Shown here: positions 1-1,334 of the stretch, in pieces
Layout of the letters: every line of letters starts with the position of its first letter
How positions within the stretch are numbered: the stretch's first letter is position 1
Assembly: GCF_003334305.1 (NCBI RefSeq)
Contig: NZ_QOWS01000058.1
Source of the DNA: Escherichia coli
GTDB lineage: Bacteria > Pseudomonadota > Gammaproteobacteria > Enterobacterales > Enterobacteriaceae
Reading direction: 5' to 3' (one strand)
DNA: 1,334 bases
Made by a program: the position numbers and the translations under genes
Notes under the pieces: model-generated
The model's input: only the letters and a program-made list of their open reading frames with translations
What the model was told of the DNA's origin: nothing
The model's database searches: none

Positions 1-1334
1 CCGGACGGGCTTCGCAGCAGCCGGGAGTATGATGAGAAGGGAAGGCTGACGGCGGAGACCTCGCGCAGCGGTGAGACAACGCGGTACAGCTATGATGACC
101 CGGCGAGTGAGCTGCCGACAGGGATACAGGACGCGACGGGCAGTACAAAACAGATGGCATGGAGCCGTTACGGTCAACTGCTGGCCTTCACGGACTGCTC
201 GGGGTACACGACGCGGTATGAGTACGACCGGTACGGTCAACAAATCGCCGTTCACCGGGAGGAAGGCATCAGCACTTACAGCAGTTATAACCCGCGTGGG
301 CAACTGGTCAGTCAGAAGGATGCGCAGGGGCGGGAGACCCGTTATGAGTACAGTGCCGCAGGCGACCTGACAGCAACGATATCACCGGACGGTAAACGCA
401 GCACCATCGAATATGATAAACGCGGGCGTCCGGTGAGTGTGACGGAAGGCGGTCTTACGCGCAGCATGGGGTATGACGCTGCCGGGCGCATCACCGTGCT
501 GACCAACGAGAACGGCAGCCAGTCCACGTTCCGGTATGACCCGGTGGACAGGCTGACTGAACAGCGCGGTTTTGACGGCCGGACGCAACGTTACCACTAT
601 GACCTGACCGGAAAACTCACGCAGAGTGAAGACGAGGGGCTTATCACCCTCTGGCACTACGATGCGTCGGACCGCATCACGCACCGGACGGTGAACGGCG
701 ACCCGGCAGAGCAGTGGCAGTATGATGAGCACGGGTGGTTAACCACCCTCAGCCATACCTGTGAAGGCCACCGCGTGTCGGTCCACTACGGCTATGACGA
801 TAAAGGCCGCCTGACGGGTGAACGGCAGACGGTGGAGAACCCGGAGACAGGGGAGATGCTGTGGGAGCATGAGACGGGGCATGCGTACAGCGAACAGGGG
901 CTGGCGACCCGTCAGGAGCCGGACGGTCTGCCGCCGGTGGAGTGGCTGACGTATGGCAGCGGTTATCTTGCGGGGATGAAGCTGGGCGGAACGCCGCTGG
1001 TCGAGTACACGCGGGACCGGCTGCACCGCGAGACGGCCCGTAGCTTCGGCGGGGCGGGCAGTACAGCGGGGTACGAACAGGCCACGGCGTACACCCTCAC
1101 AGGGCAGCTACAGAGCAGGCACCTGAACCTTCCGCAGCTTGACTGTGACTATACGTGGAACGATAACGGACAACTGGTGCGCATCAGCGGCCCGCAGGAG
1201 TGCCGGGAGTACCGTTACAGCGGCACGGGAAGGCTGACGGGCGTCCACACTACGGCAGCGAACCTGGATATCGATATCCCGTATGCGACGGACCCGGCAG
1301 GAAACCGGCTGCCGGACCCGGAACTGCACCCGGA
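1..1334 (+). CDS. Rhs-family YD-repeat protein, conserved core region (internal fragment; 5' and 3' ends lie outside the window); polymorphic toxin / T6SS-associated effector family
   Basis: Seen in sequence: frame +1 (codon 1 = nt 1-3) has no TAA/TAG/TGA across all 444 codons. The translation contains at least 10 canonical YD-repeat units (consensus roughly Y-D-x-x-G-R-L-T/I) at about 21-residue spacing, plus several degenerate ones, and GC-rich codon usage (ctg, ccg, gcg, acg, cgc, ggc). Established knowledge: this pattern is diagnostic of the Rhs / YD-repeat family, and from memory the translation is clearly homologous to, but not identical with, E. coli K-12 RhsA-type core sequence. The specific paralog cannot be assigned without a database search, so no gene symbol is given. 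Confidence 0.95.
25..831 (+). repeat. Protein-level tandem YD-repeat array within the Rhs core (about 21 codons / 63 nt per unit; degenerate at DNA level)
   Basis: Y of the YD (or YD-like) motif falls at codons 10, 31, 57 (degenerate RYGQL), 75, 96 (degenerate YNPRGQL), 117 (YS), 138, 158, 179, 200, 220, 241 and 265, i.e. nt 28, 91, 169, 223, 286, 349, 412, 472, 535, 598, 658, 721 and 793. Spacing is 20-24 codons between canonical units. Two further units lie at codons 384-392 (YTWNDNGQL, nt 1150-1176) and 404-413 (YRYSGTGRLT, nt 1210-1239). Confidence 0.8.

Follow-up and report, generated by a model that had tools for sequence, protein, structure and literature searches.

Work on Rhs core genes in Escherichia coli goes back to the 1980s; strain K-12, which has no type VI secretion system (T6SS), retains its rhs genes. 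The E. coli genes divide into three subfamilies, namely rhsABCF, rhsDE and rhsGH (Jackson et al. 2009, PMC2935791). Their classic pattern is a GC-rich core followed by an AT-rich tip (PMC2935791), and the demarcation motif given in the literature is DPXG-(18)-DPXG (PMC2935791; PMC10684867). In the Rhs effectors of T6SSs, the YD repeats build a closed β-cocoon, and a C-terminal aspartyl autoprotease frees the toxin, which is still enclosed (PMC10684867; PMC8765631). The other end of the cocoon is closed by an N-terminal plug, and for delivery by the T6SS the effector is attached to VgrG through an N-terminus of PAAR or PAAR-like type (PMC10684867; PMC8765631). In Tse5 of Pseudomonas aeruginosa, the N-terminal plug is a DUF6531 domain (PMC10684867). 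The toxins that these proteins carry differ, Tse5-CT being a pore-former and Rhs1-CT an ADP-ribosyltransferase (PMC10684867).

We analysed a stretch of 1,334 nucleotides of E. coli DNA (contig NZ_QOWS01000058.1), hereafter the window. The initial annotation had read it as an inner piece of a far longer Rhs gene (Rhs proteins typically having around 1,400 aa) whose start and stop both lie beyond the window, and this was borne out. We observed that the window is 100% identical, in frame, to nt 1474-2807 of a 4263-nt CDS in E. coli AMSHJX01 (NZ_CP030939.1), the product of which (WP_053266815.1) has 1420 aa. The window (nt 1-1334, + strand) thereby corresponds to codons 492-935 of 1420 plus 2 nt of codon 936, that is, to residues 492-935 of the protein. 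In AMSHJX01 the start of the gene lies ~1473 nt upstream of the window (ATGAGCGGAAAA...) and its end ~1456 nt downstream. In the coordinates of locus L001, the window occupies 9001-10334 within a CDS at 7528-11790, in frame and at 100% identity. It is nearly certain that the window represents the middle third of a clade I rhs gene on the E. coli chromosome, of the 'RHS element core protein' type, in the copy with the h1 C-terminal tip.

Many other complete E. coli genomes carry this gene with a 100% identical window. Megablast of the window against 5426 complete E. coli genomes returned matches in 3712, at a median of three places per genome. The identity of the best place was at least 99% in 560 records, 95-99% in 271, 90-95% in 1654, 80-90% in 71 and 60-80% in 1163. 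The top matches were all annotated as 'RHS element core protein', as were the RefSeq matches WP_053266815.1 and WP_047675370.1, and we saw no difference from the RefSeq genes. The initial finding is thus correct, and the gene is ordinary and already known, with the same sequence annotated in hundreds of RefSeq genomes. Its biological weight is small, and the cocoon mechanism has already been solved structurally in homologues.

In AMSHJX01 the gene order is yncH, vgrG, an rhs copy (frameshifted), an IS1 remnant, ISAs1, a gene for a hypothetical protein and a DUF3969 gene, followed by the rhs gene of the window, dsORF-h1, an ISAs1 remnant, pptA, yddH, nhoA, yddE and nar. The site is the K-12 rhsE locus, where K-12 holds a truncated rhsE pseudogene. 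The vgrG gene belongs to the same island but sits directly upstream of the other rhs copy, ~7 kb from the rhs gene of the window, which it does not adjoin; the partner of that upstream copy is named dsORF-e4 in strain 258E. The local architecture was the same in all eight genomes with an identical window that we inspected.

We inspected the intactness of the gene in these eight genomes, in each of which the window is 100% identical. Five carry the intact 4263-nt gene. The other three (258E, H15 and IGC_RcoliRes_1.1) carry a 4262-nt copy that is flagged 'frameshifted' and annotated as a pseudogene. All three share one lesion, a 1-nt deletion 1.35 kb upstream of the window that leaves seven instead of eight A residues (A7 vs A8) in the poly(A) tract spanning gene nt 121-128. 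This tract is part of three inserted codons that are absent from the K-12 paralogues. A7 goes together with a different allele of the hypothetical protein upstream and with an ISAs1 copy that is intact; it therefore looks inherited rather than like a random sequencing error. An 80-nt probe over the tract matched 489 of 578 records exactly (A8), and 87 differed at one position; since at least one of these differences is a substitution, the A7 allele accounts for at most ~15% of copies.

These data bear on the alternative that the window comes from a pseudogenised rhs copy, with its frame open inside the window and the gene broken outside it, so that the source strain would make no full-length Rhs protein. 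The frameshifted copies with their apparently inherited A7 tract speak for it, as does the annotation of some near-identical matches as a shorter 'RHS repeat-associated core domain-containing protein'. Against this stand the majority of intact copies among the eight genomes, the prevalence of A8 among the probed records and the wholly open frame of the window itself. We consider a broken gene in the source strain unlikely. The label 'real gene' is not guaranteed for the source, because the window reads the same with either allele. An open window alone is not proof of an intact gene, as the identical window also occurs in copies that are frameshifted upstream.

Returning to the reading of the window as the interior of an rhs gene, we observed that its translation is rich in YD (RHS) repeats. 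A dense block (nt 28-825, + strand; window aa 10-275) holds eight overlapping or adjacent PF05593 matches with a period of ~21 residues (aa 10-49, 55-89, 96-132, 138-173, 158-195, 179-208, 200-233 and 241-275). A repeat-poor part follows (nt 826-1155, + strand; aa 276-385), with no Pfam repeat match and with continuous alignment to both the Tse5 shell and the RHS_core model; it is followed by a single further repeat (nt 1156-1257, + strand; aa 386-419; PF05593, E = 4.6e-4) with YSGTGR at aa 406. Across the window, Pfam gave nine matches to PF05593 RHS_repeat (eight at E ≤ 0.001), and the NCBIfam model TIGR01643 (YD_repeat_2x) matched six stretches (122.6 bits, cutoff 15.8). There are 10 YD dipeptides and nine Y[DNES]xxG motifs, spaced mostly by ~21 residues. 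The canonical YD repeats that had been read in frame +1 are therefore confirmed, including by the PF05593 profile proposed as a check. The repetition is visible at the protein level only: no tandem DNA repeats were found in the window, and its direct DNA repeats are short and degenerate (14-28 nt) and mirror the recurring YD codons.

The window also matched the NCBIfam model NF041261 (RHS_core), with its 444 residues aligning end-to-end to model positions 488-931 of 1261 (E = 2.3e-274). The window alone scored 913.5 bits, below the whole-protein cutoff of 2000 bits because it is 35% of the protein; the full-length protein with an identical window scored 2649.3 bits over model positions 1-1261. 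The second check that had been proposed, TIGR03696, gave no match in the window (NCBIfam). The domain sits beyond the window, at aa 1183-1260 of the full-length sequence, which accounts for the missing match; the interpretation is not refuted by it. Calling the window an Rhs core was right in the sense of the GC-rich conserved core of the E. coli genes; the window covers ~35% of that core and lacks the N-terminal plug, the autoprotease and the toxin. By analogy with the solved cocoons, we infer that the segment is structural and non-catalytic and forms the central part of the cocoon wall.

To place the window among solved structures, we used phmmer against the PDB. The closest was Tse5 (8cp6_B; E = 1.2e-62), with window residues 7-438 aligned to shell residues 395-824, followed by a VgrG-fused Rhs (8qja; E = 4e-47), Photorhabdus Rhs1 (7q97; E = 4e-44) and Acinetobacter Tse15 (8uy4; E = 9e-38). 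This homology, at the level of sequence, extends over the whole segment, which is predicted to share the Rhs β-cocoon fold. The YD repeats and the cocoon fold are common to other protein classes as well, and teneurin-like chains were matched weakly in the PDB (E = 1e-23 to 5e-9). One might therefore assign the window to another class (insecticidal Tc toxin B/C subunits, wall-associated proteins of the Gram-positive WapA type or teneurin-like proteins) instead of the T6SS-type Rhs effectors. However, every one of the best PDB matches is a T6SS Rhs effector. The full-length protein belongs to the NF041261 equivalog, carries a DUF6531 plug and has no β-propeller, and the window is 100% identical to E. 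coli chromosomal sequence in an island with vgrG. Together, the structural matches, the family model and the genomic identity and locus effectively refute these other classes, and we regard such an identity as highly improbable.

We also assessed the reading frame itself. Re-translation of frame +1 (nt 1-1332) gave 444 codons and no stop, as had been claimed, and the remaining five frames contained 14, 29, 18, 13 and 3 stops (3 in frame -3). At the base composition of the window (62.7% GC), the stop probability is 0.030 per codon, so that ~14 stops are expected in 444 codons and the probability of none is ~1.2e-6. Among 5000 dinucleotide-preserving shuffles, one left any of the six frames fully open. 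These values agree with the earlier judgement that such a frame would hardly arise by chance. GC content by codon position in frame +1 was 0.63/0.50/0.75 (positions 1/2/3). In codon alignments, differences by codon position were 85/62/163 relative to K-12 rhsD and 94/71/229 relative to K-12 rhsA, an excess at third positions in both cases. The dN/dS of the window relative to the K-12 paralogues was 0.11-0.21. Frame +1 evolves as coding sequence.

The gene was nevertheless absent from the list of open reading frames. Five ORFs of at least 60 aa were listed, at nt 71-370 (+ strand, off-frame, 99 aa), 342-527 (- strand, 61 aa), 382-732 (- strand, 116 aa), 739-1026 (- strand, 95 aa) and 1108-1329 (- strand, 73 aa). 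The initial annotation was right that the listed ORFs range from 61 to 116 aa and that none is in frame +1; it took them for ATG-initiated ORFs, but in our list all five start with GTG. The rhs frame is missing because the tool omits ORFs that run off either end. Where an ORF track is restricted to complete start-to-stop ORFs, a gene longer than the window goes unseen and all that is shown is spurious and off-frame; for short windows, the first thing to check is therefore whether a frame is open from end to end.

We considered whether one of the five listed ORFs could be the real gene, or a gene overlapping it, given that no other ORF of at least 60 aa is complete within the window. None of the five matched an NCBIfam family, and none was annotated in the eight inspected genomes. 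All lie inside a strongly supported CDS, and a gene of 63% GC can be expected to contain long ORFs on its antisense strand, frame -3 having only three stops. On the missing family matches and annotations we reject them as genes, with very little probability left to this reading. The least tenable alternative, that an open frame arose by chance in GC-rich non-coding DNA with incidental YD-like strings, can appeal to a composition that lowers stop frequency and to the few stops in frame -3, but is practically eliminated by the composition-based probability (~1e-6), the shuffles, profile E-values down to 2e-274, the codon-position substitution bias and dN/dS, and the annotation of the region as a CDS in thousands of genomes. 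No structured RNA was found in the window in Rfam at E ≤ 1. Overall, no result speaks against placing the window inside an Rhs core gene, and the window itself gives no opening for a novel reading.

Outside the window, the full-length gene is laid out as follows. The N-terminus (MSGKPAARQGD...) is near-identical to that of K-12 RhsA-D. The Pfam PAAR_motif model gave no match in aa 1-491; only the letters PAAR at aa 5-8 and the motif AARxxD are present. The N-terminal fragment of Tse5 is comparably short and has been described as 'PAAR-like' (PMC10684867). DUF6531 (PF20148) is at aa 49-126 (Pfam, E = 3e-19), and the YD-repeat shell runs from ~aa 330 onward. Towards the core's C-terminal end, the Rhs-associated core (autoprotease) model TIGR03696 scored 83.2 bits in the full protein (cutoff 32.5), and Pfam RHS PF03527 matched with E = 2e-14, the two together spanning ~aa 1157-1260. 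Of the strict demarcation motif, only the second half is present (DPIGL, aa 1234), and in place of the first half there is DEESG at aa 1210, 24 residues upstream. Because this DEESG ... DPIG pattern is common to all K-12 paralogues, we take it for a feature of the clade, not a defect.

Homology to other cores stops at gene nt 3752. The GC content is 63.5% in the core, 35.8% in the 169-aa tip, 32.9% in dsORF-h1 and 52.6% in the flanking housekeeping genes. Beyond aa 1300, the tip has 6-14% identity to RhsD and RhsA. The dsORF-h1 gene, which encodes 149 aa and bears the RefSeq name 'RHS element protein dsORF-h1', starts 12 nt past the rhs stop. Of the 5426 genomes, 1083 carry the tip plus dsORF-h1, each of them at a single place.

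The tip carries HEFAH at aa 1344 and matched Pfam Peptidase_M91 weakly (E = 0.021). Neither the tip nor dsORF-h1 matched an NCBIfam model or, by sequence, a solved structure in the PDB, and the small upstream ORFs likewise had no NCBIfam match. The single-sequence AlphaFold model of the tip was unusable (pLDDT 36). The motif and the weak Pfam match hint at a zinc metallopeptidase, an assignment with weak support. A second string of this kind, HETGH, lies in the window at nt 868-882; HETxH is kept in K-12 RhsA-D, and is not in Tse5. It is possible, with a rather low probability, that the h1 tip and dsORF-h1 make up an undescribed toxin/immunity family of the metallopeptidase type. A remoter idea, drawn from the motif, is that HETxH in the cocoon wall could be a functional metal site, for example one linked to the unexplained N-terminal self-cleavage.

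Analogy with Tse5, RhsA and Rhs1 suggests how the protein would work. The core of ~1200 aa would form a closed β-cocoon in which the YD repeats are the β-hairpins of the wall, and the 444 residues of the window would be its central part. The aspartyl autoprotease would cut off the C-terminal tip, which would stay inside the cocoon. The particle would sit on the VgrG spike via its N-terminus and be fired by the T6SS into neighbouring bacteria, where the tip would act as a toxin, with dsORF-h1 as the cognate immunity protein. That the E. coli protein is secreted, cleaves itself and carries a toxic tip, and that dsORF-h1 gives immunity, we infer from these homologous systems. Weaker links in this picture are the missing PAAR_motif match, the place of vgrG beside the other rhs copy and the half-kept demarcation motif.

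Among the described systems, Tc toxin TcB/TcC and teneurins share the YD-repeat β-cocoon fold with the window (PMC8765631). They differ in having β-propeller and FN-plug caps and other delivery routes, and they are not relatives at the family level; teneurin cocoons are empty (PMC8765631). The T6SS Rhs effectors are closer. Tse5 of P. aeruginosa (PDB 8CP6; PMC10684867) has a homologous YD-repeat shell that aligns with the window end-to-end. With the group of Tse5, Rhs1 (7Q97), P. protegens RhsA (PMC8765631) and Tse15 (8UY4), the full protein has in common a DUF6531 plug, a C-terminal aspartyl autoprotease plug and, putatively, a short PAAR-like N-terminus. These homologues are distant in sequence and carry different toxin tips. 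RhsA and Rhs1 also have long N-terminal regions with transmembrane segments, whereas the E. coli protein has none.

The K-12 paralogues are closer still. RhsA, RhsB and RhsC have the same architecture, with 71% nucleotide and 69-70% amino acid identity over the window, but their cores are more diverged, their tips are different and they lie at different loci. K-12 rhsD has 77% identity over the window at both the nucleotide and the amino acid level. The upstream tandem copy also has 77% nucleotide identity, a comparison that we kept; the codon alignment with that copy was disregarded because its frameshift makes it meaningless. The surviving part of K-12 rhsE has 82% nucleotide identity over the window. 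The name dsORF-h1, together with the divergence of the gene from the A/B/C and D/E groups, which are about equally far from its core, suggests that it most likely belongs to the rhsG/H core subfamily and is of RhsH type, an assignment made by name and divergence. Like the gene of the window, RhsD and RhsE have the clade I architecture, and rhsE is at the same chromosomal locus. Their N-terminal 40 residues and autoprotease region are near-identical to those of the window gene. They are set apart by a core that is ~20% diverged and by another C-terminal tip (6-14% identity past aa 1300), and rhsE by its truncation to a pseudogene; the 3-residue insertion with the poly(A) tract is found in the gene of the window and not in the K-12 paralogues.

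In E. coli AMSHJX01, the K-12 rhsE locus has been enlarged to a tandem island (L001 1-13300, corresponding to NZ_CP030939.1 2585792-2599100). The island runs from vgrG through an RhsD/E-type rhs, an IS1 remnant, ISAs1 (H-repeat) copies and two small ORFs (a hypothetical of 150 aa and a DUF3969 of 64 aa) to the rhs gene that contains the window. Its direct-repeat rhs cores are 77% identical to each other. The upstream RhsD/E-type rhs is frameshifted in AMSHJX01, and in strain 258E an IS3 insertion lies within the upstream copy.

Upstream of the window, the first 1 kb of the window's gene (gene nt 6-996) differs between 258E (L008) and AMSHJX01 (L001) at 35 sites. The window was identical, and we observed just 2 more differences downstream of it. 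The patchy distribution of these differences suggests that recombination has affected the gene's N-terminal 'clade-specific' region.

A poly(A) tract lies outside the window, 1.35 kb upstream of its nt 1 (L001 7648-7655, gene nt 121-128), and the site is also present in the further inspected genomes (L008-L014). We observed A8 in 5/8 copies, all of them intact, and A7 in 3/8, all annotated as frameshifted; the window was 100% identical in all eight, A8 and A7 alike. The tract falls within a 3-codon insertion (KKK) that K-12 rhsA and rhsD do not have. Slipped-strand on/off switching may occur at the tract. Population-wide, copies differing from A8 make up at most about 15%, as estimated with an 80-nt probe. 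A7 looks like an inherited null allele, because this state is linked to other variants of the locus.

We also assessed the AT-rich C-terminal tip of the protein (L001 11281-11787, aa 1252-1420) and the small downstream ORF, dsORF-h1 (L001 11802-12251), both outside the window. The tip contains a HEFAH motif and gave a weak Pfam match to Peptidase_M91 (E = 0.021). NCBIfam searches returned no match for the tip or for dsORF-h1, PDB sequence searches returned none for the tip, and the single-sequence AlphaFold model of the tip was unusable. The pair was found in 1083 of 5426 E. coli genomes, one copy each. Tip and dsORF-h1 are a putative metallopeptidase toxin/immunity pair.

Only five complete ORFs of 60 aa or more occur in the window: 71-370 on the plus strand, and 342-527, 382-732, 739-1026 and 1108-1329 on the minus strand. 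Each either occupies a frame other than the Rhs frame or runs antisense to it, and each starts with GTG; none is annotated or had an NCBIfam match (0/5 for each). Frame -3 contains 3 stops only. These ORFs are by-products of 63% GC content and codon bias.

The window also encodes an HExxH-like string, HETGH, within the cocoon wall (868-882, plus strand; window aa 290-294, full-protein aa 781-785). About 0.03 such strings are expected in the window by chance. HETGH is probably a by-product of beta-strand conservation. K-12 RhsA-D keep its counterpart as HETKH or HETRH, whereas Tse5, the closest solved Rhs structure, has VEHSH at the aligned residues.

Follow-up and report, generated by a model that had tools for sequence, protein, structure and literature searches.

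Encapsulation by an Rhs shell and two aspartyl autocleavages have been described (PMC8636562) for Rhs1 of Photorhabdus laumondii, an Rhs protein whose toxin domain is the Tre23 ADP-ribosyltransferase. A metallopeptidase delivered by a type VI secretion system (T6SS) is known from Pseudomonas aeruginosa, where the C-terminal domain of VgrG2b carries an HExxH site, is toxic in the periplasm and is matched by the downstream-encoded immunity protein PA0261 (PMC6899460). In E. coli, Rhs proteins combining a zinc-metallopeptidase tip of the MPTase4 family (PF15640) with a small immunity gene are represented by STEC004 and by RhsG of EDL933. A second type of Rhs metallopeptidase tip, related to Peptidase M91 (PF14891; its prototype is the type III effector NleD), has been noted in silico by a 2024 preprint, which assumes a cytoplasmic target and seemingly deals with the same arrangement as the one analysed here. 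The Rhs genes of E. coli fall into three subfamilies, of which RhsG/H represents the third type of core (Wang, Zhao and Hill 1998, via PMC2935791). The yncG-pptA interval, referred to as 'position 6' ('RhsE/RhsH'), can accommodate two Rhs types at once (Jackson et al., PMC2935791).

The stretch of E. coli DNA analysed here, called the window, has 1334 nucleotides. It comes from an E. coli polymorphic-toxin gene of the Rhs type, one with a core of the RhsG/H subfamily, and makes up the middle third of this conserved core. Downstream of the window, in genomes where it is identical, lie a variable tip resembling a zinc metallopeptidase and a small gene, dsORF-h1, that presumptively encodes the cognate immunity protein. 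Taken as a whole, the reading of the window as an RhsG/H core followed by a tip toxin and by dsORF-h1, together with the proposal of a periplasm-acting protease, is given a probability of about 0.9; its parts are graded separately below.

The window is open in frame +1 of the + strand over all of its 1334 bases, i.e. 444 codons without a stop, and its translation ends ...YATDPAGNRLPDPELHP, still inside the conserved core, exactly as the preliminary description had it. No ORF longer than 116 aa is found in any other frame of the window, minus-strand and off-frame ORFs are without support, and G+C is 0.59-0.70 throughout. The NCBIfam profile NF041261 (RHS_core) is matched over positions 488-931 of its 1261 (E 2.3e-274); the window alone, which covers these positions only, scores 913.5 bits, the curated cut-off of this equivalog being 2000 bits. 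The profile TIGR01643 YD_repeat (YD_repeat_2x) matches five stretches of the window (E 2.8e-36), and nine RHS_repeat units (PF05593) were found in its translation by a Pfam scan, eight of them at E <= 1e-3. These core and repeat matches are far beyond chance. The features of the window are the following.

1..1334, + strand: internal coding fragment of an Rhs core (YD-repeat shell) in frame +1, equal to residues 492-935 of the 1420-aa protein WP_053266815.1.
28..825, + strand: eight partly overlapping RHS/YD repeats (Pfam PF05593, TIGR01643), the PF05593 units being window residues 10-49, 55-89, 96-132, 138-173, 158-195, 179-208, 200-233 and 241-275.
865..876, + strand: site of the RX24 deletion fusion, ETGH/AYSEQG, at Rhs residue 783 (the L008 tssI product compared by BLASTP with the L001 Rhs protein).
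1156..1257, + strand: ninth RHS/YD repeat, window residues 386-419 (PF05593, i-E 4.6e-4).

The site at 865..876 is a rearrangement breakpoint in one genome and has no functional role in the window. An Rfam scan of the window returned no family at E <= 1; inverted repeats were not found in it, and its short direct repeats reflect the YD periodicity. The window has neither an N-terminal domain nor the Rhs-associated core with its DPxGL end. It is an internal piece of an Rhs gene that includes neither gene end, and its earlier description as a core-only fragment holds.

The window was compared by megablast with 5426 complete E. coli genomes. Some match was present in 3712 genomes, the median genome having three paralogues; 560 records matched at 99% identity or more and 1654 at 90-95%. 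Identity is 100% across the 1334 nt in at least 30 complete chromosomes, where the annotation is always 'RHS element core protein'. These identical genes, which show no difference within the window, precede a gene whose RefSeq product is 'RHS element protein dsORF-h1'. In K-12-like and BL21 genomes the best match is rhsD (77.6-77.7% identity); with the RhsE-type paralogue found at its own locus, the window shares 77.5% identity. Membership of the RhsG/H subfamily was defined by a core close to the G/H cores and diverged by ~20% or more from those of RhsA-C/F and RhsD/E, a definition that covers the window. Because rhsD and RhsE-type cores are only ~78% identical to it, as fits a separate subfamily, the window belongs by sequence to the RhsG/H cores; the link to 'RhsH' itself rests on the RefSeq product name (dsORF-h1) and on the text of PMC2935791. 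The sequence of the window is already known, correctly annotated and repeatedly sequenced, and there is nothing novel in it.

The surroundings of the gene were inspected in six genomes (L001-L006), each with a 100% identical window, and the arrangement at the yncG-pptA locus is identical in all six. The gene order begins with vgrG, an RhsE-type Rhs gene, a small ORF, an IS1 fragment and ISAs1, and continues with a 150-aa ORF, a 64-aa DUF3969 ORF, the window-bearing Rhs gene (4263 nt), dsORF-h1 (450 nt), an ISAs1 remnant, pptA, yddH and nhoA. In L001 the window corresponds to positions 9001-10334 at 100% identity, inside the CDS 7528-11790, and vgrG lies 7 kb upstream of this Rhs gene, ahead of the tandem RhsE-type gene. 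Such a tandem agrees with the two Rhs types reported at position 6 (PMC2935791). A scan of the gene region for promoters and terminators gave no more sites than shuffled sequences. The preliminary description had also suggested a check for orphan tip/immunity cassettes further downstream, and none follows dsORF-h1 at the pptA locus in the six genomes, where the ISAs1 remnant leads directly to pptA.

Several other features of this locus can be mentioned on their own account. The RhsE-type gene directly after vgrG (L001 471-4916) is annotated as 'frameshifted' in L001 and L002. The small ORFs that follow it vary, with a 74-aa ORF in L001, two ORFs in L002 and, in L003-L006 (four of the six genomes), an ORF named dsORF-e4 by RefSeq. 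Between ISAs1 and the window-bearing Rhs gene are two ORFs. One (L001 6535-6987), hypothetical and 150 aa long, has a hydrophobic N-terminus rich in Gly and Ala and matches nothing in Pfam; the other (L001 7253-7447), of 64 aa, is labelled 'DUF3969 family' and has a TTG start. This pair of ORFs may be the remnant of an orphan toxin/immunity module or of an H-rpt-associated ORF. NCBIfam has no family for any small ORF at the locus, and PADLOC and PHROGs gave nothing significant for the tip, dsORF-h1 and the three neighbouring small ORFs.

The complete Rhs protein has 1420 residues, of which the window encodes residues 492-935 in the six identical-window genomes. Its gene (L001 7528-11787) scores 2649.3 bits on RHS_core over positions 1-1261, above the cut-off of 2000. 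The N-terminus reads MSGKPAARQGD (KPAAR), the Pfam PAAR motif is not detected in it, and DUF6531 follows at residues 49-126 (E 3e-19). The Rhs-associated core TIGR03696 occupies residues 1183-1260 (Pfam RHS PF03527, E 2e-14), and the C-terminal part of the gene also gives a weak TEN_YD-shell Pfam match. The demarcating motif, which had been expected several hundred codons beyond the window, was located 298 codons past its end in the identical-window genomes: it reads RYITQDPIGL, with DPIGL at residues 1234-1238 (D at 1234) and R in place of the first residue of the classical PxxxxDPxGL. A second motif of aspartyl-protease type, IDSLGL, ends at residue 1260. The remaining 160 residues (1261-1420) constitute the tip, which is AT-rich, G+C falling from ~0.61-0.65 to ~0.34-0.41 at the junction (L001 ~11200-11500). 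The junction was also mapped with a 3260-nt probe that begins at the window start and ends with dsORF-h1. In every other Rhs paralogue, homology to this probe stops at probe positions 2236-2307, and these positions mark the passage from core to tip. The probe is covered to at least 80% in 978 genomes, and the tip and dsORF-h1 alone are present in 1083.

A variable tip and an immunity gene had been predicted downstream of the window, and a 160-aa tip followed by the 149-aa dsORF-h1 was indeed found there in all six genomes. The preliminary description spoke of an undescribed toxin/immunity pair outside the window: the pair is outside it, but it is already on record as annotated sequence in ~1000 complete E. 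coli genomes and has been noted by the 2024 preprint. A literature search found in silico mention of the tip/immunity pair only and no experimental work.

The architecture resembles that of Photorhabdus laumondii Rhs1 (PMC8636562) in the YD shell, the two DPxGL-type motifs (here DPIGL and IDSLGL), the presence of vgrG in the locus and the immunity-like ORF. In contrast to Rhs1, the window locus lacks a gene for an EagR chaperone, no transmembrane region is predicted at the N-terminus, and the toxin domains are unrelated, an ADP-ribosyltransferase in Photorhabdus and an HExxH peptidase in the E. coli tip.

The tip carries an HExxH zinc site (HEFAH, at Rhs residue 1344) on a predicted zincin fold. 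An exhaustive HMMER search of 1.84 billion representatives returned 611 relatives of the tip at E <= 1e-3, most of them placed at the C-terminus of proteins that vary widely in length and reach 2805 residues. When 48 relatives were aligned, L82, H84, E85 and H88 proved invariant, and W59, A79, E115, E123, A127, E132, R135 and H138 nearly so. The match of the tip itself to Peptidase_M91 (PF14891) is weak (i-E 0.021 within the C-terminal 485 aa, 0.002 as a 160-aa domain), while 29 of the 48 relatives match this family at E <= 1e-3, the best at 3.7e-10. A sequence search of the PDB with the tip gave no significant match and Foldseek gave none in the PDB at E <= 1e-3; the closest structural relatives are the botulinum neurotoxin (BoNT) light chains, GtgA and 4lgj. 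From its predicted model, the tip is a compact zincin metallopeptidase domain of M91-like type. It shares with M91 the HExxH site and the predicted compact fold. Unlike NleD, it is fused to an Rhs shell rather than delivered by a type III system, and its own match to the family is marginal. The botulinum and tetanus light chains (M27) are more different still, with ~400-430 residues against 160, 10-19% identity and a sequence E of 0.7; the tip would represent the zincin core only, without the substrate-wrapping belts and exosites of these light chains.

Two other assignments of the tip were tried and rejected. Tox-MPTase4 (PF15640) is absent at E <= 10 from the tip and from all 48 relatives, and the tip thereby differs from the E. 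coli Rhs-MPTase4 proteins, which have the same general layout with a metallopeptidase of another family. DUF4157, the VgrG2b type (PDB 6H56), was discarded because the similarity looked for in the tip was not found.

The gene dsORF-h1 starts 11 nt past the Rhs stop codon in all six genomes. Its product has four Cys and a hydrophobic N-terminus, MMKYLMVLLSLFSGSVLG (mean Kyte-Doolittle 1.7-1.9), that is signal-like by hydropathy alone, and it matches no Pfam, NCBIfam, PADLOC or PHROG family. In a word-index search, close homologues were found only in E. coli and Shigella. A distant homologue came to light only by way of synteny, behind a distant tip. L009 has a tip that shares 36% identity with that of the window gene, and the overlapping ORF that follows it shares 38% with dsORF-h1 and has an N-terminus of similar, signal-like character. 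The tip and the small ORF thus diverge together while staying syntenic, as a cognate pair would. Next to two other distant tip relatives no such partner was seen, the next gene being convergent in L010 and no ORF preceding the resolvase gene in L012. The AF2 model of dsORF-h1, built on a shallow alignment of eight sequences, is unusable (pLDDT 48). On the strength of its sequence and position, dsORF-h1 is the presumptive immunity protein of the tip.

The L009 locus has a further peculiarity. After the dsORF-h1 homologue, positions 2509-4009 (GCA_025072235.1) contain a C-terminal piece of an Rhs protein that carries DPIGL and another, unrelated tip, and after this orphan tip fragment comes a second small ORF with a lipoprotein-like N-terminus (MEMLGKILAAIISMLIISC). 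The downstream tip fragment and small ORF form a classical orphan array.

From these elements a mechanism can be proposed. The YD repeats, including those of the window, would form part of a beta-shell enclosing the C-terminal toxin, and the N-terminal region would mount the Rhs protein on VgrG for T6SS delivery. Following delivery, aspartyl autocleavage at the DPxGL-type motifs would release the tip, a presumed zinc-dependent protease that would cleave a protein in the target cell's periplasm or envelope. In sibling cells, exported dsORF-h1 would block the tip in the periplasm. The periplasmic site of action is proposed because the immunity candidate appears to be exported and by analogy with VgrG2b and PA0261 (PMC6899460). 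That the tip acts on a periplasmic or envelope protein and is blocked there by dsORF-h1 has a somewhat better than even chance.

Sequence variation is unevenly distributed along the locus. The 1.2 kb before the window (L001 7750-8991) shows dense clustered SNPs between strains, with ~30-45 differences; the segment from the window to the end of dsORF-h1 (L001 9001-12260) is almost invariant, with 0-2 differences. The mosaic pattern suggests that Rhs paralogues have recombined with one another or undergone gene conversion, with a breakpoint close to where the window begins.

The window could instead come from a pseudogenised or rearranged copy, in which the core would be a relic that keeps the tip/immunity module in place; the odds lean against this. 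Candidate copies are an A7 frameshift allele, a 5'-truncated core at yafT-yafV and a VgrG::Rhs deletion fusion. The first concerns a run of eight A residues (CCT AAA AAA AAG; PKKK) at L001 7641-7648, in codons 39-41 and ~1350 nt upstream of the window. In L002, L003 and L006 the run is A7 and the genes are annotated as 'frameshifted'; in these three of the six identical-window genomes the 1-nt deletion pseudogenises or splits the Rhs gene, and the source strain may therefore have lost delivery. The A7 allele looks inherited rather than a sequencing error because the A7 genomes share an upstream SNP mosaic. In AP021914 and MJ-T, which have a 100% window, a 72-nt probe spanning the run matches with a single difference. 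A comparable case is reported by the 2024 preprint, in which an M91-tipped Rhs gene of STEC O22:H8 strain 154, downstream of vgrG and a second Rhs gene, is split by a premature stop; compared by description, this arrangement looks the same as that of the window locus.

The rearranged copies are found at a second locus, the yafT-yafV/fadE T6SS cluster, where the same core, tip and dsORF-h1 occur with 99.9% identity over 3260 nt. The window core allele is 99.7-99.9% identical there and belongs to 5'-truncated or VgrG-fused genes. In Ec-042-T0 a 5'-truncated Rhs gene abuts a tssM remnant (L007 5725-9251). In RX24 (L008 3663-6952) an in-frame VgrG(1-304)::Rhs(783-1420) fusion has its junction within the window sequence, and by BLASTP residues 305-942 of the tssI product are 100% identical to residues 783-1420 of the L001 Rhs protein. 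Given these copies, the locus and the intactness of the gene are not readable from the window alone.

Several observations argue against a relic nonetheless. The truncated copies inspected are 99.7-99.9% identical in the window and not 100%, and the window itself is free of lesions. The 72-nt probe with the A8 run is found exactly in 528 of 578 records (one difference in 49), and the intact 1420-aa protein is encoded by the other three identical-window genomes. A downstream stop or frameshift would have spoken against the architecture initially predicted; between the window and the last base of dsORF-h1, both included, the six genomes show two SNPs at most and have neither, the A7 lesion of three of them being upstream of the window.

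The main rival to periplasmic action, itself unlikely, is that the tip acts in the target cell's cytoplasm or, like NleD, on eukaryotic host proteins, dsORF-h1 then not being a periplasmic immunity protein. The family closest to the tip is Peptidase_M91 (NleD-type) and the closest structures are BoNT light chains, GtgA and 4lgj, proteases that cut cytosolic eukaryotic proteins. A cytoplasmic bacterial target is what the 2024 preprint assumes. Against these likenesses, the tight pairing of the toxin with a small ORF argues for an antibacterial role. Moreover, this ORF bears a predicted signal, which points to the periplasm of bacteria rather than to the cleavage of host MAP kinases. A signal-like N-terminus and conserved cysteines are found both in dsORF-h1 and in its 38%-identical relative, and a signal-bearing immunity ORF is typical for T6SS toxins that act in the periplasm. 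The T6SS metallopeptidase VgrG2b provides a precedent (PMC6899460): its C-terminal domain works in the periplasm and is matched by an immunity protein of its own.

That the window is a chance open frame or encodes another YD-repeat protein (Tc-toxin TcC, teneurin-like) has practically no probability and is already refuted, for although YD repeats are common to TcC and teneurin shells and a weak TEN_YD-shell Pfam match exists, the equivalog-level RHS_core match extends across the whole window (E 2e-274) and annotated E. coli Rhs genes with the complete Rhs architecture contain the window at 100% identity.

Overall, the window shows that the earlier prediction, made from architecture, was right, and is itself of little further weight. 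Roughly one in five complete E. coli genomes carries the tip/dsORF-h1 module, and the module's distant relatives number in the hundreds. A broader proposal, tentative and falling a little short of even odds, is that the 160-residue 'mini botulinum-light-chain-like' zincin tip and Sec-signal-bearing dsORF-h1 represent an uncharacterised class of T6SS proteases that act in the periplasm on an envelope substrate and would be carried widely, in several phyla, by polymorphic-toxin scaffolds of Rhs and other kinds; the A8/A7 run might in addition switch delivery on and off. The tip/immunity pair, although outside the window, is a reasonable target for wet-lab work. Should the tip prove to be a protease toxin active in the periplasm, identifying what it cleaves would give T6SS interbacterial toxins a new class of target.

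Follow-up and report, generated by a model that had tools for sequence, protein, structure and literature searches.

An internal fragment of an Rhs core, very probably from the RhsH-type gene of the Escherichia coli RhsG-H subfamily

The DNA analyzed here, a stretch of 1,334 nucleotides referred to below as the window, encodes Rhs repeats that differ at many positions from those of the E. coli K-12 Rhs proteins. This raises the question of whether it comes from a different Rhs subfamily, from an RhsD- or RhsE-like gene, or from another enterobacterial species, all of which had been proposed in a sequence-only reading. Frame 1 of the plus strand is open, without a stop, over all 1,334 bases, and the other five frames contain between 3 and 29 stops. 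The window has a GC content of 62.7% (74.8% at third codon positions), and because of this composition it also holds long antisense ORFs that are meaningless. The 444-codon translation gave eight matches to the Pfam family RHS_repeat (PF05593) at E<=0.001 and otherwise nothing notable, and its Y[DE] motifs are spaced 20 to 24 aa apart, typically ~21 aa. A single long ORF carrying tandem YD/RHS repeats places the window in the RHS element core protein family (NCBIfam NF041261; the clade I Rhs of Jackson). The only DNA repeats detected in it are motifs of 14 to 28 nt that arise from recurring YD-repeat codons (e.g., GRLT and PDG); scans of the window for Rfam families, tRNAs, and inverted repeats found none. 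The coding features are as follows.

1 to 1334, plus strand: internal segment (codons 492 to 935 of 1,420) of an RhsH-type Rhs core ORF, in open frame 1 with both ends running off; 100% match to the WP_053266815.1 coding sequence.

28 to 825, plus strand: YD/RHS repeat array, predicted from homology to solved T6SS Rhs effectors to form beta-cage shell strands; PF05593, period ~21 aa, with matches at aa 10-49, 55-89, 96-132, 138-173, 158-195, 179-208, 200-233, and 241-275.

1156 to 1257, plus strand: additional RHS repeat (aa 386-419; Pfam E=4.6e-4).

When compared with the K-12 genes by blastn, the window was 71.2% identical at the nucleotide level to rhsA and rhsB and 70.9% identical to rhsC, the alignable part being window positions 154 to 1334; over the whole window-equivalent alignment, the values were 70.1% and 70.0%, respectively. 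The window protein shares 70.0% of its residues with RhsA and RhsB and 68.9% with RhsC. The nearest K-12 genes were the rhsE remnant (82.2% nucleotide identity over window positions 739 to 1334, the portion that K-12 retains; 78.9% at the amino acid level) and rhsD (77.2% by blastn; 76.6% at the amino acid level), and rhsD was also the top K-12 match in a search of E. coli genomes (77.6%). The proposal that the window has diverged from the K-12 RhsA/B/C core was therefore borne out, and nothing approaching 100% identity to those three genes was seen. Five peptide blocks that had been quoted as common to the window and the RhsA-type core lie at window aa 58, 151, 190, 315, and 410. All five are present in the window and in K-12 RhsA and RhsB (RhsC has three of the five and RhsD four), so this resemblance had been described accurately.

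E. coli Rhs genes have been assigned to three subfamilies, namely rhsABCF, rhsDE, and rhsGH (PMC2935791, Jackson 2009), the last of which is credited there to Wang, Zhao and Hill (1998, J Bacteriol 180:4102). The K-12 rhsA, rhsB, and rhsC cores were 96 to 99.9% identical among themselves, and rhsD was 96% identical to full-length RhsE at the nucleotide level. The window has neither the near-identical core that marks RhsA-B-C-F membership (70.0 to 70.1%) nor the ~96% identity to rhsD or full-length rhsE that marks RhsD-E membership (76.5 to 76.8% in the window-equivalent region). Over the same region, it was 92% identical to the Rhs genes of the yafV/T6SS locus. A neighbor-joining tree separated the A-B-C cores, the D-E cores, and a group made up of the window and the yafV-locus genes, and of these three clades the A-B-C and window clades had 100% bootstrap support; in this comparison the yafV-locus genes served as a proxy for RhsG, in place of the ECOR-11 RhsG and ECOR-45 RhsH reference cores. 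Since the window forms a clade of its own with the yafV-locus genes, we place it in the third subfamily, rhsGH, which is missing from K-12. Both the grouping and the extent of divergence (23% from D/E and 30% from A/B/C) agree with RhsG-H membership; Wang, Zhao and Hill are said to have found, in 1998, that G/H cores are about 22 to 29% diverged from the other two subfamilies.

These results bear directly on the suggestion that the window is RhsD/E-like. An RhsD/E-subfamily core would account for rhsD and the rhsE remnant being the nearest K-12 genes, yet a D/E core would be expected to share the 96% identity that D and E have with each other, and the window instead falls in a separate, fully supported clade with the yafV-locus genes. 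Moreover, the higher identity of the rhsE remnant is explained by a tract of H/G type at its 5′ end (window positions 739 to 804). The location of the gene, considered next, was the other point in favor of this alternative.

We compared the window by megablast with 5,426 complete E. coli genomes and took the best place in each. Identity at that place was at least 99% in 560 genomes, 95 to 99% in 271, 90 to 95% in 1,654, 80 to 90% in 71, and 60 to 80% in 1,163, and an exact (100%) copy of the window was present in many of the chromosomes. In strain AMSHJX01, it corresponds to positions 12001 to 13334 of the locus, inside a coding sequence (10528 to 14790) for the 1,420-aa “RHS element core protein” WP_053266815.1. 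The genes at this locus lie in the order yncG, yncH, VgrG, an Rhs gene (frameshifted), IS1/ISAs1 remnants, a hypothetical gene, DUF3969, the Rhs gene that contains the window, dsORF-h1, ISAs1, pptA, yddH, and nhoA. The three 100% matches whose context was read (AMSHJX01, 258E, and Z1322HEC0001) share one layout in which the window gene is the second of a tandem Rhs pair; in 258E, the gene is annotated as frameshifted, at a position elsewhere than the window. In K-12, the interval between yncH and pptA contains the rhsE pseudogene and ydcD; this interval is locus 6 of Jackson et al. 2009 (PMC2935791). The location of the window gene at the rhsE locus might thus appear to favor a D/E assignment, but the true RhsE is the upstream member of the tandem pair and is followed by dsORF-e4 (in 258E and Z1322HEC0001). 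Taking the sequence and locus evidence together, we consider it very improbable that the window is a D/E core.

The ORF directly downstream of the window gene carries, for its exact sequence, the UniRef name “DsORF-h1” (RepID O52667_ECOLX; UniProt O52667). Both this ORF and the tandem position with RhsE were present in all three of the exact matches, the window itself ending inside the core. We take Hill's RhsH to be the element that stands in tandem with RhsE and is followed by an ORF named h1, a description that matches the observed arrangement. Three things underlie our use of the name RhsH: the dsORF-h1/O52667 label, the citation in Jackson et al., and this tandem position. With high confidence, then, the sequence comparisons point to the window being an internal fragment of an E. 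coli RhsG-H core, from the RhsH-type gene that, in many strains other than K-12, lies just downstream of RhsE in the yncH-pptA interval. The feature thus belongs to an already known class of E. coli gene (RhsH type, RhsG-H subfamily).

The survey also speaks to the proposal that the window is either from a different Rhs subfamily or from an enterobacterium other than K-12. Its first part stands, in that the subfamily is distinct and absent from K-12; the second does not reach beyond E. coli, where many chromosomes hold exact copies. An origin in another species could draw on the existence of clade I Rhs genes beyond E. coli (PMC2935791), on Shigella sonnei entries in the 90% protein cluster, and on a relative in E. 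albertii. That relative, however, was the best found in another species by a scan of species-representative genomes and is only 88.8% identical at the nucleotide level (88% at the amino acid level), with Citrobacter amalonaticus following at 68% (64% at the amino acid level). Two contigs from metagenome-assembled genomes (MAGs) labelled Akkermansia muciniphila (SFDX01000073.1, 3.6 kb) and Collinsella sp. (JAIJJM010000952.1, 1.1 kb) were 98 to 99% identical at the nucleotide level; they match the E. coli locus, and their RhsH-type sequence most likely reflects mis-binning. The relatives found in the species scan therefore leave an origin in another species unsupported, and we regard it as barely credible. 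The window has genuinely diverged from its K-12 counterparts, but such divergence is ordinary and has already been described; it looks unusual because the comparison was limited to K-12 paralogues, which lack the RhsG-H class. The window can be labelled an RhsG-H-subfamily core, a class that K-12 lacks, and beyond this correct annotation the finding has little importance.

The relatives at 90 to 95% identity belong to a T6SS cluster adjoining yafV, ivy, and fadE, where they are the Rhs members of its Hcp-VgrG-Rhs arm. This yafV locus is locus 1 (dnaQ-fadE) of Jackson et al. (PMC2935791). In strain NIPH17_0020, it contains an H-type core from approximately gene position 1233, followed by the tip, dsORF-h1, and ISAs1 (locus positions 5900 to 12648; 99.6% identity over 4.5 kb), and this cassette abuts a truncated tssM. 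The yafV locus is also, presumably, the map position of Hill's RhsG. The arrangement in NIPH17_0020 indicates, from its sequence, that the cassette moved between loci together with a deletion, and this deletion probably inactivates the T6SS of that strain. Since the yafV locus, too, can carry an H-type core followed by dsORF-h1 (99.7% identity to the window), assignment of the window to the rhsE locus rests on the three sampled exact matches. A source in such a yafV-locus (RhsG) cassette, or in an E/H or G/E chimera of the kind known from strain 4 and O111 strain 110512, was accordingly weighed. The NIPH17_0020 copy falls short of 100%, the two chimeras are only 83 to 91% identical across the window, and all three exact matches that were examined lie at the rhsE locus, which leaves either source unlikely and the rhsE-locus RhsH gene as the preferred origin.

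The core of this RhsH-type gene is a mosaic. H-type and yafV-locus cores were 93 to 99% identical over most of the gene, and within the window they were 95 to 100% identical outside divergent patches; identity fell to 63 to 75% at window positions 361 to 480 and to 78 to 90% at ~1020 to 1200. Four features of the plus strand are of note in this context.

369 to 447, plus strand: polymorphic one-repeat patch, ATISPDGKRSTIEYDKRGRPVSVTEGG; against the first two yafV-locus genes sampled, it shows 37 differences in 79 nt.

643 to 804, plus strand: H/G-type tract present in some RhsE-locus genes; 27 consecutive H-type informative sites with one exception, and bins 601 to 780 at 98 to 100%.

918 to 924, plus strand: crossover interval of the RhsE/RhsH chimera of strain 4, with 60 E-type sites up to 917 and 120 H-type sites from 925.

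1020 to 1230, plus strand: in the alignment, the most variable stretch across all subfamilies, including a loop of variable length at ~1050 to 1075; H-type versus yafV-locus identity 78 to 90%.

The patch at 369 to 447 (…DKRGRPVSVTEGG…) is equally unlike the A/B/C and D/E cores. As a candidate source, another repeat in the same gene or locus was rejected, no match longer than 16 nt being found. An import specific to RhsH was likewise ruled out: the patch is present in 2,056 of the 5,426 genomes, including in the yafV-locus Rhs gene of O111 strain 110512, and it is therefore a shared polymorphism and no peculiarity of RhsH. In the loop at ~1050 to 1075, indels between subfamilies range from 3 to 19 nt; relative to the window, O157 RhsG is shorter by 12 nt and RhsA and RhsC by 19 nt, and D/E genes and one RhsG allele are longer by 3 nt. 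One idea is that the patches at 369 to 447 and ~1020 to 1230 are not neutral debris of gene conversion but allelic versions of cage segments that face inward and are selected together with particular toxin tips, i.e., a co-adaptation of shell and cargo. The patch and the loop region segregate at the yafV locus and also at the rhsE locus. Because the 369-447 allele pairs with at least two tips, one linked to dsORF-h1 and one to YdcD, we think such co-adaptation improbable.

Exchange between loci is evident from the other two features. The H/G-type tract extends from 643 to 804 in strain 2018-05-5CC and from the 5′ end of the remnant, at ~739, to 804 in K-12 rhsE; judged by its run of informative sites, the tract appears to be the footprint of gene conversion or of a chimera. 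Strain 4 has a single Rhs gene at the rhsE locus (7552 to 11790) that is of E type upstream and 100% H type downstream and that has kept dsORF-h1, which looks like a deletion produced by recombination between tandem RhsE and RhsH cores. The yafV-locus Rhs gene of O111 strain 110512 (7173 to 11877) is of G/H type to approximately window position 830 and of E type thereafter, is followed by ydcD, and shares 94.5% identity with the rhsE remnant of K-12 (5891 to 8405). Given this resemblance and the H/G-type start of the K-12 remnant, a G/H-to-E chimera of this kind may be the ancestor of the rhsE fragment in K-12. Rhs cores have long been known as recombination substrates, and the mosaicism observed here is consistent with that. 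A mosaic core with gene-conversion patches and with E/H and G/E chimeras is typical for Rhs genes, and it fits the shuffling of Rhs tips described by Jackson et al. (PMC2935791). The window thus displays known Rhs behavior, with three old subfamilies in one species and with tips and core segments reshuffled between loci. In practice, such shuffling is a warning for read mapping, for assembly, and for MAG binning of Rhs regions.

The ends of the window were examined as candidate biological or assembly boundaries. Its last base (1334) is the exact end of RhsH homology in an RhsH-nhoA fusion in strain STEC2017-197 (locus positions 9334 to 9336), a junction that is private to that strain among the 5,426 genomes. 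STEC2017-197 differs from the window at seven positions, and no microhomology was found at its RhsH-nhoA deletion junction. The 5′ end of the window had no match when compared with lesions. A further candidate explanation, that the ends are boundaries of exact identity with the sampled paralogues, was rejected, as neither end matches one.

Beyond the window, the full-length AMSHJX01 protein scored 2649.3 bits against the NCBIfam model NF041261 (RHS_core; cutoff 2000) over residues 1 to 1260, at the level of an equivalog, and also matched TIGR01643 and TIGR03696. A literal PAAR tetrapeptide is found at residues 5 to 8, although the Pfam PAAR model gave no match to the N terminus, and DUF6531 lies at residues 49 to 126. 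The end of the core, which is outside the window, matches PF03527 (RHS; E=2e-14) and reads ...YYDPLQGRYITQDPIGL...IDSLGL. The combination of core-end motif (DPxG-x18-DPxG/RHS domain), AT-rich tip, and small downstream ORF is therefore present in AMSHJX01, in the region past the window. The core has a GC content of 63%, and the values are lower for the tip (14278 to 14790 in locus coordinates; 36%) and for dsORF-h1 (14802 to 15251; 33%). An HEFAH motif occurs in the tip, which also gave a weak hint of Peptidase_M91 (E=0.021). Neither the tip nor dsORF-h1 had a relative in the PDB or a match in NCBIfam or PADLOC; the presumptive toxin-immunity pair therefore looks uncharacterized. At the rhsE locus, the gene with VgrG immediately before it is the upstream RhsE and not RhsH, and at the yafV locus the sister genes have Hcp and VgrG directly upstream. 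Where these sister genes carry VgrG, RhsH is always directly preceded by two small conserved ORFs, a 150-aa hypothetical ORF and a 64-aa DUF3969 ORF (AMSHJX01 locus positions 9535 to 10447). Neither of the two belongs to an NCBIfam or PADLOC family, and they may represent an adaptor or a remnant.

What this protein might do can be proposed by analogy. The window aligns to the cage of P. aeruginosa Tse5 (8cp6_B residues 395 to 824; E=1.2e-62) and to those of P. protegens RhsA (7q97), Tse15, and Tre23/Rhs1; for Rhs1, the cage, encapsulation of the toxin, and aspartyl autoproteolysis have been demonstrated (PMC8636562). By homology, the 444 YD/RHS codons of the window would form approximately the central third of a beta-sheet cage. 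Along the complete protein, a short N terminus with the PAAR tetrapeptide is followed by DUF6531, the predicted YD-repeat cage, the conserved core-end RHS region (...QDPIGL...DSLGL), and the AT-rich HEFAH tip. The cage would enclose, protect, and carry the putative tip toxin, possibly a zinc metallopeptidase. If the gene behaves like the solved effectors, the protein would sit on a VgrG spike, the type VI secretion system would propel it into neighboring bacteria, aspartyl autoproteolysis at the core end would free the toxin, and the dsORF-h1 product, a putative immunity protein, would protect the producer.

Among named systems, the window gene most resembles E. coli RhsH (Wang, Zhao and Hill 1998, cited in PMC2935791): it stands in tandem behind RhsE at yncH-pptA, with dsORF-h1, a GC-rich core, an AT-rich tip, and ISAs1 (the H-repeat), and no difference from RhsH was detected in these features. 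The names RhsG and RhsH were also given, ad hoc, to the short fragments z0702 and z0272 in a study of the EHEC T6SS (PMC7216683); these are unrelated to Hill's genes, and the clash could mislead annotation. The yafV-locus Rhs genes are of the same subfamily (92% nucleotide identity over the window) and are alike in architecture but differ in locus, tip, and partner (Sel1-repeat or YdcD rather than dsORF-h1), and they diverge at window positions 369 to 447 (some alleles) and ~1020 to 1230. K-12 RhsD and the rhsE remnant belong to the same family, have the same repeat order, and share four of the five quoted blocks (RhsD) or the rhsE neighborhood; they differ in identity (77% at the nucleotide level and 76.6% at the amino acid level), in falling in a separate clade, and in their unrelated tips. 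K-12 RhsA, RhsB, and RhsC likewise share the family and the repeat order, and RhsA and RhsB share all five quoted blocks, but at 70 to 71% nucleotide and 69 to 70% amino acid identity they are more distant, with a 19-nt difference in loop length at ~1055 to 1075 and with the first 153 nt of the window unalignable by blastn. Finally, the window aligns to the YD-repeat cages of the solved T6SS Rhs effectors (Tse5, 8cp6; P. protegens RhsA, 7q97; and Photorhabdus Rhs1/Tre23, 7pq5) with E values of 1e-62 to 1e-28. The solved effectors are only distantly homologous, come from other genera, and have other N-terminal loading domains and other toxins; they are known from structures, whereas the window protein is known from sequence.

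Follow-up and report, generated by a model that had tools for sequence, protein, structure and literature searches.

One of the questions raised by a 1334-nt stretch of Escherichia coli DNA, analysed here over its whole length and called the window, is what a YD motif recurring about every 21 codons stands for. Does it build the wall of a shell that encloses a toxin, as proposed in the initial annotation? Is it the remnant of a gene that no longer makes a functional protein? Does the shell belong to another class of YD-repeat proteins, or does the periodicity reside in the DNA itself? Frame +1 of the plus strand is open at both ends, with no stop in 444 codons, the other five frames containing 3–29 stops each; the window has a GC content of 62.7%, and G, T, R, Y and D are abundant in the frame +1 translation.

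The identity of the window can be settled by comparison with complete genomes. Over 1334 nt, it shows 100% identity to genes annotated as "RHS element core protein" on the chromosomes of many complete E. coli genomes, and 3712 of 5426 complete E. coli genomes match it, at a median of three places per genome. In strain AMSHJX01, the full gene has 4263 nt and encodes a protein of 1420 aa (WP_053266815.1), within which the window is placed in Table 1. Among the K-12 relatives, the rhsE pseudogene shows 82.6% nucleotide identity to window bases 739–1334, and the window protein is 76.6% identical to RhsD (residues 484–928) and 70.0% identical to RhsA (residues 480–917). By sequence identity, the window is therefore the central part of a known chromosomal Rhs core gene of E. 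coli, at the rhsE locus, that is already annotated. A large internal duplication, suggested by a seemingly out-of-register blastn match at 71% in the K-12 rhsD locus, was considered and rejected, this match being in fact to K-12 rhsA in register.

Table 1. Features of the window, with positions counted from its first nucleotide
Feature	Position	Strand	Basis
Internal fragment of the E. coli RHS element core protein gene, rhsE locus	1–1334	+	Residues 492–935 of 1420 (WP_053266815.1)
Most regular part of the YD-repeat array, 13 units of 20–24 codons	25–831 (codons 9–277)	+	Register, autocorrelation, Pfam RHS_repeat, model strands, conservation
Enlarged loop in unit 2, YDDPASELPT, replacing the usual tight YDxxGRL turn	91–120 (codons 31–40)	+	Non-strand run in the model; no G at +4
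Further shell wall as predicted, its repeats degenerate and its strands longer	832–1308	+	Pfam RHS_repeat at 386–419; model strands to codon 427
Predicted start of a loop between shell strands	1309–1334 (codons 437–444)	+	Model residues 859–892 without regular structure

In AMSHJX01, the locus (L001) is flanked by pptA-yddH-nhoA-yddE and by the narZ operon, as is rhsE in K-12, and positions 1–13285 carry, in order, vgrG, a frameshifted Rhs core (77% identical to the window in nucleotide sequence), remnants of IS1 and ISAs1, the intact gene, a small open reading frame (dsORF-h1) and a further ISAs1 remnant, which is the H-repeat. Such an arrangement, with copies in decay, is typical of an Rhs island. 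The end of vgrG lies about 7.1 kb upstream of the start of the intact gene, and since the frameshifted Rhs gene and the IS remnants separate the two, the coupling to VgrG is one of neighbourhood only.

Rhs loci commonly contain truncated or frameshifted copies. Could the window itself derive from such a dead copy, either an Rhs pseudogene or an orphan piece of the core, in which the repeats persist but no functional cocoon protein is made? The immediate surroundings lend themselves to this idea, as the K-12 copy at the same rhsE locus is a truncated pseudogene of 2 kb, and a frameshift disrupts the Rhs core immediately upstream in L001. However, neither a stop nor a frameshift interrupts the 444 codons of the window (1334 bases, which cover only part of the gene), copies with 100% identity to it, such as that of WP_053266815.1, are annotated as intact genes for 1420 aa, and the full WP_053266815.1 protein scores above the curated equivalog cut-off of the family (2649.3 bits against the NCBIfam RHS element core protein equivalog RHS_core, NF041261, cut-off 2000, with residues 1–1260 aligned to profile positions 1–1261). 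A dead copy is thus improbable, and the gene to which the window belongs is probably intact.

The same profile recognizes the window alone with 913.5 bits, colinear to profile positions 488–931, as expected for a fragment, and TIGR01643 (YD_repeat_2x) scores 122.6 bits on it (cut-off 15.8). The search with the RHS_repeat profile that had been suggested as a check of the repeat family returned nine Pfam matches in the window (PF05593, E from 5e-11 to 3e-3). In the full protein, the N-terminal plug DUF6531 is found at residues 49–126 (E = 3.3e-19), and the C-terminal plug, the Rhs-associated core TIGR03696, at residues 1183–1260 (E = 1.4e-23), together with a match to PF03527 and a DPIGL sequence at residues 1234–1238. 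Both plug domains and the DPxGL motif of type VI secretion system (T6SS) Rhs cocoon effectors are therefore present in the full gene, outside the window. The N-terminal 491 aa gave no match to a PAAR domain in Pfam. The extreme N-terminus, KPAARQGDMTRKG (residues 1–14, L001:7528–7570), resembles the prePAAR motif, which reportedly reads AARxxDxxxH, but a K replaces the H; a consensus GKPAARxxDxxxxG is conserved at the N-terminus in an alignment of homologues (A1, described below).

Downstream of the core, the composition of the gene changes: GC content is 60–71% over the core, and 31–41% in the C-terminal tip and the DNA that follows, from about L001:11300. The classic Rhs composite is thus present, with a GC-rich core, an AT-rich variable tip and a small downstream open reading frame, dsORF-h1 (149 aa), which begins 11 nt past the stop codon of the Rhs gene. 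The AT-rich tip (L001:11242–11787, residues ~1239–1420, after DPIGL) contains an HEFAH sequence of the HExxH type, and its match in Pfam is limited to a weak one to Peptidase_M91 (E = 0.021); these two features suggest a toxin of the zinc-metallopeptidase type. Neither the toxin tip nor dsORF-h1 was assigned to a family in NCBIfam or PADLOC.

How regular is the array, and where does it begin and end? Between codons 10 and 265, unit anchors can be placed at codons 10, 31, 54, 75, 96, 117, 138, 158, 179, 200, 220, 241 and 265, ten of which are literal YD and three degenerate (WS at 54, YN at 96 and YS at 117). The ten literal motifs compare with 2.25 ± 1.39 in 10,000 residue shuffles (maximum 9). 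Their spacing shows two large gaps, of 44 and 63 codons, and as the three degenerate units fill these gaps in register, the stretch comes to 13 units, separated by 21, 23, 21, 21, 21, 21, 20, 21, 21, 20, 21 and 24 codons in order. Autocorrelation of codons 9–277 with BLOSUM62 is strongest at lag 21 (z = 8.4), and harmonics appear at 42 and 62–63. The YD periodicity of 20–24 codons described in the initial annotation from codon 10 to codon 265 is therefore confirmed, and positions 25–831, where the array had been located, correctly bracket its most regular stretch, the array itself continuing beyond them.

The flanking motifs given in the initial annotation are overstated. The Y position is aromatic in all 13 units, and the D position is occupied by D, N or S in all of them. 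A G-(R/K/Q)-(L/I)-T sequence had been described after each YD: the strict pattern occurs in only 4 of the 13 units, but a relaxed form of it stands, with G at +4 in 10 units (G or D in 12), L, I or V at +6 in 10, and T at +7 in eight. The turn-like D/N-G segment that had been described farther along each unit fares similarly, a literal [DN]-G being found in 4 of 13 units and a glycine in 12. This segment can be retained as the second turn, the one that joins hairpins, but not as the tight turn, which is YDxxG.

Beyond position 831, the repeats become less distinct. No literal YD is found in 832–1308, though this region is still part of the Rhs core; units can be recognized near codons 296, 318, 336, 360, 384 and 406 (YS at 296 and 406), with a weaker periodicity (lag 42/20). 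The array runs on from the regular stretch to the end of the window, and in the full gene it extends in both directions; of the 20 literal YD motifs of that gene, 10 lie within positions 25–831. The regular array is the best-preserved part of a shell that spans residues ~130 to ~1180.

In an alignment of 32 homologues with 32–78% identity (A1), the units keep their Y, D, G and L positions in homologues of 32–65% identity. Departures from the consensus that are specific to one unit are conserved as well, at codons 54, 183 and 265 (unit 3 has W instead of Y, unit 9 has D instead of the turn G, and unit 13 has R or Y, respectively). As these departures persist across homologues, the units are old and positionally orthologous, and every hairpin is under a constraint of its own within the shell. 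The family is very large; at E <= 0.001 it counts 122,136 representatives out of 1.84 billion.

What structure does such an array adopt? Residues 7–438 of the window align colinearly to the solved shell of Tse5, at chain positions 395–824 (E = 1.2e-62). As chain B has 1121 residues and corresponds to Tse5 48–1168, the matched part is approximately Tse5 442–871, which lies inside the barrel, between the plugs at residues 48–124 and 1092–1168 that are given in the Tse5 paper. Ten further Rhs chains of known structure are matched by the window too, as are three chains of teneurins or teneurin-like proteins. According to the Tse5 paper, the shell comprises 40 beta-hairpins with the consensus YDxxGRLV, in which the turn of each hairpin is formed by DxxGR and the tyrosine points into the cavity, and the study of the Salmonella bongori and Advenella proteins likewise places the YD motif where a strand passes into a sharp turn.

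Structure prediction had been proposed as a further check, and an AlphaFold2 model was built for residues 61–1260, without the toxin tip, from a 33-sequence alignment (mean pLDDT 86.1, pTM 0.79; 87–95 as means of 10-residue blocks across positions 25–831). Each unit is modelled as a strand ending at the Y, a five-residue DxxGx turn, a second strand and a glycine-containing turn, which amounts to about 26 strands over the 13 units and 39 in the whole window, with a helix content of 1.4% in the window. Non-strand runs of at least eight residues are limited in the window to codons 31–40, 350–357 and 437–444, the first being the sole one within positions 25–831; at the other end, the last eight codons enter a 34-residue loop of the model. 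Searched against the PDB with Foldseek, the model superposes on Rhs cocoons, with Tse5 as top match (E = 8.5e-93, TMq 0.80, TMt 0.89, 31% identity), followed by Advenella Rhs, RhsA, Tse15, S. bongori Rhs, Tre23-Rhs and RhsP (TMq 0.60–0.76). T6SS Rhs cocoons take all of the first 14 places, with E values of 1e-51 to 1e-93 for this group, and TMq reaches 0.33–0.48 for teneurins and 0.34–0.53 for TcdB2-TccC3. Outside the window, the model shows an all-helical insertion of about 60 residues (1082–1144) in the C-terminal part of the core, and a long helix within residues ~255–295 that is followed by a low-confidence segment rich in S, A and P (272–295), probably disordered.

In the predicted structure, then, the YD hairpins form a closed spiral beta-sheet shell, and the window corresponds to a mid-barrel stretch of its wall, free of any foreign domain. 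The proposal that the repeats are the beta-hairpins of an Rhs shell wall is borne out by the two checks suggested for it, the profile search and the structure prediction (two strands per unit in the model), neither of which refuted it, and by the Tse5 alignment, and no evidence contradicting this structural reading was found. The further suggestion of an uninterrupted wall needs a qualification: no domain is inserted, but a 10-residue loop opens the tight turn of unit 2. The analysis fixes details of the annotation, namely the assignment of the window to residues 492–935, the role of YDxxG as the hairpin turn, and the status of the array as the best-preserved part of the shell. That the period, the repeat family and the structural role were all read correctly from the raw sequence, without tools, makes this window a clean positive control.

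How would such a protein work? Each 21-residue YD repeat would fold into one beta-hairpin (strand, YDxxG tight turn, strand, glycine turn), and successive hairpins would pair side by side into a continuous antiparallel sheet spiralling into a hollow cocoon, closed by the DUF6531 and Rhs-associated core plugs. Autoproteolysis, toxin encapsulation, T6SS delivery and cognate immunity are known for T6SS Rhs homologues. By analogy with Tse5, RhsA of Pseudomonas protegens and Rhs of Photorhabdus laumondii, an aspartyl autoprotease in the C-terminal plug would cut after DPxGL, and the variable, AT-rich C-terminal toxin would be retained within the cocoon; going by these homologues, a WP_053266815.1-type protein may be expected to encapsulate its toxin. 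The loaded cocoon would then be delivered on a VgrG spike by the T6SS into neighbouring bacteria, where it may be toxic, and the small open reading frame directly downstream may confer immunity on the producer, as in the related systems. What the analysis shows directly is the sequence identity, the membership in the family, the repeat register, the predicted fold and the gene neighbourhood. Taken together, it is very probable that the window encodes the central part of the Rhs core at the rhsE locus and that its repeats are hairpins of the cocoon wall, in a protein whose toxin, as in the homologues, would be autocleaved, encapsulated and delivered by the T6SS.

A less conventional role could be imagined for the regular stretch: it might be a preferred substrate of homologous recombination among Rhs copies, or make specific contacts with the cargo, or else the antisense open reading frames might be expressed. 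None of the results points to recombination, cargo contact or antisense expression, and such a role is very improbable compared with that of a shell wall.

There is next to no probability that the periodicity stems from a DNA-level feature (a tandem repeat or a recombination signal) or from an antisense open reading frame: the minus strand does hold open reading frames of up to 116 aa (window 342–1329), with only three stops in one of its frames, and short direct repeats exist, for example an exact 14-nt GGGAAGGCTGACGG at 39–52 and 1227–1240, but what these short repeats encode is one and the same peptide, GRLT. TRF detected no DNA tandem repeat in the window, no inverted repeats were found in it, its direct repeats being short codon-level echoes of the peptide repeat, and a search of the window against Rfam gave no match. 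The alternative-frame and antisense open reading frames (73–116 aa) show no NCBIfam match and no YD, and for this reason they are regarded as side effects of GC-rich coding DNA; the long antisense ones are probably a by-product of GC-rich (63%) codon usage. The repeat is a protein-level feature only. The two GGGAAGGCTGACGG copies encode the same G-R-L-T in units that are 396 codons apart, and their identical codons could be explained by chance or by gene conversion.

Finally, could the shell be that of another YD-repeat class, such as the BC type of Tc toxins, a WapA-like wall-associated toxin or a teneurin-like scaffold? The YD-hairpin fold is shared, and teneurins and TcdB2-TccC3 also appear among the Foldseek matches. 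However, T6SS Rhs cocoons come out best by a wide margin, with a TMq of 0.80 at 31% identity against at most 0.53 at 11–16%, the full protein exceeds the RHS_core equivalog cut-off, it carries the DUF6531 plug that characterizes T6SS Rhs proteins, vgrG is located nearby, and neither a TcA-like protein nor a beta-propeller part is found in the gene or its L001 neighbours. Membership in another class has a negligible probability, and the protein is best compared with these shells as a T6SS Rhs cocoon.

The spiral-shell principle is the same in the TcB-TcC component of Tc toxins (4o9x, 4igl) and in teneurin shells (6fb3), and it was first shown for the BC component, (Busby 2013 and Meusch 2014, both as cited elsewhere). 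A Tc cocoon is a four-turn assembly of two proteins with a beta-propeller gate, whereas WP_053266815.1 is a single polypeptide; TcdB2-TccC3 reaches a TMq of at most 0.53 and a TMt of at most 0.33 at 11–12% identity. Teneurin shells are empty scaffolds with an FN-plug, and the WP_053266815.1 protein belongs neither to the Tc nor to the teneurin group.

Closer to it are RhsA of P. protegens (7q97), Rhs-Tre23 of P. laumondii (7pq5), Tse15 of Acinetobacter baumannii (8uxt), the Advenella and S. bongori Rhs cores (8qja-d) and RhsP of Vibrio parahaemolyticus (8h8a/b), all of which form the same three-turn YD beta-cocoon, and are T6SS-associated with self-cleaved, encapsulated toxins. They are only 18–26% identical to the WP_053266815.1 protein, and differ from it in their toxins and in their N-terminal delivery modules (PAAR, VgrG fusion or clade domain). 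The closest solved cocoon is Tse5 of Pseudomonas aeruginosa (PDB 8cp6), with which it has in common a wall of YDxxGRL type, a DUF6531 N-plug and a DPxG C-plug. Their toxins are different, as Tse5-CT is a pore-former, while the tip of WP_053266815.1 carries HExxH instead. The helical insertion in the WP_053266815.1 model may be a further difference from Tse5.

The nearest relatives remain the E. coli Rhs core proteins themselves. Work on Rhs elements in this species goes back decades, and structures of several T6SS Rhs cocoons have become available since 2021. WP_053266815.1-type genes share with the E. coli family the GC-rich core, the AT-rich tip, the downstream open reading frame and the H-repeat/ISAs1 element; K-12 rhsE is truncated, whereas the genomic copies identical to the window are full length. 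There is no difference in kind, and the gene to which the window belongs is an allele or paralogue within this family. Its repeats are those of an ordinary E. coli Rhs shell, already known and of textbook character.

Follow-up and report, generated by a model that had tools for sequence, protein, structure and literature searches.

The ~104-codon segment that interrupts the canonical YD repeats of this Escherichia coli Rhs protein is probably an ordinary stretch of the Rhs β-hairpin wall and not a separate domain, judging from a predicted model and from homology to other Rhs proteins. The segment contains a single-copy core of ~38 codons on whose protein sequence purifying selection is strong. 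The repeat register of this core, read with a published general description of YD units, suggests a probable role as a keystone of the shell within its YD-derived wall.

The window, that is the whole 1,334-nucleotide stretch of DNA analyzed, is open in frame 1 across all 444 of its codons and matches WP_053266815.1, an annotated E. coli RHS element core protein, at 100% identity, with codon n corresponding to protein residue n + 491. The NCBIfam RHS_core equivalog NF041261 matches over profile positions 488–931 of 1261 (E = 2e-274, scored on the window although its curated cut-off is a whole-protein threshold), and the segment alone, nucleotides 838–1149 or codons 280–383, matches positions 767–870. 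By these matches the window belongs to a known protein family and reproduces an already annotated E. coli Rhs core exactly. The full protein has at least 13 Pfam RHS_repeat matches, DUF6531 at residues 49–126 (E = 2e-19; the N-terminal plug region), a PAAR-like N-terminus noticed by eye only, and, outside the 1,334-base window, a PF03527 match at residues 1157–1192 (C-terminal Rhs-associated core) and its most conserved window, YYDPLQGRYITQDPIGL, with the DPxGL aspartyl autoprotease motif. Its C-terminal sequence has the arrangement of a core with the DPxGL motif and then a variable toxin. No vgrG or T6SS genes were found in the 13 kb of sequence covered.

A YD-derived wall without canonical repeats

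The initial annotation had quoted several YD remnants between two canonical units, and all of these were found in place. The last canonical unit before the gap is YGYDDKGRLT (787–816, + strand, codons 263–272), which was detected by regular expression and lies in a Pfam RHS_repeat match over codons 241–275; its D266 is kept by 31 of 35 homologs and its G269 by all 35. The first unit past the gap is YTWNDNGQL (1150–1176, + strand, codons 384–392), also detected by regular expression and by RHS_repeat over codons 386–419. As the annotation had claimed, codons 273–383 are without a canonical YD motif, and regular expression, Pfam and a profile of the protein's own repeats agree on this. A loose YD expression placed units at codons 73, 115, 177, 198, 218, 239 and 263, and the next only at 384. 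RHS_repeat matches span codons 10–275 and 386–419 with none in 276–385 even at E ≤ 10, TIGR01643 (YD_repeat_2x) gave no match to the segment alone at E ≤ 1, and an HMM trained on the canonical units of this protein gave no match in residues 767–866 at E ≤ 1000. After 11 consecutive confident units, however, Pfam finds just one more (protein residues 877–910) in the C-terminal ~40% of the shell. The segment is thus the start of a more divergent half of the shell and not an island between canonical arrays, and the gap is less exceptional than first appears.

The YD register itself continues through the gap. Positions equivalent to the YD aspartate fall at codons 266, 297, 318, 339, 365 and 387, giving spacings of 31, 21, 21, 26 and 22 residues, or a ~21-residue period interrupted by one 10-residue and one 5-residue insertion. 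An AlphaFold2 model (pLDDT 86.3; model index = window codon + 431) has ~67 shell strands, a predicted YD-repeat β-cocoon, and regular antiparallel hairpins throughout the segment with turns of 3, 2 and 5 residues. The top Foldseek matches to this model are Rhs cocoons including RhsA, Advenella Rhs and Tse15, with TM scores of 0.80/0.88 to Tse5, and alignments place canonical YD units of other Rhs proteins at positions equivalent to the segment. The units in the segment match neither the PF05593 HMM nor the YDxxGRL[I/T] consensus of the canonical YD/RHS repeat (PF05593, TIGR01643), but share its ~21-residue period, its hairpin structure and its position. We therefore conclude, from sequence homology and the predicted model, that the segment probably comprises five consecutive β-hairpin units of the cocoon wall, all descended from YD repeats and still in register.

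Several of these units look like locally decayed or expanded YD hairpins. An extended hairpin with an NPETGE turn (811–888, + strand; strands at codons 271–279 and 286–296, predicted as E702–710 and E717–727 of the model with pLDDT 87–94) accounts for the spacing of 31 residues to the next unit instead of the usual 21, and this insertion is missing from many homologs. Unit 1, HAYSEQGLAT (880–909, + strand; AYSEQGLAT at codons 295–303), carries serine in place of the YD aspartate, whereas the clade consensus is H-x-Y-D-x-L-G (D 18/35, Y 25/35, G 27/35) and the equivalents in Tse15 (HYEYDELGNL) and RhsA (HRYDELGNL) are canonical. Unit 4, TAYTLTGQLQ (1084–1113, + strand; AYTLTGQLQS at codons 363–372), has threonine at this position against a consensus of Y-D-x-x-G-R-L (D 20/35, G 35/35, R 21/35) and EYDRCGRL in RhsA. 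By alignment, units 1 and 4 are YD hairpins that are degenerate in the E. coli lineage only, and they would be plain wall hairpins that lost their aspartate there. The GGAGSTAG loop between units 3 and 4 (1048–1071, + strand, codons 350–357) is the least conserved part of the region (6–29%), with indels between E. coli paralogs, and is modeled as a loop at positions 781–788 (pLDDT 70 over 781–790). Like the NPETGE hairpin, it is probably a tolerated insertion.

The conserved core of units 2 and 3

The conserved core, LPPVEWLTYGSGYLAGMKLGGTPLVEYTRDRLHRETAR (928–1041, + strand, codons 310–347), consists of two specialized hairpins and carries a signature of the form WLxYGSG[HYW]...[FY]xRDxLHRExxR, which spans ~38 codons and occurs once per protein. 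It includes the peptide WLTYGSGYLAGMKLGGTPL (codons 315–333) quoted in the initial annotation. Unit 2, WLTYGSGYLA (943–972, + strand), was delimited by alignment and in the model, where strands E744–749 and E753–759 are separated by 3 residues, so that a tight three-residue GSG replaces the five-residue DxxGR turn of the canonical repeat. In YD register, T317 corresponds to Y(−1), Y318 to D(0), G321 to G(+3) and L323 to L(+5), and the unit aligns column by column with the canonical FGYDRDGSF and FEYDIAGRI of Rhs proteins that lack the motif; by this alignment it is derived from F-x-Y-D-x-x-G-x-L. L316, G319 and G321 are conserved in 35/35 sequences and Y318 in 34/35. Unit 3, YTRDRLHRETAR (1006–1041, + strand; the quoted remnant EYTRDRLHRE at codons 335–344), retains a YD-type five-residue turn, D-R-L-H-R, between predicted strands E762–769 and E775–780, and differs from a canonical unit in having Y(−1) replaced by R, G(+3) by H and L(+5) by E. 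R338, D339, L341, H342, R343, E344 and R347 are each present in 35/35 sequences, in columns biased by the search pattern. A graded series from YDxGGRE through RDxxGRE to RDxLHRE runs across Rhs proteins, and RDxx[GH]RExxR was also found in Paracoccus, Ralstonia and Streptomyces in an unbiased plasmid sample.

The pair WLTYGSGYLAGMKLG.TPLVEYTRDRLHRE had been singled out as well conserved, and indeed both halves are strongly so: YGSG[YWH] and RDR[LM]HRE each occur in 38/39 Enterobacteriaceae fragments. A homolog search with codons 255–444 returned nearly all short E. coli fragments and informs close-range conservation only. In a full-length alignment of 35 sequences, the core ranks second in conservation among 30-residue windows of the protein, behind the aspartyl-protease motif; because the search patterns that retrieved these loci came from the motif, the pattern columns are circular. 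Two samples counter this circularity, a plasmid tblastn set chosen by whole-shell similarity and the set of solved structures, and among the 54 genome loci found by RDxLHRE alone, YGxG[HYW], a pattern outside the search criterion, occurs in 53. Comparison with K-12 rhsD gave 1/38 amino-acid differences in the core (3%) against 23–27% in the flanks other than codons 348–383, where E. coli paralogs vary most (42% amino-acid differences and indels), a deficit with binomial P = 6e-4. Synonymous differences, in contrast, reach 21% in the core and 20–29% in the flanks, except for 11% in codons 348–383. Near-normal synonymous change with scarce amino-acid change thus argues for selection on the protein. 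The core is conserved well beyond E. coli, in Tse5, RhsA, Tse15 and Advenella VgrG-Rhs at 26–35% identity, and its motif spans the Gamma- and Betaproteobacteria as well as one Polyangiaceae MAG.

Distribution of the motif and of a DCSG turn

A profile of the core found one site each in 7q97, 8cp6, 8qja and 8uy4 and in no other Rhs or teneurin chain, so that four of the seven T6SS Rhs effectors with solved structures carry the motif, as do 6/18 plasmid Rhs/YD proteins. The best 150 representative matches to the 444-residue window are mostly giant YD-repeat proteins that align over codons 1–272 only, and the core motif is absent from these giant proteins. Rhs of S. bongori (8QJB-D), Rhs1 of P. 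laumondii (7PQ5) and RhsP of V. parahaemolyticus (8H8A/B) form the same YD β-cocoon, and TcB–TcC (4O9X, 4IGL) and teneurins share its spiraling architecture, but the core profile matched none of them at E ≤ 10. Normalized to query length, their TM scores to the model were lower, at 0.58–0.71 for the T6SS shells of S. bongori Rhs, Rhs1 and RhsP and 0.14–0.54 for the TcB–TcC and teneurin entries. The absence of the motif from the S. bongori, Rhs1 and RhsP shells shows that a cocoon can form without it; at this level of comparison the motif is the signature of one Rhs clade. We also considered whether the segment corresponds to the TcB/TcC junction, whose equivalent in S. bongori Rhs is at residue 745/746 (bioRxiv 10.1101/2024.02.26.582050), and rejected this, as the scaled junction would fall ~110–150 residues upstream of the motif in E. 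coli.

A second invariant element, a non-YD turn of sequence DCSG (193–204, + strand, codons 65–68), was identified by alignment outside the segment. Its residues are conserved in 35/35 (D), 34/35 (C), 35/35 (S) and 34/35 (G) sequences, and it is present in RhsA, Tse5 and Tse15 and in 35/41 genome loci. Among plasmid Rhs proteins, DCSG was found in 6/6 with the motif and 0/9 without it (Fisher P = 2e-4, uncorrected for phylogeny), and by these counts the turn is an invariant feature of one clade, found together with the core motif. The two are 250–263 residues or ~24 strands apart in all four lineages, a distance that in sequence terms is close to an estimated single turn of the spiral (76–80 strands over three sub-structures).

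The single-copy motif at codons 315–347 and DCSG, both within the window, define a provisional, signature-based Tse5/RhsA-type subclade; both are common to the window, 7q97, 8cp6 and 8uy4, and 8qja shares the core motif. Tse5 of P. aeruginosa (8CP6) and RhsA of P. protegens (7Q97; Foldseek TM 0.75/0.86) have a fold like that of the E. coli model. Each carries the single-copy motif at the equivalent place, with YGPGH at 703 and RDALHRE at 722 in Tse5 and YGSGH at 926 and RDRLHRE at 946 in RhsA, and in both the DCSG turn precedes it by a distance like that in the E. coli protein. The DUF6531 N-terminal plug of the E. coli protein has likewise been described for Tse5-type proteins (PMC10684867). 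Unlike Tse5 and RhsA, the E. coli clade has Tyr or Trp in place of His behind GSG, flanking units 1 and 4 without the YD aspartate, a longer hairpin and an additional variable loop, and the toxin domains of the proteins differ.

Possible roles of the core

In YD units, Y(−1) and L(+5) face inward (Tse5 structure paper, PMC10684867). In unit 3 these positions hold Arg and Glu, and from the register and this published general description the two probably face the cavity and pair by charge across the strands. The turns of units 2 (GSG) and 3 (D-R-L-H-R) would be neighbors along one edge of the spiraling sheet, forming a single conserved patch most likely packed against the adjacent spiral turn, and we infer that this patch is a keystone in the structure of the shell. 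Units 2 and 3 are specialized hairpins that strong purifying selection maintains in a single large clade of Rhs effectors, mostly T6SS-associated and proteobacterial.

A purely structural role is, however, challenged by the sequence itself, as seven invariant charged or His residues are more than structure usually needs. The core and DCSG could instead form a functional site for docking, latching or catalysis, which we consider unlikely though worth weighing. Candidates, jointly at this same low level, are a Cys/His latch between layers, possibly metal-mediated, that governs how the shell opens, a site touching the C-terminal plug or the toxin in its unfolded state, or residues that act in the N-terminal autocleavage of RhsA and Tse5, the mechanism of which is reported as unresolved (PMC10684867, PMC8765631). 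The charged and His residues are invariant at 26–35% overall identity, DCSG co-occurs with the motif at a spacing near one estimated spiral turn, and Tse15 has an inter-layer shell cleft that its authors proposed as the toxin exit. However, the co-occurrence may reflect shared ancestry alone, and in E. coli clade I position 813 is Tyr or Trp, not His, which would weaken any His-based site. The main texts of the 2.45 Å Tse5 paper and of the RhsA paper report no metal or ligand; in these papers metal, cysteine and disulfide appear only as IMAC purification, Tse5 Cys41 and the C538/H530/H555 site of RhsA. The main text of the Tse5 paper also places the contacts of the N-terminal fragment at residues 114–134 and 326–363, not 700–730, and an anchoring of this fragment by the motif was rejected on that account. 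A catalytic site is probably not present in the segment. It is improbable that the YGSGH, RDxLHRE and DCSG turns meet across the seam of adjacent cocoon layers and there form a Cys/His/Asp latch peculiar to this clade, with hydrogen bonds or possibly a metal to hold it, as the point where the shell would loosen.

It is quite improbable that nothing more than ordinary repeat decay is involved, with conservation an artefact of close relatedness. Decay does describe units 1 and 4 and the variable loop, and Pfam misses most of the C-terminal shell anyway, but the core motif is kept from Gamma- and Betaproteobacteria to the Polyangiaceae MAG and only the protease motif exceeds it in the full-length alignment. 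We find it very unlikely that the whole ~104-codon segment is a distinct, constrained insert or sub-domain interrupting the YD array, as the initial annotation had it when it called the segment structurally distinct and not a simple hairpin repeat. YD-repeat HMMs indeed give no match inside it, and its pLDDT is slightly lower than that of the canonical region (81–90 against 90–95). Nevertheless, the segment aligns as ordinary YD hairpins, the outcome that the annotation itself had named as counting against its reading, both in the predicted model, where they are continuous, and by homology, with the register broken only by the two insertions and canonical units at the equivalent positions of relatives. 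Nor is it constrained as a whole, since conservation over its 104 codons averages 0.49 against a shell mean of 0.50 and codons 348–383 are hypervariable. Finally, Rhs cores are classic substrates of homologous recombination (Jackson et al. 2009, PMC2935791) and codon identity to rhsD is 76% in the core and ~48% in the canonical flank, but conservation of the core as DNA for recombination or gene conversion is scarcely credible and was rejected on the synonymous/non-synonymous split, because its synonymous differences fall within the values of all but one of the four flanking segments, its excess identity comes wholly from absent amino-acid changes, and the peptide is kept in Pseudomonas, Burkholderia and Acinetobacter at 26–35% identity, where DNA similarity is gone.

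As it stands, little is at stake in this locus, which copies an annotated Rhs core exactly and has close structural homologs already solved. What the analysis adds is a map of this stretch of the shell that separates lineage-specific YD decay from a 38-residue single-copy clade signature, conserved nearly as strongly as the autoprotease motif, whose residues are neither mentioned nor discussed in the Tse5, RhsA and Tse15 structure papers. If the proposed latch were real, it would bind the layers together, and loosening there could serve toxin release or N-terminal processing; if the signature is a latch or a docking site, it would provide defined residues to mutate.

Identity of the protein and its gene surroundings

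The window has an open reading frame spanning all 444 codons (+ strand, frame 1), and many E. coli chromosomes carry it at 100% identity within a gene that is annotated as "RHS element core protein". In strain AMSHJX01 the product of this gene is WP_053266815.1 (1420 aa); residues of this protein correspond to window codon + 491, and the repeat-degenerate block (window 838–1149, codons 280–383) to residues 771–874. The full protein contains a DUF6531 plug domain (residues 49–126), a long array of RHS repeats, a PF03527 "RHS protein" domain with a DPIGL autoprotease motif, and a C-terminal domain bearing the motif HEFAH; the window aligns to positions 488–931 of the NCBIfam RHS_core profile NF041261. 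The E. coli protein is an already known Rhs core. In AMSHJX01, the rhs gene is followed downstream by a gene for "RHS element protein dsORF-h1", with pptA/yddH/nhoA nearby. At locus L001, the toxin domain (L001:8428–8619, residues ~1301–1364) combines the HEFAH motif with a weak Peptidase_M91 match (E = 0.076) and may be a metallopeptidase-like toxin. The region directly upstream of the intact rhs gene (L001:1–3505) holds remnants of IS1/ISAs1 transposases and a second RHS core, a pseudogene with a frameshift.

Repeat register and fold of the block

The initial annotation described the block as lacking any canonical YD motif; the peptides it quoted all lie at the codons given, and four tests bear the description out. 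A loose YD regular expression found no unit between codons 263 and 384, Pfam RHS_repeat covered codons 10–275 and 386–419 with no match between them even at E ≤ 10, none of the NCBIfam YD-repeat models was matched by the block alone, and an HMM trained on the canonical units of this protein had no match within residues 767–866. Pfam recognized an uninterrupted run of 11 units as far as residue 766 and then only one confident unit, indicating that with the block begins a C-terminal part of the shell whose sequence is more divergent overall.

The remnants nevertheless keep the repeat register, with equivalents of the YD Asp at codons 266, 297, 318, 339, 365, 387, and 407 (spacings of 31, 21, 21, 26, 22, and 20 residues). 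An AlphaFold2 model of residues 61–1260, built from a 35-sequence alignment (mean pLDDT 86.3, pTM 0.77), matched Tse5 (TM 0.80/0.88), RhsA, the Advenella VgrG-Rhs core, and Tse15 in Foldseek. In this model, antiparallel strands run unbroken across the block (codons 271–279, 286–296, 302–307, 313–318, 322–328, 331–338, 344–349, 358–364, 370–375, and 382–386), with pLDDT of 81–90 except in the loop at codons 350–359 (~70). A lengthened hairpin carries the turn NPETGE; the other turns are the 3-residue G-S-G, the 2-residue G-G, and the 5-residue D-R-L-H-R, which is as long as a YD turn. The model predicts neither a helix nor an insertion domain or excursion in the block. The earlier suggestion of a structurally distinct element is therefore unsupported, and the block is shell wall, not an insert. 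Judged as canonical YD repeats, its units fall outside by sequence and inside by structure and position. The only real break in the hairpin array near the block is a 34-residue stretch at residues 919–952 (model 859–892), partly past the window end, which AlphaFold2 predicts as almost wholly non-beta with one short helix; it holds an invariant D-x-A-x-N (window 1291–1305, DPAGN) and, further downstream, D-N-R.

The origin of each unit can be read from relatives. Across 35 non-redundant, full-length homologs, the aligned consensus is H-x-Y-D-x-L-G at unit 1 (HAYSEQGLAT) and Y-D-x-x-G-R-L at unit 4 (TAYTLTGQLQ), and the Tse15 and RhsA equivalents are HYEYDELGNL, HRYDELGNL, and EYDRCGRL. Since relatives carry canonical YD motifs here, AYSEQG and AYTLTG are ordinary YD hairpins that have degenerated specifically in the E. 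coli lineage. Units 2 (WLTYGSGYLA) and 3 (the D-R-L-H-R hairpin) form the core at codons 310–347, with the motif WLxYGSG[HYW]...[FY]xRDxLHRExxR. For these we aligned the E. coli protein with 15 plasmid-borne Rhs/YD proteins, picked solely by tblastn similarity to the whole shell. Those without the motif have a canonical YD at unit 2 (e.g. FGYDRDGSF, FEYDIAGRI, YGYDALGAL), and unit 3 forms a graded series from IDYDAGGRERLRR through LARDRMGRETLRE to FERDALHREVxR. The alignment fixes the register of both: T317, Y318, G321, and L323 occupy the Tyr, Asp, Gly, and Leu positions of unit 2, and R338, D339, H342, R343, and E344 the Tyr, Asp, Gly, Arg, and Leu positions of unit 3.

Conservation of the core

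The block had been described as well conserved and constrained. This holds for the core but not for the whole block, whose mean conservation among 35 diverse homologs (residues 771–874) is 0.49 compared to 0.50 for the whole shell; constraint applies to only ~38 of 104 codons. Against K-12 rhsD (77.6% nucleotide identity), amino-acid differences amount to 23% in the canonical codons 1–279 (29% synonymous), 27% in codons 280–309 (23% synonymous), 3% (1/38; binomial P = 6e-4) in the core (21% synonymous), and 42%, plus indels, in codons 348–383 (11% synonymous). These figures place the constraint on the core at the level of the protein and not of the DNA. Codons 348–383 (window 1042–1149) vary most in the window among E. 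coli Rhs paralogs (28–42% amino-acid differences), and include a GGAGSTAG loop of variable length.

Among all 30-residue windows of the protein, residues 806–835 rank second for conservation across the 35 homologs, behind the autoprotease motif, with the reservation that this sample was retrieved with the patterns PPV[EA]WLTY and [FY][TE]RD[RA]LHRE, making those columns circular. Independent support comes from loci retrieved by [FY][TE]RD[RA]LHRE alone, where the unselected YGxG[HYW] is found in 53/54, and from the four relatives with solved structures, which were identified by overall similarity (26–35% identity) and have L, Y, G, G, R, D, H, and R in common. Among Enterobacteriaceae fragments, YGSG[YWH] and RDR[LM]HRE each occur in 38/39. 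Residues 660–689 (window 505–594, NENGSQSTFRYDPVDRLTEQRGFDGRTQRY) form the fourth most conserved 30-residue window, with N660, N662, F668, D671, R675, and D683 near-invariant.

A core profile lends further independent support: it matches 7q97, 8cp6, 8qja, and 8uy4, each at exactly one site, and has no match at E ≤ 10 in S. bongori Rhs, Rhs1, RhsP, YenC2, or teneurins. A fourth independent check is the plasmid sample, in which 6/18 proteins have the full motif; its RDxxGRExxR half is found there also in a Paracoccus, two Ralstonia, and one Streptomyces protein. Giant YD-repeat proteins make up most of the best 150 representative matches to the window, and none of them has the block; among the 150 it occurs only in six Rhs-core orthologs. 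At its centre, the block has one clade-specific pair of specialised hairpins, present in single copy and subject to purifying selection. One representative protein, P0001 (1090 aa), has two block copies (residues 95–187 and 441–544), which points to an Rhs core that is chimeric or has undergone internal duplication. Five loci (L002, L004, L005, L009, and L024) carry an E. coli-type Rhs core (74–100% identity) on short contigs from Akkermansia, Lentisphaerae, Oscillospiraceae, and Collinsella MAG bins and a 433-base Frankia contig, most likely through mis-binning or contamination.

A proposed role for the conserved hairpins

According to the Tse5 structure paper (PMC10684867), the Tyr that precedes the Asp and the Leu that ends the YD motif face the cavity, and DxxGR forms the turn. 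Given the unit 3 register, Arg829 and Glu835 would be cross-strand neighbours that face the cavity. One conserved patch would be formed by the GSG and DRLHR turns, side by side on the same sheet edge; we interpret this patch as a probable structural keystone at the strip edge. Searches of the Tse5, RhsA, and Tse15 structure papers found no mention of the motif residues, and the main text of the Tse5 paper places the shell contacts of the N-terminal fragment elsewhere.

A second non-canonical, non-YD turn, D-C-S-G (codons 65–68, window 193–204), does not vary within the Rhs clade that bears the motif. RhsA, Tse5, and Tse15 have it, as do 35/41 genome loci; among plasmid Rhs proteins it occurs in 6/6 with the motif and 0/9 without. 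DCSG lies on the opposite strip edge from the motif, 250–263 residues (~24 strands) upstream, which suggests a distance of roughly one spiral turn given the 76–80 strands in three layers of published Rhs structures. This estimate comes from counting strands and is confounded by shared ancestry; on it, the two patches may lie opposite each other at a seam between layers.

The closest solved relatives (Tse5, RhsA, Tse15, and Advenella VgrG-Rhs) have the same motif in the same place as the E. coli protein, and the gap in the YD motif is real but ordinary.

Follow-up and report, generated by a model that had tools for sequence, protein, structure and literature searches.

An internal fragment of a GC-rich chromosomal rhs gene of Escherichia coli, probably of the RhsG/H type, and its place in a multi-copy family

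The rhs gene containing the window

The window, by which we mean the whole 1334-nt stretch of E. coli DNA analysed here, lies inside a single rhs core gene. Frame +1 is free of stops throughout and the other five frames hold 3–29 stops; the minus-strand ORFs (45–116 aa) were treated as shadows of the kind that a GC-rich coding frame normally produces. The 444-aa translation corresponds to residues 492–935 of the 1420-aa 'RHS element core protein' WP_053266815.1 and matches positions 488–931 of the 1261-position NF041261 RHS_core profile (E = 2.3e-274). The window alone scores 913 bits against this profile because it is a fragment, and the full enclosing gene scores 2649 bits over profile positions 1–1261, above the curated cut-off of 2000. 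The enclosing gene has the features expected of an RHS_core member, namely YD repeats, a full-length profile match, and a core domain followed by a variable AT-rich tip and a small immunity-type gene downstream (the Rhs-associated core domain TIGR03696 is at aa 1183–1260 of the enclosing protein and is outside the window). Megablast gave full-length matches at 100% identity to 30 or more complete genomes of E. coli, all of them annotated as 'RHS element core protein', including strain AMSHJX01 in which the window is found at NZ_CP030939.1 2594792–2596125, inside the CDS at 2593319–2597581.

The window carries a degenerate array of YD repeats (see Table 1 for the coordinates of this and other features). 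The translation gave eight matches to Pfam PF05593 RHS_repeat at E ≤ 0.001 plus two weaker matches, and the TIGR01643 YD-repeat model matched with E = 2.8e-36. The YD units are mirrored at the DNA level by direct, imperfect repeats of 14–28 nt with 65–100% identity; no inverted repeats were found within the window, and no Rfam family was matched by either strand of the window at the gathering threshold.

Table 1. Features of the window and of the rhs loci compared with it in strains AMSHJX01 and 1943.
Feature	Sequence	Coordinates	Strand	Basis or remark
rhs core gene, internal fragment	Window	1–1334	+	Frame +1, open past both window ends
Mosaic segment	Window	1–164	+	Diverged (about 56–71%) from the AMSHJX01 dnaQ–fadE copy; sharp boundary at nt 164
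Segment 93.2% identical to the position-1 (RhsG-like) core of AMSHJX01	Window	165–1334	+	Pairwise comparison
Degenerate YD (RHS) repeat array	Window	28–1257	+	Pfam PF05593, TIGR01643
YD repeats (approximate)	Window	28–147, 163–267, 286–396, 412–519, 472–585, 598–699, 721–825, 1156–1257	+	
Left junction of the 563-nt deletion within the strain 1943 paralogue at position 1	Window (corresponding positions)	821–845	+	
First tandem rhs core	AMSHJX01, L001	3471–7680		Frameshifted
Full gene enclosing the window	AMSHJX01, L001	10528–14787		
Variable C-terminal tip	AMSHJX01, L001	14308–14787		160 aa
HExxH motif (HEFAH)	AMSHJX01, L001	14557–14571		
dsORF-h1	AMSHJX01, L001	14802–15251		
ISAs1-family (H-repeat) transposase genes or remnants	L001	8110–9505, 15512–16285		
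ISAs1-family (H-repeat) transposase genes or remnants	L009	15881–18117		
rhsD	AMSHJX01, L010	30615–34904		
First tandem rhs core	Strain 1943, L013	5474–9682		Intact, 1402 codons
dnaQ–fadE rhs pseudogene	Strain 1943, L012	16597–20260		Chimera

The yncH–pptA locus

Situated between yncG/yncH and pptA/nhoA, the window's gene occupies the locus that holds rhsE in K-12 and that Jackson et al. 2009 (PMC2935791) call 'position 6'. It is the second of two tandem rhs genes in a locus with the order VgrG, first rhs core, IS1 and ISAs1 remnants, two small ORFs, the window's rhs gene, dsORF-h1 and an ISAs1 remnant. The yncH–pptA locus of strain 1943, a second genome with a 100% match, is the same as that of AMSHJX01, with the upstream tandem core being frameshifted in AMSHJX01 and an intact gene in strain 1943. 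The gene found 11 nt downstream of the window's gene has the RefSeq product name 'RHS element protein dsORF-h1' and showed no family match. At both of the loci listed for them in Table 1, each rhs gene is followed by transposase genes, or remnants of them, of the ISAs1 family (H-repeat). The variable C-terminal tip of the window's gene, which includes an HExxH motif, has a weak match to Pfam Peptidase_M91 (E = 0.0045) and likewise weak PHROG matches, and no PDB relative or NCBIfam match was found for it.

We note that the AMSHJX01 region running from ynbA through yncG, the rhs locus and pptA to narZ (NZ_CP030939.1 about 2.53–2.61 Mb; L014 and L001) is in ascending K-12 order, and that regions at 1.2 Mb and 3.65–3.99 Mb (L007–L010) are in descending K-12 order. 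These opposite orders imply an inversion of more than 75 kb around the terminus-proximal region with ends that are not at the rhs locus, and the end of this apparent inversion was not met within 50 kb to the left of the locus.

Similarity to the shells of type VI secretion effectors

In the Rhs effectors of type VI secretion systems (T6SS), which are carried as a whole on VgrG, the repeats form a closed cocoon round a C-terminal toxin that is set free once autoproteolysis has occurred. The window aligns with the cocoon regions of the solved Rhs structures 8CP6 (Tse5), 8QJA and 7Q97 with E values of 1e-62 to 4e-44, and the 7PQ5 and 8QJB–D cores also align, with E values across the solved Rhs shells ranging from 1e-62 to 1e-28 and with almost the whole window covered. 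The YD shell is shared with Tse5 (8CP6), Photorhabdus Rhs1 (7Q97), the Salmonella bongori and other Rhs cores (8QJA–D) and P. protegens RhsA (7PQ5), and in the solved T6SS effectors the core domain precedes a variable tip, as it does in the window's gene. The solved effectors are from other species and have other toxin tips, whereas the E. coli protein here is known from sequence. By analogy with these structures we infer that the YD repeats of the window would build part of a beta-sheet cocoon enclosing the variable C-terminal toxin for delivery by the T6SS. Gene linkage agrees with such a role, as a VgrG gene heads the window's locus and the closest paralogue adjoins VgrG, Hcp and a complete T6SS cluster.

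Subfamily and distribution

Comparison of the window with K-12 rhs genes gave 71% identity to rhsA/B/C (with a longest exact run of 17 nt), 77% to rhsD and 82% to the part retained by the truncated rhsE. Because of this divergence, and with the dsORF-h1 annotation fitting, the core probably belongs to the RhsG/H-type subfamily (rhsGH is the third rhs subfamily described in PMC2935791); as is characteristic of RhsG/H, the core DNA is roughly 20–30% diverged from both the ABCF and DE subfamilies. It should be noted that the link to the published RhsH/dsORF-h1 is made by the RefSeq product name of the downstream gene. The GC-rich core, AT-rich tip, H-repeat/ISAs1 remnants and a downstream gene annotated dsORF-h1 agree with RhsG/H (Wang, Zhao & Hill 1998, as summarised in PMC2935791), and there was no substantive difference from the RhsG/H elements as they are summarised there. 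The gene also agrees with clade I, positions 6 and 1, of Jackson et al. 2009, in that it has the same yncG/yncH–pptA position and its closest paralogue is at position 1 (dnaQ–fadE), and the two core types found here in tandem at position 6 are as these authors describe for SE11 and Sh. sonnei. Everything we observed has already been described for E. coli Rhs elements.

When 5426 complete E. coli genomes were searched by megablast, 3712 of them matched the window family, at 10463 places in all. The number of places per genome has a median of three and a maximum of six, which may be an undercount as megablast may miss rhsA/B/C-type copies at about 71% identity. The best window match was at least 99% identical in 560 records and 90–95% identical in 1654. 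Four rhs genes are present at three loci in AMSHJX01 and three rhs places in strain 1943, and the expectation of several rhs copies per genome, stated before any search, was borne out.

The window sequence is essentially chromosomal. Only 12 of the 72,556 records in the plasmid collection match it, and these are mostly mislabelled Mb-size records or tiny contigs; several of the matching 'plasmid' records are 1.2–4.8 Mb long and are probably chromosomes or pieces of chromosomes filed as plasmids. One match was found in the phage collection, to Escherichia phage EC22.5-2 (OR845200.1), which is 1900 bp long and largely rhs core at 84.6% identity.

Base composition and the origin of the high GC content

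The sequence-only reading had described the window as GC-rich with a G/C preference at third codon positions, and had added that Rhs cores are more GC-rich than the host genome; measurement agrees on both counts. The window has a GC content of 62.7% (0.585 to 0.70 in sliding 200-nt windows) compared to a pooled 51.3% for AMSHJX01 (four 50-kb samples, 200 kb), the genome carrying the window at 100% identity which we used for background composition. Among 976 overlapping 1334-nt windows from these samples, 1.5% reach 62.7% GC, and all of these fall inside two other rhs cores of the sample. GC1/GC2/GC3 values are 63.1/50.5/74.8% for the window and 59.8/40.8/57.5% (SD 5.1/3.5/7.4) for a background of 100 ORFs outside rhs (each 250 aa or longer, taken from about 225 kb of the AMSHJX01 genome), giving differences of +3.3/+9.7/+17.3 points at codon positions 1/2/3 (z = +0.65/+2.7/+2.3), with 57% of the GC excess coming from the third position and 32% from the second. 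One of the 100 background ORFs ties the GC3 of the window (0.748), with the next highest at 0.70–0.73, and one exceeds its GC2. The GC-richness and third-position bias are real and unusual for the genome, but GC3 alone is not unique.

Similar values were found for other rhs genes, with the four rhs cores of AMSHJX01, which represent three subfamilies, having whole-gene GC contents of 60–61% and GC3 of 0.68–0.70, and the K-12 rhsA/rhsB/rhsC whole genes having 59–60% GC. At the AMSHJX01 yncH–pptA locus, GC (per 300 nt) is 0.60–0.71 in both rhs cores and 0.34–0.43 in the tips, with intergenic stretches at 0.27–0.48 and housekeeping flanks at 51.4%; in the window's gene the drop to tip values, from about 0.65, comes after the Rhs-associated core domain. 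The high GC of the window comes from two sources. The first is the strong G/C preference at synonymous third positions, which is common to all E. coli rhs cores and is usually read as a foreign or ancient signature. The other is the composition of the YD repeats, in which T, G, R, E, D and Y are abundant and K, I, N and F are scarce; the abundance of Gly, Arg, Thr and Ala and the scarcity of Lys, Ile, Asn and Phe raise GC at second positions. As the second-position excess is attributable to amino-acid composition, it is uninformative on horizontal transfer.

The high GC had also been taken to be consistent with horizontal acquisition, which the GC3 difference from background leaves plausible. 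A recent transfer from a GC-rich donor would in addition suit the sharp change in GC where the cores give way to AT-rich tips and flanks, and the ISAs1 and IS1 remnants in the locus, but we consider it possible rather than probable: second codon positions supply roughly a third of the excess, a native ORF has the same GC3, hardly any plasmid or phage record matches the core, and Jackson et al. (PMC2935791) conclude from the presence of positions 1, 5 and 6 in E. albertii that they are older than E. coli, in which case the acquisition would not be recent. An alternative is that the high GC3 is upheld by the family itself, by GC-biased gene conversion among the cores or by selection on mRNA or DNA, and is not inherited from a donor. 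Four cores from three subfamilies which are 70–77% identical to one another have kept the same composition despite an apparently long residence, and the mosaic segments described below show that exchange between copies occurs. Nonetheless, we hold this to be very unlikely, as the window has no sign of recent conversion and same-clade rhs genes in different genomes differ in base composition (Jackson et al., PMC2935791), a dissimilarity that fits host-driven drift better than an intrinsic bias. The broader proposition that the uniformly high GC3 of E. coli rhs cores is actively maintained, with GC-biased conversion as one candidate cause, and is not a fading foreign signature, likewise seems to us very unlikely; if it were true, the boundary at nt 164 and the tips common to several loci would be traces of the exchange involved.

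Same-genome paralogues and mosaic segments

Paralogues were found by navigating annotations from the K-12 flanking genes in AMSHJX01 and strain 1943, two genomes out of the 560 records with a window copy at ≥99% identity. The AMSHJX01 dnaQ–fadE copy is 93.2% identical to the window over nt 165–1334 and about 56–71% identical over nt 1–164, the tandem neighbour is 76.9% identical, and rhsD at ybbP–mnmH is 77.0% identical; the longest exact run inside the window is 77 nt with the dnaQ–fadE copy and 35 nt with the other two. Taken across the entire core, identity between the window's gene and this closest paralogue is 89.7%, and their longest exact run is 169 nt. The best paralogue in strain 1943 is also the dnaQ–fadE copy, which covers only nt 1–845 with 94.6% identity and a longest run of 206 nt. 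By way of a benchmark, K-12 rhsA and rhsB have 99.2% identity over 3713 nt and share exact stretches of 1811 and 1214 nt. The K-12 rhsA/rhsB/rhsC genes are like the window in protein family, core and tip architecture, and GC, but their hot-spot property rests on 97–99% mutual identity and runs of up to 1.8 kb, and the paralogues of the window fall short of this.

The 68 differences between the window and its closest paralogue (nt 165–1334) are distributed 11/12/45 over codon positions 1/2/3, and this third-position skew indicates purifying selection. They are evenly spread, with the longest run of 77 nt comparable to the 69 ± 16 nt obtained in shuffles (P = 0.26), and this test gave no sign of recent gene conversion between nt 165–1334 of the window and the AMSHJX01 paralogue.

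The nt 1–164 segment was found at 95–100% identity in 2522 places in 1968 genomes, with up to three places per genome. As it is kept in the dnaQ–fadE copies of other strains and has been swapped for a diverged version in AMSHJX01, the rhs cores are mosaic, and given its presence in two or three places of some genomes, some strains may carry a closer paralogue of the window. In the position-1 paralogue of strain 1943, the 563-nt deletion fuses two YD-repeat units, with some 10 nt of microhomology at the join. We also noted that this dnaQ–fadE rhs pseudogene is a chimera, with a 5' 2.4 kb of G/H type that is 92–94% identical, and a 3' part which together with ydcD is 96% identical to K-12 rhsE, a different locus in K-12. 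Recombination across 522 bp of 95%-identical rhs sequence has been recovered under selection in Salmonella (PMC3967940), and identities of 93–95% are therefore compatible with rare exchange. The boundary at nt 164 and the tips common to several loci show occasional historical exchange and not ongoing hot-spot behaviour.

The rearrangement hot-spot question

The name of the rhs family comes from the rearrangement hot spots of K-12 (Lin et al. 1984, as cited in PMC2935791), and the sequence-only reading had proposed that the window would, in a genome with more than one rhs copy, belong to a dispersed repeat of several kb that serves as a substrate for RecA. In that form the proposal was not supported by the paralogues in AMSHJX01 and strain 1943, which are 93–95% or about 77% identical to the window with exact runs of no more than 77–206 nt. 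Of the properties expected of a hot spot, two or more copies are present in each of these genomes, but kb-scale near-identity (about 97–99%) was not found and nor were rearrangement junctions in the element. K-12 flanking genes are present on both sides of all five rhs loci inspected in AMSHJX01 and strain 1943 (a small sample), and no synteny breakpoint was found at rhs among them. Jackson et al. (PMC2935791) state that genome comparisons had yielded no report of an rhs-mediated chromosomal rearrangement, and that cores cluster by position, indicating that recombination between loci is infrequent if it occurs at all.

A near-identical multi-kb repeat acting as an active RecA-dependent hot spot for duplications, deletions and inversions, and perhaps collapsed in assemblies, would be in keeping with the number of family members per genome, with the kb-long exact runs shared by K-12 rhsA and rhsB from which the family was named, and with the strong repeat that the locus does hold in its first core. 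It would also recall the 454 assemblies of K-12 in which contigs were broken by rhs elements (PMC3045373). We nevertheless judge it to be highly improbable for the window, given the modest identities and short runs of its nearest same-genome copies, the even spread of differences with no sign of recent conversion, the retention of K-12 flanks, and the lack of natural rhs-mediated rearrangements in the report of Jackson et al. (PMC2935791). The window is also identical in at least 30 independently finished genomes, which makes an assembly artefact unlikely, and a 93–95% paralogue is readily resolved in assembly, so the window is unlikely to collapse. As to the suggested check on copy number and assembly collapse, the family is multi-copy as anticipated, but the window's own paralogues are homeologous and collapse is not to be expected.

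We are confident that the window is an unexceptional stretch from the interior of a chromosomal rhs gene, with the RhsG/H type as its probable subfamily, which belongs to a multi-copy family and is at best a weak substrate for RecA. Its homeologous relatives in the same genome (one copy at 93–95%, and others at about 77% or 71%) would provide little opportunity for RecA-dependent unequal crossing-over. It follows that the 'rearrangement hot spot' label is not suited to every rhs core, a point that matters mainly for correct annotation, and that the recombination or assembly hazard of an rhs copy depends on the identity of its same-genome paralogues.

The strong repeat at the yncH–pptA locus is the neighbouring rhsD-like core and not the window, and this is where the hazard at the locus lies. 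In AMSHJX01 this first tandem core and rhsD have 96.3% identity and share an exact stretch of 1843 nt, and the two are about 1.09 Mb apart in opposite orientation, a pair comparable to K-12 rhsA/rhsB. The ISAs1-family (H-repeat) copies beside the rhs genes could also act as dispersed repeats themselves.
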